The notes: generated by a model not told the origin, from the sequence alone. A stretch of DNA of 64,000 nucleotides from Candidatus Metalachnospira gallinarum (GCA_904387325.1 CAJFLG010000007.1:4069-68068); one strand, 5' to 3'; counted from the stretch's first letter, positions 1 through 64,000 are shown. Program-made: numbers and translations.

Positions 1-436
1 TCTCCTCAGCATATGAAACCTGGGGGATTCCAAGGTGCTCTGCTATCTGGGGACCAACCTGAGCTGTGTCTCCGTCGATAGCCTGACGGCCTGTGATGAT
101 AACATCAAAGTCCAGCTTCTTTAAAGCAGCGGCGATTGTTGAAGATGTAGCCCATGTGTCGGCTCCACCGAAGGCTCTGTCAGTTACAAGTATAGCGTCG
201 TCGCATCCCATAGCAAGCGCTTCTCTTAAAGCTGCGTCTGCCTGAGGAGGTCCCATAGAAATAACTGTAACAGTTCCGCCAACCTTCTCTTTTAACTGTA
301 AAGCGGCCTCAATACCTGCTTTATCGTCGGGATTTATAATACTGGGAACACCATCTCTGATAAGTGTATTTGTTTTAGGATCAAGCTTAACTTCTGTGGT
401 ATCAGGTACCTGTTTTGCACAAACAACTATTTTCAT
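1..436 (-). CDS. etfB: Electron transfer flavoprotein beta subunit, partial (N-terminal part; C-terminus lies outside the window)
   Basis: The reverse strand from the ATG at 434-436 translates to MKIVVCAKQVPDTTEVKLDPKTNTLIRDGVPSIINPDDKAG...ISMGPPQA. This is a typical EtfB N-terminus. The gene lies directly downstream of an acyl-CoA dehydrogenase, as in clostridial bcd-etfBA. Confidence 0.85.
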   Translation of the reverse strand, partial: MKIVVCAKQVPDTTEVKLDPKTNTLIRDGVPSIINPDDKAGIEAALQLKEKVGGTVTVISMGPPQADAALREALAMGCDDAILVTDRAFGGADTWATSSTIAAALKKLDFDVIITGRQAIDGDTAQVGPQIAEHLGIPQVSYAEE

Positions 437-493
437 TGTCTTACTCCTTCCGCATATTTATATTCAAACTTCATAAGAATTCATATCGCGAGA

Positions 494-1639
494 TTATTTA
501 CCAACCTTTAAGTGGCCTGCGATAACCATCTTCTGAATTTCGCTTGTGCCCTCATAGATCTCAACGATCTTGGCATCACGCATCATTCTTTCAACATGGT
601 ACTCTCTCATGTATCCGTATCCGCCGAAGAGCTGTACGCATCTTCTTGTTATATCGGATCCAACCGTAGCGCCGTAGTATTTACCCATACAAGCGTACAG
701 TCCGAAAGGAAGGCCGGCATCTTTTGTGCAGGCAGCTCTGTAGATAATGAGCTGAGCGGAGTCAACTCTTGTCTTCATATCAGCGATCTCAAACTGTGTA
801 TTCTGGAATGAGCCGATGGTCTTTCCAAACTGTTTTCTCTGGCTTACGTATTTAAGAGTCTCTTCAAGAGCGCCCTCTGCGATACCAAGTCCTACAGCGC
901 CTACACCGATACGTCCGATATCAAGAGTCTGCATGATCATCTTGAATCCGTCGCCCTCTTTACCGATAAGGTTTTCCTTGGGAACGATGCAGTTATCGAA
1001 GATAAGGTCAGCCGTAGCCGAAGCGCGGATACCCATTTTCTTCTCATGCTTACCAATTGTGAATCCGGGAGCGTCAGCGGGGATAACGAGGATTGACATA
1101 CCCTTGTTGCCCTTTGACTTATCCGTCATAACAACCGTTGTGTAGTATTTAGCTTCGCCGGCGTTTGTGATGAAGCATTTTCTTCCGTTTACTACATAGT
1201 GGTCTCCGTCAAGGTATGCTTTTGTCTGCTGTGCAGCTGAGTCGGAACCTGCGCCGGGCTCTGTAAGTCCCATAGCTCCAATAGCTTTACCGGAAAGCAG
1301 CTCAGGAAGGAATCTCATCTTCTGCTCTTCAGTACCAAACTGGTAAATAGGCCAGCAGCAAAGAGAAGAATGAGCGGCTATACCTGATGTTACGGACGCG
1401 CAGTATTTGGAGATCTCTTCTATAGCCATAACATATGCGAGATAGTCTCCGCCCTGTCCGCCGTATTTTTTAGGGTACTGGATTCCAAGAAGTCCTGTGG
1501 GGCCAAGTTTTTCCCATACTTCCTTGGGGAATCTCTCTTCTTCATCGATGTCCTGCATTATGGGTTTGATCTCGTTCTCTACGAACTCTCTTACCATTTG
1601 TCTGAATAACAGGTGTTCTTTTGATAACGTAAAATCCAT
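494..1639 (-). CDS. bcd: Acyl-CoA (butyryl-CoA type) dehydrogenase
   Basis: The ORF is 494-1750. The ACAD family sequence begins at MDFTLSKEHLLFRQMVREFVENE (Met38). AGGAGGAAG lies 8 nt upstream of the ATG at 1637-1639, so the N-terminal 37 aa of the track ORF were treated as an over-extension. EtfB follows. Confidence 0.9.
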   Translation of the reverse strand: MDFTLSKEHLLFRQMVREFVENEIKPIMQDIDEEERFPKEVWEKLGPTGLLGIQYPKKYGGQGGDYLAYVMAIEEISKYCASVTSGIAAHSSLCCWPIYQFGTEEQKMRFLPELLSGKAIGAMGLTEPGAGSDSAAQQTKAYLDGDHYVVNGRKCFITNAGEAKYYTTVVMTDKSKGNKGMSILVIPADAPGFTIGKHEKKMGIRASATADLIFDNCIVPKENLIGKEGDGFKMIMQTLDIGRIGVGAVGLGIAEGALEETLKYVSQRKQFGKTIGSFQNTQFEIADMKTRVDSAQLIIYRAACTKDAGLPFGLYACMGKYYGATVGSDITRRCVQLFGGYGYMREYHVERMMRDAKIVEIYEGTSEIQKMVIAGHLKVGK

Positions 1640-1995
1640 TAATACTTCCTCCTTTATTTGTAAAAAAGTAATATCACCAAACAGAGTTGATGTTATAAAA
1701 CCAGCAGAACAAAATTTCCCCGACTGCGACATTGTCCTGCCTGCTTTCATCTGAGAAAATTTTAAAAATGCGCATAGAAATACATTATTAATAATCCTCT
1801 TTATATCATATATTATACTATTGTTAATTCTCTGTCAATGTTTAAGTTATACAAATTTCTGTTTTTTATAAGATACTCTTATAAAATCGAACCGTGATTT
1901 TTTATGCAATAATTACATTTATCGTCAAGAATTATATTGATCTATCATCTAATATGTCATCAAATTTAAAGTTCAAATGGTTTTGCTCCAAATCC

Positions 1996-2538
1996 TTATA
2001 TGAGTTTTGCTCCGTACAGTTTTTTATAGACGAGCTTGCCGTTTATTCTTTTGCTCTCCATTAAACTTATTTCTTTAACAATCATTCCATTTATTTCCGG
2101 TTTAAACTTTTCTATAAGCAGTTTTTTGCTGTAAAAAAGCGCGGTTTCCCTCGAAATCGTTATATGAGGCGAAAAATTTGCCCTGTCTCGCTTAAATCCC
2201 TGTTTCCCGAGATTTTTTTCAAGCGTTTCATAAAGTCTGACAAGAGGCTTGCTCCTGTCCACTCCTACCCATATAATGCACCTTTCCCCCCTGTCAAAAT
2301 AACCAATACGGTCAAACGTCAGCTCAAAGGGGTGATTTGTTCCAGCGGTTTCTTCCATTGCTTCCTGTACTCCCTCAATGTCAGCGGGGTCAATTTCTCC
2401 AAGAAATTTCAGCGTAAGGTGCAGATTGTCCTTATATGTGAAATTTCCTTTTTTACAGTCTTCCTTTATCCTGTTTTGAAGATCATAAATGCTTTCCTTC
2501 GTCTCGTTATCAAACTCGACGGCTATAAATATTCTCAT
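1996..2538 (-). CDS. thpR: RNA 2',3'-cyclic phosphodiesterase (2H phosphoesterase, LigT/ThpR family)
   Basis: 180 aa with the two H-x-T/S-x motifs (HLTLKFLG and HITISR) characteristic of the 2H superfamily. Confidence 0.8.
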   Translation of the reverse strand: MRIFIAVEFDNETKESIYDLQNRIKEDCKKGNFTYKDNLHLTLKFLGEIDPADIEGVQEAMEETAGTNHPFELTFDRIGYFDRGERCIIWVGVDRSKPLVRLYETLEKNLGKQGFKRDRANFSPHITISRETALFYSKKLLIEKFKPEINGMIVKEISLMESKRINGKLVYKKLYGAKLI

Positions 2539-2556
2539 AAACGCTCTCCCTTTTAC

Positions 2557-2591
2557 TTAAAAAGACTGTACCCGCTGGAGGCACAGTCTTT
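2557..2591 (-). terminator. Rho-independent terminator downstream of tkt
   Basis: Minus-strand stem AAAGACTGT / ACAGTCTTT followed by TTTTTAAG. It sits about 14 nt after the tkt stop and about 20 nt before the thpR RBS. Confidence 0.5.
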
Positions 2592-2604
2592 AATTTTATT
2601 TCGT

Positions 2605-4587
2605 TTATTTCATTAATTCCATTACCGTATTTACTACATTGTCAACGGTAAATCCGAATTTCTCAAAAAGCTGTCCTGCGGGAGCCGACGCTCCGTATCC
2701 ATCCATGGCGATGACCTTTCCGTCAAGTCCGACATATTTATGCCAGCCGTATTCGCAGGCCGCCTCTACCGCTACCCTCTTTCTTACGTCCGAAGGCATT
2801 ACGCTTTCCTTATACCTATCTGACTGCTCATCAAACACTTCCCATGAAGGCATGCTTATTACTCTTGCGTCCACGCCCTTCTCCTGAAGAACATCCCACG
2901 CCTTATAAATAAGCTCTACCTCCGAGCCTGTTGCCATAAGAAGCACGTCAGGCTTTTTCTTTTTGCTGTCTCTGAGTATATACGCTCCCTTAAGCGCGTT
3001 TTTGCCCGTGCCGTCAAGAAGCGGCAGATTCTGCCTTGAAAGAACTATTCCCGTAGGACCTCCGGTCCTCGTAAGTCCGAGATACCACGCCGCGGCCGTT
3101 TCCCTTGAGTCGCAGGGGCGGATAACCGTATAGTTGGGCATGCTCCTGAGCGCTGCAAGCTGCTCTATTGGCTGATGCGTAGGGCCGTCCTCGCCTACGC
3201 CGATGCTGTCATGGGTAAATACGCTTATAATAGGAAGTCCCATAAGAGCCGACATTCTCAGTCCGGCTTTCATATAATCACTGAACACAAAGAATCCTGC
3301 TATATAAGGGCGAAGTCCTCCGTGGAGATACATTCCGTTGGCGATTACCGTCATCGCAAATTCCCTAATTCCAAAGTGCATATTGGAGCCGCTCCTGTTT
3401 TCAGGCGAATAATACTCCCTGTCCTTCATAACGCTCTTGTTTGAGGGAGCAAGGTCAGCGGAGCCACCGATAAGATTGGGGATGAGCTTCGAGAGCTTAT
3501 TGAGCACCTTCTCCGACGAAGCCCTTGTGGCTATATCGCCCTCGTATGTCCAATAATCCTCATCCTTGAGAAGGTCAACGGGAAGTTTTTTATTGTGCCA
3601 TACCTTCCACTGAGCCGCGTCCTCGGGATATTCCTTGCCATAAGCCGTAAAGAGTTTTTTCCATTCTTTTTCGGCCTTAGCGCCTTCCTTAGTTATCTGC
3701 TCGATATGTTCCTTTACCTGTTTGGGAACATAAAATTCCTTTTTATATTTCCAGCCGAGGTTTTCCTTTGCAAGCGCTATCTCCTCAACGCCGAGAGGTT
3801 CTCCATGGGCTGACGCCTTGCCCTGCTTGTTGGGCGCGCCGTAGCCTATCTGCGTTATCACCTTTATGATCGAAGGTCTTTCCGTATCGGCCTTAGCCTC
3901 TTTTATGGCGGCGTCGATAGCGTCGACATCGTTTCCGTCCTCAACGGTAAGCGTCTGCCAGCCATAGGCCTCAAAACGCTTGAGCACATCCTCGTCAAAG
4001 GACGTCTTTGTGTCTCCCTCGATAGTGATATGGTTGCAGTCGTATAAAAGAACGAGCTTGCCGAGCTTGAGCGTTCCCGCCAGAGAAGCGGCCTCGGAAG
4101 CCACACCCTCCATAAGGCATCCATCTCCGCAAAGCGCGTAAGTATAATGGTCAACGATGTCATATCCGGGCTTGTTGAACCTTGCCGCGAGCACTGTCTC
4201 GGCAATGGCCATTCCTACTGCGGCGGCTATTCCCTGTCCGAGGGGGCCTGAACTGATCTCTACTCCATCGGTAAGCTCATACTCCGGGTGTCCGGGCGTA
4301 ACGCTTCCGAGCTGACGGAAATTTTTAAGGTCGTCCAAAGTAACCTTAAATCCGAACAGATGAAGCAGTGAATATAACAGCGCCGAACCGTGGCCAGCTG
4401 AAAGTATGAATCTGTCCCTGTCAGCCCAGTTTGAATCTGCGGGATTTATCTTTAAGTTTCTTGCCCAAAGAGCGTATGCCGCGGGAGCCGCTCCCATAGG
4501 AAGTCCGGGATGTCCGCTTTTTGCCTTCTGTATGGCCTCCACGGACAAAAATCTTAATGTATTTACGCTTAACTGGTCAATATTCAT
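2605..4587 (-). CDS. tkt: Transketolase
   Basis: 660 aa. N-terminus [28 protein letters not shown], plus a TPP-binding GDGCLMEG motif. GGGAGG lies 7 nt upstream of the ATG at 4585-4587. The TTG at 4602 lies inside the RBS. Confidence 0.95.
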
Positions 4588-4602
4588 AAAAAAACCTCCC
4601 AA

Positions 4603-5250
4603 TTATTTCTTAGGTACGCCTTCCCAGTCCTTAAGAAATCTTTCTATACCGATATCCGTAAGCGGATGCTTTGTCATCTGAACGATAACATTGTAAGGAA
4701 CCGTGGCGATGTCACAGCCAAGACGCGCTGCGTGCGTAACATGAAGAGGGTTTCTGATACTTGCGGCGATTATCTCCGTCTCAATACCCTGAACATTGAA
4801 AATGTCAACGATCTCCTCGATAAGTGCCATTCCGTCGTTTCCTACGTCGTCAACTCTTCCGATGAAGGGGCTTACATAGGTAGCTCCGGCTCTTGCCGCA
4901 AGAAGCGCCTGGGCGGCGGAGAAGATAAGAGTTACATTTGTTTTTACTCCTTCGGCGCTGAGTATTTTAACGGCCTTGAGTCCCTCAAGTGTCATTGGTA
5001 TTTTAATTACGATATTTTCATGGATTTTAACGAGCTCCCTTGCCTCTTTAACCATACCTTCGTGGTCAAGGCTTATAACCTCAGCGCTGATAGGTCCATC
5101 GACAATAGTCGTTATTTCCTTTACAACCTCAACAAAGTCTCTGCCTTCTTTGGCAATAAGAGAGGGATTTGTCGTAACTCCGCATATAACTCCAAGTTCG
5201 TTCGCCTCTCTGATCTGATCCACATTGGCAGTGTCGATAAATAATTTCAT
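4603..5250 (-). CDS. tal: Transaldolase, short fructose-6-phosphate aldolase/TalC-type
   Basis: 215 aa. [16 protein letters not shown]...VTTNPSL...IKIP is typical of the short transaldolase family. Adjacent to tkt. Confidence 0.9.
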
Positions 5251-5451
5251 GTTATGTCCTCCTGTAAATTTAACTTATTAAGGTTATCGTATCTGTATAC
5301 AATAATATTTTAAAACACAGTAAGACATAAATCAAGAACAGTTAATAAAAAAGCGTGAATATTTGTCCGAAGAAGGCTTGCGTTCCGCGGTCGTGAGCTC
5401 CAATATTACGGCAATTTGTATTTTTATGTTGTATTAAATACCATATAATAC

Positions 5452-5495
5452 TTAGTGTGTCAAAAAGCTCAAAGCTGACTTTTTCGACACACTAA
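5452..5495. repeat. Long imperfect palindrome (16 bp arms) containing GTGTCGAAAAAGTC
   Basis: TTAGTGTGTCAAAAAG ... CTTTTTCGACACACTAA. The 14-nt core recurs at 20049-20062, again next to a terminator hairpin. Confidence 0.6.
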
Positions 5496-5496
5496 A

Positions 5497-5519
5497 GGCA
5501 CATCAGTCTGGATGTGCCT
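5497..5519 (-). terminator. Terminator-like hairpin downstream of the Mo cluster
   Basis: AGGCACATC-N5-GATGTGCCT, 24 nt after the stop at 5543. The T-tail is weak. Confidence 0.4.
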
Positions 5520-5542
5520 CATTATTTTGTATTTGATTTATG

Positions 5543-6031
5543 TTATTCTTTAGCGCAGTCCGTCTGTCCGCCTCTAAGCATCTTAAGCCCGTGTTCTATC
5601 GGTCCGCTTACTGTCTCAAAATTTTCAACAGCTCCTTTTGGGCTTCCCGGAAGATTTATTATAAGCGACCGTTTCCGGATGCCGGCCGCGGCTCTTGAAA
5701 GTATGGAACGGTCGGTATACTTCATAGACAGCATCCTCATAGCCTCGGGTATTCCCGGCACTATCCTCTCGCAGACCGCCAGCGTTGCCTCGGGAGTTAC
5801 GTCCCTCGGGGCAAATCCCGTTCCTCCAGTCGTAACTATGAGCGCTATATCCTTTGAGGCCGCTTTTATGATAGCCTCTGATATTTTCTCCTTCTCATCC
5901 GGAACAGTCTCCATGTGTACGACCTCATACCCAAGTTTCTCCAGCATCTCTTTAACGGCGGGACCGCCTTTGTCTTCCCGCTCTCCGCTGTAGCTTCTGT
6001 CGCTCACCGTTATTACAGCAGCTGTATACAT
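5543..6031 (-). CDS. MogA/MoaB-family molybdenum cofactor biosynthesis protein
   Basis: 162 aa. AAVITVSDRSYSGEREDKGGP...TTGGTGFAPRD is the MoCF_biosynth (MogA/MoaB) signature. AGGAGG RBS present. Confidence 0.85.
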   Translation of the reverse strand: MYTAAVITVSDRSYSGEREDKGGPAVKEMLEKLGYEVVHMETVPDEKEKISEAIIKAASKDIALIVTTGGTGFAPRDVTPEATLAVCERIVPGIPEAMRMLSMKYTDRSILSRAAAGIRKRSLIINLPGSPKGAVENFETVSGPIEHGLKMLRGGQTDCAKE

Positions 6032-6043
6032 CTGTCATTCCTC

Positions 6044-7066
6044 CTATTCAAGCGGCATTATGTCCTCCGCCCTCACGCCCACTGTCACTTTCTCGCCCGC
6101 GCAAAAGCATGCCGCCCTGTCCTTTTTTATTTCCGCCCTCAAAAGCGCGTCTTTTCCGTTAAGGGGTCTTAGCATTATTATAGTCGAAAACGCGTCGTCT
6201 ATGACTCTTTCTATCATACATTCCATTTTATTTTCACGGCAGTCAAAATCAACGGCGCTGTCCCTGAACGCTATATGGCTCCGTCCGTCCAAGTTCCCTG
6301 AGATACTTAAATTTATATTCAGTTCCGGTACGAATATCTCTCCGTCGTTTTCCGTTCTCTCAAAGGCGAAAATATTTTTGCATCCCGAAATCCTTGCCGC
6401 GCCCACGCTTGACGGAGAATTTATAAAGTCCTCCCTTTCGCTCGTCCCTTGAGTCTTTCCGTTGTCTATCGTGCATATCCTGCCGCAGTTCCTATAGGCT
6501 TCTCCCATATCGTGGGTGACCATCAGATACATACCGCCGAAATTCCTTATAATATCCGAAAGCGTCAGCTCAAGCTGCCATCTCATATATCCGTCTATGG
6601 CCGAAAGCGGCTCGTCAAGCAGAAGTATTTCCGGCTCGGAGGCTATTATTCTGGCGAGGGCGGTTCTCTGCTGCTGTCCTCCGGATATTTCCCAAGGGTA
6701 TTTGTCCTTTACGTCCTCAAGATAAAAGTCCTTTATAAGGCTGTCTGCCTTTTTTCTTTGTCTTCCCGCTCCGGCCTCGATATTTTTTCTCACGGTCATA
6801 TTGGGGAAGAGAGCGTAGTTTTGAAAAAGATATCCGACATTTCTCTTTTGCGGCGAAAGATCGATCTTTTTCTCCGAGTCAAAAAGCGTATGTCCGTTTA
6901 ATATTATATATCCTTCGTCCGGCTTTTCGATTCCCGCTATGCATTTCAGGGTCACGCTTTTACCGCTTCCCGACGCTCCAAGCAGTGCCAAAGGCCTGTC
7001 TGTCTCAAATTCGGCGTCAAGAAAAAAATTTCCCAGACGTTTTTTAATTTTTACTTTCAGCTCCAC
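6044..7066 (-). CDS. modC: Molybdate ABC transporter ATP-binding protein
   Basis: 340 aa. Walker A GASGSGKS, signature SGGQQQR, Walker B LLLDEP, and a C-terminal TOBE-like extension. Overlaps modB by 10 nt. Confidence 0.8.
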   Translation of the reverse strand: MELKVKIKKRLGNFFLDAEFETDRPLALLGASGSGKSVTLKCIAGIEKPDEGYIILNGHTLFDSEKKIDLSPQKRNVGYLFQNYALFPNMTVRKNIEAGAGRQRKKADSLIKDFYLEDVKDKYPWEISGGQQQRTALARIIASEPEILLLDEPLSAIDGYMRWQLELTLSDIIRNFGGMYLMVTHDMGEAYRNCGRICTIDNGKTQGTSEREDFINSPSSVGAARISGCKNIFAFERTENDGEIFVPELNINLSISGNLDGRSHIAFRDSAVDFDCRENKMECMIERVIDDAFSTIIMLRPLNGKDALLRAEIKKDRAACFCAGEKVTVGVRAEDIMPLE

Positions 7067-7737
7067 CTTTCAGCCCTCCTTTTTCCCGAGCGTTTTTCAA
7101 AAATGTTAAGCGCCATAAGCACGGCAAAGGATATGGCTATATTCACGAACACCCACTTATAGGCCAGAGCGTCGCTGCCCTCTCTCCAAAGCTGATAGAC
7201 GGTTGTCGATATGGTAGCCGTCCTTCCCGGAGTATATCCGCTGACCATGCTCGTGGCGCCGTATTCTCCCAGCCCTCTGGCGAAAGAAAGTATCGTTCCG
7301 GCAATGAGCCCTTCCTTGCAGCAGGGAAGCGTTATCCTGAAAAAAATATACCCGTTGGACAGTCCGAGTGTCCTTCCCGCATATATGATATTTTTGTCAA
7401 AGGCTTCAAAGGAGCTTCTGACCGTCCTGTACATCAGCGGAAACGTGACTATGACAACGGCAAATACCGAGGCGTACCATGTCATGGTCATCTTTTCTCC
7501 CCATATCGAATATACAAGTCTTCCCATTGGGCCGTATACGCCGATGAATTTAAGCAGAAAGAATCCTATGACAGTGGGAGGCAGCACCAGAGGCAGGGTA
7601 AAAAGGCAGTCCAGTATCCCCTTTGCCGCCCTCGGCAGTCCCGTCACCCACCAGGCGAGAAATATGCCCAGCACAAATGTTGCCGCCGCCGATATAAGCG
7701 CTATCCTTATGGAATTGTAAAGAGGAAACCAGTCCAT
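7057..7737 (-). CDS. modB: Molybdate ABC transporter permease
   Basis: 226 aa polytopic membrane protein with an EAA-type loop (ARGLGEYGAT). Flanked by modA and modC. Confidence 0.85.
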   Translation of the reverse strand: MDWFPLYNSIRIALISAAATFVLGIFLAWWVTGLPRAAKGILDCLFTLPLVLPPTVIGFFLLKFIGVYGPMGRLVYSIWGEKMTMTWYASVFAVVIVTFPLMYRTVRSSFEAFDKNIIYAGRTLGLSNGYIFFRITLPCCKEGLIAGTILSFARGLGEYGATSMVSGYTPGRTATISTTVYQLWREGSDALAYKWVFVNIAISFAVLMALNIFEKRSGKRRAERWS

Positions 7738-7748
7738 ATTTGCACCTC

Positions 7749-8582
7749 TTATGCCGGAATGACAAATCCGGCTTTTTCAAACACTTCCGTACATTCGTCG
7801 GTCTTAAGATAATCTATAAAAGCCTTTGCGGCTTCAGGATTTTTGCTCGTTTTAAGCACAGCCGCAGGATATGTTACGTCCTGATGGCTTCCCTCGGGAG
7901 CAGCGGCGGCTATTTCTAATTTATCCGTCGTAGCCGCGTCCGTGCTGTATACTACTCCGCAGTCAACGGCGCCTTCCTCTACCTGGGCAAGTACCTCTCT
8001 TACATTGGAACCAAATGTTATCTTGCCTTCTGAATTGAGCTGATCCCATATCCCCATATAATTGAATATTTCTTCAGAATACTGTCCCACGGGCACATCG
8101 GAGTTACCGAGGGCAATAAGGCTTACTTTATCCGAAGCGAGATCCTCAAAGCTCTCGACATCTGCCGGGTTGCCAACGGGCGTTATGAGCACGACGCTGT
8201 TGGACACAAGATTAAATCTTGTATCGGTATCGACAAAATCAAGACCTTCCGTATTTTCATCTCCTCCGTTTATATCAAGCTGGTTCATCTGCTTCTGAGC
8301 CGCGGAAATAAAAATATCGCAGTCAGCTCCCTCCTGTATCTGAGTTTTAAGCGTACCAGATGAATCAAAATTATATACTATATCCACATCTGGATTTATG
8401 GTTTTATACATTTCAGCTATCTCGTTCATAGTATCCGTCATTGACGCGGCCGCGAAAACGATAAGCTCTCCTCCACCTGTCTGCTCATCATCATCTGAAG
8501 CGGGCTCCGATGATGTTGACGAACATCCAGCCACTCCAAACGCTAAAACCGCAGCCGCGGCGATACAAATAAATTTTTTCAT
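7749..8582 (-). CDS. modA: Molybdate-binding lipoprotein (ABC substrate-binding protein)
   Basis: 277 aa. Signal peptide with lipobox FGVAGC, and ModA-like AAASM...FISA motifs. Confidence 0.85.
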   Translation of the reverse strand: MKKFICIAAAAVLAFGVAGCSSTSSEPASDDDEQTGGGELIVFAAASMTDTMNEIAEMYKTINPDVDIVYNFDSSGTLKTQIQEGADCDIFISAAQKQMNQLDINGGDENTEGLDFVDTDTRFNLVSNSVVLITPVGNPADVESFEDLASDKVSLIALGNSDVPVGQYSEEIFNYMGIWDQLNSEGKITFGSNVREVLAQVEEGAVDCGVVYSTDAATTDKLEIAAAAPEGSHQDVTYPAAVLKTSKNPEAAKAFIDYLKTDECTEVFEKAGFVIPA

Positions 8583-8610
8583 AATAATTTCTCCTCATCA
8601 GTTTTAATTA

Positions 8611-9633
8611 TTATTTTCCAAAGGGACAGACAGGATATCTGCACTCTTCACATCCAAGACAAAGCCCTCCGTTTCCCATTTTTACTATATCCCTTTTGCT
8701 TACTCTAATGCCTGCCGCAACCTTTGGAAGCACTATGTCAAACACCGTGGCTTTGGCGTACATAACGCATCCCGGAAGTCCCATGACCGGCGTTCCGTCG
8801 TCAAAATATCCAAGAAGGAACATCGCTCCCGGAAGCACCGGCGCTCCGTAGGTTATTATGCCGGCTCCGGCCGCCTTTATCGCTCCCGGCGTGTTGTCGT
8901 CCGGGTCAACGCTCATTCCGCCCGTGCAAAGTATGAGATCGGGCTTTTCCGCCCTTACTTCATCTATGGCTTTTTTTATATTTTCCGTTCCGTCATCGAC
9001 TACCTTATGCCATTTTGTCTCTATGCCGTAGGCTTTAAGTTTCTCGATTATGACCGGGGTAAATGTGTCCTTTATGAGCCCCTTATATACCTCGCTTCCC
9101 GTTGTAATCACGGCTGCGTTTTTAAGTTTATAGGGCGTCAGCTTCAATATGGGCTGTCCCGCGTATATTCTTTCCGCCTCTTTCAGCTTATCGTCCTTTA
9201 CGACAAGGGGTATGACCCTCATTCCGGCCAGCTTATCCCCGGCCTTGACTGCCGTTGAGCCGTGTCTTGTGGCTATCATTATCTCGTCGATGGAATTTAT
9301 TTCATCCAGCCTGTCCGCGTCAACCTCAAAATATCCGTCACATTCGGCGAAGGCCTCTATTTTTCCTTCTTTAATGGTCTGAGACGGCCTTATGTTATCG
9401 TTGGCGCAAATATCATAAAGTCTTTTAGCCGCCTCGTTCTCATGGAGCATGCCCTCCTCCATTTCCCATACATAAAGATGTTCCTTTCCCATGGAAAGCA
9501 GCATTGGTATGTCCTCCTCGGTGACTACATGTCCCTTGGTGAACTGTGCTCCTTTGAATTCGTCCTTTACTATCCTTGTCAGGTCGTGGCACAAAACGTG
9601 TCCGACCGCTTTTCTCGTTTCAATAAGTTTCAT
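8611..9633 (-). CDS. Molybdopterin-binding (MoCF_biosynth/MoeA-like) domain protein with a C-terminal Cys cluster
   Basis: 340 aa. LILCTGGMSVDPDDNTP is a MoCF_biosynth-type motif. C-terminus is GGLCLGCEECRYPVCPFGK. Lies within the Mo cluster. Confidence 0.65.
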   Translation of the reverse strand: MKLIETRKAVGHVLCHDLTRIVKDEFKGAQFTKGHVVTEEDIPMLLSMGKEHLYVWEMEEGMLHENEAAKRLYDICANDNIRPSQTIKEGKIEAFAECDGYFEVDADRLDEINSIDEIMIATRHGSTAVKAGDKLAGMRVIPLVVKDDKLKEAERIYAGQPILKLTPYKLKNAAVITTGSEVYKGLIKDTFTPVIIEKLKAYGIETKWHKVVDDGTENIKKAIDEVRAEKPDLILCTGGMSVDPDDNTPGAIKAAGAGIITYGAPVLPGAMFLLGYFDDGTPVMGLPGCVMYAKATVFDIVLPKVAAGIRVSKRDIVKMGNGGLCLGCEECRYPVCPFGK

Positions 9634-10070
9634 TTTTCAGCCTCCACTATGGAGATCAAGTCTCCCTTTCTGACCGTTCCGCCCTTTTTGACTACGGCGA
9701 ATATTCCTTCCGTAGGCATTACGCATTTTCCGGTTATCCTCTTGACCTCGCAGTCGTTATGACATTCCTTGCCTATTTGCGTTACCGTCAGCACGGCCTC
9801 CCCAACCGATATATCCGTTCCTATGGGCAGGCTTTTCAGGTCTATTCCGACTGTATTTATATTTTCGGCAAAAGCTCCGTTTTCAAACTCCACGCCCATT
9901 CCTCGCATTTTATCTATGCTCTCCTCCGCAAGGAGACTCACCTGCCTGTGCCAGTTTCCGGCGTGGGCGTCGCTGACTATGCCGTGTCCAACCTTAAGCA
10001 CTATACTGTCCGCCTCGTGCTTTACTGTTCCTCTTTTTTCGCTTATGTTTACGGAAACTACTTCCGCCAT
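9630..10070 (-). CDS. MOSC domain-containing protein
   Basis: 146 aa. [13 protein letters not shown]...RQVSLLA resembles small MOSC-domain proteins. ATGA overlap with the downstream gene. Confidence 0.7.
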
Positions 10071-10531
10071 TTATAATCACCGCTCTTTCCGCCGCTTTTC
10101 TCCAGCAGCTTTATATCTCCTATAACCATGTCCTTCTGCACGGCTTTACACATATCGTATATCGTCAGCGCCGCGGCAGACACCGCCGTCAGCGCTTCCA
10201 TCTCCACTCCTGTCTCGCCCTTGCATTTTACCCTTGAATATATTTCTACGCTGTCCTTATTGACCGTGAAATTTATGTCTATTCCGGACGTCATAACAGG
10301 GTGGCACATGGGTATGATCTCCGACGTGCGTTTCGCCGCCATTATCCCTCCTACCTGAGCCACGGAAAGCACGTCTCCCTTTTTTATGCCTCCGCTTTTT
10401 ATCAGCTCCACGGTTTCCTCCGACATATATATGATCCCGCAGGCCACGGCCTCCCGGAGGGTAACGTCCTTTTCTGAAACGTCAACCATTCTGGCTCTTC
10501 CCTGCTCGTTTATATGGGTAAAGTCATCCAT
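10058..10531 (-). CDS. moaC: Cyclic pyranopterin monophosphate synthase
   Basis: [17 protein letters not shown]...PMCHP...VEMEALTA are MoaC signatures. GGAGGTG lies 6 nt before the ATG at 10529-10531. The GTG at 10546 lies inside the RBS. Confidence 0.9.
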
Positions 10532-10558
10532 ATCCGCCACCTCCACTGCGTTTTAAAT

Positions 10559-10587
10559 ATTTTAGCATTATTCTTTTAAAAAAACAA
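10559..10587 (-). promoter_or_regulatory. Candidate sigma-A promoter of the moaC-mod operon
   Basis: Minus strand: TTGTTT, 17 nt, TAAAAT, with TGc immediately upstream (extended -10). About 25 nt upstream of the moaC RBS. Confidence 0.35.
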
Positions 10588-10702
10588 CGCTTTTTAAACA
10601 GCAGCCGCTTAAAGAAATAAAAAGATTCATCTTATATCAATTCTTTTAGGCAGCCGAAAGTAAAAACTGTCATTCCATCTTAATTAAAATTCTTTTTACC
10701 GC

Positions 10703-10752
10703 AAAAAACAGGCGTGGAAAGCCTGCCGCAAAGGCATTCTCCCGCGCCTGTC
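10703..10752 (-). terminator. Rho-independent terminator of the pyr operon
   Basis: Minus strand: ACAGGCG...CGCCTGT with inner GCCT/AGGC pairing, followed by TTTTTT. About 15 nt after the pyrI stop. Confidence 0.6.
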
Positions 10753-10767
10753 ATAGGATTTGTTATT

Positions 10768-11190
10768 TTACTGTTTCTTAGCCTTGCTTTCGCAGTAAAT
10801 GCATCTGTAAACGCCCTTCTCCCTGTCGGTGAGCTTGAATATATGGGGAAGCTCCTGCTCGACGGATGTTATGCATCTGGGATTCTTGCACTTGATGACG
10901 TTTACTACCCTCTCGGGAAGGCTAAGCTTTTTCTTCTCAACGGTCACGCCGTCACGGATAATGTTGACCGTTATGCCGGGATCAACATATCCAAGCACGT
11001 CAAGGTCAAGGTCGATAAGGCTGTCAATCTTTATTATGTCTTTCTTGCCCAGTTTCTGGCTGACGCCGTTTTTTATTATAGCCACGGAGCAGTCCAGCTT
11101 TTCAAGCCCGAGCACCTCATAGAGATACATGCCCTTTCCGGCCTTTATATGGTCGATAACGATACCGTTTTTTATAGAATCTATGGTCAT
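10768..11190 (-). CDS. pyrI: Aspartate carbamoyltransferase regulatory chain
   Basis: 140 aa. IKNGIVIDHI N-domain and a C-terminal Zn site CKNPRCIT...YRCIYC. Confidence 0.9.
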   Translation of the reverse strand: MTIDSIKNGIVIDHIKAGKGMYLYEVLGLEKLDCSVAIIKNGVSQKLGKKDIIKIDSLIDLDLDVLGYVDPGITVNIIRDGVTVEKKKLSLPERVVNVIKCKNPRCITSVEQELPHIFKLTDREKGVYRCIYCESKAKKQ

Positions 11191-11192
11191 TT

Positions 11193-12110
11193 TTATACCT
11201 CCATTCCAAGCATTTTAAGTATAAGCGCCATTCTTATATATTTTCCGTTGAGCGCCTGTCTGAAGTAGCTGGCTCTCTCGTCATTGTCCACGGCTACGGA
11301 TATTTCGTTTACCCTGGGAAGGGGATGGAGTATCCTCATGGACTTTTTGGCGTTTACGAGCTTTTCAGGAGTAAGTATATAGCTGTCTTTAAGTCTTATA
11401 TAGTCCTGCTCATTGAAAAATCTTTCCCTCTGCACCCTTGTCATATAGAGGATGTCAAGCTCGGGCATTGCCGCCTCAAGATCTGCGTTCTCCTCATAGG
11501 GGATTCCCTTCTTCTCAATCACGTCGACCTTGATGTAATCGGGGAGCTTAAGTTCTTCGGGAGAGATGAGCACGAACTTGATATTTTCATATCTTGCCAT
11601 AGCCTCTATGAGCGAATGTACTGTTCTTCCAAACTTAAGGTCTCCGCAGAGTCCTATTGTAAGTCCGGAAAGCCTTCCCATCTCCCTGTGGATGGTGAGC
11701 AGGTCGGTAAGCGTCTGTGTAGGATGGTTATGTCCTCCGTCTCCGGCGTTGATGATGGGCACGTCGCTCTTCATGGAAGCAACAAGGGGAGCTCCCTCCT
11801 TCGGATGGCGCATAGCGATAATGTCGGCGTAGCAGCTTACGACCTTAACCGTATCGGCAACGCTTTCCCCTTTGGACGCCGATGAGCTTGCCGCCTCTGA
11901 AAATCCGAGAACGCTTCCGCCAAGCTCAAGCATAGCCGACTCAAAGGAAAGCCTTGTCCTTGTTGAAGGCTCAAAGAAGAGTGTGGCAAGTTTTTTTCCG
12001 TGGCACACGTCCATATATTTGTCATGGTTTCCGATTATGTCATACGCTCTTTCTATGAGCTCGTCAATTTCCTCGGTTGAAAGGTCAAGGATATCTATAA
12101 GATTTCTCAT
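11193..12110 (-). CDS. pyrB: Aspartate carbamoyltransferase catalytic subunit
   Basis: 305 aa with the FFEPSTRTR and HPTQ motifs. Confidence 0.95.
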
Positions 12111-12754
12111 TTTGTACCTCCAATCCAGCTCTCGTCATCGGGATTGTTCCTGAACGCCATAAGTTTTGCCACCGCGTCTTTGGCGATATATCCTTCTTCG
12201 GCCGCCACTTCAACGATAACGTCAAAATTTGTAAGGCTGATGTTTTTCACGTTTGCAGCTGCAAGTCTGTCAAGGCCCTTCTTCATGCCGTATGTAAATA
12301 TGCTGGCGATTCCGAGCACTTCGGCTCCTGCCTCTCTGAGAGCCTCAACGACCTCGATGGCGCTTCCGCCGGTTGAAATAAGATCCTCGATAACGACTAC
12401 CTTCTGGCCTTTTTCAAGTTTTCCCTCGATCCTGTTGTTCCTGCCGTGATCCTTTGCTCCGGAGCGGACATATCCCATGGGCATATTAAGTATATGGCCT
12501 GTAATGGCCGCATGCGCGATGCCGGCCGTGCTTGTTCCCATAAGCACCTCGCACTCGGGATATTCGCTCTTTACTACCTCGGCAAGGGCATTCTCAACGT
12601 CGTCCCTTACCTTAGGCGCCGTAAGAGTAAGTCTGTTGTCGCAGTAAATGGGACTTTTGATTCCGCTGGCCCATGTAAATGGCTCCTCGGGTCTTAAAAA
12701 TACGGCTCCTATAGAAAGCAGATCCTTCGCAATAAGTTTCTGAACATTTTCCAT
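12107..12754 (-). CDS. pyrE: Orotate phosphoribosyltransferase
   Basis: 215 aa. PRPP-binding [17 protein letters not shown] overlap with pyrB. Confidence 0.9.
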
Positions 12755-12766
12755 TTTTATCTCTCC

Positions 12767-13465
12767 TTATCCTATAAATTCCTCAACGCATCTCTCATAG
12801 GCCGCAACCGGGTCATCCGCCTGGGTTATCGGTCTTCCAACAACGATGTAGTCCGAGCCTATCTCCTTTGCCTTTGCCGGAGTTGTGATCCTTACCTGGT
12901 CTCCGGCCTCGCCGTCCGCAAAACGTATTCCCGGAGTCACTGTCACGAAACCGTTTCCGCATACTCCGTGTACCTTTCCTGCCTCAAGCGGCGAGCAGAC
13001 TACTCCGTCAAGTCCGGCGTCGGCTGCGTTTTTGGCGTAGTGCATTACCGTTTCCTCAAGGCTCTTATTTATGTAAAGCTCCTTCTGCATTCTTTCCTCA
13101 TCGGTGGATGTAAGCTGGGTAACGGCGATAAGCAGGGGGCGTGTGCCGTCTTCCCTTGTAAGCCCCTTTATGGCGGCCTCCATCATCGCTATCGTACCGG
13201 CGGCGTGGACGTTTACCATATCAACGTCAAGTCCCGAAAGCACCTTCATAGCTTTCATTACCGTATTGGGTATGTCATGGAGCTTAAGGTCAAGGAATAT
13301 CTTGTGTCCTCTTTTTTTGATCTCCCTTACGATTTCCGGACCCTCAGCGTAAAAAAGCTCCATTCCTATTTTCACAAATGGCTTTTTCCCTGTAAATTTG
13401 TCAAGGAAAGCGAATGTTTCCTCGGCGCTGTTGAAATCGCAGGCTATAATAACGTCTTTTCCCAT
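12767..13465 (-). CDS. pyrF: Orotidine 5'-phosphate decarboxylase
   Basis: 232 aa. IIACDF...FVKIGMELF...[12 protein letters not shown] motifs. Confidence 0.9.
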
Positions 13466-14376
13466 CAGTGCGCACCTCCTATAATGCTCGTCAGGTCGTC
13501 TATTTTATACTTTTCCATTGTTTTCGGAAGTTCCTCGATTATATTTTTGCAGGCATAGGGCTCAACGAGGTTGGCGGCTCCAACCTGCACTGCCGTCGCG
13601 CCGGCAAGCATCATCTCTATGACATCATCGGCGCTTGACACTCCGCCCATACCGATTATAGGCACCTTTACGGCTTCATACACCTGATAAACCATTCTCA
13701 GCGCCACGGGGAATATGGCCGCTCCGGAAAAGCCTCCCATCTTGTTGGCGATTACCGGCTTTTTCGTTCTGAGGTCTATCCTCATGCCAAGAAGCGTATT
13801 TATCATGCTTATTCCGTCGGCTCCGGCGTCCTCGCAGGCTTTAGCTATCTCTACTATATCCGTTACGTTGGGACTGAGCTTTATATATACCGGCTTTGTG
13901 GTAACTGCCTTCACTGCCTTTGTGACCTCCGCGGCGGCCTTAGCAGATGTTCCGAATGCCATTCCTCCGTTATGCACGTTGGGACAGCTTACGTTTACCT
14001 CTATCAGACCGACCTGTTCTTCCTTATCTATTCTCTCACAGCAATAGGCGTATTCATCCACGGAAAATCCACTTATGTTCGCTATGACTTTTTTATTAAA
14101 ACACTTTTTCAGCTTTGGAAGTTCCTCGGATATGACCTTATCTATGCCCGGATTCTGAAGTCCAACGGAATTTATCATTCCGTTGGGGCACTCGGCTATC
14201 CTTGGAGTGGGATTTCCGAATCTCGGCTCCCTTGTCGTTCCCTTGAAGGAAAAGCTGCCGAGGATATTTATATCGTAGAGCTCGGCGAACTCATACCCAA
14301 AGCCGAATGTTCCGCTGGCGGGGATAACGGGATTGTCAAGCTCAAGTCCGCTTAACGATACCTTTGTGTTTACCAT
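13465..14376 (-). CDS. pyrD: Dihydroorotate dehydrogenase B, catalytic subunit
   Basis: 303 aa. [13 protein letters not shown]...NSVGLQNPG...VNVSCPNV motifs. Paired with pyrK. Confidence 0.9.
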
Positions 14377-15101
14377 ATTATCTCCTCCTTCTCAAGAACG
14401 GGGCCGTCCTTGCATATCCTCTTTCTTCCGTATTTTGTCTCGCAGCTGCATCCCATGCATGCTCCGAAGCCGCAGCCCATTCTTTCCTCAAAGCTGAACT
14501 GTCCGCTTGTATTTATTGAGTTATACACTGCCTTGAGCATGGGCTCAGGTCCGCATGTATAAACGTATGTATAATCCATATCCTTGATGGCGTCGGTGAC
14601 GAATCCCTTTACTCCAACGCTACCGTCCGCCGTGGCGATTATTACGTCCGCTCCGAGCTTTTTAAATTCCTCCTCGCAGAATATCTCATCCGCCTTATTA
14701 AATCCCATAACGACCGCGGGCTTCTTTCCCCCGGCGATGAGCTTTCTGCAAAGGTAATACATGGGCGGCACGCCGGCTCCTCCTCCGATAAGCAGGGGCC
14801 TGTCCCCGCTCTTTGTAAGGTCATATCCGTTGCCAAGTCCCGTAAGTATGTCAAGCTTCGCTCCTTTTTCAAGGCCTGCCATATATTCCGTTCCCTTTCC
14901 AACAACTTTATAAATAAGGCCGAGCCTTCCTTCGTCACAGTCGTACACGGATATGGGCCTGCGCAGGAAAAATCCGTCCAGCTTTATGTTTACGAACTGT
15001 CCCGCGGCCGTAACGTCCGACGTGTCGCCCTCCAGCTCCATCCTGTAAGTGTTAAGGGCGATACATTCGTTTGCCCTAACGGTAAAAATACTTTGTTTCA
15101 T
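14370..15101 (-). CDS. pyrK: Dihydroorotate dehydrogenase B, electron-transfer (FAD/2Fe-2S) subunit
   Basis: 243 aa. RRPISV FAD motif and a C-terminal cluster CGFGACMGCSC...C. Confidence 0.9.
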   Translation of the reverse strand: MKQSIFTVRANECIALNTYRMELEGDTSDVTAAGQFVNIKLDGFFLRRPISVYDCDEGRLGLIYKVVGKGTEYMAGLEKGAKLDILTGLGNGYDLTKSGDRPLLIGGGAGVPPMYYLCRKLIAGGKKPAVVMGFNKADEIFCEEEFKKLGADVIIATADGSVGVKGFVTDAIKDMDYTYVYTCGPEPMLKAVYNSINTSGQFSFEERMGCGFGACMGCSCETKYGRKRICKDGPVLEKEEIIW

Positions 15102-15105
15102 AATC

Positions 15106-16368
15106 TCACCCTTTATAAACTATCCTGCCGTCAACCATCGTCATAAGGCATTTGCCGTAAACCTTCCAGCCCTCAAAAGGAGTGCTTCTTCCCTTTGTAT
15201 GGAATTTCTCCGGATCAACGGTATATTCCTCATCCAGGTCAAAAACTGTAAGATCGGCCTTTTCCCCTTCTTTTATCGAAGCTCCTATACCGAAACGCTT
15301 TTTAGCGTTGACGTTTAACAGCTCCACCGCCTTCTCAAGGGTAATTACTCCCTTCCTCACAAGTTCAGTATATACTATGGGGAAGGCCGTTTCCAGTCCG
15401 ACAACGCCCATAAGGCTTTTTTCAAGTCCTTTGCTCTTCTCTTCCTTTGTGTGCGGAGCGTGATCCGTGGCTATGACGTCTATCGTTCCGTCCTTTAATC
15501 CCTCGATAAGCGCCTGCCTGTCGCTCTCGTCCCTTATCGGAGGGTTCATCTTGAATCTTCCTTCCTCCTGAAGATCCATATCATTCATAACAAGATAATG
15601 GGGGCCGGTCTCGCAGCTTATGTTTACACCGTCCTTTTTTGCCTGCCTTATGAGCTCTACGCTTTCCTTAGTCGATATATGGCAGACGTGATAAGCGCAT
15701 CCTGTCTCCTTAACGAGTTCTATATCCCTTTCTATCTGTTTCCATTCGCTTTCGGAGCAAATGCCTCTGTGCCCATGGAGCGCGGCGTATTTTCCGTCAT
15801 GGATATACCCGCCGTTAAGCAGTTCGTTTACCTCGCAGTGGGCGGCGATGACCTTTCCGAGCCTTTTGGCCTCCGTCATTGCCTTTCTCATCATATCATC
15901 ATTCTGCACTCCATGCCCATCGTCTGAAAAGGCGAAGGCATAGGGCGCCATTCCTTCAAGATCCGCCAGTTTTTCTCCCTTTTCCCCGACGGTTATGGCT
16001 CCATAGGGATAGACATGTACTACCGCCGTTTTTTCTATTATTTCTTCTTCTTTTTTTATGTTCTCAGCGGAATCCGGCACCGGATCGAGGTTTGGCATGG
16101 CGCATACCGAGGTATATCCTCCGGCCGCGGCCGCCATGGAACCGGTCTCTATCGTCTCCTTACGCAAAAAACCCGGTTCTCTCAGATGAACATGAACATC
16201 TGTAAAACCGGGAAAAATATATTTATTATCAAAATCAAAGGAAACAACGCCCTCATTTGAATGGAAGCCGCTGTCAAAGGAAACGATCATACCGTCTTTG
16301 ATATATATATCGGTTTTCCTGAATCCGCCGTCAATATATACATTCGCGTTTCTCAATAAATACTCCAT
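15106..16368 (-). CDS. pyrC: Dihydroorotase
   Basis: DVHVHLREPG metal-binding motif and ATDHAPH. GGAGGG lies 7 nt before the ATG at 16366-16368. The upstream 15 codons of the track ORF were treated as an over-extension. Confidence 0.9.
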   Translation of the reverse strand: MEYLLRNANVYIDGGFRKTDIYIKDGMIVSFDSGFHSNEGVVSFDFDNKYIFPGFTDVHVHLREPGFLRKETIETGSMAAAAGGYTSVCAMPNLDPVPDSAENIKKEEEIIEKTAVVHVYPYGAITVGEKGEKLADLEGMAPYAFAFSDDGHGVQNDDMMRKAMTEAKRLGKVIAAHCEVNELLNGGYIHDGKYAALHGHRGICSESEWKQIERDIELVKETGCAYHVCHISTKESVELIRQAKKDGVNISCETGPHYLVMNDMDLQEEGRFKMNPPIRDESDRQALIEGLKDGTIDVIATDHAPHTKEEKSKGLEKSLMGVVGLETAFPIVYTELVRKGVITLEKAVELLNVNAKKRFGIGASIKEGEKADLTVFDLDEEYTVDPEKFHTKGRSTPFEGWKVYGKCLMTMVDGRIVYKG

Positions 16369-16403
16369 CGATTTCCCTCCGTTCCCATTATTACACCGCA
16401 GAT

Positions 16404-16433
16404 ATTTTATCATCAGGGCTATAACACTGTCAA
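16404..16433 (-). promoter_or_regulatory. Candidate sigma-A promoter of the pyr operon
   Basis: Minus strand: TTGACA (16428-16433), 18 nt, TAAAAT (16404-16409). About 35 nt upstream of the pyrC ATG. Confidence 0.4.
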
Positions 16434-16493
16434 GGGCGAAAAGTATTTTATTTTACAGGGCTTAACAAACATTTTGTTTTTCCGACGCCGCTT

Positions 16494-17417
16494 TTAAATA
16501 ACGCTCACGCTCATAACCGTCATAAACAAAAAGTATACTATTGTTATTATCGTCAGAGGTCTTTTAAAAAAGCACTTCACCGTTTCCGAAGCCGGCTTTT
16601 CTGAATTGAAATAGCCTCCTATATTTTTTAGATTAATAACAAGCAGTACGGCTGATACCGCCGCGCAGACATACATAAACAGGCTGTCGGCTATCCAAAG
16701 ATACTCTATCCTGTTCATCAGATGTCCCGTGACCTCAACAAAGGCATTGTTTAAAACATGCAGCGCTATGGCCGCCCCAAGGGAATATTCCACCGCTATA
16801 TATCCGAAAAGCACGCCCATAAGGAATGTCACGGGAAGCTGAACGATGTTCTGATGCATAAGCGAAAAGAGCATGGCCGCGACAAGTATGGCGAATGTTT
16901 TGCCGTATGGCCGCAGTTTTTTCAGAATGAGTCCCCTGAAAAACAGTTCCTCCATCAGCGGAGCTACAGCCACGGAATATAAGAGGCTTGAAAAATATAT
17001 CGAAGGGTCGCTTGCCGCCGACGATGCTGCCTCAAAGTTATATCCCGCCTGATAGAACAGCCCTTCCAGCGGCACCAGCATCAAAGTGCATATAAGCTGT
17101 ATTCCCTGCATTACTACAAAAAACATAATCAGCCCTTTTATGCCTATGGTTTTTGTTTTCCCAAAGTCCGGCTTTTCTCTTACGATGACAAATGACAAAA
17201 GCGTCGGAAATGTTGACGCCGCAATCAGCGCGAAGCCCGTGTTGAATACAAGATTTAAAAGCTCCTCATAGTTTATGTCCGGTCTTGCGCCGACAACATA
17301 TATAGCGTATCCCATGCTTACGGCCTCGTGTATGAGATAGAAAAGCACGTTATACAATATAAATATAAGGATTATCCCGTTAAATGATTTTTTAGCCGTT
17401 ATTCTGTCAAATTCCAC
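16494..17417 (-). CDS. CPBP-family intramembrane glutamic endopeptidase (CAAX protease-like)
   Basis: 307 aa polytopic protein. EELFFRG, FSLMH and HVLNN motifs define the CPBP/Abi family. Confidence 0.8.
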   Translation of the reverse strand: MEFDRITAKKSFNGIILIFILYNVLFYLIHEAVSMGYAIYVVGARPDINYEELLNLVFNTGFALIAASTFPTLLSFVIVREKPDFGKTKTIGIKGLIMFFVVMQGIQLICTLMLVPLEGLFYQAGYNFEAASSAASDPSIYFSSLLYSVAVAPLMEELFFRGLILKKLRPYGKTFAILVAAMLFSLMHQNIVQLPVTFLMGVLFGYIAVEYSLGAAIALHVLNNAFVEVTGHLMNRIEYLWIADSLFMYVCAAVSAVLLVINLKNIGGYFNSEKPASETVKCFFKRPLTIITIVYFLFMTVMSVSVI

Positions 17418-17611
17418 TTCATCATCTCCTGTCGTTTCGTATCAATAAGTATAAATTAAATGTGTCTCAAACATCAACCGAACAATTCCCTAATTTTTTA
17501 CATCATTTCTCCAAAAAATACCTGACATATTTAAAATTCGCCGTGAAATAATACTATCGTAACACAAAAGGTTACAAACATTCGATATACAAATCAGGAG
17601 GTTGATTTTAA

Positions 17612-17824
17612 ATGTCATCTAACAACAGTTCAAGCAAAGCAAGCGTTCCCGAAGCAAGAGAAGCGCTTGATCAGTTTAAGTATGAAGTAGCCCAGGAGCT
17701 TAACATTCCTTTAAAAAGAGGATACAACGGAGACCTTACTTCCGCTCAGAACGGTTATGTAGGCGGATATATGGTTAAGAAAATGATCGAGGCGCAGGAA
17801 AAACAGATGTCAGGAATGCGCTGA
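17612..17824 (+). CDS. Alpha/beta-type small acid-soluble spore protein
   Basis: 70 aa. EALDQFKYEVAQELNIPL...GDLTSAQNGYVGGYMVKKMI matches the two conserved SASP blocks. AGGAGG RBS present. Confidence 0.9.
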   Translation: MSSNNSSSKASVPEAREALDQFKYEVAQELNIPLKRGYNGDLTSAQNGYVGGYMVKKMIEAQEKQMSGMR

Positions 17825-17884
17825 GCATAACGGATAAACAATCCTATATTCTGTTTCAGGAGGGCTTTTCCAAAGCATTGGCTT

Positions 17885-17910
17885 GGGAAGGCCCTTCCCT
17901 TTATATTTTT
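17885..17910 (+). terminator. Terminator-like hairpin after the SASP gene
   Basis: GGGAAG-GCC-CTTCCC followed by TTTATATTTTT. It abuts the 3' end of the convergent gene. Confidence 0.45.
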
Positions 17911-18628
17911 ACCATTCCCAGCCGTCGGGATACTGTATCTCTTCCAATATGCCAAAAAACAATGATATGTTTCCGTCCTTCGTATGCTCCCTCATGGCCT
18001 TTTCCTTGGAATAATATTCCTCATCGCGCTGGGCCAGCTTTCTGACTGAGTTTAAAAGCTCGGCATCCCCGCAGCCAGCGTTTAAATATCTCACATTTAT
18101 TATGTCCACCCAGTCTTTGCAGAATCCCCTGTATCTCAGCTCTTTTCCCCGTTCGGCTATTCCTTGTATCTCCGTGAACATATCGTCTCCGACATATTTT
18201 CTTATGGCGTCATATATCAGCGTCTGGAAAAACTTTATATATGACTTATAAAGATACTTTCTCTCTTTTATTTTCTGCGCTACCAGCGAGCTTTTTCCCG
18301 CGGTTTTGTTTATATAAAATTCTTCCCCGTCGGAAAGTTCCATATAGTCGTTAAGCACGTCGGCGATAAAAAACGCCTCCGGAAAAAGCACGGAAAACTT
18401 GTAGCAGGGCGTGTCAAAATTTGTTTTATAGCTGTCCCTCTCGGCTCTGTAAGCGTGAAGAAGCTCAAAAACAAACTTCTGCACCACGTCATGCACCTCT
18501 GAGTAGCCGTCATAGCTTGTCTTGTCTCCGGCAAGGTCGCTGATTGCTTCCCTCAGCGCGAAAAGATCCTCGTAGTCTCCGGAAATATTTATGCCGGCGT
18601 TGTTCTCGGTTATTTCTGCGATAAGCAT
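17909..18628 (-). CDS. Hypothetical cytoplasmic protein, no recognisable family
   Basis: 239-aa ORF with no antisense competitor of comparable length. No TM segment or signal peptide. No motif was recognised. Confidence 0.55.
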   Translation of the reverse strand: MLIAEITENNAGINISGDYEDLFALREAISDLAGDKTSYDGYSEVHDVVQKFVFELLHAYRAERDSYKTNFDTPCYKFSVLFPEAFFIADVLNDYMELSDGEEFYINKTAGKSSLVAQKIKERKYLYKSYIKFFQTLIYDAIRKYVGDDMFTEIQGIAERGKELRYRGFCKDWVDIINVRYLNAGCGDAELLNSVRKLAQRDEEYYSKEKAMREHTKDGNISLFFGILEEIQYPDGWEW

Positions 18629-18817
18629 TTTCAGTCCTTCTTTCTATCGATTTTTAATATATTGTAACATATCGGCGCCCATTAATAAATCGCCGCGCCT
18701 AAATTTACGCCATTTGTTTTTCCGTTTGATTCTCTTTTTATACGAACGGATTGATATTGTGTTTTTCGGAAATTGTGATATACTTGTAAAGATATTCAAA
18801 ACGGAGGCGTTTTTAAA

Positions 18818-20008
18818 ATGCATAACTGGCTTGTAAAAAAATTTATAAAAGATTATGAAAATACAGGAGATATAAACGTCAGAGCCGCCTATGGAAAGCT
18901 CTCCGGAAAGGTCGGGATATTCTGCAACGCCTTTTTGTTTTTAGGCAAGTTTATTGTGGGAACCGTATCCGGCAGCGTTTCCATTACTGCCGACGCTGTA
19001 AACAACCTTTCCGACGCCGCCTCAAGCATTATAAGCCTGATAGGTTTCAAAATGGCTGAGAAGCCCGCAGACGCAGACCATCCCTACGGGCACGCCAGAT
19101 ACGAATATCTTTCCGGCCTTACAGTGGCCGTAATGATAATCCTTATCGGCGTGGAGCTTTTCAAGAGCAGCCTGGACAAGGTGCTGAATCCTTCTCCGGT
19201 CGATTTCAGCGCCGCAGCGGCTGTCGTGCTCATAGGCTCCATAGTCGTAAAGCTGTGGATGTCTCTTTTTAACAGAGCTCTCGGCAAAAAAATAAATTCC
19301 GCCACCCTTGAGGCCACATCGGCAGACAGCAGGAACGATGTCATATCGACTTCCGCCGTGCTTATAGCGGCTCTTATAACGCATTTCGCGAAGGTCGACC
19401 TGGACGGATATATGGGTGTAGCCGTGGCGGTGTTCATTCTCTACAGCGGCATCGGCCTTGTGAAGGACACCCTTGATCCTCTTCTTGGCTCGGCTCCCGA
19501 CCCGGCTCTCGTCGATCATATACAGAAAAAAATATTAAGCTATGACGGCGTTCTCGGAACCCATGACCTTATGATACACGATTATGGCCCCGGAAGAAAA
19601 TTCGCCAGCGTACATGTGGAAATGGCCGCCGAGGACGACGTTATCAAAAGCCATGACGTGATCGACAACATTGAAAGGGACTTTCTTGAAAACGAGAATC
19701 TGAATCTTATAGTGCATTATGATCCGATTATTACCGGAGACGAAAAAATAAACGACCTGAGAAGCTGGCTTTCGGATCAGGTAAAAGCCATCAACCCGGA
19801 GCTCAGCATACACGATCTTAGGGTCGTTCCGGGAAACACCCATACGAATCTTATTTTTGACTGTGTCATGCCCTATGACATAAATATGACTGAGTCAGAA
19901 CTCAAGAGGGAGATACGGAAACGAGTCAATCTGAAATACCCCGATTACTACTGCGTTATGACCATAGACTCAAGCTATGCCGCCATGCCGCACACAAGGG
20001 AAAACTGA
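18818..20008 (+). CDS. Cation diffusion facilitator (CDF) family metal efflux transporter
   Basis: 396 aa. N-terminal six-TM domain with the ITADAVNNLSDA and HPYGHARYE motifs, plus a C-terminal cytoplasmic ZT dimer domain. Confidence 0.9.
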   Translation: MHNWLVKKFIKDYENTGDINVRAAYGKLSGKVGIFCNAFLFLGKFIVGTVSGSVSITADAVNNLSDAASSIISLIGFKMAEKPADADHPYGHARYEYLSGLTVAVMIILIGVELFKSSLDKVLNPSPVDFSAAAAVVLIGSIVVKLWMSLFNRALGKKINSATLEATSADSRNDVISTSAVLIAALITHFAKVDLDGYMGVAVAVFILYSGIGLVKDTLDPLLGSAPDPALVDHIQKKILSYDGVLGTHDLMIHDYGPGRKFASVHVEMAAEDDVIKSHDVIDNIERDFLENENLNLIVHYDPIITGDEKINDLRSWLSDQVKAINPELSIHDLRVVPGNTHTNLIFDCVMPYDINMTESELKREIRKRVNLKYPDYYCVMTIDSSYAAMPHTREN

Positions 20009-20014
20009 AATTTA

Positions 20015-20046
20015 TAAAGGCTTCTGTCTTTTCAGGCAGAAGCCTT
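20015..20046. terminator. Terminator hairpin, copy 1
   Basis: AAAGGCTTCTGTC-TTTTCA-GGCAGAAGCCTTT, 7 nt after the CDF stop. A near-identical copy is at 20285-20312. Confidence 0.6.
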
Positions 20047-20134
20047 TGCGTGTCGAAAAAGTCCTTCAGGACTTTTTCGAGTTTAAATTAAGGCAATAAA
20101 TCCCTATTTCTGCGAAAAGCCCTGAACTTTGTCA

Positions 20135-20198
20135 GGGCGCAGAAATACGGGATTTTCCTCGGCGGAAGGCGCAGAAATACGGGATTTTCCTCGGCGGA
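20135..20198. repeat. Perfect 32-bp tandem duplication
   Basis: GGCGCAGAAATACGGGATTTTCCTCGGCGGAA occurs at 20135-20166 and again at 20167-20198 with no spacer. Confidence 0.95.
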
Positions 20199-20284
20199 AA
20201 TGAATTCCGCCTGCGGATTAAACTCGGGAGGGTAAAACCCTCCCGAACCCTTCCACTCACAATGGATTAGTTTTTTGACAGGCT

Positions 20285-20316
20285 GAGGCTTCCGTCTTTT
20301 CAGACAGAAGCCTTTT
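20285..20316. terminator. Terminator hairpin, copy 2
   Basis: AGGCTTCCGTC-TTTTCA-GACAGAAGCCT followed by TTTTT. 33 nt from the stop of the convergent AEC transporter gene. Confidence 0.55.
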
Positions 20317-20348
20317 TATTATGCATTGATATATTTCAAACATCGCTT

Positions 20349-21290
20349 TTACAGCATACAGAATCCGGCAAGCAGTGAAAATACAAACGGCATTGTAAAC
20401 AGGCAGCCGACGGTAGTCGCCAGAAGCGACGCCACAGCATAATCCGGAGCCGTGTCATATTCCTGCGTAAGTACCGTTATTATAAGCATGGACGGAAGCA
20501 TAGCGAATATGGTCGCCGCCAGAAGCATTTCGTCGGACACAAGACCGGTGAACTTTACTACAAAGAAAAATACTATGGGCACTATTATCAGCTTGATCGG
20601 TATGGTTGTAAATACCTTCGGTTTCTCAAAGAGTTTTTTGAAGCCTCGTCTTCCTATATCGGCTCCTATGTAAAGAAGGCCTACATATTTCTGTGTGCCT
20701 CCTATCCCGGTCAGCGCCTCCCAGACCGTTCCCGACGGCCTTATGCCCGCGAACACGAGTATAAGCCCTATGACAAGACCGATGGATGTGGGGCTTATCA
20801 TTTTTTTGAGACTCACCTGGGCTTTTCCCTTTGACGCCGATAAAATTGCAACGCCCACCGTCCATGTCATTACCGTCTCAACTATGAGGTAGGCCGCCAT
20901 GTAAAGCCCGCTTCTCTCAGGGAAGACGGCCTCAAGTATGGGAAAACCGATAAGCACGCTGTTTATAAACGATACCGAGCATGTATGCGCTCCCAGCTCT
21001 TCCCTTTTAAGCCCAAGCATTTTTCCGCTTAAAAAACCTATGCCTATGGCAAGGAAAAACATAAAGAACATCAGGAATACAAACGGCCATACCTCAAAAA
21101 GCTCTTCCCTTGTTCCGCCATTGGCTATGCTTGTTATAATCAGCAGCGGCACTATTATCTTCATCATAAATTTCTGTATATGATCCACGCTTTCGCTGCT
21201 CAAAAGCCCTGTGCTTGTGGCCGCGAAGCCTATGATAAGAACTGTGGCGAAAAATATGACCTGCTGTAAAACTATTCCCTGAACATTCAT
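20349..21290 (-). CDS. AEC (auxin efflux carrier) family transporter
   Basis: 313 aa with about 10 TM segments and the typical two-halves AEC architecture. GGAGGAAAC RBS present. Confidence 0.8.
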   Translation of the reverse strand: MNVQGIVLQQVIFFATVLIIGFAATSTGLLSSESVDHIQKFMMKIIVPLLIITSIANGGTREELFEVWPFVFLMFFMFFLAIGIGFLSGKMLGLKREELGAHTCSVSFINSVLIGFPILEAVFPERSGLYMAAYLIVETVMTWTVGVAILSASKGKAQVSLKKMISPTSIGLVIGLILVFAGIRPSGTVWEALTGIGGTQKYVGLLYIGADIGRRGFKKLFEKPKVFTTIPIKLIIVPIVFFFVVKFTGLVSDEMLLAATIFAMLPSMLIITVLTQEYDTAPDYAVASLLATTVGCLFTMPFVFSLLAGFCML

Positions 21291-21308
21291 TTTTGTTTCC
21301 TCCGGTGT

Positions 21309-21506
21309 TTAATCTTCTTTTTTGTCAGCTGCGCTGATTATCTTTTTAAAGTTTTTCTCAAACTTTACCCTCGGCAGCATGACCATATGTCCGCAGCCGC
21401 AGCACTTTATCCTGAAATCCATTCCTACCCTCAGTATCTCCCATGAGTCCGAGCCGCAGGGATGCTTCTTTTTCATCTGAACTATATCTCCGACAGAAAA
21501 ATCCAT
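21309..21506 (-). CDS. DUF951 family small protein
   Basis: MDFSVGDIVQMKKKHPCGSDSWEILRVGMDFRIKCCGCGH matches the DUF951 pattern. AGGAGG lies 6 nt before the ATG at 21504-21506. The ATG at 21512 abuts the RBS. Confidence 0.8.
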   Translation of the reverse strand: MDFSVGDIVQMKKKHPCGSDSWEILRVGMDFRIKCCGCGHMVMLPRVKFEKNFKKIISAADKKED

Positions 21507-21517
21507 ATCCATCCTCC

Positions 21518-22312
21518 TCAGCCGTTTATTATGCGCACGGTCCTCTGGGGATATGGTATTGTTATACCCTCGGCGTCAAATCTCTTTTTGATCCTCAGCC
21601 TGAGATCCCTTTCGACCTTATAATTTTCCTTTACCCTGCACTTTACAACTATCCTTATTGTAACGGCCGAATCATCCAGTCCCGTTATGCCAAGGACATT
21701 AGGTTCCTCCAGCATACCGTCGGATTCGGCATAGGCCTTCGCCATCTCGTCTTTCAAAACCTCTATGGCGTTGTCGGCGTCGTCCTCGTAGGATATTCCC
21801 ACGTCTACGACGGCGTTTATAAAGTCCTTGCACTTATTGACCACCGTTGATATTGTTCCGTTCGGCACTATATATACGGTACCGTCAACGTCCCTTAGTC
21901 TTGTTGTCCTCATGGTGACCGACTCCACCGTTCCGGTACAGCCGTTTATTTCCACGATGTCGCCGACATTGAACTGTTCCTCCACAAGGATAAATATGCC
22001 GGCGATAATATCCGAAACGACGTTCTGCGCGCCCAAGCCTATTGCTACGGCCACAGAGCCCGAAACCGCCGCCAGAGAAGCATCGGACACCCCAAGCTGT
22101 GAAAGTATGCTTAAAACGCCTATGAAATAAACAATGAATATGACCACGCTGGTCGTTACCGTTTTAAGCGTTTTGACCTTTCCCTCGCTTTTTATTATCC
22201 CGTTTTTCCCGAATTTGGTCAGCGAAAAAATCTTATCTATTATTTTTCTGCCGAATTTAGCCGCTATATAGCATATCGCGGCCGTTATAAGGCAGTACAG
22301 TATTTTTAGCAT
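21518..22312 (-). CDS. Small-conductance mechanosensitive channel (MscS family)
   Basis: TM region followed by the FNVGDIVEINGCTGTVESVTMRTTRLRDVDGTVYIVPNG beta-domain signature. The ATG at 22310-22312 has GGAGG 7 nt upstream. An alternative start is at 22318. Confidence 0.85.
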   Translation of the reverse strand: MLKILYCLITAAICYIAAKFGRKIIDKIFSLTKFGKNGIIKSEGKVKTLKTVTTSVVIFIVYFIGVLSILSQLGVSDASLAAVSGSVAVAIGLGAQNVVSDIIAGIFILVEEQFNVGDIVEINGCTGTVESVTMRTTRLRDVDGTVYIVPNGTISTVVNKCKDFINAVVDVGISYEDDADNAIEVLKDEMAKAYAESDGMLEEPNVLGITGLDDSAVTIRIVVKCRVKENYKVERDLRLRIKKRFDAEGITIPYPQRTVRIING

Positions 22313-22982
22313 CTCCATACCTCCCCGCGGCCTCAACCAAGGCTCTGAATATTCTCATTTGTTTTTCGTCACCGCAAAGATATTCCGGGTGCCACTGGAC
22401 GCCCAGAACAAATCCGTCCCTTCCCTCTACCGCTTCTGCCCATCCGTCATCGGACATAGCCGATACGTTAAGCCCAGGGCATTCTCCGGCAGCCTGATGG
22501 TGGAAGGAATTGACCGGTATTCTTTCGGTTTTTACTATATCGTAAAGCAAGCTGTTCTTTTTTATATTTACATAATGGGACGTTTCTTGTTTCGGAACGC
22601 TTTGGCCGTGACCTTCTATGTGCTGGATTATATGTCCTCCGAAAGCCGCGGCTATGACCTGCTCTCCCCGGCAGATACCAAGTATCGGTATCCTCTTTTT
22701 TGCGGCGCGCTTCACAAGCTCAAGCTCAAATCTGTCCCTCTCAAGGCATATAAATCCCCGATGTTCCCTGTCCGGCTCATCTCCGCTGAGCGAAGGCTCG
22801 ATGTCTCCTCCGCCGGAAAGAAGTATGCCGTCCGCCCTTTCGGCCAGTTCATCAGCCCTGAAATAGTCCGCCGCCAGCGCCAGCCCTCCGGCCGCCTCCA
22901 CGGCTCTGAAACAGGCCCTCGAGAGCTTAATCTCCTCCAAGTCATCCGTTACCGAGGGCGAAACTATTATTAACGGTCTCAT
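22257..22982 (-). CDS. Class-I glutamine amidotransferase, gamma-glutamyl-GABA hydrolase-like (peptidase C26)
   Basis: 241 aa. ILGICRG nucleophile elbow and GVQWHPE motif. Confidence 0.85.
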   Translation of the reverse strand: MRPLIIVSPSVTDDLEEIKLSRACFRAVEAAGGLALAADYFRADELAERADGILLSGGGDIEPSLSGDEPDREHRGFICLERDRFELELVKRAAKKRIPILGICRGEQVIAAAFGGHIIQHIEGHGQSVPKQETSHYVNIKKNSLLYDIVKTERIPVNSFHHQAAGECPGLNVSAMSDDGWAEAVEGRDGFVLGVQWHPEYLCGDEKQMRIFRALVEAAGRYGDAKNTVLPYNGRDMLYSG

Positions 22983-23171
22983 TTACCTTTCTCCTTATAA
23001 AACGCTTTCTTTAGTATTCTATCATATAAATTTCAGAAATACACTATTTTTTTATCCGCCGTAACGGATGTTTTTAATGATTACAAATCAATTACACCTA
23101 TTTAAAAATCATTTCAAATATGGTAAGATATGCGTTAAGATGTATTTATTTTGACAACTGGGGGTAAATAA

Positions 23172-23867
23172 ATGAATAAAATAGGCATAATAGGCGCCAT
23201 GTCCGAAGAGCTTGCTCTTATAAAAAGCTCTATGAAAGCCGAAAGCTCGTTTAAAAAGGCCGGATATGAGTTTTTTTCCGGAAGCCTCGGAAACAAGGAA
23301 GTTATAGTCGTTCTCTCGGGCATAGGAAAGGTCAACGCCGCCGTCTGCACTCAGATACTTATTGATAAATTCGGCGTTGACGCCGTTATCAATACAGGTG
23401 TCGCAGGATGTCTCGGAGACGGCATAACCATCGGAGACGTTGTAATATCCATCGACGCCCAGCAGCACGATCTGGACTGCTCTCCCTTCGGAGATCCCGT
23501 GGGGACGATACCGAGAATGGACGTAAGCATATTTAAGGCCGATGAAAAACTTATCAAAGCTGCCGTCAAGGCATCCGAAAAGGTCATAAGAGGCAGGACA
23601 TTTACGGGGCGGGTTTTGAGCGGCGATCAGGTAATCGCGGACTCGGAGACAAAAAACAGATTGAAGTCCCTGTTTGGCGGAAGCTGCGCCGAAATGGAAG
23701 GCGCAGCCATAGCTCACGTCTGTCATCTTAACGGCGTGCCGTTTGTGATAATAAGAAACATTTCCGATTCGGCCGATGAAAGCTCGGATATGGATTATCC
23801 TGAGTTTGAAAAGGAAGCGGCCCATAATTCCGGCGCTATAGTAATAGAAATGATGAATCTTTTGTAA
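23172..23867 (+). CDS. mtnN: 5'-methylthioadenosine/S-adenosylhomocysteine nucleosidase
   Basis: 231 aa. IGIIGAMSEE...SGIGKVNAA...VAG...EMEGAA...IRNISD motifs. Confidence 0.9.
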   Translation: MNKIGIIGAMSEELALIKSSMKAESSFKKAGYEFFSGSLGNKEVIVVLSGIGKVNAAVCTQILIDKFGVDAVINTGVAGCLGDGITIGDVVISIDAQQHDLDCSPFGDPVGTIPRMDVSIFKADEKLIKAAVKASEKVIRGRTFTGRVLSGDQVIADSETKNRLKSLFGGSCAEMEGAAIAHVCHLNGVPFVIIRNISDSADESSDMDYPEFEKEAAHNSGAIVIEMMNLL

Positions 23868-23968
23868 TATTGCGGCAGTTTTATGTATTCCGTATTTATA
23901 TTTGCGAAAATTTTTCGTTCGGATTTTTGATATATCTGCTATAATTCAGAAACAAGGAGTGATCTAAT

Positions 23969-24790
23969 ATGAACAATTTAATCGGAGCCCTTATCGTATC
24001 TCTTTCCCTCGGAAGCGCCGTGCCTCCTTCAGAGGCCGTCGATCCCAACGACTATCTTCCAAGCATAGAGGAGGACGGAAGCATAGTGATTGGCCCCACG
24101 GAAGCTGAGAAGGCCGCCGAGGAGGAGCGTCTCCGCCTTGAGGAAGAAGCCAGAAAGGCCGAGGAGGAAAGAAAAAGGCAGGAAGAGATGGCTAAAGATC
24201 CCGCCAATCTCAATTATGAATACGATATAGCCTCCTACATAACCTATTACAGCCAGCGAGCCAGCGATGCCAACAGGAACTTCAATATGCAGCTTGCCTG
24301 CGACGCAATAAACGGCGAGATAATCGTTCCCGGAGAGGAATTTTCCTATAACGACACCGTTCTCAGCAAGAGGGATCCCAATAACGATTATAAGCCTGCC
24401 GGCGTAATCAGCGGCGGAAAAATGGTAAACGCCATAGGCGGAGGCATCTGCCAGGTTTCAACCACCCTCTTTGACGCGGCTCTCTATTCCGGAATGACGA
24501 TCACGGACAGAAGGAACCATTCCCTCAGAGTAGGCTATGTTCCCGCCGGAATGGACGCGACCTGTTCATGGGGAACAATAGATTTCTGTTTCAGAAACGA
24601 CCTCCCAATGCCAGTTAAGATCGAGGCTGTAATGAACAACGGCACAATGAAGATCCGTTTCCTCGCTCCGGAAGATCCCCAGCTTGGCGATATCAAGCTG
24701 AACGTGACATATTCCAACGGAGTATACACCCTCACCAGATCCAGAAACGGAGTTGTGGACTATACAACGACCAGCGTATACAGGGGCTGA
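23969..24790 (+). CDS. VanW family protein
   Basis: 273 aa. N-terminal signal/anchor, a charged E/K/R coil, then VanW-domain motifs (PGEEFSYNDTV...GGGICQVSTTLFDAA...R.NHS). Confidence 0.85.
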   Translation: MNNLIGALIVSLSLGSAVPPSEAVDPNDYLPSIEEDGSIVIGPTEAEKAAEEERLRLEEEARKAEEERKRQEEMAKDPANLNYEYDIASYITYYSQRASDANRNFNMQLACDAINGEIIVPGEEFSYNDTVLSKRDPNNDYKPAGVISGGKMVNAIGGGICQVSTTLFDAALYSGMTITDRRNHSLRVGYVPAGMDATCSWGTIDFCFRNDLPMPVKIEAVMNNGTMKIRFLAPEDPQLGDIKLNVTYSNGVYTLTRSRNGVVDYTTTSVYRG

Positions 24791-24807
24791 AAAGTAAATA
24801 AAATATA

Positions 24808-24858
24808 AAAAGGCGGCGGCTCAGAATCGGAATTTCCCATTGAGCGCGCCGTCTTTTT
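24808..24858. terminator. Bidirectional terminator between convergent genes
   Basis: AAAAGGCGGCGGCTCA ... TGAGCGCGCCGTCTTTTTT imperfect long hairpin with A/T runs on both sides. Confidence 0.5.
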
Positions 24859-25790
24859 TATATTATCCTGTTTTTAAGTTCTTTTCCTTCGGCCAAAGCC
24901 TTAAGATTGTCATATACAAGCTCATATACTCTTTTGTTCATATAGTTTGAGCCTGAGCATATATGGGGAGAAATAAGCAGATTATCCAGCTTCCAGAGCC
25001 TGCTGTCCTCCGGCAGGGGCTCTTTTTCAAACACGTCGAGAGCCGCTCCGAGAATCGATCCGTTCTCAAGCACGTCGGCCAGAGCTTCCGTGTCAACGCT
25101 AAGTCCCCTTCCGATGTTGATGAGCACGCTCTTTTTATGCATTTTTTCAAGAATATCTCTGTTTATTATATACTTTGAGCCGTCGTTGAGCGGAAGGGCG
25201 ACAATTATAACGTCAAGTTCACCGGCCATATCTTCAAACTCTCCGATTTTATGGATGCTGTCAAAATACTCCGCTTCTTTTCCGCTTCTGTTAAAGCCTA
25301 TGGTCACGGCGTCAAACGCCTTGAGCCTTTTGGCGATCTGAACTCCTATACTGCCCGTGCCGAGTATTCCGATTTTTTTATCCGTAATCTCCTGGAGCCT
25401 GAATTCTCTCTGCCACAGTCCTTCCCTCTGCTGCTTATAATACAGAGGCGCTTTTTTATATATTTCCAGCAGTCTCATTACGGCGAACTCGGATATCGGA
25501 ACGCTGTATACGTCCCTCGCGTTGCAGAACATAACTCCATTTTGTCTGAGTTTTTCCAGCGGTATCGTCTCATATCCCGCGGAAGTGGCCTGAAACAGTC
25601 TCAGATTAGTGAATTTATCGGGATCGCTGCCCTTGAACGGGTCAAGCCCGACAAGAACGTCGCAGCCATACTCTTCTGCTGTAAATTCCTCCGTCTCGGC
25701 TCCGTGATCTATTATCTCATAGCCAATCGACTGTATTTTTTCTCTTATGTCGTCATGAAACTTCTGAGCCTTTGTCAATACGACCTTCAT
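24858..25790 (-). CDS. D-isomer-specific 2-hydroxyacid dehydrogenase (NAD-binding)
   Basis: GILGTGSIG Rossmann motif, NIGRG and ...PH catalytic motifs. GGAGGG lies 6 nt before the ATG at 25788-25790. Confidence 0.85.
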   Translation of the reverse strand: MKVVLTKAQKFHDDIREKIQSIGYEIIDHGAETEEFTAEEYGCDVLVGLDPFKGSDPDKFTNLRLFQATSAGYETIPLEKLRQNGVMFCNARDVYSVPISEFAVMRLLEIYKKAPLYYKQQREGLWQREFRLQEITDKKIGILGTGSIGVQIAKRLKAFDAVTIGFNRSGKEAEYFDSIHKIGEFEDMAGELDVIIVALPLNDGSKYIINRDILEKMHKKSVLINIGRGLSVDTEALADVLENGSILGAALDVFEKEPLPEDSRLWKLDNLLISPHICSGSNYMNKRVYELVYDNLKALAEGKELKNRII

Positions 25791-25809
25791 ATTTTCCCTC
25801 CGGTACATA

Positions 25810-27036
25810 TCAATCGTGCTGTTTAATTACTCCATCGGCGATCAATTTTGCGATCTCGTCATCGCTGTATCCAAGCTCTTTGACTATCTGCGCCGAATGT
25901 TCTCCAAGAAGAGGAGCATGATCCGTGTCGGGGGACTGATTATTGTCAAACTGAACGGGCGTTGTGGGAAGCATAAATGATCTTCCGCTCTTCATTTTAA
26001 ATTCCTTGACGAAATTATTTGCGATCGCCTGCTCGTCTGTGGCGATATCTTTCCACTGGAGCGTCCTCTCAAAGGCGATGTCAGCCTCCGTGAGTTTCTG
26101 AGCCCAGTATTCCCTGTCATGGAGCTTGAACTGTTCCTCAATCCTTCTGCAGCAGTGCTCAAGTATTTTGGGATCCGACGTAACAGCCTTGATCGTTCTG
26201 TAGTTGGGATCGTTTTTGATGTCATCCAGTCCGAATATGTCGCAGAATACATCCCAGTATCTTTCAAACGCGAGGACGGTGAGTGTTATCCATTTTCCGT
26301 CGCTGCATCTGTATGAGTTGATAAGGGGGTTAGCGGGTTCATAACGCGACTGGGGATATTTTACTCCGAACTGCGTTCCAATTATCATAAGGGAGTTTGC
26401 CCAGATAGACGTTCCATAAAGGGAAACAACGATCTTTTCGCCGATGCCCGTATTTTTTGCCTTGAGTATTCCGGCCAGAACTCCGGAAGCGAGGGCAAGA
26501 CCAGTAGTATGGTCTCCCGTTGCCAAAGGCGCCGTTGCGGGAGCGTTTTCATCGGGAGACATATCAATAAGCGCGCCGCCCTTAGCCCAGAACGCGACTA
26601 CGTCGTAACCGGGTCTGGGAGCGTCTTTTCCATATAAGCCGTATCCGGAAATAACACCGACAACGAGCTTGGGATATTTTTTATGGAGCGTCTCATAGTC
26701 AAGACCAAGTTTCTTAAGAGATCCGGCTCTTACGTTTGAGACAAAGGCGTCGGCCTCTGAAAGGAGCTTCTGCATTATCTCCATACCTTTTTCGGTCTTA
26801 AGATCTATGGAAATATCCCTCTTGTTTCCGTTCTCATATTCCCAGACGGGGTTTTCGTCCTCCGTATAGGGCGTATCCGCGAGGTTGACGCCGAATCCTC
26901 TCATAGGATCTCCGGAAAGCCCTTCGACCTTTATAACGTCCGCTCCCCAGTCGGCAAGCAGCCTTACCGATACCGGAGCGGCGGCATATGTCGTAAAGTC
27001 AATGATCTTTATTCCTTTTAATAAATCTCCCTGCAT
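25810..27036 (-). CDS. Family III CoA-transferase (CaiB/BaiF/FldA-HadA type)
   Basis: 408 aa. GIKIIDFTTYAAAPVSVRLLADWGADVIKVE N-terminus and a conserved Asp region (TGD). AGGAGG RBS present. Confidence 0.85.
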   Translation of the reverse strand: MQGDLLKGIKIIDFTTYAAAPVSVRLLADWGADVIKVEGLSGDPMRGFGVNLADTPYTEDENPVWEYENGNKRDISIDLKTEKGMEIMQKLLSEADAFVSNVRAGSLKKLGLDYETLHKKYPKLVVGVISGYGLYGKDAPRPGYDVVAFWAKGGALIDMSPDENAPATAPLATGDHTTGLALASGVLAGILKAKNTGIGEKIVVSLYGTSIWANSLMIIGTQFGVKYPQSRYEPANPLINSYRCSDGKWITLTVLAFERYWDVFCDIFGLDDIKNDPNYRTIKAVTSDPKILEHCCRRIEEQFKLHDREYWAQKLTEADIAFERTLQWKDIATDEQAIANNFVKEFKMKSGRSFMLPTTPVQFDNNQSPDTDHAPLLGEHSAQIVKELGYSDDEIAKLIADGVIKQHD

Positions 27037-27064
27037 TTATTTTCCTCCTTACAGCTTATTGTTT

Positions 27065-28330
27065 TTATCCCTTTGTCTTTTTCACCATTATATCAAAGAG
27101 TTCCGAAACCTTTACGGTCTCCTCCTCTCCGTTTTCCATATTCTTGAGCTTCGCCTCGTCGTTATCTATCTCGTTGTCCCCGAGTATGACGGAATAAGCC
27201 GCTCCGATCTTGTTTGCGTATTTCATCTGAGCCTTGACGCTTCTACCTACGCTGTCGCCCTCGGCTTTTATTCCCGCCGAACGCAGGCGGTAGGCCAGAG
27301 CCTGTCCCTTTATAAGGCCCTTATTGCCGATCGCTCCGATGTATATGTCTCTTTCCGGCTTTTTCTCGAAGCTGCCGTTCTGAGCCTCCAGCACAAGAAG
27401 CAGCCTTTCTATTCCCACGGCGAATCCGGCCGCTCCCGCGGGCTGTCCTCCGCATTCGGCGATAAGATTGTCATATCTTCCTCCGCCGCACACCGTTCCC
27501 TGTGCTCCTATGCCGTTGGACACAAACTCGAATACCGTCCTTGTATAATAATCAAGACCTCTTACGATCTTGTCGTCCACCTCGTATTTTATACCCATCT
27601 CGTCAAGTATCGCCTTGACCGTCTCAAAATGCTCTCTGCATTCGGGGCCGAGATAATCAAGCACGACGGGAGCGTCTGCTATTATTTTCTGGCATTTTTC
27701 TTCCTTGCAGTCCAGCACCCTGAGAGGGTTCTTCTCAAATCTGGATTTACAGTCATCGCACATCCTGTCAATGTTGCCGCCGATGTACTCCCTGAGAGCC
27801 TTGTTATATTTCTGCCTGCACTCCGGCCCTCCGAGACTGTTTATTTTAAGCGCCACGTCATTTATTCCGAGTCTTTTCAAAAGCTCGGCGGCCACGGAAA
27901 TGACCTCAGCGTCAAGGGCGGGGCTGTATGATCCCAGCATTTCCACGCCAAACTGGTGGAACTGTCTCTGTCTGCCCTTCTGCGTATTTTCATATCTGAA
28001 CATGGGTCCTATATAATAATATCTCGTGGGCTGAGGATTGTTGTATATTCCGTGCTCTATGTAGCTTCTGGCTGCTCCGGCTGTTCCCTCGGGTCTTAAT
28101 GTTACGCTTCTGTCTCCCTTGTCCTTAAACGTGTACATTTCCTTCTGGACAATGTCCGTCGTCTCGCCGACGCCTCTTAAAAACAGCTCCGTATGCTCGA
28201 ACATGGGTGTTCTCAACTCTCCTATGCCGAAGTCGTCGCATATGCCGCGCATAACGGCCTCCACCCTCTGCCATTCGTCCATATACGCACCGTAAATATC
28301 CTTGGTTCCCTTAGGCGCTTCTGTAAGCAT
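27065..28330 (-). CDS. hisS: Histidine--tRNA ligase
   Basis: PKGTKD, class-II motifs (FRYENTQKGRQRQFHQ, GGGRYD) and an anticodon-binding C-terminus. GGGAGG lies before the ATG at 28328-28330. Confidence 0.95.
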   Translation of the reverse strand: MLTEAPKGTKDIYGAYMDEWQRVEAVMRGICDDFGIGELRTPMFEHTELFLRGVGETTDIVQKEMYTFKDKGDRSVTLRPEGTAGAARSYIEHGIYNNPQPTRYYYIGPMFRYENTQKGRQRQFHQFGVEMLGSYSPALDAEVISVAAELLKRLGINDVALKINSLGGPECRQKYNKALREYIGGNIDRMCDDCKSRFEKNPLRVLDCKEEKCQKIIADAPVVLDYLGPECREHFETVKAILDEMGIKYEVDDKIVRGLDYYTRTVFEFVSNGIGAQGTVCGGGRYDNLIAECGGQPAGAAGFAVGIERLLLVLEAQNGSFEKKPERDIYIGAIGNKGLIKGQALAYRLRSAGIKAEGDSVGRSVKAQMKYANKIGAAYSVILGDNEIDNDEAKLKNMENGEEETVKVSELFDIMVKKTKG

Positions 28331-28348
28331 TTCTTTTCCTCCCGTCAA

Positions 28349-29770
28349 TTACATTCCTTTTCTTTTTCTGTCTATCATCTCATCGATACGGGCGATATAC
28401 TCGTCCACGTTTTTTACGTTGAATATCCTGTCTATACGTCCGCTCACCGGGTCACAGAGCTTTGTGGACGCTCCCGCTCCGGCGGCGAATATCGTCTGTG
28501 TCTCTTCCATTATAACCACATTGTAGAAGCTTTCAAAGCCTTTTTTCGCGTATCCCACATTTTCAAAGCTGCCGAGCATATTTTTCTGCCTGTACATGTA
28601 ATACGGATGAAGGCCCATATTCCTTGCTCCGAATGAAGAAATGTCTATCATTTTCTCCATAAGCACGGCCTTTGTAAGATCGTAGTCCCCAAGGTTTTCT
28701 CTGAGTCTTGACGCGCGCTTGACAGCCAGAGTATGTACCGTCAGATTTTCCGGCGCCAGCTCGGCTATGTCCTCCATGGTCTTTGTTACCTCCGCCTCGC
28801 CCTCCTCCGGAAGGCCGAGGATAAGATCCATATTTATATTCTCATGTCCGGTTTCTCTTGCCTGATAGTATACCCTTCGTATATCCTCCACAGTATGAGC
28901 CCTGCCTATGAGTCTCAGTGTCTTTTCGTTCATTGTCTGGGGATTTATGGATATCCTTCCGGCTCCGCCGTCCTTTATCGCCTTCAGCTTATCCGGCGTT
29001 ATCGTGTCAGGCCTTCCCGCCTCCACGGTATATTCCATAAGAGCCGACAGATCGAATATGTCTCCGACTGCTCCCATAAGCCTTTTAAGCTGTTCCGCGC
29101 TCAGGGATGTGGGCGTTCCTCCTCCGATATATATGGAATCCAGGTGCTTTCCATCGGCCTTTTCTCCCAGAAATCTCAATTCTTTTATGAGCGCGTCCAG
29201 ATAAGCGTCCACTCTGTCCCTGTATTTATCCAGCGGATATGACGTAAACGAGCAATATAGGCACCTTGTAGGGCAGAACGGTATGCCGACATAAAGACTG
29301 ACTCCGTTTGGATGAGCCTTTTTTAGTATATTCCTTTCCGCCAGAGCGACCTCTACCGCCAGATCAGCCTTTTCGCGCGACGCCTCATAAAGTCTTGTGA
29401 GCTTTTCGGCGCTTTCCTCCGGAGTCAGACCCTCGTCCATATAGGCGTTGGCCTTTTTAGCCGGCCTTATTCCAGTCATCATTCCCCATGGCGGTATGTA
29501 TGAGCTTCTTTTTTTTAGCATATTATAAACGGCGGCCTTGAGCGCGTAGCCCTCGCCTTCCTCGTTTACTTCCGCCGTTTCCGAGCACACCGGCGCTCCG
29601 TTTTCATAAAGCTCAGCGACGGCGCGATCCCCGTTAAGAAAACTCCTTACGGTTATTCCTTCGTCCTGTATGCCGTCCACCGGTTTGTATTTTTCATTGG
29701 GCATGAATATCTGAACCGCAGTCTGCACGTCGTTCATCCTGTCATGCCCGTCCATGTAAATGTATATCAT
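28349..29770 (-). CDS. hemZ: Radical-SAM coproporphyrinogen dehydrogenase-like protein (HemZ/HemN-like)
   Basis: 473 aa. GIPFCPTRCLYCSF is a CxxxCxxC radical-SAM motif and GGGTP is also present. The position upstream of hisS is typical for clostridial hemZ. Confidence 0.8.
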   Translation of the reverse strand: MIYIYMDGHDRMNDVQTAVQIFMPNEKYKPVDGIQDEGITVRSFLNGDRAVAELYENGAPVCSETAEVNEEGEGYALKAAVYNMLKKRSSYIPPWGMMTGIRPAKKANAYMDEGLTPEESAEKLTRLYEASREKADLAVEVALAERNILKKAHPNGVSLYVGIPFCPTRCLYCSFTSYPLDKYRDRVDAYLDALIKELRFLGEKADGKHLDSIYIGGGTPTSLSAEQLKRLMGAVGDIFDLSALMEYTVEAGRPDTITPDKLKAIKDGGAGRISINPQTMNEKTLRLIGRAHTVEDIRRVYYQARETGHENINMDLILGLPEEGEAEVTKTMEDIAELAPENLTVHTLAVKRASRLRENLGDYDLTKAVLMEKMIDISSFGARNMGLHPYYMYRQKNMLGSFENVGYAKKGFESFYNVVIMEETQTIFAAGAGASTKLCDPVSGRIDRIFNVKNVDEYIARIDEMIDRKRKGM

Positions 29771-29784
29771 AATTTTACCTCATA

Positions 29785-29810
29785 AAAAAGGGAACTTTTT
29801 GTTCCCTTTT
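29785..29810 (-). terminator. Rho-independent terminator after dtd, flush against the hemZ RBS
   Basis: Minus strand: GGGAAC-AAAAA-GTTCCC-TTTTTTAT. 10 nt after the dtd stop. The hemZ ATG is 15 nt further on. Confidence 0.55.
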
Positions 29811-29820
29811 CAGCAAAATA

Positions 29821-30270
29821 TCAAAACAGTCTTTCACTGTCCAGAAGGATCGTTACCGGACCGTCGTTAACAAGCTCAACCTTCATATGCGTTCTGAAAA
29901 CTCCGCTTTCCACCTTAAGCGGATAACCTTTGGCCTTTTCAACGAGCCTTTCAAAAATGCTGTCCGCCTCATCGGGAGAAGCCGCGGCGAAGTAACTCGG
30001 TCTCCTGCCCTTTCTGGCGTCCCCGTAAAGGGTGAAATTCGGCACAAGCAGCAGTCCTCCTCCGGTATCGAGCACGGAAAGGTTCAGCTTATCATTCTCG
30101 TCCTCATATATTCTCAGATTGACGAGTTTTTCAAGCATATAGTCCATGACCTTTTCGTCATCATTTGGCAGTATGCCCACAAGAACCATAAGGCCGTTCC
30201 CTATTTCGCCTCTTATCTCTCCGTCCACGCTTACGCTTGCTCTCTCCACCTTCTGTATGACCATTCTCAT
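29821..30270 (-). CDS. dtd: D-aminoacyl-tRNA deacylase
   Basis: 149 aa. MRMVIQKVERASV...GLMVLVG...SQFTLYGD-like...GRRPS motifs. Confidence 0.95.
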   Translation of the reverse strand: MRMVIQKVERASVSVDGEIRGEIGNGLMVLVGILPNDDEKVMDYMLEKLVNLRIYEDENDKLNLSVLDTGGGLLLVPNFTLYGDARKGRRPSYFAAASPDEADSIFERLVEKAKGYPLKVESGVFRTHMKVELVNDGPVTILLDSERLF

Positions 30271-30282
30271 AAATCGTACCCC

Positions 30283-32568
30283 TTATGAATTAACTCTTTC
30301 TATATCCTCCACGCCTTTGACATTCTTAAGATGGGTGCATACCTTCTCAAGCTGCTCCTTGCTCGTTATCTCAAGCACGATATTGACAATGGAGAGCATA
30401 TCCTTCGTCGTTCTGGCGTTGAAAGATTTTACCGGGAGGTTCTCTTCGGCCAAAACCTTGCTAAGATCAAGTATCATATTGTTTCTGTCCACGCAGAGGA
30501 GTCTGATCTCGGCCTGGAACGAAAGGGATGGAGCCGTTCCGTCCTTCCTTGTGATCTCCCACTCGGCGTCAATGAGCCTGTGTCTGTCCTCCTCCGGCAG
30601 ATTTATTATATTTGAGCAGTCCGTCCTGTGGATGGAAACGCCCCTGCCTCTTGTTACGAATCCGATTATCTCGTCTCCGGGAACGGGGTTGCAGCATCTT
30701 GAAAATCTTACGCTTACGTCTCCTATTCCCTTTACAACGACTCCGCTGTCACTCTTTTTGGAGGATTTCGCGTTGGCCTTTTCCTCCATCTTTTTGAGCA
30801 CGTCCTCGGCGCTCTGATTCTTTTTCTGTTCCTTCTTGTATTCCTCAATAAAACGGTTTATGACCTGGCCTTCCTTTACTCCGCCATGTCCAACGGCAGC
30901 GCATAGGGCGTCCCAGTCTTTAAATCCGAATTTGTTTACTACTATCTCTACCCATTCAGGCTTGGCAAGATCGGAGAAAGAATAATTCTTCTTCTTGGCG
31001 TCGGCTATTATAAGCTCCTTGCCCCTGACGATGTTTTCTTCCTTGAACTCCTTTTTGAACCACTGGTTGATTTTTGTTCTCGCCGTGGAGCTCTTTACAA
31101 GGGAAAGCCAGTCTCTGCTGGGGCCCCTTGAGTTCTGGGAAGTCAGTATCTCTACGATGTCACCGTTTTGTATCTTGTAATCGAATGTAACGATCTTGTT
31201 GTTTACCCTCGCTCCGACCATCTTGTTTCCTACGGCCGAATGAATGGCGTAGGCGAAGTCAATGGGCGTAGAGCCGTTGGGAAGGGGTATTACCTTGCCC
31301 TGCGGCGTAAAGGCGTATACCGAGTCGTTGAATATGTTAAGGTCCAGCTTGAGGGCGGCCATAAATTCCTTGTTATCCGACAGATCCCTCTGCCACTCAA
31401 GTATCTGTCTCAGCCACGCCATCTTTTCGGCTTCTTTGTCCTTAGACGTATCCCCTGATTTGCCTTCCTTGTATTTCCAATGCGCCGCTATACCATATTC
31501 GCTTGTACGGTGCATCTCCCATGTTCTTATCTGCACCTCGAAAGGTTCTCCCGTAGGGCCGATAAGAGTATTATGGAGAGACTGATACATATTGGGCTTA
31601 GGCATGGCTATATAGTCCTTGAAACGTCCCGGAACGGGCTTATACATATCATGGACTATTCCCAGACAGGCGTAGCAGTCCCTTACGGTATCAACGATTA
31701 TCCTGACAGCGAAAAGGTCGTATATCTGATCAAGTGTTTTGTTCTGATTGACCATCTTTTTATAAATACTGAAAAAGTGCTTACTTCTTCCGTAAACGGT
31801 ACCTTTGATGCCAGACTCGTCAATTTTGGCTTTGATCTCCTCAACGATCTGGTTTACATACCTTTCCCTCTCGGATTTCTTTTTCTCTATCTTATGCTTA
31901 AGGTCATAATACGCGTCGGGATTAAGATATTTAAAGCAGAGATCTTCCATCTCCGTGCGTATTTTCGATATACCGAGCCTGTGAGCCAAAGGAGCGTATA
32001 TGTCCAATGTCTCCTGAGCCTTCTCCCGCTGCTTTTCCTCGGTCATATAGTTGAGGGTGCGCATATTATGGAGCCTGTCGGCAAGCTTGATAAGTATTAC
32101 CCTTATGTCCTTGGCCATGGCCAGAAACATTTTCCTGTAGTTTTCTGCCTGTATTTCTTCCTTCGTCGTATAGGAAAGTTTTCCCAGCTTTGTAACACCG
32201 TCAACAAGAACCGCCACTTCCTCGCCGAAAAGATTTTTTATGTCGTCATAGGTATACGGCGTATCCTCTATTGTGTCGTGGAGTATTCCTGCGACTATGG
32301 TCTCCATGTCAAGCTCCAGCTCCGCCAGTATTATTGCCACCTTGAGCGGGTGGATTATATACGGCTCTCCGGATTTTCTCTTCTGATCCTTATGAGCCTC
32401 CTTGGCAAGATCATATGCTTTCTTAAGCATGGAAAAGTTATCCGTAGGATGATATTGTTTAATTTTTTCTACTAACTGTTCATATAATTCATCTGGTGTT
32501 TCCACAGGCGTCAACTCCCCCACTGGCGGCAGTTTGTTATCTATGTAAAAAAAAGAACACTGCTCCAT
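30283..32568 (-). CDS. relA: Bifunctional (p)ppGpp synthetase/hydrolase (RelA/SpoT homolog)
   Basis: HD domain (RKSGEPYIIHP...HDTIEDT), synthetase domain, TGS and ACT regions. The ATG at 32568 has no RBS. A GTG at 32503-32505 preceded by GGGGAG is an alternative start. Confidence 0.9.
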   Translation of the reverse strand: MEQCSFFYIDNKLPPVGELTPVETPDELYEQLVEKIKQYHPTDNFSMLKKAYDLAKEAHKDQKRKSGEPYIIHPLKVAIILAELELDMETIVAGILHDTIEDTPYTYDDIKNLFGEEVAVLVDGVTKLGKLSYTTKEEIQAENYRKMFLAMAKDIRVILIKLADRLHNMRTLNYMTEEKQREKAQETLDIYAPLAHRLGISKIRTEMEDLCFKYLNPDAYYDLKHKIEKKKSERERYVNQIVEEIKAKIDESGIKGTVYGRSKHFFSIYKKMVNQNKTLDQIYDLFAVRIIVDTVRDCYACLGIVHDMYKPVPGRFKDYIAMPKPNMYQSLHNTLIGPTGEPFEVQIRTWEMHRTSEYGIAAHWKYKEGKSGDTSKDKEAEKMAWLRQILEWQRDLSDNKEFMAALKLDLNIFNDSVYAFTPQGKVIPLPNGSTPIDFAYAIHSAVGNKMVGARVNNKIVTFDYKIQNGDIVEILTSQNSRGPSRDWLSLVKSSTARTKINQWFKKEFKEENIVRGKELIIADAKKKNYSFSDLAKPEWVEIVVNKFGFKDWDALCAAVGHGGVKEGQVINRFIEEYKKEQKKNQSAEDVLKKMEEKANAKSSKKSDSGVVVKGIGDVSVRFSRCCNPVPGDEIIGFVTRGRGVSIHRTDCSNIINLPEEDRHRLIDAEWEITRKDGTAPSLSFQAEIRLLCVDRNNMILDLSKVLAEENLPVKSFNARTTKDMLSIVNIVLEITSKEQLEKVCTHLKNVKGVEDIERVNS

Positions 32569-32775
32569 ATTAAATATGTTTAAGATGTATTATATATTTT
32601 TTTTGATTTTTTTCAAGTATACTGCTGAAATTATTGACATTTTTTGTTTAGAAAAATCATTTTTTATCCTTTCTGGCGCAAATTTTTTATAATTTCTTTA
32701 AAAGTCTTTTTGTGTTATAATTTATATCAGTAATTATATCCTATGAAATACATCGTTAAACGGAGAATAAAATCT

Positions 32776-33495
32776 ATGAAGATCCAGAAACTCCTCAGCT
32801 ACACAAGACAGGCGGTAAATGACTATAATATGATATCGGCTGGCGACAGAATCGCCGTCGGCGTTTCCGGAGGAAAGGACAGTATATGCCTTCTGACGGC
32901 GCTGGCGCAGATGAGACGCTTTTTCCCCCTGCCATTTGAGGTAGAGGCAATAACCGTCTGCCTCGGCTTTGAGGGGGCTGATTACAGCGGTATAGCCCAA
33001 TACTGCCGGGAGCTTGGCGTAAGATATACCGTTGTTGAAACGTCCATCGGCGAGATAGTGTTTGAACGCAAAAAGGAGGACAATCCCTGCTCTCTCTGCG
33101 CTAAAATGCGAAAAGGCGCCCTTAACTCCGCCGCCGAGGAGCTTGGCTGCAATAAGATCGCCCTCGGCCACAACAAGGACGACGTGATAGAAACATTTTT
33201 GATGTCGCTCATTTATGAAGGCAGGATAAACTGCTTCTCGCCCGTCAGCTTTCTTGAGCGCAAAAAGCTCTATTCCATACGCCCGCTTATATATGTTTCC
33301 GAATACGAGACCGAAAGCCTTGTAAAAAGCCTTGGGGTCGCTCCCGTAAAAAATCCCTGCCCGGCCGACGGAAACACTAAGCGTCAGGAAATAAAAGAGC
33401 TTATAAAAAGTCTTTCAAAGATCTACCCAACCATTAGGGAAAATATATTCGGCGCTGTCTCAAGGGGACTTGACGACTGGAAAAGAGGTAATTGA
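32776..33495 (+). CDS. PP-loop ATPase, tRNA 2-thiocytidine (TtcA)-like
   Basis: VGVSGGKDS PP-loop motif and CSLCAKMRKG. The start was chosen at MKIQKLLSYTRQAVNDYNMI (GGAGA upstream). The track ORF begins at 32743. Confidence 0.75.
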   Translation: MKIQKLLSYTRQAVNDYNMISAGDRIAVGVSGGKDSICLLTALAQMRRFFPLPFEVEAITVCLGFEGADYSGIAQYCRELGVRYTVVETSIGEIVFERKKEDNPCSLCAKMRKGALNSAAEELGCNKIALGHNKDDVIETFLMSLIYEGRINCFSPVSFLERKKLYSIRPLIYVSEYETESLVKSLGVAPVKNPCPADGNTKRQEIKELIKSLSKIYPTIRENIFGAVSRGLDDWKRGN

Positions 33496-33496
33496 T

Positions 33497-34573
33497 ATGG
33501 AAAACAATATGAGCTATGCCGATGAGGAAAAAATTAAAAATACGGCTCATCTGAAGGGGCTGCTGGAGCAGCTTCCTCCCTTCTGTTATACCTATTTCAG
33601 GGGCATTGCCCAGACAACGTCCGTGAAAACAAGGATGGGCTATGCCTATGACCTGAAAATATTTTTCGGTTTTCTATGCGAAAGACACAAACATTTCAAA
33701 GGCATAAAATTTGAGGATATCCGCCCGGAGGATCTGGACTATGTCAAATCAACGGACATTGAGGAATTTCTGGATTATGTGTCCATATATGTTCCATATG
33801 ACGATGAGAGCGGCAAAAACAAAGGGCCTAAGATACTTAACAACGAGTGCGCCAAGTCAAGAAAACTGGCCGCCGTCAGAGGAATGTATAAATATTATCT
33901 GCGAAAGGGTCTTATAACAAAGGATCCCGCCGCACTTGTGGAAACACCGAAAATCCACGACAAAAACATAATCCGGCTTGAGGCCAACGAGGTGGCCAAT
34001 CTCCTTGACGAGGTGGAAAACGGCGATAATCTTACGGACAGACAGCAGAAATTCCACGAAAAAACAAAAATAAGGGATCTTGCCATCATATCGACCCTTG
34101 TCGGCACAGGAATACGAGTGTCCGAATGTGTGGGGCTCAATGTGGACGACATAGATTTTGAAAGTTACTCATTTATGATAACAAGGAAGGGCGGCAAGCA
34201 GGCCCAGATATATTTCGGCGATGAGGTGGCCGAAGCCCTCGCGGACTATATAGGCTACAGAAAGGAGCATCCCCCTGCCGACGAGAACGACAAAGCGCTT
34301 TTTCTGTCCAACAGGGGCAAACGCATATCCGTAAGGCAGGTTGAACTTATGGTCAAAAAATATGCCCAAACGGCCGTAAAACTCAAAAAAATAACGCCCC
34401 ATAAACTCAGGAGCACCTTCGGCACAAATCTCTATCTTGAGACAGGAGACATATATCTGGTGGCGGATGTTCTCGGCCACGCCGACGTCAATACCACAAG
34501 AAAGCATTATACGGCAACTGAAATAGAGCTCAAGCGAAAGGCCGCAAGAAAGATCAATCTCAGAAAGGACTGA
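33497..34573 (+). CDS. Tyrosine-type site-specific recombinase (XerC/XerD-like)
   Basis: An N-terminal SAM-like domain precedes the catalytic residues: R (GIRVSE), HKLRSTF and GHADVNTTRKHY. AAGAGGT RBS lies before the ATG at 33497. Confidence 0.85.
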   Translation: MENNMSYADEEKIKNTAHLKGLLEQLPPFCYTYFRGIAQTTSVKTRMGYAYDLKIFFGFLCERHKHFKGIKFEDIRPEDLDYVKSTDIEEFLDYVSIYVPYDDESGKNKGPKILNNECAKSRKLAAVRGMYKYYLRKGLITKDPAALVETPKIHDKNIIRLEANEVANLLDEVENGDNLTDRQQKFHEKTKIRDLAIISTLVGTGIRVSECVGLNVDDIDFESYSFMITRKGGKQAQIYFGDEVAEALADYIGYRKEHPPADENDKALFLSNRGKRISVRQVELMVKKYAQTAVKLKKITPHKLRSTFGTNLYLETGDIYLVADVLGHADVNTTRKHYTATEIELKRKAARKINLRKD

Positions 34574-34577
34574 TACC

Positions 34578-35201
34578 ATGCCCGATATTAATTCCGATTA
34601 TATATCTCAAAAACTCAAAGCCCATACTCCGGCTCCGGAAGGCGTATTCCGTCACAGCGCCGTGCTTATACCGATATTTGAAACTGAGAGAGGCTATGAG
34701 CTTTTGTTTTGCAAGCGTTCTATGACATTAAGGCGCCAGCCCGGCGACGTTTGTTTCCCCGGCGGAGGCCGCGACGGAGACGAAACAAATCTTGAGACCG
34801 CCCTCAGAGAAACTTGGGAGGAAACGGGAATACCCGCGGAAAACATTGAGATACTCGGTCAGACAGACTATGTGATAACATCCTACGGCGCGGTCATAAC
34901 GCCTTTTGTCGGCCTTATAAAAAACACCTCTCCCGACCGTCTGAGGATAAATCCCGACGAGGTTGAGGAGACATTTCTCGTGCCGCTTAGTTTCTTTTTG
35001 AACCGTGAGCCCGAGACTCATTATGTTTATATAAACATCGAGGTTCCCGACGACTTCCCCTTTGAACATATCGTCGGAGGCAGAAATTACGGCTGGAGCA
35101 AGGGCAGACAGCCCGAGTTGTTTTACTTCTACCGCCATCAGGTAATCTGGGGCTTTACGGCAAGGGTCGTGAAAAATTTATGTTCCATACTTAAGCAGTG
35201 A
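34578..35201 (+). CDS. NUDIX hydrolase, CoA pyrophosphatase-like
   Basis: 207 aa. Nudix box GGGRDGDETNLETALRETWEETGI. Confidence 0.8.
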   Translation: MPDINSDYISQKLKAHTPAPEGVFRHSAVLIPIFETERGYELLFCKRSMTLRRQPGDVCFPGGGRDGDETNLETALRETWEETGIPAENIEILGQTDYVITSYGAVITPFVGLIKNTSPDRLRINPDEVEETFLVPLSFFLNREPETHYVYINIEVPDDFPFEHIVGGRNYGWSKGRQPELFYFYRHQVIWGFTARVVKNLCSILKQ

Positions 35202-35206
35202 CACAC

Positions 35207-35232
35207 CCCCTCCTATTCGGAGGGGATTTTTT
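35207..35232 (+). terminator. Rho-independent terminator after the Nudix gene
   Basis: CCCCTCC-TATTC-GGAGGGG followed by ATTTTTT. Confidence 0.65.
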
Positions 35233-35414
35233 CAAAATATAGGAAAGCAATAGGAAAAATATTGTTCCTTTCCATTATATATTGTATAATATAGTAAAAG
35301 TATTCTATTATATCAAAATTTTTGAAATAAAATATCGTTATTGTTACCCTGAATCCGAAGATCTGCGGTTCGCTGTGTATAACAGTATGCAGCTATTAAG
35401 TGAGAGTGAGATGT

Positions 35415-36278
35415 ATGAAAAAAATTTTATTTCTTCTTATACTACTGACAGCGGTAAATTTATCATCCTGTTCAGGCAAACCGAACAGTAATAGCGACCT
35501 TGTCCCGAATGTTGAAGCCGTTGAGCTTGGTTCATTCACCGAATATGATCTGATAAAAGAGCTTCAGACGATGGATAACGATAGGCTTTCGGAACTTGGC
35601 TATACGGATAATGAAATCAGCGAAATATACTCCATTGATTTTAAAAAAATCGTTGAGGCCGCAAAAGAAAAACGATATGAAACCTTAAAAAACAGCGGAT
35701 ATACAGATGAGGACATTAAAGTCATTTACGGTGATGACATTGACGCGGCAGCCAGGACCTTATCGGCAGAGTTGATTTGCCGTTGTGAAATAACCGGCCT
35801 CAGCTACAGTCCCCTGATGGACAGGACATACGCTGACGTTGAATTTGCGTGGAAATGGAACAAGTGCCCTATGATCACATTTACCGACATTATAGGCATC
35901 TATGTTTCAAACCGGATGTATATAGATAAATCAAAAGTTTTTGTAAGATATTATGAGGATGGCGACTGGGACTCATACTCTCAGACCAAAACATATTGTT
36001 TTGAGCCTGCCGGCGTTACAAGCCTTGCGGAATGTTCATTTGATATTAATCTATTCAAGTTCCCAAGCGTTCAAAAATCGGAGGTCGCTCTGGAAGGCAA
36101 GGCGTTATGCCGCTGGAAACTTGATGAAAAATTACAGGACATTTATGTCGTAGCCAAGTATGGACACTCCGTAATTCCATGTTCCCCGGATTTGGCTGTG
36201 TCTGACGGTAATTTAGTATTTGCTCCATATATCGGTGTGTCGGAGGCAGGAATGGATTTAGATTACATAAAAAAATAA
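35415..36278 (+). CDS. Hypothetical lipoprotein
   Basis: MKKILFLLILLTAVNLSSC is a signal peptide with a lipobox. The mature part has no recognisable family. Confidence 0.6.
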   Translation: MKKILFLLILLTAVNLSSCSGKPNSNSDLVPNVEAVELGSFTEYDLIKELQTMDNDRLSELGYTDNEISEIYSIDFKKIVEAAKEKRYETLKNSGYTDEDIKVIYGDDIDAAARTLSAELICRCEITGLSYSPLMDRTYADVEFAWKWNKCPMITFTDIIGIYVSNRMYIDKSKVFVRYYEDGDWDSYSQTKTYCFEPAGVTSLAECSFDINLFKFPSVQKSEVALEGKALCRWKLDEKLQDIYVVAKYGHSVIPCSPDLAVSDGNLVFAPYIGVSEAGMDLDYIKK

Positions 36279-36306
36279 ATTCTATTTTCACATTTTAAAT
36301 TAGCAA

Positions 36307-36356
36307 AACCGAGGTCAAGCATCCACAGCGGATTCCAGCCTCGGTTATTTTTTTAT
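36307..36356 (+). terminator. Terminator between convergent genes
   Basis: AACCGAGG ... CCTCGGTT followed by ATTTTTTTATTTTTT. Confidence 0.55.
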
Positions 36357-36426
36357 TTTTTATATGAAATTCACTTTATTTTGTACGCAGATTTTTTCAT
36401 ATAGTTTATTAACTTTTCAGTCTATA

Positions 36427-37386
36427 TCATTTTATAATGTATCGGTTCAGCGTCTCATAAACGATATCTCCGTTTGCGTATACGGTCGTTACGTCAAACA
36501 CTTCCCTGCCGACAGCCGGAACAAAATGCCTGTCAACTCTCTGGCTTATGACCTCACGGCTTGAGCCGTCAGCTTCGAGCGCCATTTTCTTGAGTTCATC
36601 CTCGGTAATGTTTCCATCGACTACAGCTTCACCGGCGGCATTGTAAATTTCTCCGCCGATGGCCGTTATTTCCACCCGGTCATTGTATACGGCCGCGAAA
36701 TATCCCAAATTCGTCTCTATTTCGTCCACCGTATATTTATAAATAACAAACCGTTCGGCATCGGAGTTTTCTTCCGTCTCCACTATCTTTTTAGTAAAAT
36801 TATCCGCCGAAAACTCCGCGTCCATCGTTTTTATGCAGTTTTCCACATATTTATCGTCAGCGCATCCTTCCGTTTGGAAAACATCCGATTTTTCCTTTGA
36901 AATGTTCAAAATCACGTTTCCTTCGGCAAATGATACGCCGATATTTTCAACGCCGTAATATTTCAGCGCTGTCTCAACGGGGATATAAAGCCTGTCGCCG
37001 ATTATTACATTTCTTACTTCCTGCGCTTCTCTTTTGCCGTTTACGTCGGAGAAGCTCTCGCCGGCCGCCGATGATATGGTAAACGCTTTGCCGTCCTCGT
37101 TTCGCGCGGCGGTAAACAGCTTTCTTTCGCCATCCCAGGAAATATCGGATTCGTCATAGTTTCCGCCGGCATACAAGTCTATATATCTGGCCGGTATAAG
37201 GACATTTCCGTTTTCATCGGTCACAGCTCCTTCTCCATCGTGACCCATATATATCCCGTCAATATATACGCCCGCCGTACCGGGAACTATGGTCGTTCCA
37301 CGCTCGGCGATATATGCCGCGTAGGCGCTGAACGGCGTAAGCGAAACCAAAGTTAAGGCGATGGCTATAACTTTTAACCGTCTCAT
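36427..37386 (-). CDS. Hypothetical secreted protein
   Basis: 319 aa. Signal peptide MRRLKVIAIALTLVSLTPFSAYA. AGGAGG RBS. A central segment (GDRLYIPVETALKYYG) resembles copper-amine-oxidase-N/stalk-type domains. Confidence 0.6.
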   Translation of the reverse strand: MRRLKVIAIALTLVSLTPFSAYAAYIAERGTTIVPGTAGVYIDGIYMGHDGEGAVTDENGNVLIPARYIDLYAGGNYDESDISWDGERKLFTAARNEDGKAFTISSAAGESFSDVNGKREAQEVRNVIIGDRLYIPVETALKYYGVENIGVSFAEGNVILNISKEKSDVFQTEGCADDKYVENCIKTMDAEFSADNFTKKIVETEENSDAERFVIYKYTVDEIETNLGYFAAVYNDRVEITAIGGEIYNAAGEAVVDGNITEDELKKMALEADGSSREVISQRVDRHFVPAVGREVFDVTTVYANGDIVYETLNRYIIK

Positions 37387-37398
37387 ATCCGTCCTCCT

Positions 37399-38175
37399 TT
37401 ACAGAGCAAAGGTCTGTCCCATTATCTCTACACTGTCAATATTGTTTATATCGACCATATCGTCGAAATTGATTATCGTCACTGCCGAACCGTCGCTTTC
37501 AGTTGAAGTTGACTTGTCCGTTGTCTGCGAAACCTCGTCTCTGCCGCCGTCCTTATAGTTAAGGGCTACGCTTCCGAGATCTGCGTCATTCTCGCAGTTA
37601 TATTTTAAAACTATGGAAGTCTGGCCTACAACGCACTCTGTAAGCTCTATACCGTCTATCTTCGCTCCGGCAACATTTACCGCTGCCGCCGTCTTATCGC
37701 TTCCGACAACGCAGTTGAGCATCCAGCTTCCCTCGGCGCAGCTTACAAATTCTTCGCCCTCAAAATATCCGTAGTTCTCAAGCTCAAGCCAGTAATTGCC
37801 CGCCGGAACACCTCCGTCAAAGCTGTACTCCAGCTTCCAAACATCGTCCTGGCCGTTGGACGAATAAAGCTCGGAACCGATAAATTCGCATACGGCGTCC
37901 CCTCCGTCGGCGCTCAAAAGAGAAACTTTCTCAAATTCCATATCCGTTGCCGGTCTTTCGGGCTCGGGAAGGCTGACCTGATACATAATCACCATTTCAT
38001 CATCTTCTATGCCCGCGCCGGTTACTTTAACATTGAAATTTATCGGCACGTTTGAAACAGCCTCCTGCGCCTCCAAGTCTGTTTTTTCGGTGTCTTCGTT
38101 AGTCCCGGAGCATCCAGAAAGGCATAACGCCGCAGAAAATCCGATTATCGCCGCTGTGTTTAAAAATTTCTTCAT
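37399..38175 (-). CDS. Hypothetical lipoprotein
   Basis: MKKFLNTAAIIGFSAALCLSGC lipobox. AAGGAG lies 8 nt before the ATG at 38173-38175. Confidence 0.6.
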   Translation of the reverse strand: MKKFLNTAAIIGFSAALCLSGCSGTNEDTEKTDLEAQEAVSNVPINFNVKVTGAGIEDDEMVIMYQVSLPEPERPATDMEFEKVSLLSADGGDAVCEFIGSELYSSNGQDDVWKLEYSFDGGVPAGNYWLELENYGYFEGEEFVSCAEGSWMLNCVVGSDKTAAAVNVAGAKIDGIELTECVVGQTSIVLKYNCENDADLGSVALNYKDGGRDEVSQTTDKSTSTESDGSAVTIINFDDMVDINNIDSVEIMGQTFAL

Positions 38176-38245
38176 AGCTAACACTCCTTGATCTGAAATA
38201 TTATATGATTTTCACGTTAAAAGTTCAGTAATATTACTTGATTTA

Positions 38246-38307
38246 ATTATCTCACAACAATATTTTGATTTCAATATTTTCCAGATAATCTTAATAATTA
38301 TTTAAAA
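38246..38307 (-). promoter_or_regulatory. Candidate promoter A plus 39-bp upstream element (copy A)
   Basis: Minus strand: TTGAAA (38269-38274), 17 nt, GATAAT (38246-38251) preceded by TGA. The -35 box is the end of the 39-bp repeat at 38269-38307. Confidence 0.45.
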
Positions 38308-38405
38308 TATTTGTCAGAATTTTAAATAATTTACACGATAATCAGCCAAAAAACAGCTTCCCGAAGCGGCTCCGCTGACATTCTCATACCGTTTCCTGCG
38401 CCACG

Positions 38406-38467
38406 ATTATCGCATGGAAAGACAGGAGTTTCAATATTTTTCGGATGATCTTAATAAATATTTAAAA
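38406..38467 (-). promoter_or_regulatory. Candidate promoter B plus 39-bp upstream element (copy B)
   Basis: Minus strand: TTGAAA (38429-38434), 17 nt, GATAAT (38406-38411). The repeat at 38429-38467 is 35/39 identical to copy A with no indels, exactly 160 bp away. Confidence 0.45.
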
Positions 38468-38529
38468 AGCTGCTTATAAAAATACAGCGCCCTGTTATTA
38501 AGCAGGACGCCTTATTTCTGGTATTTACT

Positions 38530-39393
38530 TTAACTTTCTTCCTCCGGAAGCACTTCAAAAATTATTGCTTTGCCAAATGATATATCAAGTTGGTCCATAC
38601 CTACTGTTACATCAATGTAATCCTTTCCTTTGTATGAAAAGGTCCAAGAGCTTGTATCATCGTAATGATGCGGCTGGGAATAATAGTTCCACGCCCGCCG
38701 TTCCGCCTCAGTCATAAGCTCCCTGCTGAATATTGGCCTGTGAATATTGAGTTCTGCCGCTTCTTCATCCGACAGGTCTCCTAAATACTCCATATATTCT
38801 TCATGCACTTCTGTTCCTTCTTTAATGGGCAGCATTTTGAGCCTTTCGCTTACGTCCGAGATATGAAGCTGCATATTTTCATCGTAATAGCTGTAATATC
38901 CGATGGCATCGGTCAAATCTTTCAGTCTTATATACAGCGTCCCTTCACAGTTAAAACCGCTTTCAAAATATTCGCTGTTTTTAAGCGCCGTAATCTCCTT
39001 ATCGCCAAGATAGACCGGCGTTTTATTTTGGTTTACCGTAACGTCTCTCGCGCCGAATCTTATTACATCGGCTTTATTTTCCGTCTCCGTTCCGATTATG
39101 GAAATAACGTTTTTTCCGCCGTCATAGATCACCGTTCTGCCAAGCATTTCCGCCACATTCCTCAGGGGAACATATATCTTTTCTTTGCTGTAGAACACAT
39201 CGCAGTTTATTCTGTCCTCGCCGTACCATATAGTAAGCGGGATCATATTTACGACTGAGCTCCTCTGCACTGAATACTTTTCATATTGCTCCATGGAAAG
39301 GCCATAGGTCTGTTCCCCGGCCTGTGCCGTATAGGCTGAGCCAATGAGCATAATTGATATTAACAGGGCGCATTTTAATTTTGAAGCTTTCAT
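38530..39393 (-). CDS. Hypothetical secreted protein with a copper-amine-oxidase-N (stalk)-like domain
   Basis: 287 aa with a signal peptide ending AQA. KIYVPLRNVAEMLGRTVIYDGGKNVISI resembles the stalk domain. Starts 13 nt after the upstream gene. Confidence 0.6.
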   Translation of the reverse strand: MKASKLKCALLISIMLIGSAYTAQAGEQTYGLSMEQYEKYSVQRSSVVNMIPLTIWYGEDRINCDVFYSKEKIYVPLRNVAEMLGRTVIYDGGKNVISIIGTETENKADVIRFGARDVTVNQNKTPVYLGDKEITALKNSEYFESGFNCEGTLYIRLKDLTDAIGYYSYYDENMQLHISDVSERLKMLPIKEGTEVHEEYMEYLGDLSDEEAAELNIHRPIFSRELMTEAERRAWNYYSQPHHYDDTSSWTFSYKGKDYIDVTVGMDQLDISFGKAIIFEVLPEEES

Positions 39394-39406
39394 TTTTGTA
39401 CCTTCT

Positions 39407-41284
39407 TTATGATTTTAATATAAGGCGATCTATCCAATAAATGTATTCTTTGCATCCATAAACCTCGTTATCAGTACCCGGGTCTATGGTATAATCAGTT
39501 TTGACAACAAGGCTATATCTTCCGTTGACTACTTCCTTCGAGATCTCCTGTTCCGTTATCTCATAACCGGCAAGGATTTCATCCGCAGCCTCTTCCTTAG
39601 CCTTTTCAATATCCTCATCCGAAACTGGTACTGTATATTTTTCTAAATATCCGAAATCATTGTCGGTATTTTCATTTTCGCTGAAATAAATAACTTCTCC
39701 GTCTCTTACTATAGCGTAAAATCCTTCCCTCGCGTCAAATCCGTTTACATATCTTTCATAGTAAACCTGAAGTATGTCATTGTCTCTTTCTTTGGTGACT
39801 ATTTCATAATCATCTAAATCAACGGCGTAGTTTTCAACTATATACTTGTTTATCTGTGATAAATCATTCTTCGACGCCCTTATGCCTGTGTAGTTTTCGC
39901 TCACCGCTTCCGCGTCTATGTTAACGGGCATTGCCGCGCTCCTTGATATGGGAGTTCCGTTTCCCGGCCATATAATGCAGTCCTCATTGCCGTAAATTTC
40001 CCAGTTTGTAACCTCATTACCCGGATATTTTTTATCGGCGTAAAGAGCTGACTCATATACGGTATATCCGTCTAATAAACGCTCAAAAAAATCCTCATTC
40101 CATCCTGTAAGAGCTCCGGTTTCCACGTCTTCGACCCAGCCGATCGCGCACTCTGCTCCATTGTCCGCTGCGTATTCAGGAAGATTTTTCTTGGATGAGC
40201 TCTCCGGTTCATCCGCAGTTGCGCAAGCCGCAAAAACCATAAGTCTGCTTTCTATTTCCTTTCTGCTAAGTCTGACAAACTCAAATTCTTCCGAATCATG
40301 TTCTACATTCCTTACATTAGTGCTCACGCCGCATACTATCGGTTCGTCATCGTTATTATTAAAGTAAAATTTTATGTGAGTTGGCGCTCCGTGTCCGTCC
40401 AAAAAAACTACTGAGCTTCCAAGCCTGTCCGTGCCGTCATCATTGGTGTCATCCAACTCATCATAAGTTGGCTCATCAATATATGCGGCATTATAATAAT
40501 CCGTATCTCTAAGCAAATTCCTGATATGTCTTGCCGCTCCGGTTGTATCAATGTCGTCATTGTCCGGATATTTATTTGAATTTCCGGGATCATAACTTCT
40601 AAAATCGGCTCCGACCGAAAGAGCATATTCTTCCTCATTATAAAATCTTACTTTGATTTTATATTCTTCCGTATCGTCATAGTCGGAACTTCCCGCGCCT
40701 TCAACTCTGATATAATAATACTCATCCGGATTTACAAAAGCGTATATCCTTTCAGTTTCGCCATCCGAGCCGTCCGTACTTTCATCTATCACCGTTTTTG
40801 ACGGGCTGATCAGATAAAAATCATAGTCCTCGGTATCGGGAACTAACAATCTAAAATATGCCTGTCCCATCTCAGAAAACTTGATTTTATAGTAATCCAC
40901 ATCGTCTCTGTCTTCTATGGTTCCATACACATATTCGTCTAAATAGAGTTTGTCCGCGTTTTTTATTGTATCATTTGGTTCATACTCGTCATAAATAACC
41001 TGAGTTTCTATTTCATTTTCCTCATCCTCAAGCACCGACTTGGGCACGCTAAGTTTGGGCTTTACATATCCGGCTTCTTTATTTTTCTTCGACTCTTTGA
41101 TATACTCGTCGATTTTTGATTCCAGCTCATAAACTTCATCATCTGTTAGTCCGCTGTCATCAATTTTTTCAACCTCAGCTATCTCATCCAGATTATCTTC
41201 ATTGTTTGCTTGCGCAAATGCTGTCATTGGCAGCATTGACACAATACATAAAGTAGCTATACCAGCTTTTAATAATTTTTTCAT
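39407..41284 (-). CDS. Secreted protein: PPC (pre-peptidase C-terminal)-like domain plus a putative clan-CD cysteine peptidase-like module
   Basis: Signal peptide MKKLLKAGIATLCIVSMLPMTAFA. YEPNDT...GTIEDRDDVDYYKIKF is the PPC-type pattern. SSVVFLDGHG and RLMVFAACAT are strand-His-Gly and strand-Ala-Cys motifs 56 residues apart. GGAGGA lies before the ATG at 41282-41284. Confidence 0.6.
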   Translation of the reverse strand: MKKLLKAGIATLCIVSMLPMTAFAQANNEDNLDEIAEVEKIDDSGLTDDEVYELESKIDEYIKESKKNKEAGYVKPKLSVPKSVLEDEENEIETQVIYDEYEPNDTIKNADKLYLDEYVYGTIEDRDDVDYYKIKFSEMGQAYFRLLVPDTEDYDFYLISPSKTVIDESTDGSDGETERIYAFVNPDEYYYIRVEGAGSSDYDDTEEYKIKVRFYNEEEYALSVGADFRSYDPGNSNKYPDNDDIDTTGAARHIRNLLRDTDYYNAAYIDEPTYDELDDTNDDGTDRLGSSVVFLDGHGAPTHIKFYFNNNDDEPIVCGVSTNVRNVEHDSEEFEFVRLSRKEIESRLMVFAACATADEPESSSKKNLPEYAADNGAECAIGWVEDVETGALTGWNEDFFERLLDGYTVYESALYADKKYPGNEVTNWEIYGNEDCIIWPGNGTPISRSAAMPVNIDAEAVSENYTGIRASKNDLSQINKYIVENYAVDLDDYEIVTKERDNDILQVYYERYVNGFDAREGFYAIVRDGEVIYFSENENTDNDFGYLEKYTVPVSDEDIEKAKEEAADEILAGYEITEQEISKEVVNGRYSLVVKTDYTIDPGTDNEVYGCKEYIYWIDRLILKS

Positions 41285-41382
41285 AAGTTCCTCCAAATAA
41301 ATTCATTATATTGATTGCGTTAATCCGATATATCTGTAGCATTTTTAGGTTAAATTTTTTGAGTCGACTGCCATAAAAATAG

Positions 41383-41435
41383 TACATATATACTCGGTAC
41401 ATATGTATTATACACTGTTTTTATCTATTTGTCAA
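41383..41435 (-). promoter_or_regulatory. Consensus sigma-A promoter plus BlaI-type operator in front of the secreted-protein operon
   Basis: Minus strand: TTGACA (41430-41435), 17 nt, TATAAT (41407-41412). This is followed immediately by TACATATGTA (41398-41407) and the TACTCGGTACA core (41391-41401). Confidence 0.55.
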
Positions 41436-41448
41436 TATGATCTAAATA

Positions 41449-42723
41449 TCAATGAGGACATTTTTCAAAGCTTTCTCTTTTATAAACATCACCTGTCTCT
41501 GTTCTTCCGCATTCCTCGCAAAGTTTAACATGATAATATGTTGTCATACATGAACCATCGCTATATTTTTTATGCTTTTTTTTGAGTGTATTTACCCATT
41601 TATGTATATGCTTTTGCTCTATACTGTCCTGTGTCTCCTCTGATACATTGTTATCAGCTTCAATCAAGTTTTCAGCTTCATCAACTGTAAGAACATCAAA
41701 TTCTCCTTCTCTTACAATATTCTTATCACTCCCAAACACCCCATAAACGGCATAATCAGCCTCTTTAGCCGCGTACCCTGCTCCGCAGAATACGCAAAGC
41801 GCCATAAAAGACATTGCCACCGTCGCCATCTTTGTTCCTTTTTTCTTGTTTTTCATAATCAATTCCTCCCTTCTTCTCATACTGTTCTTTCGCCTTAAGG
41901 CCAAAAAGGACGCCAAAACATTCTTGTATTTGATATTTATTTCGGCCACCTTTATAAGCAGGTTCGCGTAGAGCCTTCTTGTTTCCTCGTCAAAGTCCTG
42001 GTTGAGCGTTTCGTCGCAGTCGGCCTCTGTCCAGAAACAATAGCCCTTTTTGATTTTATAAAAAAATGGATTGAACCAGTTTATACCGTTCAATATTTCA
42101 ATGAAGATTTTTAAAAAAGCGTCGTTTTTTTCTATATGCGTCAGCTCGTGCATCAGGATAAGCCTTATCTCTTTATCGCTTAGAATATTCTCGAGTATAA
42201 CCGGAAATACTATGTATTTTCTTCTTACCCCTATGGTATATGGCTGTGCAGCGCTCTTGCTCATCAAAAGTATGACTCTTTCGCTCTTTTCCATAGACTC
42301 AAATATTTCCGCTGTTTTACCTACAGTCTGAGCGGAATATTTTTTTATATCGTGCAAAGTTTTTTCATAAATAATAAGTGTTTTAGCCACATATAATATA
42401 ATTCCTATAGTCCATATCATTGACACTATTCTTCCTGCTTCTACTCTATCAATAAATGTGTAGAATTTCATCGCCGCTTCACTGTCAACAATTATGTCTG
42501 GCGCATATTCACTGCAAATAATGCTGCTGTCTATTCCTTCTATAAGGAAATAAATCATATATGAAGGAACGACAAAAGACGCAAGTCCAAATCCAATAAG
42601 CATTTTTACGAAAGCCGCTGAAGTATACTTATATACTATTTTTTTGATCAACAGTATGATCGCGCAGGTAATGCTTCCGGTAATGACCGAATATGCCGCG
42701 AAGATGAAAATATTTTCCGTCAT
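41449..42723 (-). CDS. BlaR1/MecR1-family M56 peptidase signal transducer with a short Cys/His-rich extracytoplasmic tail
   Basis: 424 aa. TM segments, the HELTHIEKND zinc-protease motif, and a final TM followed by a 105-aa tail carrying HIH, C, CEEC and CPH. ATGA overlap with the repressor gene. Confidence 0.85.
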   Translation of the reverse strand: MTENIFIFAAYSVITGSITCAIILLIKKIVYKYTSAAFVKMLIGFGLASFVVPSYMIYFLIEGIDSSIICSEYAPDIIVDSEAAMKFYTFIDRVEAGRIVSMIWTIGIILYVAKTLIIYEKTLHDIKKYSAQTVGKTAEIFESMEKSERVILLMSKSAAQPYTIGVRRKYIVFPVILENILSDKEIRLILMHELTHIEKNDAFLKIFIEILNGINWFNPFFYKIKKGYCFWTEADCDETLNQDFDEETRRLYANLLIKVAEINIKYKNVLASFLALRRKNSMRRREELIMKNKKKGTKMATVAMSFMALCVFCGAGYAAKEADYAVYGVFGSDKNIVREGEFDVLTVDEAENLIEADNNVSEETQDSIEQKHIHKWVNTLKKKHKKYSDGSCMTTYYHVKLCEECGRTETGDVYKRESFEKCPH

Positions 42724-43109
42724 TTGTTTTTATTCACCCATTCTTTTAATTCCTCAAGGTCTTTTTCGCTTAATTCTTCATCCTTGGCAAAGGCTGAAAC
42801 AAAGTTTTTGATGGAACTGCCAAAGAATGTTTCAAGAAATCTTTTTCCCTCCTCTACTCCGTATTTTTCCCTGTCAACGGTAGGGTAATAGTAATTTGTT
42901 ATCCCCTTTTTCTCGTGGGTCGCAAAGCCCTTTTCCTCAAGTCTGTCCAAAAATGTGGAAACTGTCCTTGTCGCCCACTTGGTTCCCTTCGCCTCAAGGA
43001 TGGAACAGGCTTCTCTGACGGTAAGGCCTTCGTCGCCCTTATCAAGTAAGATGCCTAATACTTTCTCCTCTGATTTTGACGCTGTTTTAACTTCGCTTTT
43101 TTTTCTCAT
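42720..43109 (-). CDS. BlaI/MecI/CopY-family winged-helix transcriptional repressor
   Basis: 129 aa. The SEEKVLGILLDKGDEGLTVREA...WATRTVSTFLDRLEEKG pattern is typical of the Penicillinase_R family. Confidence 0.9.
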   Translation of the reverse strand: MRKKSEVKTASKSEEKVLGILLDKGDEGLTVREACSILEAKGTKWATRTVSTFLDRLEEKGFATHEKKGITNYYYPTVDREKYGVEEGKRFLETFFGSSIKNFVSAFAKDEELSEKDLEELKEWVNKNK

Positions 43110-43151
43110 AATTCATTCTCCATTCTTTTATAATTAATTTTTTAGTCATTT

Positions 43152-43199
43152 TTGTACTCGGTACAATTATAGTTTATATCTTTTCGGTACATTTGTCAA
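43152..43199 (-). promoter_or_regulatory. Candidate autoregulated blaI promoter with a palindromic operator
   Basis: Minus strand: TTGACA (43194-43199), 17 nt, TAAACT (43171-43176). The perfect palindrome TTGTAC-TCG-GTACAA lies at 43152-43166. A half-site TCGGTACA lies in the spacer at 43184-43191. Confidence 0.5.
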
Positions 43200-43220
43200 T
43201 GAATTTATTAAAAATCCTAC

Positions 43221-43258
43221 AAAAATACCGGCCCCGTCAAATCTGACCGAGGGGCCGG
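43221..43258 (-). terminator. Rho-independent terminator after the enoate reductase gene
   Basis: Minus strand: CCGGCCCC ... GGGGCCGG followed by TATTTTT. Confidence 0.65.
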
Positions 43259-43284
43259 CATACCGTAAATTATTATTGATTATA

Positions 43285-45207
43285 TTAGAAAGCGTTTGCC
43301 TTTGTGAAAGCGTCCTTTGTGGCGTTGTGTATTCTTCCGCCCTTATTGGCGTCGCCAATTACAATGACTCTGTCAAACTCTTTTTCATAGCTTTCAACAA
43401 GACCCTTCTCAGGCGCTACGCCGAGGGAAAGAACAACATTGTCGCACTTGATCTCACTGATCTCTTTCGTGGCAATATCCTCGACCTTTATAAAGCCGTC
43501 GCCAACCTCAAGGAGTTTCGTAGATGTGTGTACCTCTGGCTGGTGAGACATAATGTCGTTGACGATATATTTTCTGATGGGAGGGAATACTCCGGGGCCA
43601 ACGTCACCAAGCATCTCCACCAGAACCATCTGACAGCCCTCGTCTCCAAGCTTTTCGGCTACCTCAAGGCCTGTAAGACCTGTTCCGACTATGGCGGTCT
43701 TTCCGGTGAGTTTTACCTTGCCGAGTATTACATCTTCGGGAATATATGCTTTCTCCACGCCTGGTATGGGAGGATTTACGGGTTTTGCTCCCGTGGCGAT
43801 GAATACTCCGACAGGGTTATAGCTCTTTACCTTTTCAGGCGTAGCCTCAGTATTGAGCGCGACATTAACGCCCGCCCTTTCTACCAGCTTTTTCATTGTC
43901 TTAACGTATTCCGTTATGACATATTTGCCTTTAGCCTTGTCAGCGACATTAAGCGTTCCGCCGAGTTCTCCGCTCTTTTCCATAAGTGTAACATTGAAGC
44001 CTCTCTTCGCTAAAACGATGGCGGCCTCCATTCCTCCGGGGCCTCCGCCGACAACAACGACGGATTTGCCGTCTCCGTCCTCAACGGGCTCCTTATAGAG
44101 GAATTCATATCCAAGACGGGGATTTATGGAACACTCGATAGGCATATCGGCCATAAGTCTCTCACGGCAGTACATGCATCCGATGCATTTAACAATCTCG
44201 TCCGCTCTGCCTTCCTTAGCCTTTTTAACAAACTCAGGGTCAGCGAACTGTGAACGTCCAAGGCCAACGAAATCGCTGATACCTTCCTCAAGAAGCTCCT
44301 CCGCCCAATCAGGATTTTTGATTGTGTTTGTAGCGATAACGGGAATTGAAAGAGCGTCCTTGAAAGCCTTTGCCACATGCTTTTTCCATCCGGGCTGGAA
44401 TGAATAGGGATCGCAGTTAGCGTCTCCGTTCTGGGCGCAGCCGTTGGAAATATTGATATAGTCAAGACGGTTCTCAAGGAACTTAGCTATTTCAAGTCCG
44501 TCATCAAGTGTCATCTGTCCGGGAACCATCTCGTCCCCGCTTATTCTTATTCCCACAACAAAATCAGGTCTTACTGCCTTTCTGATCTCGTCGATGATCT
44601 CCGTGACAAATCTTGTTCTGCCCTCAACGTCTCCGCCGTACTCATCCGTACGTTTGTTGTAATATTTACTGAAGAACTGGGCAATAAGATATGAATGGGC
44701 TCCGTGGAGCTCAACTCCGTCATATCCGGCTTTCTGACATCTTACTGCCGCGTCGACAAATTTTTTCTGTACTGCCTTGATCTCGTCTACCGTCATTTCT
44801 CTGGGAACGGGAGCTCCGGGAGCCGCCGGAACACCGCTGGGAGAAAGGGACTGCCTTCCCGTAAGGGCGGGCTTAGACGTCATTCCGCCATGATGGATCT
44901 GAGCGAATATTTTGCAGTCATATTTATGTACCGCGTTTGTAAGCAGCTCAAGGGAACTTAAATTATAGTCGCTTGCAGCTCTCAGGTTTCCGACCGTAGG
45001 TATGCTGTCGATCTCATCAACGCCGGTATACTCATTGATAATAAGTCCAATTCCGCCCTTTGCTCTTTCAGCGTAATAATCGATCAGTCTTTCTGTGGCG
45101 TTTCCGTGTCTGTCAGCATAGACTGTGCCCATCGGCATCATAACGCATCTGTTTTTAATAGTCAGTCTGCCGATTTTACCCTTTTCAAAAAGTTTTTCGT
45201 AAGCCAT
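43285..45207 (-). CDS. 2-enoate reductase / 2,4-dienoyl-CoA reductase-like flavoprotein (OYE domain, 4Fe-4S, FAD/NAD domain)
   Basis: OYE-like N-terminus (RCVMMPMG...HGAHSYL), a Cys cluster CIGCMYC...C, and C-terminal GGGPGG and GTG Rossmann motifs. AAGGAGG lies before the ATG at 45205-45207. Confidence 0.85.
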   Translation of the reverse strand: MAYEKLFEKGKIGRLTIKNRCVMMPMGTVYADRHGNATERLIDYYAERAKGGIGLIINEYTGVDEIDSIPTVGNLRAASDYNLSSLELLTNAVHKYDCKIFAQIHHGGMTSKPALTGRQSLSPSGVPAAPGAPVPREMTVDEIKAVQKKFVDAAVRCQKAGYDGVELHGAHSYLIAQFFSKYYNKRTDEYGGDVEGRTRFVTEIIDEIRKAVRPDFVVGIRISGDEMVPGQMTLDDGLEIAKFLENRLDYINISNGCAQNGDANCDPYSFQPGWKKHVAKAFKDALSIPVIATNTIKNPDWAEELLEEGISDFVGLGRSQFADPEFVKKAKEGRADEIVKCIGCMYCRERLMADMPIECSINPRLGYEFLYKEPVEDGDGKSVVVVGGGPGGMEAAIVLAKRGFNVTLMEKSGELGGTLNVADKAKGKYVITEYVKTMKKLVERAGVNVALNTEATPEKVKSYNPVGVFIATGAKPVNPPIPGVEKAYIPEDVILGKVKLTGKTAIVGTGLTGLEVAEKLGDEGCQMVLVEMLGDVGPGVFPPIRKYIVNDIMSHQPEVHTSTKLLEVGDGFIKVEDIATKEISEIKCDNVVLSLGVAPEKGLVESYEKEFDRVIVIGDANKGGRIHNATKDAFTKANAF

Positions 45208-45238
45208 TTTTCTTTCCTCCTTAAAATTTATCAGCATA

Positions 45239-45261
45239 AATTGTTATCAATATCAACAATT
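45239..45261. promoter_or_regulatory. Inverted repeat, candidate HxlR operator
   Basis: AATTGTT-N9-AACAATT lies just downstream of a candidate minus-strand promoter (TTGCTT, 18 nt, TAAAAT). It sits between hxlR and the reductase gene. Confidence 0.3.
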
Positions 45262-45333
45262 ACATTTTACAGCATACCCTATATTTTAAGCAAGAACGCA
45301 CTTTTTATATATATAATATACTTTTTGATAGCA

Positions 45334-45684
45334 TCAATTACACGGATTTTCCACACCGGCTTTTTCAAAATACATGATCCCCCACTCCCTTAAGGAAGTA
45401 ATTATCGGGGTAAGGGTCTTTCCCAACTCTGAAAGGGAATATTCTGTTTTCGGCGGAACAACGGGATAAAGGACCTTATTTATAATTCCGTTGGCTTCCA
45501 GTTCCTTGAGCTGACTGCTGAGCATTTTAGGCGTTGCCTGCGGTATAAGCCTTTGTATCTCGCTGAATCTAAGCGTTCCGTTTTTTATTAAATGCCAAAG
45601 TATTATTACTTTATATTTTCCGCCGATTATATCCATTGTGGCCTCAACAGTACAGTTATATTTTCCAAGATCAATCTTTTCCAT
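45334..45684 (-). CDS. HxlR-family transcriptional regulator
   Basis: CTVEATMDIIGGKYKVIILWHL...LRFSEIQRLIP.ATPKMLSSQLKELE is the HxlR signature. The start at 45684 is preferred (GGTGA upstream). The track ORF starts at 45702. Confidence 0.85.
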   Translation of the reverse strand: MEKIDLGKYNCTVEATMDIIGGKYKVIILWHLIKNGTLRFSEIQRLIPQATPKMLSSQLKELEANGIINKVLYPVVPPKTEYSLSELGKTLTPIITSLREWGIMYFEKAGVENPCN

Positions 45685-45825
45685 ATTTTTCACCCGCTTC
45701 ATATAAAATAGGCAATATACAGCCTTTTTATAATATTAACACAAGGCGATTGTTTGGGCAAATGGTAAAAATAAAAATGAGTTTCTACCTTTATATATGT
45801 ATTGAAATATCTGCCTTAAATATAT

Positions 45826-45861
45826 AAAAAAGAAGACAGATAACCTTATAGCTATCTGTCT
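45826..45861 (-). terminator. Rho-independent terminator after the Fe-ADH gene
   Basis: Minus strand: AGACAGATA ... TATCTGTCT followed by TCTTTTTT. Confidence 0.55.
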
Positions 45862-45904
45862 CCCTTTTATATGGCATTATGTGAGTTAATATAACGAAAA
45901 AGGC

Positions 45905-46999
45905 TTATTTGAATTTTTTGCCTCTTTCATCACATTCTTTAATAGCTGCGATGAATTTCTCCTTTGTTACCTCATAGGGTACGCAGGTCCATTCTTTTGT
46001 AACCGAAGATCTTTCAGCGACAGCGGGAAGATCCTCCTCAGTAAGTCCGATGTCAGCCATTGTTAAGGGCAGTCCCATTTCTTTGTGGAACGCCATTATT
46101 CTGTCACATTCGTCATAGTTTTTATCATATGTCAGCAATACAAGGCTTCCGAAGGAAACGATTTCTCCGTGAAGGTGGTGCTGGATGCAGTTGGGAATAA
46201 CCGAAGTTCCGTTATAGAATCCATGCGCAAGCGAGCTGTTGTAATAATAATCGTTTTCGGTTGTCATAAAGTTTGAAACAAGTCCTGTTGTAACGATGAT
46301 GTCAAGAACGACCTGTTCAAGCTCAAATGAATCCACATTGTTTTTGCAGTCCTCGTATGCCTTTTTGCCGTACTCGATAAGAGGATCGATACAAATAAGG
46401 CTGAGCTGATTTCCCATAAGGGGTGTATGCGAAACCTTATGTCCTCTTATTGATAACTGAGCCTCAAGCTCCTTGGAGATGGCATCGCCTATGCCTGCCC
46501 AGAAGAGGTTTTCGGGTGACTCAGCGATTATTTTTGTATTGATGAATATATGCTCCGCGGGTGTCTTTGAGTAAAAATAGTTGTTTACTCTTCCGTCAGG
46601 ATGATAAATAACAGCTATTGATGTTGTAGCCGCGCAGTTTGAGCCGATCGTAGGGAATGTGAACATGGGTTTATCAAGTTTTTCCTTAACGACCTTGCAT
46701 GTGTCCATTACTCTTCCGCCGCCTACGGCAAAGATCATATCCGCGTCTTTAACCGCGTCCATTTTCATAAGTTCCTCAGCATTCTCATAGGAAGCCTCTC
46801 CGCCGTACCATACAAAATCAGTTATCTCAACGTCTGAACCATCTATACCATCCAATAGTGCATCTTTAGCCTTTGACATAGCAGTCTTTCCACCGATTAC
46901 GACAGCTTTTTTGCCGTATTTTCTCGTTACCCAGGGTATTTCTTTATAACAGTCTGTTCCTATAGTGTAGTTGGGAATATAAATGTGGTATCCTTTCAT
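45905..46999 (-). CDS. Iron-containing alcohol dehydrogenase family (glycerol dehydrogenase-like)
   Basis: 364 aa. The GGK...AVGGGRVMDTCK NAD-binding pattern and His-rich metal ligands (HGF...HGE). Confidence 0.8.
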   Translation of the reverse strand: MKGYHIYIPNYTIGTDCYKEIPWVTRKYGKKAVVIGGKTAMSKAKDALLDGIDGSDVEITDFVWYGGEASYENAEELMKMDAVKDADMIFAVGGGRVMDTCKVVKEKLDKPMFTFPTIGSNCAATTSIAVIYHPDGRVNNYFYSKTPAEHIFINTKIIAESPENLFWAGIGDAISKELEAQLSIRGHKVSHTPLMGNQLSLICIDPLIEYGKKAYEDCKNNVDSFELEQVVLDIIVTTGLVSNFMTTENDYYYNSSLAHGFYNGTSVIPNCIQHHLHGEIVSFGSLVLLTYDKNYDECDRIMAFHKEMGLPLTMADIGLTEEDLPAVAERSSVTKEWTCVPYEVTKEKFIAAIKECDERGKKFK

Positions 47000-47095
47000 A
47001 TTGATGCACTCTCCTTTTGATAAATTGTTGGTATAGTTGGTATAGTTTTATGGTTTTTTATTTTTGATTGCCTTTAAAAAGTTTTTAAAAAGCAA

Positions 47096-48190
47096 TTATT
47101 TGTCTGCGTCTTCCTTAGCGGCTACGGGAACTGTCCATCCGAATGTGTCTTCTGCGCGTCCCCACTGGATATCCGTTATGCCTTTGTAAAGCTCATCGCA
47201 AACGGGTCCGATCTCGTTGTTGTTGATGTGGTAGTCAACGCCTTCATAGTGAAGGATTCCGATGGGAGATACAACCGCCGCTGTTCCTGTTCCCCATGCT
47301 TCCTCAAGAGTTCCTTTCTTTACGGCATCGATAACTTCTTCCGCCGTTATAAGTCTTTCTGTTACTTTGTATCCCTTTGACTTAAGATACTCGATAGCGC
47401 TCATTCTTGTTATTCCAGGAAGAACCGAGCCTGTAAGCATGGGTGTTAAGATTTCTCCGTTGATCTTGAACATTACGTTCATTGATCCAACTTCCTCGAT
47501 ATATTTCTGATGAACACCGTCAAGCCAGAGAACCTGTGTAAATCCGTTTTCCTCAGCTACGGCCTCTGCTCTGTTGCTGGCAGCGTAGTTTCCGCCGACC
47601 TTGCAGTCTCCCGTGCCTCCTCTGACGGCACGGACATCATGTTCCTCGATAGCGATTTTAACGGGTTTAAGTCCTTCCTTATAGTAGTTTCCTACAGGAC
47701 AAGTGATTATCATAAATTTAGCTTTTTTGATTGAATGAAGTCCGATGGGCTCGTCGCATCCAAACTCAAAAGGTCTGATGTAAAGAGACTCGCCTTTTTC
47801 AGCGGGAACCCAGTCCTGCTCGAACGCTACAAATCTTTCGATAAGGTCAAGTATCGTGTCGGCGTCAAGATGGGGAAGGCAAAGTCTGTCAATGGATTTC
47901 TCCATACGTTTTGCGTTCTCTGAAGGTCTGAAAAGCTGACATTTTCCATCGGGTCTTCTGTATGCTTTCATTCCCTCGAAAGCGCCTGCGCCGTAGTGAA
48001 GGATTGTTGAGCCGGGATGCATAAGGATGGGTCCGAAAGGAACGATCCTTGCGTCGTGCCAGCCCTGGTCAGCGTCATAGTCCATAATGAACATATGATC
48101 CGTAAAATATGTTCCGAATCCGATTTCCTGACCCTTCTGGGGTTTTGCCTTAGGTGTCTGTGTTCTCTCCACTCTGATGTTCATTTTCAT
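47096..48190 (-). CDS. ilvE: Branched-chain amino acid aminotransferase
   Basis: 364 aa class-IV aminotransferase. YGAGAFEGMKAYR (PLP Lys) and GTGDCKVGGNYAAS motifs. Confidence 0.9.
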   Translation of the reverse strand: MKMNIRVERTQTPKAKPQKGQEIGFGTYFTDHMFIMDYDADQGWHDARIVPFGPILMHPGSTILHYGAGAFEGMKAYRRPDGKCQLFRPSENAKRMEKSIDRLCLPHLDADTILDLIERFVAFEQDWVPAEKGESLYIRPFEFGCDEPIGLHSIKKAKFMIITCPVGNYYKEGLKPVKIAIEEHDVRAVRGGTGDCKVGGNYAASNRAEAVAEENGFTQVLWLDGVHQKYIEEVGSMNVMFKINGEILTPMLTGSVLPGITRMSAIEYLKSKGYKVTERLITAEEVIDAVKKGTLEEAWGTGTAAVVSPIGILHYEGVDYHINNNEIGPVCDELYKGITDIQWGRAEDTFGWTVPVAAKEDADK

Positions 48191-48237
48191 AACAATTATC
48201 TCCTCTCACAAAATGCCTTAATAAAATATAAACTTTA

Positions 48238-48271
48238 ATAAAAAAGCCTGCGGCTATGTAGCCGCAGGCTT
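48238..48271 (-). terminator. Rho-independent terminator upstream of ilvE
   Basis: AAGCCTGCGGCT-ATGT-AGCCGCAGGCTT (12-bp perfect stem) followed on the minus strand by TTTTTTATT. Confidence 0.7.
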
Positions 48272-48324
48272 GAAAAAACTTAAATCAAAAACATCATACA
48301 CTGGTTTGTGTCATATTATGACAC

Positions 48325-48465
48325 TTATATATATAGAAAACTCGTATGTCTGTTATCAACTGTTTTTTCTGCACGACTCATAGCACTAATACTTCTAATA
48401 ATAATAATTAGTGAGCAAATAGCGCTAATAGATAGTGTGCAAATGTATAATCCAGTTGACATCAT
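48325..48465 (-). CDS. Unannotated 46-aa hydrophobic small protein (candidate membrane peptide)
   Basis: AAAGGAGA RBS lies 8 nt before the ATG at 48463-48465. Translation is MMSTGLYICTLSISAICSLIIIIRSISAMSRAEKTVDNRHTSFLYI. An upstream TTGACA, 18 nt, TACTAT with TGt (extended -10) is present. The strong terminator at 48238-48271 lies downstream. The ORF is below the 60-aa cutoff of the track. Confidence 0.4.
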   Translation of the reverse strand: MMSTGLYICTLSISAICSLIIIIRSISAMSRAEKTVDNRHTSFLYI

Positions 48466-48574
48466 ATCGAATTTTCTCCTTTCTTCAATAATTTTTAATT
48501 ATAGTAACACCTATCACAGTTTTTGTCAATAGGTTTTGGAATAAAATTTACGTCATTCCCGAAGGGCTTATATT

Positions 48575-49312
48575 TCAAAGATTTTCCAAAAACATGGCTA
48601 TTCTTCTGAAAGCCTCGTGTCTGCCCTCCGTAAGCACGATATTATGCTCCCCGTGCTCCGGCGTGTATAACTGCTTGTTTTCCGACGATATCCTGTTATA
48701 TATTATTTCGGCGCTTCCCGGATCAGCCACGGCGTCATCCTTAGCCTGCACGATGATTGCCGGGCATTTTATCTGCTCAAGGAAGCCTTCCGCTCCTATG
48801 ACCTTTGTGAGTCTCTCAAGCTCTCCGAAAATCCTTATCGCGATATCCTCATAGTGTATATGATACTGCTTGAACAGTCCGACCTTGCCTTCCATCGGTC
48901 TGTGGAAATATACCTGTTCCGGCGGATAAGTATCTGTCATAAACGTCCCCGGCATAAGGCTGAGCGGAGAAGATATCGGAATAATTCCGGCCATATCCGG
49001 ATGTTTTGCCGCAAGATAAAGCGAAAGACATCCTCCCGTGGAAAGCCCTCCGACATAAACCGTATCAAAACTCTTTTTTAAATAGGCGTAGTCGCTTTCA
49101 GCCTTCGCTATAAAGTCCTCGCAGTCGGTATGGAGAAGCTCTTCGGGAAATGTTCCGTGTCCGGCAAGATTTACGCACCACACAGAATATCCGTAATCAT
49201 TGAGAAATTTCGCCATAGGTATCATCTGCGCCGCTCCCGATGTTATACCGTGGATAAGCAGTATCGCCTTGCCGTTATCTCCTGAAAAAAACACCTGATC
49301 ATTTGTCCGCAT
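48575..49312 (-). CDS. Alpha/beta hydrolase (carboxylesterase/monoacylglycerol lipase-like)
   Basis: 245 aa. HGITSG oxyanion region, GLSTGG nucleophile elbow, and a C-terminal His (EHGEHN). Confidence 0.8.
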   Translation of the reverse strand: MRTNDQVFFSGDNGKAILLIHGITSGAAQMIPMAKFLNDYGYSVWCVNLAGHGTFPEELLHTDCEDFIAKAESDYAYLKKSFDTVYVGGLSTGGCLSLYLAAKHPDMAGIIPISSPLSLMPGTFMTDTYPPEQVYFHRPMEGKVGLFKQYHIHYEDIAIRIFGELERLTKVIGAEGFLEQIKCPAIIVQAKDDAVADPGSAEIIYNRISSENKQLYTPEHGEHNIVLTEGRHEAFRRIAMFLENL

Positions 49313-49482
49313 ATCAATATCTCTCCCTTCAAAACAGCAATAATATTTTCTTAAATCGATTTTATCATCCCGGCAGGTCTGTTGTCCATATATTTATGCT
49401 TTAAAGGCTGTCATATCCTTGCCGTGGACACTAAAAATGTTATATAATAGGGACAAGCTGAAATACATAAGGAGGAGATTTT

Positions 49483-50091
49483 TTGAGCGATAATGATCTT
49501 AAAACCAATGATTTGGACTTAAACGATCCAAAGGATTTTAACGGTGAAGCACCGGATGATATCAATGAGAACGATAGCCTTCCTGATGAGGACGCTGTCA
49601 CGAGTAAAGACGATTCCGGAAGCACCGGCGGTAACGACTATAGTTACGGCGGCAATACGCCTAATAACGACGCCATGTATAAGGCGGCCGTAAAAAAACA
49701 CACAAGAACCATCATCATTGAGATACTCGTGATTTCAAGCCTTATCAACGGCGGCTTTTTCCCCATAATAAATCTCAATCCAGATAATCCTGTTGACATC
49801 GGCCTTCTGCGTCTGTTCCTTATCGCGGTCGCAGTAGCTTATCAGGCGGAAGCCGGTTCCCTCGAAAGTCTGGCGTTTGCCAAGTCTCCGATGATCAAGA
49901 TCTGGGGCTTCAATCTTCTGCCGTCTCTCATAGGCATGGTCTGCCGTTATTTTATCGAGTTCGGAGAGGTGTCAAACACATATAATTTCACCGTGCCCAA
50001 CATTCTCGCGCAGGCGCTCATACTGTCGCTTATTCCAACGGTTGTCTGCTTCTTTACAAAGAAAAGGCGCGCGAAAAAACGCTCGGCATAA
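49483..50091 (+). CDS. Hypothetical membrane protein with an acidic, disordered N-terminus
   Basis: 202 aa. TTG start with AAGGAGGAG 5 nt upstream. The N-terminal 70 aa are D/N/S-rich, followed by about 4 TM segments. No family was recognised. Confidence 0.5.
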   Translation: MSDNDLKTNDLDLNDPKDFNGEAPDDINENDSLPDEDAVTSKDDSGSTGGNDYSYGGNTPNNDAMYKAAVKKHTRTIIIEILVISSLINGGFFPIINLNPDNPVDIGLLRLFLIAVAVAYQAEAGSLESLAFAKSPMIKIWGFNLLPSLIGMVCRYFIEFGEVSNTYNFTVPNILAQALILSLIPTVVCFFTKKRRAKKRSA

Positions 50092-50106
50092 AAACGGGGT
50101 CATATT

Positions 50107-50739
50107 ATGTGCGTGATAAAAACCTCCGGCGGGCTTAGTTTTATGGACTTGATCAGCTATCCCGAAACGGAGATAAAAGAAAACGAATTTACGTTTATCA
50201 CCGGAGAAAGCGGCTGCGGCAAAAGCTCGTTTCTGCGTCTTTTGAACGCCACAGCCATACCCGTATCCGGAGAAATATATTACAGAGGAAAAGACATAAG
50301 AGTTCTGCCCGTCCTTGACTACAGAAGGAAGGTTCTTCTGGCCCCGCAGGAGGTATTCCTGTTTGATGGCACAATAGCCGAAAACTTCAATATATACAGA
50401 AAATATTGCGGGAAGGCGCCCTTGCGTCCGTCGGAGGCCGCGGGATTTCTTGATGTCTGCTGCGCGGATTTTCCCGTTGACGCGGTTTGCAGGACTCTTT
50501 CGGGAGGAGAAAAACAGAGGGTGTTTCTTTCAATATTCCTTTCCTGTATGCCGGACGTCCTTCTTCTCGACGAGCCCACGTCAGCCCTTGACGAAAAAAC
50601 GTCGGAGCGCCTTATGTCAAATCTTAAGGAATTTTGCAAATCGAAGAAAATCACACCGGTCATCGTCTGTCATAACAGCGATCTTGTGGATAAATTTGCC
50701 GACAAGGTCATAAAATTCGGAAGGAGCGGGGTACAATGA
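50107..50739 (+). CDS. fetA: ABC transporter ATP-binding protein, FetA/YbbL-like
   Basis: 210 aa. Walker A GESGCGKSS, signature SGGEKQR, Walker B LLLDEP. Overlaps the UPF0014 permease gene. Confidence 0.75.
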   Translation: MCVIKTSGGLSFMDLISYPETEIKENEFTFITGESGCGKSSFLRLLNATAIPVSGEIYYRGKDIRVLPVLDYRRKVLLAPQEVFLFDGTIAENFNIYRKYCGKAPLRPSEAAGFLDVCCADFPVDAVCRTLSGGEKQRVFLSIFLSCMPDVLLLDEPTSALDEKTSERLMSNLKEFCKSKKITPVIVCHNSDLVDKFADKVIKFGRSGVQ

Positions 50740-51515
50740 ACGGCGGCATCGTGAAACTGCAGCTGGATCAGTTTCTTCTTATATATGTCCTTTTGATAAT
50801 AACAACCATAGTAATGAAAAAATGCCGTGTGAACCAGACAAAGCAGCTCGTGGCGGCGAGCATAAAAATGACGGTTCAGCTTATCATCGCCGGTCTGATA
50901 CTCACATATATTTTCGGCAACCCTCACCCTGTGTTCACATTGGCCTATCTGGCGGCCATGACCGCCTTTTCGATACACAGGGCAGTCTCAAAAAACAGAG
51001 ATCTCAACCGCAGGTTCAAACTTGCCATAGGTCTGTCCATAGCTCTTTCCGGTATGCTTGTTATCATATTTTTTATATGCGCGGTAGTGAGGGAAGATAT
51101 TTTTAACCCGCAGTATGTCATACCCATTTCGGGAATGATAATGGGAAATACAATGACCGGAGTATCTCTGGGTGTCAAGTCATTCAGAGAGACTCTCCTT
51201 GACCAGAGAGCTAAGATAAATGCTCTCACCTGCATAGGAGCGTCGCCGAGGGACATACTTCTGCCCTTTGTGCGGCAGTCGCTGGAAACCGCCCTGCTTC
51301 CGACGATCAATTCCATGGTCGGAATGGGCATAGTGTCCCTGCCCGGTATGATGACCGGACAGATACTTGCGGGCACAATGCCTCTTACGGCCATACTTTA
51401 TCAGATCTCGATGATGATAGCCATTTGCACGTCAGTAACCGCGGCCTGCTTCAGCTCATTATATCTGGGATATAAAACGCTTTATGACCCGAAGGAGCAA
51501 ATAATAAACATATAA
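50736..51515 (+). CDS. fetB: ABC transporter permease, FetB/YbbM (UPF0014) family
   Basis: 259 aa polytopic protein. The pattern GMIMGNTM...LPGMMTGQILAG is typical of FetB. Confidence 0.8.
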   Translation: MNGGIVKLQLDQFLLIYVLLIITTIVMKKCRVNQTKQLVAASIKMTVQLIIAGLILTYIFGNPHPVFTLAYLAAMTAFSIHRAVSKNRDLNRRFKLAIGLSIALSGMLVIIFFICAVVREDIFNPQYVIPISGMIMGNTMTGVSLGVKSFRETLLDQRAKINALTCIGASPRDILLPFVRQSLETALLPTINSMVGMGIVSLPGMMTGQILAGTMPLTAILYQISMMIAICTSVTAACFSSLYLGYKTLYDPKEQIINI

Positions 51516-51547
51516 CGAATCGAAAGGCTTTTTAACGGAGGCTAAAA

Positions 51548-52129
51548 ATGAAGGATAAACCGCTTTTTGACCTTTTCTGGTCATTTTTCAAAATAGGACT
51601 TTTCACATTTGGCGGAGGATATGCCATGATACCGCTTATTGAGGAGGTTTGCGTGGAAAACAAGGGATGGATAACCAGCGACGAGCTCTCCACCGTAACG
51701 GCCATCGCCGAATCCACGCCGGGCCCCATTGCCATAAACTGCGCCACATACACCGGATATATGCGGGGCGGCTTCGCGGGGGCGCTCAGCTCCACCTTCG
51801 GCGTAGTCCTGCCGTCGTTTATAATCATTTACCTCATTTCCATATTTTTTGACGATTTTCTTTCAATAACGATAATCGCCAACGCATTCAAGGGCATAAA
51901 GATCGGAGTGGGTCTTCTCATTCTGCAGGCCGGACTTAATATGTCCAAAAAGATGAAGCTCAGCGGTCTGTCGCTTTTCATACTCATAGCTTCCTGCGCG
52001 GCTCTGCTTGTTATTAATTTTGCCGGAGCGAGCTTTTCGACGGTATATTTCCTCATTATCGCCGGAATATTCAGCGTCTCCGTATATGAGATAAAACGCA
52101 GGATTTCAAAGGGAGGTGCGGATAAATGA
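51548..52129 (+). CDS. chrA: Chromate transporter family protein (half-size, first of a pair)
   Basis: 193 aa. FKIGLFTFGGGYAMIPL...ESTPGPIAIN is the CHR signature. Confidence 0.85.
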   Translation: MKDKPLFDLFWSFFKIGLFTFGGGYAMIPLIEEVCVENKGWITSDELSTVTAIAESTPGPIAINCATYTGYMRGGFAGALSSTFGVVLPSFIIIYLISIFFDDFLSITIIANAFKGIKIGVGLLILQAGLNMSKKMKLSGLSLFILIASCAALLVINFAGASFSTVYFLIIAGIFSVSVYEIKRRISKGGADK

Positions 52130-52680
52130 TATATCTTGACCTTCTCATCGGATTTTTGAAAGTCGGCCTGTTTTCCTTCGGCGGAGCCTATGGCGCCATA
52201 CCTTTGATCCGTGACGTCGTATTGTCTTACGGATGGCTGGACGACGAGATGCTGACCTATTTTATCGCCGTCAGTGAAAGCACCCCCGGCCCTATAATGG
52301 TAAATCTGGCCACCTACATCGGCAGTTCCCAGGGCGGTATCCTTGGTTCGGCCATAGCCACGGCGGCTGTTGTTCTTCCGGCCTTTGTCATAATACTGCT
52401 CATAGTAGTTATACTTAAAAATATTCTTGACAATCCGTATGTGCAGGCTGTGCTTGACGGAATAAAGCCCTGTATTGTCGGCATTATCGCAGCCACCGGC
52501 CTTGAGATGATATTTCAAAACTGTTTTCAGGGCTCTGTCCTTGATGTCCGAGCCGTTATACTTACGGCGATCCTCGGGGCTGTCGTTATAATTTACAGAA
52601 GGGCGAAAAAGAAAAATTTTCCTCCCATAAGACTTATAGTCATCTCCGCAGTGCTTGGCATAGCGGCATATTCGTTATGA
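52126..52680 (+). CDS. chrA: Chromate transporter family protein (half-size, second of a pair)
   Basis: 184 aa. LKVGLFSFGGAYGAIPL...ESTPGPIMVN. ATGA overlap with the first half. Confidence 0.85.
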   Translation: MIYLDLLIGFLKVGLFSFGGAYGAIPLIRDVVLSYGWLDDEMLTYFIAVSESTPGPIMVNLATYIGSSQGGILGSAIATAAVVLPAFVIILLIVVILKNILDNPYVQAVLDGIKPCIVGIIAATGLEMIFQNCFQGSVLDVRAVILTAILGAVVIIYRRAKKKNFPPIRLIVISAVLGIAAYSL

Positions 52681-52698
52681 TCTGTTCAATATAAAATT

Positions 52699-52736
52699 AC
52701 GGCGTCCAAGGGTTTTATACCGGACGCCGTTTTTAT
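52699..52736 (+). terminator. Rho-independent terminator after chrA
   Basis: ACGGCGTCC ... GGACGCCGT followed by TTTTTAT. Confidence 0.65.
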
Positions 52737-52758
52737 ATTTTATTAATTAACTTTGAAA

Positions 52759-53109
52759 TCAGCCTAAAATTACGAAAAATACGAAAATCAGCAATGTAAT
52801 GGCTGCCGTCACATATATAAGCTCTCTTTTTACGGATTTGAGCTCAATATCATAAAATCCAAGCATCACCGGGTCATTGCCATTTATGGCCCTGTTTTTT
52901 CTCTTTAAAAAGACAAGCAGTAAAACAGCCCCTATGACGAGCAGTATTATGCCTATAATCGCTTCCATATCGGAAACACTGCCGGCCGTGAGGCAAATAA
53001 TAACCTGCAGCGCCACATTCAAGGCCCGCCTCTTCTTTTTTGGATGCAGTTCATTTCCCTCTTTCATATTTCTCAGCATATTGAAATATTCCGTACAAAC
53101 AGTTATCAA
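52759..53109 (-). CDS. Hypothetical small membrane protein
   Basis: 116-aa ORF with 2-3 predicted TM segments. The start is uncertain and no family was recognised. Confidence 0.4.
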   Translation of the reverse strand: MITVCTEYFNMLRNMKEGNELHPKKKRRALNVALQVIICLTAGSVSDMEAIIGIILLVIGAVLLLVFLKRKNRAINGNDPVMLGFYDIELKSVKRELIYVTAAITLLIFVFFVILG

Positions 53110-53284
53110 TATGGCAGCTATGTATTAAAACAAAGCATATCCTGTCCATAATATCACCTCGTTGTATATTCGAGACAAAATTTTCCGGATATTTACTGTA
53201 ATTTTAAGTCCATAACTATATGATGCTGCTAACAATACATATAGTATACCATATTTTATAATCATATCAGCTTTTAACCCAATG

Positions 53285-53313
53285 AAAAAGCCCGTTCGCT
53301 GTTATGAACGGGC
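53285..53313 (-). terminator. Terminator overlapping the 3' end of the thioesterase gene
   Basis: Minus strand: GCCCGTTC-N8-GAACGGGC followed by TTTTTC. The 5' arm lies in the last codons of the CDS. Confidence 0.55.
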
Positions 53314-53733
53314 AGATTTATAATCTTCGGCTTCTTTTCTGAGTATGGCGTCAAATTCCGGAAATTTCTTCCTTAGAGCGACCGGTATGCCTTTCGAGTC
53401 TATAAAGCAGTGGGATGACCTTCCTGTAAACACAAGCTCTCCCGTTTCCGCGTTGGTCATTTTATAAATTATGACCAGCTTTACTCCTGTATACTGCTCC
53501 AGGGCAACCTCTATTCTGACGTCATCGTCAAACGTCGTCGGATGTTTGTACTGGCACTCCAATGACACTACCGGAGAAGTAACGCCTTCCTTTTCCAGTC
53601 TTCTTATGCCGTATCCGGCATTTTTAAGGAAGTCCGTTCTTGCCTCCTCCATCCATCTTACATAATTTGAATGATGGGTTATGCCCATTTTATCCGTCTC
53701 ATAATATTTAACGCTGTGAATATATGTATGCAT
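53302..53733 (-). CDS. Acyl-CoA thioesterase, 4HBT/YbgC family
   Basis: 143 aa. VKYYETDKMGITHHSNYVRWMEEAR is the hot-dog thioesterase signature. Confidence 0.85.
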   Translation of the reverse strand: MHTYIHSVKYYETDKMGITHHSNYVRWMEEARTDFLKNAGYGIRRLEKEGVTSPVVSLECQYKHPTTFDDDVRIEVALEQYTGVKLVIIYKMTNAETGELVFTGRSSHCFIDSKGIPVALRKKFPEFDAILRKEAEDYKSARS

Positions 53734-53745
53734 GGTATTTCCTCT

Positions 53746-55737
53746 TTAATTTTGATGTAAAATATTGCCTGTAAGTTCCGCCAAAGTGTTTTCGCCCCAG
53801 CTGTAATTTGTAAGATAGCTTCCTTTGAAGAGCTGGGAATATTCCTCCTTGCCGGAAAGATAATCATAAAGATCGCATTTGACCTTTTCCGTAACGATAC
53901 GGCGTTTTCCGTCCACCGTTTCCATCACGTCCTGTATTCCGTATTCCTCAAGGGTGTTTTTAAGTCTCAGAGCAACCTTTCGGTATCTGGCCAAAGTAAC
54001 TGGATTGACCGGTTCATCCTCCCAAAGGAAACTTATGGCTTCCTCCGATGAGACAAATCCTCCCCTTCTGTCAACCAGCATCGCGAAAAGCTCTTTGGCC
54101 TTTTTGTTTCTGAACGCGACAGCCCTTTCTCCTATAAACACGTCAAAGTATCCAAATGTTCTTATTGTAACGATATGTCCGTCGGTATTTTTAGGCTCAC
54201 TCTCGTCCACGTTGTAAAGCATAATGTATCTCGGAGACGATGAACTCGGCGATTTCTGGGAACATATGGCTTTTATCCGCCTTTCCCTGTTTGTTCTAAA
54301 ATCGAAATATGTAAACTCCGCCTCTCCGGTTTTCAGAAGTCTGGCGATCTCGTCATATGAAGCCCCGCTTTTGGCGACAAAGTCCTTTATCGGCGTGCTC
54401 TGTTTCATAAGCGGCATCCATTCGTCCTTTGTAAATCCAAAAAATCCGCATACGTTGTCGCTGGCGTAAAGCGGCGTAACGTAACTGTCTTTCACCTCAA
54501 AGGCGGCAACCCCGTCGGTAAAGTTCTTGACAATCTTTTGCATATCTTCCTTAAGCGAAACATTCTCGCTTCTCAGACCCTCTGTTTCGGTCGGATCCTG
54601 TATGTTTCTGCAGCAGTACAGCGATACGGAGCTGTCCATTTTAAGAAAGATCCCGCTGTAACTTTTTATTTCACCGCTTGACGAGCGCGCTCTGTAAGTT
54701 ATTCCCGGAGGTCTTGAATCCGGCCCAGAGAGCTTTTTGCGGCAGAAATCCCTGAAAAAGGCTCTGAGCCTTTCCCTGTCCTCATCCACCACGGTGCCGG
54801 AAATCCATTTTTCCGTGGCTTCTTCCATCTGCATCGGTATGTTCTCGAGCCATTTGAACATGGGAGAGTTATTGCTGTAGAGACATTTGACAGTGTTGGC
54901 TCCAAGGTCATACTCAAATATCTTATCGTAAACATCCGTCAGCGCCTTGATATATCTTTTTGTCTCGTTTTCTTTCTGTGCCTGATGCCTTTCCGTCATA
55001 TCTATGCAGACGCTTCGGAATTCATCTTCGCCCTGCTCATTGACACACTTCGAGACCCATCCGAATACATGCGCCCTCGTTCCGTCGCAACGCAGAAGCG
55101 TCATCTCGCCTGAAATAGGTTCCCCGGCGCTGTATACCCGGTTAAGATACATGGAAAACATGTGTCTTTCCTCCATCGGGACCATAAGGAATATGTTGTC
55201 GCTGAAAAGCTCGAAATAATCCATTTCGCCCTCTTTTGTTTCCGGTATGCGCATAAGCTCCTTCATCTGTCTGTTCATATATGTTATCCTGGGCTGTTTT
55301 TCGCATGTATATTTTAAAAATCCGCAGGGTATGGCCTCGTTAAGAAATTTAAGGTTCTCGTTCTGTTTTTTGATCTCCGAAATATCCGTCAAAACAGAAT
55401 ATCCGGCCATACTTCCGTCTTCAAGTCTCTTTACCGTCATGGAATCCATCACATAAATAACAGTGCCGTCTTTTCTTACAAGACGATATTCCGACTTTAT
55501 ATTCTGCTCGGCGCTTCCGGCTTTCTTTAAAAATTCCATGTACGCTTCCCTGTCATCCCTATATACAAACGCGAGATACGGGTCCGTGACGCCGTCGCTT
55601 TTAAGCTCATCGGCTTCGGCTCCGAGCATACCGCTAAGGCCGGCGCCCGCATAGCATATATGCGCCGGCTCATCAAGCGCGTATTGATGAAATCCGCTTA
55701 TACCGTATTCAAGTATGTAATCCATGTTTTCAAGCAT
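53746..55737 (-). CDS. One-component regulator: multiple PAS-like domains plus a C-terminal OmpR/SARP-type winged-helix DNA-binding domain
   Basis: Repeated PAS-like blocks (EYRLVRKDGTVIYV, LLRCDGTRAHVFGW). The C-terminus is IRTFGYFDVFIGERAVAFRNKKAKELFAMLV...FLWEDE, followed by a BTAD-like start. No receiver domain. GGGGAG lies before the ATG at 55735-55737. Confidence 0.65.
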   Translation of the reverse strand: MLENMDYILEYGISGFHQYALDEPAHICYAGAGLSGMLGAEADELKSDGVTDPYLAFVYRDDREAYMEFLKKAGSAEQNIKSEYRLVRKDGTVIYVMDSMTVKRLEDGSMAGYSVLTDISEIKKQNENLKFLNEAIPCGFLKYTCEKQPRITYMNRQMKELMRIPETKEGEMDYFELFSDNIFLMVPMEERHMFSMYLNRVYSAGEPISGEMTLLRCDGTRAHVFGWVSKCVNEQGEDEFRSVCIDMTERHQAQKENETKRYIKALTDVYDKIFEYDLGANTVKCLYSNNSPMFKWLENIPMQMEEATEKWISGTVVDEDRERLRAFFRDFCRKKLSGPDSRPPGITYRARSSSGEIKSYSGIFLKMDSSVSLYCCRNIQDPTETEGLRSENVSLKEDMQKIVKNFTDGVAAFEVKDSYVTPLYASDNVCGFFGFTKDEWMPLMKQSTPIKDFVAKSGASYDEIARLLKTGEAEFTYFDFRTNRERRIKAICSQKSPSSSSPRYIMLYNVDESEPKNTDGHIVTIRTFGYFDVFIGERAVAFRNKKAKELFAMLVDRRGGFVSSEEAISFLWEDEPVNPVTLARYRKVALRLKNTLEEYGIQDVMETVDGKRRIVTEKVKCDLYDYLSGKEEYSQLFKGSYLTNYSWGENTLAELTGNILHQN

Positions 55738-55836
55738 ATTTATTTCTCCCCTAACGCTCGGACAGGCACTGTCCGGCGCAGAATAAGGCACCACAAAATC
55801 AGATTACATTATACCATATTTTTTTATAAAGTAAAC

Positions 55837-56199
55837 TTATTCAATAACAGAAAAAGCGACAGCCGTATTCCGTTCATGGGAAACGCTCAAATAAATGTTT
55901 TCGCATCCGGTTTTGCCGAAAACCTCCAGAGCTCCCCCATACAGCTGAACACAGGGCCTGCCGTTTTTGTCTTTCAATATTTCTATGTCTTTTGGAGAAA
56001 ATCCTGAAAAGCCCGTTCCAAGCGCCTTGCTGACGGCCTCCTTCGCCGCCCACATTCCCGCGGCGCTTTGAGCGGAGCTGCCGTTTTTGATCAGCTCGCG
56101 CTCATTGGGTGTAAACACCTTTTCAAGGAATCTTTCTTTCTCCATCGCCCGCTCCATGCGGGAAACGTCGATAATGTCGCATCCAATACCTTTTATCAT
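55837..56199 (-). CDS. acpS: Holo-[acyl-carrier-protein] synthase
   Basis: 120 aa. MIKGIGCDIIDVSRMERA...AAKEAVSKALGTG. GAGGTG RBS. The longer track ORF (to 56298) overlaps the upstream gene. Confidence 0.9.
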   Translation of the reverse strand: MIKGIGCDIIDVSRMERAMEKERFLEKVFTPNERELIKNGSSAQSAAGMWAAKEAVSKALGTGFSGFSPKDIEILKDKNGRPCVQLYGGALEVFGKTGCENIYLSVSHERNTAVAFSVIE

Positions 56200-56210
56200 A
56201 AAGCACCTCG

Positions 56211-57845
56211 TCAAGCCTGACTTCTGAGTACGGTCTTCTGTATTTTTCCGCTTATGGTCTTTGGCATCTCGTTTACAAATTCCACTATTCTTACCCATTT
56301 GTACTCGGCAAGTTTCCTGTTGCAGAATTCCTTTATCTCCAGTTCAAGTTTCTTTGACGGCGAATATCCGCTTCCAAGGGTAACGACCGCCTTTATCGCC
56401 TGTCCCCTCAGTCTGTCCGGCACTCCTATAACGCTGCATTCCACAACTGCGGGGTGCTCCATAAGCACGTTCTCAACCTCGTAAGGTCCTACCCTGAATC
56501 CGCTTGTCTTTATTATATCGTCAAATCTTCCATGGAACCAGTATCTTCCGTCCTCGTCCATATAGGCCGCGTCTCCGGTGTGGTAAACGCCTCCGCGCCA
56601 TACATGCGCGTACTGCTTCTCATTGTCCAGATATGCGCAGAATATTCCTACCTGTTTTCCGCTTTCGGGGGGTATTATAACGACCTCGCCTATCTCTCCG
56701 ACGGCGGCTTTCTCTCCGTTTCTGTTTCTTATCTCTATATTGTAGAAAGGAGAAACCGTGCCCATTGAGCCTTCCACAGCCTTTTTCCCTTTGAAATTGG
56801 CCATAAGCAAAGTCGTCTCCGTCTGTCCGTAGCCCTCGCAAAGCTCAAGACCCGTGCTTTCGGTAAATTTCTTGAACACCTCGGGAGCGAGCATCTCACC
56901 CGCCGTTGTGGCGTGTTTGAGCGTAGGCATCTTAGGTATTCCCTTTCTTACAAGATAGCGGTAAACCGTAGGCGGAGCGCAGAATGAGGTCACTCCGTAA
57001 TGATTGATGACAGCCGTAAGCTGTTTGGGATCAAAGTTATCAAAATCAAACACCATAACCGCGCTTCCGACAAGCCACTGGCCGTACAGCTTGCCCCATG
57101 AAGCCTTTGCCCAGCCCGTCTCGGCCACGGTGAAATGAAGTCCTCCGTCCTCGGCTCTATGCCAGTATTTTGCCGTTACGATGTGAGCGAGGGGGTAGGT
57201 ATAATCATGTATTACTCCCTTGGGGTATCCCGTTGTCCCTGATGTAAAATACAATATCATCGGATCATCGGCTTTCGTCTGCACCCTTTGGAAATTTTCA
57301 TCCGCCTTTCTTGTGGCTTCAGTAAGATTCATATATCCTTCCGTGTCCTTCTGAACGCACCACTTTATAACGCTCATACCGGCGTCGGACAAAGCCGTGT
57401 CTATTTTCTGCGGTACTTCGTCCTGGGTCGTGCATATTACGGCTTTTACCTTCGCGGCTCTGAAGCGGTACACAAAATCGCTCACCGTAAGCATATGAGT
57501 GGCGGGTATCATTACAGCCCCTATTTTGTGAAGGGCTACGGCCGCGAACCAGTATTCATAATGCCTCTTTAATATGACCATTACCCTGTCGCCTTTTTCT
57601 ATTCCGGCATCCTTAAACACGTTCGCCATCTTATCGCTGTATTTTTTTATATCGGAAAACGTGAATATATGCTCCTCATTTTCCGTGTTGCACCAAACCA
57701 TAGCCTTTTTGTCCGGCGTTTCACCGGCTATGACGTCCACAACATCATAGCCGAAATTGAAGTTTTCGGGATAATCGAGCTCAATGCTTTTTAAAGCTCC
57801 GTTTTCGTCAATGGTCTCTTTGCAAAATTTCTGATAAATACTCAT
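56211..57845 (-). CDS. AMP-forming acyl-CoA (or acyl-ACP) synthetase, medium-chain type
   Basis: 544 aa. AMP-binding motif FTSGTTGYPKG, YGQTE, and GDAAYMDEDGRYWFHGRFDDIIK. Confidence 0.85.
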   Translation of the reverse strand: MSIYQKFCKETIDENGALKSIELDYPENFNFGYDVVDVIAGETPDKKAMVWCNTENEEHIFTFSDIKKYSDKMANVFKDAGIEKGDRVMVILKRHYEYWFAAVALHKIGAVMIPATHMLTVSDFVYRFRAAKVKAVICTTQDEVPQKIDTALSDAGMSVIKWCVQKDTEGYMNLTEATRKADENFQRVQTKADDPMILYFTSGTTGYPKGVIHDYTYPLAHIVTAKYWHRAEDGGLHFTVAETGWAKASWGKLYGQWLVGSAVMVFDFDNFDPKQLTAVINHYGVTSFCAPPTVYRYLVRKGIPKMPTLKHATTAGEMLAPEVFKKFTESTGLELCEGYGQTETTLLMANFKGKKAVEGSMGTVSPFYNIEIRNRNGEKAAVGEIGEVVIIPPESGKQVGIFCAYLDNEKQYAHVWRGGVYHTGDAAYMDEDGRYWFHGRFDDIIKTSGFRVGPYEVENVLMEHPAVVECSVIGVPDRLRGQAIKAVVTLGSGYSPSKKLELEIKEFCNRKLAEYKWVRIVEFVNEMPKTISGKIQKTVLRSQA

Positions 57846-57847
57846 AT

Positions 57848-58639
57848 TTACTCCTTAATTATCGCGTCTGCTCCTATACGGCGGAAACGGTCGTATCGCT
57901 TGCTCACAAGGTCAAGATCGTTTGTCAGCTCGCTCAGCTCTTCCGTAAGAAGGGTGCGTATACGATAATAAAATTCTTTTTTTCCGATATCCTTTTCAGA
58001 AAGGATACGCTCTATAACGCCAAGGCTTTTAGCGTCCTCAGCTGTCAGCTTAAGGCTTGCCGCTGCCGCGTCCGCCTTTGACGAGCTCTTCCAAAGGATG
58101 CTCGCGCAGCCCTCGGGAGAAATAACCGAGTATACGGAGTTCTGCAGCATCCATACACGATCGGCCACGGCAAGGGCAAGGGCTCCTCCGCTGCCGCCTT
58201 CTCCTATAAGTATGGATATTATAGGAACACAGAGGGTTGACATCTCCATAAGGTTCTCGGCAATAGCCTGACCCTGTCCCCTTTCCTCGGCTCCTATTCC
58301 GCAATATCCTCCGGACGTGTCAACAAAGCAGATGACCGGCCTTCCGAATTTTTCGGCCTGCTTCATAAGACGCAGAGCCTTGCGGTATCCCTCGGGATGG
58401 GGAGCGCCGAAGTTACGGTAGGTGCGTTCCTTTGCCGTGTGGCCCTTCTCTATGGCTATTACCGTCACGGGCATATTGTTAAGCCTCGCTATGCCGCCCA
58501 CAATGGCGTGGTCATCGGCGTAATTTCTGTCTCCGTGGAGCTCGATAAATCCCTTAAATATATTTCTTATATAGTCAACACCCGTCGGTCGGCTGTTGTC
58601 ACGGGCGAGTTTGACTCTCTCATAGGGTATTATGCTCAT
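57848..58639 (-). CDS. accA: Acetyl-CoA carboxylase carboxyltransferase subunit alpha
   Basis: 263 aa. RPTGVDYI...FVDTSGGYCGIGAEERGQ...GEGGSGGALA motifs. Confidence 0.9.
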   Translation of the reverse strand: MSIIPYERVKLARDNSRPTGVDYIRNIFKGFIELHGDRNYADDHAIVGGIARLNNMPVTVIAIEKGHTAKERTYRNFGAPHPEGYRKALRLMKQAEKFGRPVICFVDTSGGYCGIGAEERGQGQAIAENLMEMSTLCVPIISILIGEGGSGGALALAVADRVWMLQNSVYSVISPEGCASILWKSSSKADAAAASLKLTAEDAKSLGVIERILSEKDIGKKEFYYRIRTLLTEELSELTNDLDLVSKRYDRFRRIGADAIIKE

Positions 58640-59496
58640 ACGTTCATCCCTCCGTTATGCATCTTAAGAAGCTCCGTAAGGATCTTCTTCTGGTTAGAGC
58701 GGACGACTATGCTGTCTATAAATCCGTGCTCAAGAACGAACTCTGCCTTCTGGAATCCCTTTGGAAGCGATTTTCTTGTAGTCTGCTCAATAACCCTCGC
58801 TCCGGCAAATCCAACCGTCGCTCTCGGCTCGGAAAGTATTATGTCAGCCTCCATGGCGAAACTGGCTGTTACTCCTCCCGTGGTAGGGTCTGTCAAAACG
58901 CATATATAAAGCAGTCCCGCGTCGCTGTGTCTTTTGACCGCGGCGCTTGTTTTTGCCATCTGCATAAGGGAAAGAAGTCCCTCCTGCATACGCGCGCCTC
59001 CCGAAACGGTAAATCCGACTACAGGGAGACGGTGTTTTGTGGCATACTCAAAAATAAGCGTAATTTTTTCTCCGACCGCCGTTCCCATGCTGCCCATCAT
59101 AAAATACGATTCCATAACGAACAGACAGCAGCTCTGGCCGCCTATCTTGGCCGTTCCGCACACGACCGCCTCTTCCTCTCCGCTGGCGGCGCGAACCGTA
59201 TCTATTTTGTCTCTGTAGCCCGGAAAGTTAAGGGGATTGCCGGCTTTTACGTCTGAATACAGTTCGTGGAAGCTGTCTCTGTCGGCAATCATCTTTATTC
59301 TCTGGCGCGCTTTCATACGGAAATGGTATCCGCAGGCGCATACAAGATCGTTGGCCCAAAGGCGGCTGAGAGGTATGCTTTTGTGACAGCTCGGGCAGGT
59401 CTTTTCGGGCTCGCCGTCATCCCTCTGGAGGGGAGCGGCTGATCTTCCGCCTTCCTCGAGCTTATTTTTCGGTTTTAAAAAACTTATCAAAGCCAT
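58636..59496 (-). CDS. accD: Acetyl-CoA carboxylase carboxyltransferase subunit beta
   Basis: 286 aa. N-terminal Zn ribbon CPSC...CACGYH and the SGGARMQEG motif. Confidence 0.9.
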   Translation of the reverse strand: MALISFLKPKNKLEEGGRSAAPLQRDDGEPEKTCPSCHKSIPLSRLWANDLVCACGYHFRMKARQRIKMIADRDSFHELYSDVKAGNPLNFPGYRDKIDTVRAASGEEEAVVCGTAKIGGQSCCLFVMESYFMMGSMGTAVGEKITLIFEYATKHRLPVVGFTVSGGARMQEGLLSLMQMAKTSAAVKRHSDAGLLYICVLTDPTTGGVTASFAMEADIILSEPRATVGFAGARVIEQTTRKSLPKGFQKAEFVLEHGFIDSIVVRSNQKKILTELLKMHNGGMNV

Positions 59497-59500
59497 TCTA

Positions 59501-60808
59501 TCACCTGTTACTCATAAAAGTTAAATCATAGTTACCCGACGTGAATCTGTCGTCCTCCACGATATTGAGCTGCTCCTCTATGTTCGTGGGTATTCCCTCA
59601 ATAACAAGCTCACAGAGCGCCGCCTTTATTTTTCTTAAAGCCTCTTCCCTTGTTTTGGCGAAAACTATCAGCTTTCCAAGAAGGGAATCGTAATACGGCG
59701 ATACCATCGTGCCCTCGATAAGGCTCGTGTCAAATCTTACAGAAGGTCCTCCGGGCACATGGAGCATGGAAAGCGTTCCGCAGCTTGCCGCGTTTATTCT
59801 GCACTCTATGGCAGCGCCTTGGAGTTTTACGTCATCCTGCGTAAAATTAAGCGGAATGCCCGACGCGATACGGATCTGCCATTTTACTATGTCAAAGCCC
59901 GTGAGCATCTCGGTTACGCAATGCTCGACCTGCAGACGGACGTTCATTTCCATAAACCAGAAGTTTCCTTCCCTGTCAAGAAGGAATTCCAGCGTTCCGG
60001 CTCCGGTGTAGCCTATCTTTTTAACGGCCTCAACGGCCTGTTTTATTATATTTTTTCTCTTTTCGTCATTTACGGCCGGAGAAGGCGTTTCCTCTATGAG
60101 CTTCTGATTCCTTCTCTGGAGGGAACAGTCCCTGTCCCCAAGGCAGACCACGTTTCCCTGCTCGTCGGCAAGTATCTGAAGCTCAACATGTCTTGCGGGA
60201 TATATATATTTTTCGATATATACACTTCCGTCTCCAAAGGCGCTGACCGCCTCGCTGGTAGCCTGCATATAGGCTTCTTCCATATCGTCGGCGCTCATTA
60301 TGAGCCTTATGCCTCGTCCGCCGCCTCCGGCGCAGGCCTTGAGCATTACGGGATAGCCAATTTTATCCGCGGCCTTTACCGCTTCCTCAGCGGAGGATAC
60401 GGCCTTTGTTCCGGGAATCACCGAAAGTCCCGCGTTTCTCATAAGCTCCTTGAGCACGGCCTTATCGCTGAGTTCTTCCATACTTTTTGGATTTGGCCCG
60501 ATGAATACTATGCCGTTCTTTCCGCAAAGGCGGGCAAAATGCGCATTTTCCGAGAGGAAACCGTAGCCGGGGTGTATAGCCTGGGCTCCGGCCAATATGG
60601 CCGCGCTTATTATCTGATTTTCGTTTAAGTAGCTTTCCGAAGCCTCCGGTCCGCCTATGCAGTAGCTCTGGTCAGCCAAAGCCACATGCAGGGCGTTCCT
60701 ATCCGCCTCGGAGTATACCGCCACCGTGGATATGCCCATCTCCTTGCACGCTCTTATTATGCGCACGGCGATCTCGCCACGGTTGGCTACCAATATTTTT
60801 GAGAACAT
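59501..60808 (-). CDS. accC: Acetyl-CoA carboxylase biotin carboxylase subunit
   Basis: 435 aa. ILVANRGEIAVRIIRA, ATP-grasp GGGGRGIR, and EMNVRLQVEH. Confidence 0.95.
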   Translation of the reverse strand: MFSKILVANRGEIAVRIIRACKEMGISTVAVYSEADRNALHVALADQSYCIGGPEASESYLNENQIISAAILAGAQAIHPGYGFLSENAHFARLCGKNGIVFIGPNPKSMEELSDKAVLKELMRNAGLSVIPGTKAVSSAEEAVKAADKIGYPVMLKACAGGGGRGIRLIMSADDMEEAYMQATSEAVSAFGDGSVYIEKYIYPARHVELQILADEQGNVVCLGDRDCSLQRRNQKLIEETPSPAVNDEKRKNIIKQAVEAVKKIGYTGAGTLEFLLDREGNFWFMEMNVRLQVEHCVTEMLTGFDIVKWQIRIASGIPLNFTQDDVKLQGAAIECRINAASCGTLSMLHVPGGPSVRFDTSLIEGTMVSPYYDSLLGKLIVFAKTREEALRKIKAALCELVIEGIPTNIEEQLNIVEDDRFTSGNYDLTFMSNR

Positions 60809-60811
60809 ATA

Positions 60812-61228
60812 TCAATCACCTGTTATGCAGAATGAAAATTCGGCGGAAACGCAGAGCCTGTCGCCGACGGTTATCTTTCCCTCGGCAAAATAAAAGGGGT
60901 GCTTTGCCCTTTTGATATGGCACTGGGTCTCAACTATGTCGCCGGGCTTAACCGGCGAACGGAATTTTACATTATTAAGCCCCGTATATACAGGGAGCTT
61001 TCCTTCTGTCATTTTATCTTTCATCAAGACGCAGGCAGACTGCGCCAGTATCTCGCAGAGTATAACTCCGGGAACGATGGGATTTCCGGGGAAATGCCCT
61101 CTGAGGAAAAACTCGTCTCCGCGAACACTGTAATGTCCGACCGAAACGCCGTCCCTTTCTTCCACATCGTCCAGAAGGAGCATGTCGTCTCTGTGAGGAA
61201 GTATATTCATTATTTCTTCTCTGTTCAT
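60812..61228 (-). CDS. fabZ: 3-hydroxyacyl-ACP dehydratase
   Basis: ILPHRDDMLLLD...GHFPGNPIVPGVL motifs. AAGAGGT lies before the ATG at 61226-61228. The track ORF is over-extended to 61270. Confidence 0.9.
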   Translation of the reverse strand: MNREEIMNILPHRDDMLLLDDVEERDGVSVGHYSVRGDEFFLRGHFPGNPIVPGVILCEILAQSACVLMKDKMTEGKLPVYTGLNNVKFRSPVKPGDIVETQCHIKRAKHPFYFAEGKITVGDRLCVSAEFSFCITGD

Positions 61229-61232
61229 AATT

Positions 61233-61664
61233 TTACCTCTTGATGCGGAACAGCTCCGTGCCAAACTCAACTATGCTGCCGTTTGTAACGCAGATCTCGG
61301 ATATTACGCCGTCCTGATCGGCCGTTATCTCGTTCATCAGCTTCATGGCTTCTATAAGGCAGAGAGTCTGACCCTTTTTAACCTGATCGCCTACTTTAAC
61401 ATAGGGCTCGGCATTTTCAGCCGGAGCGGCGTAAAATACTCCTATTATAGGAGATTTAACGCTTATGAAGTCCGTATTTTCAATGGGCGCGGGAGCTGAA
61501 GCGGGTACGGCGGGAGCGGCGGGGGCGGCGTTTATCACCGCTGTCTGTGCGGGAGCGGCCATACGCTCAAGGCGTACTTTTTTGTTATCCTCCGTTATCT
61601 CCAGTCCGGTAAGTCCCAGTTCCTGCATCATTTCGGCATATTTTCTGATATCAGCTTCGTTCAT
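61233..61664 (-). CDS. accB: Biotin carboxyl carrier protein
   Basis: 143 aa. An Ala/Pro linker and the biotinylation motif IEAMKLMNEI. Confidence 0.9.
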   Translation of the reverse strand: MNEADIRKYAEMMQELGLTGLEITEDNKKVRLERMAAPAQTAVINAAPAAPAVPASAPAPIENTDFISVKSPIIGVFYAAPAENAEPYVKVGDQVKKGQTLCLIEAMKLMNEITADQDGVISEICVTNGSIVEFGTELFRIKR

Positions 61665-61667
61665 ATC

Positions 61668-62906
61668 TTACACCTTCCTAAAAGCGAGGCAGGCGTTATG
61701 TCCGCCAAAGCCAAGCGAATTTGACAGCGCCAGATCAATATCGGCTTTTACCGCCGTATTGGGCACGCAGTTAAGGTCGCACTCCTCATCCTGTTCCTTA
61801 AGATTGATCGTAGGAGGGATTACGCCTTCGTTAAGAGCAAAGAGGCAGGCAAGCGCTTCAATGGCTCCGGCGGCTCCAAGCATATGGCCTGTCATTGATT
61901 TTGTCGAGCTTACATAGGCTCTTCTTGCGGCTTCCTCGCCAAGGGCCTTCTTTATGGCTATGGTCTCTATGGAATCGTTTTTAGGCGTTCCTGTGCCATG
62001 CGCGTTTACATATACGGTATCATTCTCACTGTATCCGGCTTCTTTCATGGCATCCATCATAGCCTGAGCTCCTCCCCTTGCCTCGGGATGGGGAGCCGTC
62101 ATATGGAACGCGTCGCATGTCGAGCCGTAGCCGCATACCTCTCCGTAAATTTTTGCTCCGCGCGCCTTGGCATGCTCATATTCCTCAAGAATAAGAGCTA
62201 CAGCGCCCTCGCCGATCACGAATCCGGCTCTTCTCTTATCAAAGGGAAGTGATGCCTCGTTGGGGTCGTCGGCCGTTGAAAGCGCCTTCATATTGGCAAA
62301 TCCCGCAACGGCTGAAGCGCTGATCGCGGCTTCTGTTCCTCCGGTGATAACCGCGTCCGCATATCCGTGACGGATAAGCCTCATAGCCTCTCCTATGGCG
62401 TCTGAACCGGAAGCGCAGGCTGTAACGGCAGGCATTGCAGTTCCGCGGCAGTCATGATGTATGGCGATCATTCCGGCCGCCATATTGGCGATAAGCATGG
62501 GAATGAAAAGCGGCGAAACCCTGCGGGGTCCCTTTTCCATGAGCTTGCGGTACTCGCTTTCAAATGTGTTGATACCGCCTATTCCCGTACCGAAAAGCAC
62601 GGAAAAACGCTCGGGAACCACATTTCCCTTTATTCCGCTTTCCTCAACAGCCTGCTCAGCCGCTCCTATGGCAAGCTGAACATAACGATCCGTGCGGAGT
62701 ATCTCATTTACTTCCATATATTCTTTTGGATCAAAGCCCTTTACCTCAGCGGCAAGAGTCGCTTTATATCCTGTCGTGTCAAAGCATGTTATGGGAGCGA
62801 TGCCGTTTTTTCCGTTTTTAAGGCCCTCCCATGTCTCTTTTACATTATTTCCCACAGGTGTGATCGCACCGAGACCGGTAACGACTACTCTTCTGTTTTC
62901 ACTCAT
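61668..62906 (-). CDS. fabF: 3-oxoacyl-ACP synthase II
   Basis: 412 aa. RRVVVTGLGAITP, active-site ACASG, and the HGTGT and GHMLGAAG motifs. Confidence 0.95.
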   Translation of the reverse strand: MSENRRVVVTGLGAITPVGNNVKETWEGLKNGKNGIAPITCFDTTGYKATLAAEVKGFDPKEYMEVNEILRTDRYVQLAIGAAEQAVEESGIKGNVVPERFSVLFGTGIGGINTFESEYRKLMEKGPRRVSPLFIPMLIANMAAGMIAIHHDCRGTAMPAVTACASGSDAIGEAMRLIRHGYADAVITGGTEAAISASAVAGFANMKALSTADDPNEASLPFDKRRAGFVIGEGAVALILEEYEHAKARGAKIYGEVCGYGSTCDAFHMTAPHPEARGGAQAMMDAMKEAGYSENDTVYVNAHGTGTPKNDSIETIAIKKALGEEAARRAYVSSTKSMTGHMLGAAGAIEALACLFALNEGVIPPTINLKEQDEECDLNCVPNTAVKADIDLALSNSLGFGGHNACLAFRKV

Positions 62907-62918
62907 AATCTATTCTCC

Positions 62919-63650
62919 TTACATAGCGATGCCGCCGTCAACACGGAGCACCTCTCCAGTTACATATTTTGCCATTGCTAGATAACCGGCCGCCTCGGCC
63001 ACATCCTCCGTCTCTCCCATTCTTCCGAGAGGGATCATTTTAAGCAGGGGATTTTCGGTCTGGTTCTCGGTCATATCCGTCGCGATAAATCCGGGGGCTA
63101 TGGCGTTGCACCTTATCCCCTTGGGAGCGAGTTCCTTTGCGATCGTTTTTGTAAGTCCGATAAGTCCGGCCTTGGACGCGGAATAGTTGCACTGTCCGGC
63201 GTTACCCATTATTCCGGCTACGGATGTGATATTGATTATACAGCCTTCCTTATTTCTTATGAAAAGTCCGGCGGTATGGCGGATCATATTGAACGCGCCC
63301 TTAAGATTTACGGCTATGACTCTGTCAAAATCTTCTTCCTTCATCATCGCCGCAAGTCCGTCCCTTGTTATTCCGGCGTTGTTAACCAAAATGTGTACAG
63401 TTCCAAAGTCGGCCTTTATCTGCGCTACCGTTTCCTTTACCTCATTAAAATCGGAAACATCGCATCTGTAAGCCTTAACTCTTACTTTATACTCGTCCCT
63501 GCATTTTGAGCATACGCCTTCGGCCGAGGAAACATCGCTGGAACATATTACGGCTATATCGGCTCCCATGGATGCCAGCTTTATGGCTATGGCCTCTCCG
63601 AGCCCTCTTGAGCCTCCGGTTACAACTGCTACCTTTCCTTCTAACATCAT
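62919..63650 (-). CDS. fabG: 3-oxoacyl-ACP reductase
   Basis: 243 aa SDR. TGGSRGLG, NNAG, and YSASKAG. Confidence 0.95.
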   Translation of the reverse strand: MMLEGKVAVVTGGSRGLGEAIAIKLASMGADIAVICSSDVSSAEGVCSKCRDEYKVRVKAYRCDVSDFNEVKETVAQIKADFGTVHILVNNAGITRDGLAAMMKEEDFDRVIAVNLKGAFNMIRHTAGLFIRNKEGCIINITSVAGIMGNAGQCNYSASKAGLIGLTKTIAKELAPKGIRCNAIAPGFIATDMTENQTENPLLKMIPLGRMGETEDVAEAAGYLAMAKYVTGEVLRVDGGIAM

Positions 63651-64000
63651 TCGACCTCCGATAAATACTCTTCAACAGTCTGCGCTTTAACGTCTGCGCT
63701 TATCTTCTTTATCATATTTGTAAGCGTCCTTCCGGGTCCGATCTCAATAAATGTGTCGAATCCGTCCGCTATCATATTTCTGACTATTTTTTCCCAAAGC
63801 ACGGGGGAGCATATCTGTTTTGACAGAAGTTCAGCCACATCGTCCGTATACGGCATTGAAGTAAGATCGGAATAGAGCGTTATATTGCCCTTATTGATCT
63901 TCGCGTTCTCAAGTTCAACCCTGAATGCCTCAGACGCCGCGTTCATAAACGGTGAATGGAAAGCTCCCTTGAGCTTAAGCGGAAGAGCCCTTCCTCCGGC
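63647..64000 (-). CDS. fabD: Malonyl-CoA:ACP transacylase, partial (C-terminal part; N-terminus lies outside the window)
   Basis: The reading frame is open to the window edge. The C-terminal sequence ...VLWEKIVRNMIADGFDTFIEIGPGRTLTNMIKK is typical of FabD. Overlaps the fabG start. Confidence 0.9.
   Translation of the reverse strand, partial: AGGRALPLKLKGAFHSPFMNAASEAFRVELENAKINKGNITLYSDLTSMPYTDDVAELLSKQICSPVLWEKIVRNMIADGFDTFIEIGPGRTLTNMIKKISADVKAQTVEEYLSEVE

Follow-up and report, generated by a model that had tools for sequence, protein, structure and literature searches.

In the BlaI/BlaR1 and MecI/MecR1 systems of Staphylococcus and Bacillus, derepression occurs via proteolysis (PMC9834060; PMC1935004), and the bond cut in the S. 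aureus repressor, N101|F102, lies in its dimerisation domain (PMC9834060). Canonically, BlaI and MecI act on an imperfect dyad of 24-30 bp centred on TACA-N2-TGTA (TACANNTGTA), present on both own and target promoters (PMC1935004). According to a 2026 survey, most annotated "BlaR" proteins are without a β-lactam sensor (PMC13492132), and the class definition of non-canonical BlaIR systems used here is taken from that same paper. It describes C. difficile CenIR as a BlaIR pair without a transpeptidase domain, depletion of which derepressed an exported-protein gene 215 bp downstream about 500-fold (Kurtz et al., J Bacteriol 2026, PMC13492132). In C. thermocellum, DAP-seq gave very small regulons for BlaI_0696 and BlaI_1845, consisting of their own operon and hypothetical proteins; their operators are inverted repeats departing from TACAnnTGTA, and the sites at their targets are ordered, multi-protomer ones (PMC8457756).

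The window analysed here (the whole stretch of DNA, 64 kb, from an uncultured, gut-type Bacillota bacterium) contains an M56 protease gene without a transpeptidase domain, an adjoining blaI-like gene, and a non-β-lactamase target promoter that shares an operator with the blaI-like gene (Table 1). As the M56 protein has no β-lactam sensor, we place the system in the non-canonical BlaIR class, and we consider it likely that the locus is a proteolytic switch of the BlaI/BlaR1 type. Non-β-lactam BlaIR switches have been recognised recently, and the locus adds a well-supported example to them without amounting to a new type of system.

Table 1. Positions of the genes, promoters, operators and other elements of the locus in the window
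Feature	Position	Strand	Evidence or remark
Promoter P1 of blaI-M56 operon, TTGACA-17-TAAACT	43171..43199	-	10/12 consensus matches
Extra box GACAAATGTAC	43187..43197	-	overlaps P1 -35; 10/11 half-site consensus positions
Operator O1, 25-bp dyad	43147..43171	.	candidate autoregulatory site; 18.8 bits, cross-species matrix
blaI-like repressor gene, 129 aa, winged-helix Penicillinase_R	42720..43109	-	PF03965 E 3.5e-26
M56 (BlaR1-type) membrane zinc-protease gene, 424 aa	41449..42723	-	PF05569 E 1.4e-29
M56 C-terminal extracytoplasmic tail, 60 aa, putative sensor	41452..41631	-	4 invariant His + 4 invariant Cys
Promoter P2, perfect TTGACA-17-TATAAT	41407..41435	-	consensus match
Operator O2, 25-bp dyad TACATATGTAC-CGA-GTATATATGTA	41383..41407	.	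31.8 bits, cross-species matrix
Conserved 5'-UTR element: T-run, (A/G)GTCGAC(T/C), A-run	41356..41378	-	single window match, chance 0.03
Secreted 625-aa protein gene, first P2-driven	39407..41284	-	profile, residue and model evidence
Secreted 287-aa protein gene, second P2-driven	38530..39393	-	Cu_amine_oxidN1, PF07833 E 1e-5
Intrinsic-terminator-like hairpin	38486..38511	-	9-bp stem, 6 GC pairs, then T-run

By architecture the closest precedent is CenIR. In both systems a blaI-like repressor and an M56 protease share one operon, the M56 protein has, in place of a transpeptidase domain, just a short C-terminal stretch carrying no annotated domain, and a gene for an exported protein lies directly downstream, at about 165 bp here compared to the distance given above for CenIR. 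That downstream gene is the most strongly repressed CenIR target, whereas its counterpart here is predicted from the operator. The CenIR target is a 136-aa orphan protein; here a predicted 625-aa CHAT-type protease and a Cu_amine_oxidN1 protein take its place, and the M56 tail is a defined 4-His/4-Cys domain. The CenIR regulon came from RNA-seq, whereas our operator was defined comparatively at both promoters.

With BlaI/BlaR1 and MecI/MecR1 the locus has in common a repressor of the dimeric winged-helix type, a dyad on own and target promoters, an M56 gluzincin that carries HExxH...E together with a Ser|Phe autocleavage loop, and the gene order repressor-protease or its reverse. It differs in having no PF00905 sensor, in NCBIfam equivalog scores that all fall far under their cut-offs, in a dyad centre of TAC-N3-GTA instead of TACA-N2-TGTA, in a predicted output that is a secreted protease and not a β-lactamase or PBP2a, and in a target that is co-directional and downstream, not divergent. 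The C. thermocellum paralogs, which are from Clostridia, likewise have small self-including regulons and serve as a precedent for non-TACA operators; in contrast, their half-site is GTCTAT-N5, their partner and target genes are other ones, and their sites were verified by DAP-seq and EMSA. Cyanobacterial PetR/PetP and CopY/CopR also employ BlaI/CopY-family repressors, and the CopY box KACAnnTGTA resembles the dyad arms found here. Unlike CopY, however, the present repressor is without the CopY-type C-terminal Cys motif, and PetP, for which loop-borne conserved Met residues are the proposed ligands, is without the C-terminal His/Cys tail of the M56 protein.

The repressor and the M56 protease

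The presence of a BlaI/BlaR1-type module, proposed in an earlier note on this DNA, was borne out by profile searches. The repressor matched PF03965 at 92.3 bits (cut-off 22.6), its residues 11-126 covering profile positions 2-114 of 115, the protease matched PF05569 at 103.7 bits (cut-off 31), and alignment of the latter to S. aureus BlaR1 gave an E value of 9e-11. The closest solved relatives of the repressor are S. aureus BlaI (1sd4/1xsd) and MecI (1okr/1sax), and it scored below the NCBIfam equivalog cut-offs for BlaI_of_BCL (53 versus 180 bits), CopY_TcrY (47 versus 122) and MecI (37-45 versus 250). The CxC...CxC motif of CopY was absent: the sole Cys of the window repressor is C35, with none in the C-terminal third, and the L012 ortholog has a lone, non-conserved C-terminal Cys and no CxC motif. 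The recognition helix WATRTVSTFLDR and the wing GITNYYY were invariant in six orthologs, in which overall identity fell to 61%. Asn102-Phe103 was also invariant; HMMER placed S. aureus Asn101|Phe102 opposite the invariant Ala106-Phe107, so that the P1 residue Asn lies off the aligned position. The stop codon of the blaI-like gene overlaps the start codon of the M56 gene (ATGA), and the two genes are translationally coupled in all lineages.

In the M56 protein, H192-E193-x-x-H196 and E233 were invariant and aligned opposite H201/E202/H205/E242 of BlaR1 (8exp). The segment 'lasflalkk' aligned with BlaR1 'LSHSFNGKK', which brought S272-F273 opposite the autocleavage site Ser283|Phe284; S272 was nearly invariant. 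There was no PF00905 match and hence no penicillin-binding sensor in the M56 protein, and NCBIfam blaR1_generic matched over 3-318 of 585 only, with 81 bits against a cut-off of 400. The invariant residues of the unannotated tail are H372, H374, H384, C392, C402, C405, (C422) and H424. The tail model was a three-stranded sheet (pLDDT 82), with which Foldseek found no PDB fold match better than E 0.28. The tail recurred in 561 protein cluster representatives at E<=1e-3, and in all six full-length matches checked with Pfam it formed the C-terminal end of an M56 protein or lay close to it. For one distantly related M56 protein sharing this tail (L019), the repeats were different and no shared downstream site was seen. 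When GTDB representative genomes were scanned with peptide patterns of the M56 protein, only two unrelated Sphingobacteriia M56 genes, and no close relative, were recovered.

Promoters and the shared dyad operator

TACTCGGTACA occurred at the two sites given in the earlier note, 41391-41401 and 43155-43165, and nowhere else in the window; a third site was absent from the 64 kb even with one mismatch. Both copies follow a -10 box at a distance of 5 nt, one at P1 and the other at P2. P1 was confirmed as TTGACA(43199-43194)-17-TAAACT(43176-43171), as was the perfect palindrome TTGTAC-TCG-GTACAA at 43152-43166, and the P1 -35 box and a TAnnnT -10 box were kept in all lineages. P2 (TTGACA-17-TATAAT, 41435-41407) was the sole perfect consensus promoter in the 64 kb, with none in 100 shuffles, and is the strongest-looking promoter in the window. 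The distance of 110 nt previously given from P2 to its gene did not hold, as the -10 box lies about 123 nt from the ATG at 41284, which is likely the start of the large gene instead of the TTG at 41296.

The 11-mer had been taken as an operator core. A shared core was indeed found, but the whole site is a longer dyad of about 25 bp of which the 11-mer forms the centre, with the half-site TAYAWWTRTAC, a 3-bp centre, and high half-site information content from -12 to -2. The O1 core, TGTAC-CGA-GTACA at 43153-43165, and the O2 core at 41389-41401 both begin 5 nt past the -10 box. The outer right arm of O1 is weak in the window, and O2 extends into an imperfect palindrome of about 31 bp that takes in the -10 box; orthologous O2 sites are palindromic as well, that of L010 being a perfect palindrome of 35 bp. 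The claimed box TACATATGTA at 41398-41407 was present and proved to be the sole TACANNTGTA in the window, yet it is not a separate box; we rejected it as an independent second P2 site, since it constitutes the arm of the dyad nearest the promoter. The half-site TCGGTACA at 43184-43191, which falls within the extra box of Table 1, was present too, and its three copies in the 64 kb all lie in the two promoter regions. It was kept only in the window's own lineage, however, and was absent from L009, L010, L012 and L015; its candidacy as a generally conserved operator element was therefore dropped.

With one mismatch allowed, the mean number of TACTCGGTACA matches expected by chance was 0.43, and at least two arose in 4 of 100 shuffles. 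Within-window counts alone carry only weak significance, and the strong evidence is comparative. The layout TTGACA-17-(-10)-5 nt-core was identical at P1 and P2 in the window, L009, L010, L012, L015 and L026, while in L003 and L005, which belong to the window's own lineage, P1 was nearly identical and the P2 layout was kept with a variant core. The -35/17/-10/5-nt/core geometry was held at both promoters in six lineages, and the flanking DNA had diverged. The claim of a shared site stands: every lineage that has both promoters carries one conserved site in an identical position on each. In each 10-15 kb locus, zero-mismatch matches to TRTACNNNGTAYA were confined to the two promoter sites, the O1 core being the only one upstream of blaI in every locus. 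Paralogous protease/CuAO gene pairs without an adjacent blaI/M56 pair were also without the motif, in agreement with a co-occurrence of the motif and the blaI/M56 pair, which the earlier note had suggested checking by comparative genomics. A 25-bp matrix trained solely on distant orthologous loci (BlaI 61–67% identical) ranked 41383-41407 first in the window (31.8 bits) and 43147-43171 second (18.8 bits), whereas the next site reached 2.8 bits; the highest null score among 200 simulated sequences of 64 kb was 17.2, so that O1 and O2 exceeded all 200 maxima. In a metagenome-wide scan with a degenerate form of the dyad, 119 of the 120 matches listed lay in loci without a blaI, M56, protease or CuAO relative, (TA)n-like repeats being the commonest sequences among them. 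The only relevant locus among the matches listed was L026, a new lineage in which the geometry was confirmed.

We regard it as scarcely conceivable that the two 11-mer copies are a coincidence or a functionless relic of local duplication. The sequence is AT-rich and of low complexity, the shuffles above do occasionally yield two or more one-mismatch matches, and almost all of the metagenome-wide matches listed were repeats of the (TA)n kind; against this stand the cross-species prediction, the fixed geometry and the conservation of the sites next to diverged flanks. A recent duplication would also be at odds with the finding that identity around the two window sites does not extend beyond the core.

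Each arm of the dyad matches TAYAWWTRTA, but its centre is TAC-N3-GTA. Because this centre is non-canonical, assignment of the site to the repressor rests on position and co-occurrence. The link between the site and the BlaI-like protein is thus drawn from sequence, and a centre so unlike that of canonical BlaI/MecI operators would fit another regulator, either an unlinked factor or the neighbouring HxlR-family protein, whose gene lies 2 kb upstream. We consider such a regulator very improbable. One dyad lies at the blaI promoter itself, where autoregulatory sites are typically found; the motif accompanies the blaI/M56 pair and is missing near protease paralogs that have neither gene; L010 and L015 retain the motif even though their loci contain neither the HxlR gene nor the reductase gene; the dyad arms resemble the family box TACAnnTGTA; and the invariance of the DNA-reading elements of the BlaI-like protein parallels that of the half-site.

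The O2 palindrome might, alternatively, serve mainly as an intrinsic terminator or insulator against read-through from blaI-M56, with its similarity to O1 being secondary. Transcripts from P1 would then form the full hairpin and U-run, whereas those started at P2 would carry the right arm only and pass. The RNA of this region can fold into a hairpin, with a folding energy of -11 kcal/mol for the window sequence, -23.3 for L010 (z -7.4) and -21.2 for L003 (z -6.8); the hairpin is followed by UAUUUUU in the window and by UUUUUU in L010. The window hairpin, however, was unexceptional (z -1.4, with 15 of 200 shuffles folding as well), its stem is AU-rich and drew no call in a terminator scan, and the L003 hairpin is without a U-run. 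Termination needs pairing and not a fixed sequence, yet the O2 arms keep the TAYAWWTRTAC of O1, which is itself incapable of forming a hairpin of this kind (-3.6 kcal/mol); nor would termination explain why the spacing to the -10 box is fixed at 5 nt in P1 and P2 alike. As the two roles are compatible, termination is more likely an added function of the operator than a replacement for it, and we judge the terminator as the main role of O2 to be distinctly unlikely.

Downstream of O2, the conserved 5'-UTR element was kept in L005, L010 and L015, whereas L009 and L012 had a degenerate version and L003 had none. As an RNA structure it was unconvincing, offering only an AU hairpin of −2.9 kcal/mol with one compensatory pair. 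An Rfam search of 36000-45500 at a permissive E-value gave no RNA family match, so that no riboswitch or leader accounts for the conserved untranslated regions.

The P2-driven genes and variation among strains

The 625-aa protein comprises a signal peptide, a PPC/collagen-binding-like domain, a CHAT/caspase-like Cys protease domain and C-terminal beta domains. Its residues H298 (LDGHG) and C354 (FAAC) were nearly invariant, both being lost in one homolog, P0142. The model of the protein (pLDDT 76) resembled the collagen-binding domains of ColG/ColH (TM 0.8) and also matched SAVED-CHAT 8tl0 (E 4e-5) and gingipain RgpB (E 2.4e-4). Pfam CHAT (PF12770) had no match in the window protein, whereas the 43%-identical L010 ortholog scored 26.0 bits against a cut-off of 24. 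With a His...Cys dyad in a modelled caspase-like fold, the product is predicted to be a CHAT-type protease. A CBASS/CRISPR-type role was rejected, as there was no PADLOC defence-system match and a Sec signal peptide is present. The output had been described as neither a β-lactamase nor a PBP, which is correct, and as being of unknown function, which no longer holds for the main product, a predicted CHAT/caspase-like protease with a collagen-binding-like domain.

The gene for the 287-aa protein begins 13 nt past the protease gene, and the pair was kept in all loci. The hairpin at 38486-38511 probably ends the P2 transcription unit. Because this terminator follows, the unit probably consists of two genes and not of the whole cluster; the earlier note's operon of secreted proteins thus holds as regards the secreted products but is probably shorter, the next two secreted-protein genes having their own extended −10 promoters (38406-38434 and 38246-38274). 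The same terminator and promoters led us to reject a single P2 operon of four secreted-protein genes.

Between the window and L003, BlaI was 100% identical and the O2 cores differed solely at degenerate consensus positions. P2/O2 has been lost from three strains of the same species (L004, L007 and L008), which shows that the protease gene need not be linked to the switch. Among strains whose repressor is identical there are differing tails, differing O2 variants, and cases with no O2. A strict coupling of tail type to cargo was rejected, as cargo order and the presence of P2 vary between L003 and L004 despite a common tail. It is conceivable, although we think it unlikely, that the 4-His/4-Cys tail represents a large, undescribed class of extracytoplasmic BlaR sensor, possibly responding to metal, redox state or a strain-specific ligand, that in this lineage turns on a secreted caspase-like protease, and that tail and cargo are exchanged as mosaic cassettes among strains with identical repressors. 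Such exchange would point to diversifying selection by host, phage or competitor, and would make the locus a variable 'sense-and-secrete' module as opposed to a housekeeping circuit of the envelope.

These strains bear on a further possibility, which we likewise rate as unlikely, that the repressor is a near-permanent safety lock on the secreted-protease operon, as CenI seems to be, with the M56 protein having a role in turnover or some other role and not acting as a signal-activated anti-repressor. Strains without O2 exist, the tail has no recognisable ligand-binding fold, and no inducing condition is reported to have been found for CenIR (PMC13492132). A lock of this kind would not, however, be expected to preserve HExxH...E, the autocleavage Ser|Phe and all eight tail His/Cys as invariant residues or to maintain translational coupling of blaI and M56 in every lineage, and the retention of the tail in so many clusters argues for a selected sensory function.

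The proposed switch and its significance

We therefore return to the proteolytic switch, for which we infer the DNA binding and stoichiometry of the repressor, the strength of repression, and the cleavage of the repressor. A dimer of the 129-aa BlaI-family protein would bind the dyad of about 25 bp through its two half-sites; as the dyad begins 5 nt past the -10 box at both promoters, the transcription start would be covered. Bound at O1, the repressor would autoregulate blaI-M56, and bound at O2 it would silence P2, which we propose drives the secreted collagen-binding-like/CHAT cysteine protease and its Cu_amine_oxidN1 partner protein. The trigger would be detection, by the extracytoplasmic 4-His/4-Cys tail, of a cue other than a β-lactam, upon which the co-transcribed M56 zinc protease would cleave the repressor near the invariant Asn102-Phe103 / Ala106-Phe107, and cleavage would lead to derepression of both promoters.

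The locus leaves family-level understanding unchanged. Its value arises from the fact that the cues sensed and the targets controlled by non-β-lactam BlaR proteins are largely obscure, and it gives one such system a delimited and comparatively validated operator/promoter layout. The recurrent His/Cys tail is an expressible candidate for metal or ligand binding, and the natural strain variants, with their identical repressor and their differences in tail and O2, are ready-made mutants for the model. The locus also provides a concrete output, a predicted secreted collagen-binding-like/CHAT protease, which is probably relevant to the action of the bacterium on extracellular proteins.

Predicted operator shared by the two promoters

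The earlier note had proposed that an 11-nt sequence, TACTCGGTACA, links the promoter of a BlaI/BlaR1-type gene pair (P1) to that of a gene for a 625-aa secreted protein (P2). Both copies, at 41391-41401 and 43155-43165, were confirmed, and a search tolerating one mismatch gave no other in the window. All three window copies of the half-site TCGGTACA lay within the P1 and P2 promoter regions, TACATATGTA was the sole match to TACANNTGTA, and P2 was the only perfect consensus promoter in the 64 kb. The 11-mer had been taken as the operator core; it is indeed shared by both promoters, but it forms only the centre of a longer element. Since the stacked arms gave TAYAWWTRTAC as the half-site, information content being high from −12 to −2, the operator is, on sequence comparison, a dyad of ~25 bp (O1 at P1, O2 at P2). 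The extra half-site noted in P1 extends to GACAAATGTAC (43187-43197), a match to the half-site consensus at 10 of 11 positions that also covers part of the −35 box; it is confined to the lineage of the window.

Features of the locus (window coordinates)
Feature	Position	Strand	Remark
OYE-type flavin reductase gene, 640/650 aa	43285-45237	-	upstream of P1
Terminator of reductase gene	~43221-43258	-	read by eye from the sequence
Promoter P1, TTGACA-17-TAAACT	TTGACA 43199-43194, TAAACT 43176-43171	-	
Operator O1	43147-43171		
129-aa repressor gene	42720-43109	-	
424-aa M56 gene	41449-42723	-	overlaps the 129-aa gene by ATGA
C-terminal tail, 60 aa, M56 residues 365-424	41452-41631	-	follows hypervariable acidic linker
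Promoter P2, TTGACA-17-TATAAT	TTGACA 41435-41430, TATAAT 41412-41407	-	
Operator O2	41383-41407		
5'-UTR element of P2, TTTTT..(A/G)GTCGAC(T/C)..AAAAAATTT	41356-41378	-	second conserved element; DNA palindrome
625-aa gene	likely start ATG 41284	-	GGAGG before start
287-aa gene	38530-39393	-	13 nt after 625-aa gene
Terminator-like hairpin	38486-38511	-	downstream of 287-aa gene
Two further secreted/lipoprotein genes	37399-38175 and 36427-37386	-	beyond the hairpin

Syntenic loci were compared (L003-L015 and L026), whose M56 orthologs span 96% down to 41% identity. P1 and P2 were alike in every lineage having both, with the layout TTGACA, 17 bp, TAnnnT, 5 nt, T(R)TAC-NNN-GTA(Y)A, in intergenic DNA that had otherwise diverged; in each 10-15 kb locus the P1 and P2 sites were the only zero-mismatch matches to TRTACNNNGTAYA. 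In some species O2 takes in the −10 box and forms a perfect palindrome, up to 35 bp long. A 25-bp matrix trained only on L009, L010, L012, and L015 ranked 41383-41407 first in the window (31.8 bits) and 43147-43171 second (18.8 bits), with the third site at 2.8 bits; the best score over 200 simulated windows was 17.2. The recognition helix WATRTVSTFLDR and the wing GITNYYY of the repressor were invariant in the same species, where overall identity fell to 61%. A further lineage recovered by the motif scan (L026:2600-4720; identity to the window 63% for BlaI and 41% for M56) keeps the −10 box, 5 nt, and core geometry at both promoters, and the Cu_amine_oxidN1 gene that its P2 drives precedes the CHAT gene. 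The expectation that the motif would accompany the blaI/M56 pair was thus borne out by the same layout across lineages and by CHAT-protease and Cu_amine_oxidN1 gene pairs without blaI/M56 nearby, at which the motif was sought and not found (L016:6001-8823, L017:6001-8837, and L018:6001-8771, adjoining spoIIE/tilS or ppk/ppx). Most of the matches listed from a metagenome scan for the dyad were TA repeats, and the putative regulon described here is that of the 64-kb window.

Canonical BlaI/MecI operators are imperfect dyads of 24-30 bp centred on TACANNTGTA (PMC1935004), and CopY requires RNYKACANNTGTMRNY (PMC7253601). In contrast, although each arm here is box-like (TAYAWWTRTA), the dyad centre is TAC-N3-GTA. 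This allows two readings: one dimer might bind across the dyad with its inner TAC triplets 1 bp closer than in the canonical sites, or two dimers might occupy two boxes 15 bp apart. BlaI paralogs of C. thermocellum recognize non-TACA inverted repeats, at target sites that hold four protomers (PMC8457756), and the operator described here is likewise an inverted repeat departing from the canonical TACA pattern.

Repressor, M56 protease, and His/Cys tail

The 129-aa repressor is a full-length member of the Penicillinase_R (BlaI/MecI/CopY) family (PF03965, 92 bits), with S. aureus BlaI and MecI as its nearest relatives of solved structure; it scored far under the cut-off of every NCBIfam equivalog and lacks the Cys motif of CopY. 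The 424-aa protein belongs to the M56 peptidases (PF05569, 104 bits). A profile of 13 orthologs aligned with S. aureus BlaR1 8exp (E 9e-11), placing the HExxH motif, the third zinc ligand Glu, and the Ser|Phe autocleavage site in register, all invariant or nearly so. Because the transmembrane segment past the protease domain aligns to the last one before the BlaR1 sensor, the C-terminus should be extracytoplasmic. It carries no transpeptidase sensor, and NCBIfam blaR1_generic was matched over positions 3-318 of 585 only.

The C-terminal tail, which carries no Pfam annotation, has eight invariant residues, four His and four Cys (H372, H374, H384, C392, C402, C405, (C422), and H424). AlphaFold gives it a three-stranded sheet (pLDDT 82), for which no PDB counterpart was found. 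A profile search of 1.84 billion proteins gave 561 cluster representatives at E<=1e-3, and in all six full-length matches checked with Pfam the tail lay at or near the C-terminus of an M56 protein (457-554 aa). The tail is, then, an unannotated, widespread domain. Among matches with extra domains, P0228 also has SH3_3, and in P0225 there is a cupin fusion. The same tail occurs in a distant M56 protein (L019) encoded on an ICE-like element with a TraG-type coupling protein and serine recombinases; at its blaI promoter (L019:4465-4645) two direct repeats, ACGACAA(T/A)(G/A)TGTAGTA, flank the −10 box, an operator of another type, and downstream of M56 there was no copy of the repeat. The window locus is therefore wired in a way that does not hold across the tail family. 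In more distant M56 proteins (P0035-P0051) Cu_amine_oxidN1 (PF07833) is fused as the C-terminal region; the window locus has it in separate genes behind M56. Such a fusion is a hint that the sensor and Cu_amine_oxidN1 proteins may be functionally linked.

The P2 transcription unit and its variation

All relevant genes of the locus are on the minus strand. P2 lies just 14 nt past the M56 stop codon and has a 5' UTR of ~115 nt. It had been described as driving an operon of secreted proteins: the 625-aa protein does have a Sec signal peptide, but the unit most likely comprises two genes only, because the next two lie behind the terminator-like hairpin and have their own repeated extended −10 promoters (GGAAAATATTGAAA-17-GATAAT). 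A promoter-like element with an extended −10 box, (G)GAAAATATTGAAA-17-TGnGATAAT, is repeated upstream of the 261-aa lipoprotein gene (two copies, 38406-38442 and 38246-38282) and also lies ahead of the large protease gene in L003, L004, L005, and L007. Since an imperfect hairpin and T-run lie between the two copies (~38348-38377), the first might yield a ~50-nt transcript. Separately, region 35206-36303, with a putative 292-aa lipoprotein gene (ORF 35400-36278, plus strand), is missing from L003 and L007, where its flanks are contiguous.

In an alignment of 14 homologs of the 625-aa protein, His298 (LDGHG) and Cys354 (FAAC) were nearly invariant. One homolog, P0142 (alignment A3), which stands for 135 member sequences, has lost both (LSGYG and FAGGRTA), as expected of a catalytic dyad, and is probably a pseudo-protease. 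A 43%-identical ortholog passed the CHAT Pfam threshold. In the AlphaFold model (pLDDT 76) the N-terminal part matched ColG/ColH collagen-binding (PPC) domains (TM ~0.8, E 1e-6) and the middle part a SAVED-CHAT protease and gingipain. The 287-aa partner has a Cu_amine_oxidN1 domain.

Between the window and L003, of the same lineage, BlaI was 100% identical, M56 residues 1-300 were 99% identical, and the last 110 residues 59%; nucleotide homology broke off precisely at the O2 edge (41379) and resumed at 41183. Compared with L003, L005, and L007, the segment 41183-41800 (sensor tail, P2/5' UTR, and N-terminus of the large protein) is a mosaic hypervariable block, with BlaI and the flanks at least 95-100% identical between strains. 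O2 cores in strains with identical BlaI differed at degenerate consensus positions only. Three same-species strains have lost the P2 −10 box and operator (L004:8276-8316; L007/L008:8192-8296) and carry, immediately behind M56, an additional Cu_amine_oxidN1 gene of 334 aa, which in L004 appears to be co-transcribed with blaI-M56. In L007/L008 the −35 box is kept, followed by a terminator-like hairpin (GCTGTAGAGAGATTTCAATCTGTATCTACAGCCTTTT). Strict coupling of tail type to cargo was rejected, as the L003 and L004 tails are the same. The 5'-UTR element, absent from L003, shows one compensatory change between lineages (A..T to G..C) and as RNA forms only a weak AU hairpin; it could be the site of another regulator.

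A proposed BlaIR-type switch

The model with most support is a BlaIR-type proteolytic switch, in which the repressor would sit on O1, giving autoregulation, and on O2, over the transcription start of P2, the strongest-looking promoter of the window; detection of an extracytoplasmic cue by the His/Cys tail would lead M56 to cleave the repressor. S. aureus BlaI is cut at Asn101|Phe102 (PMC9834060). The invariant Asn102-Phe103 of the repressor has nearly the same residue number, but HMMER places the S. aureus bond opposite the invariant Ala106-Phe107. The O2 palindrome might also act in RNA, with its U-run, as a terminator of P1 read-through transcripts that insulates the protease genes: the hairpins range from −11 to −23 kcal/mol, and transcripts started at P2 would lack the left arm. 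The window hairpin, however, is statistically ordinary (z −1.4), so we retain termination as a possible added role beside the proteolytic switch.

The closest published system is C. difficile CenIR, a BlaIR pair without a transpeptidase domain, with an exported-protein gene 215 bp downstream that is derepressed ~500-fold; the same study reports a beta-lactam sensor in only ~6% of M56 proteins (PMC13492132). PetRP, which responds to copper, and P. aeruginosa PvmSR are other non-beta-lactam examples. From these precedents, therefore, the window locus belongs to a recognized kind, the non-beta-lactam BlaIR systems; what is new here is the specific operator, the CHAT-protease output, the widespread His/Cys tail, and the mosaic variation between strains.
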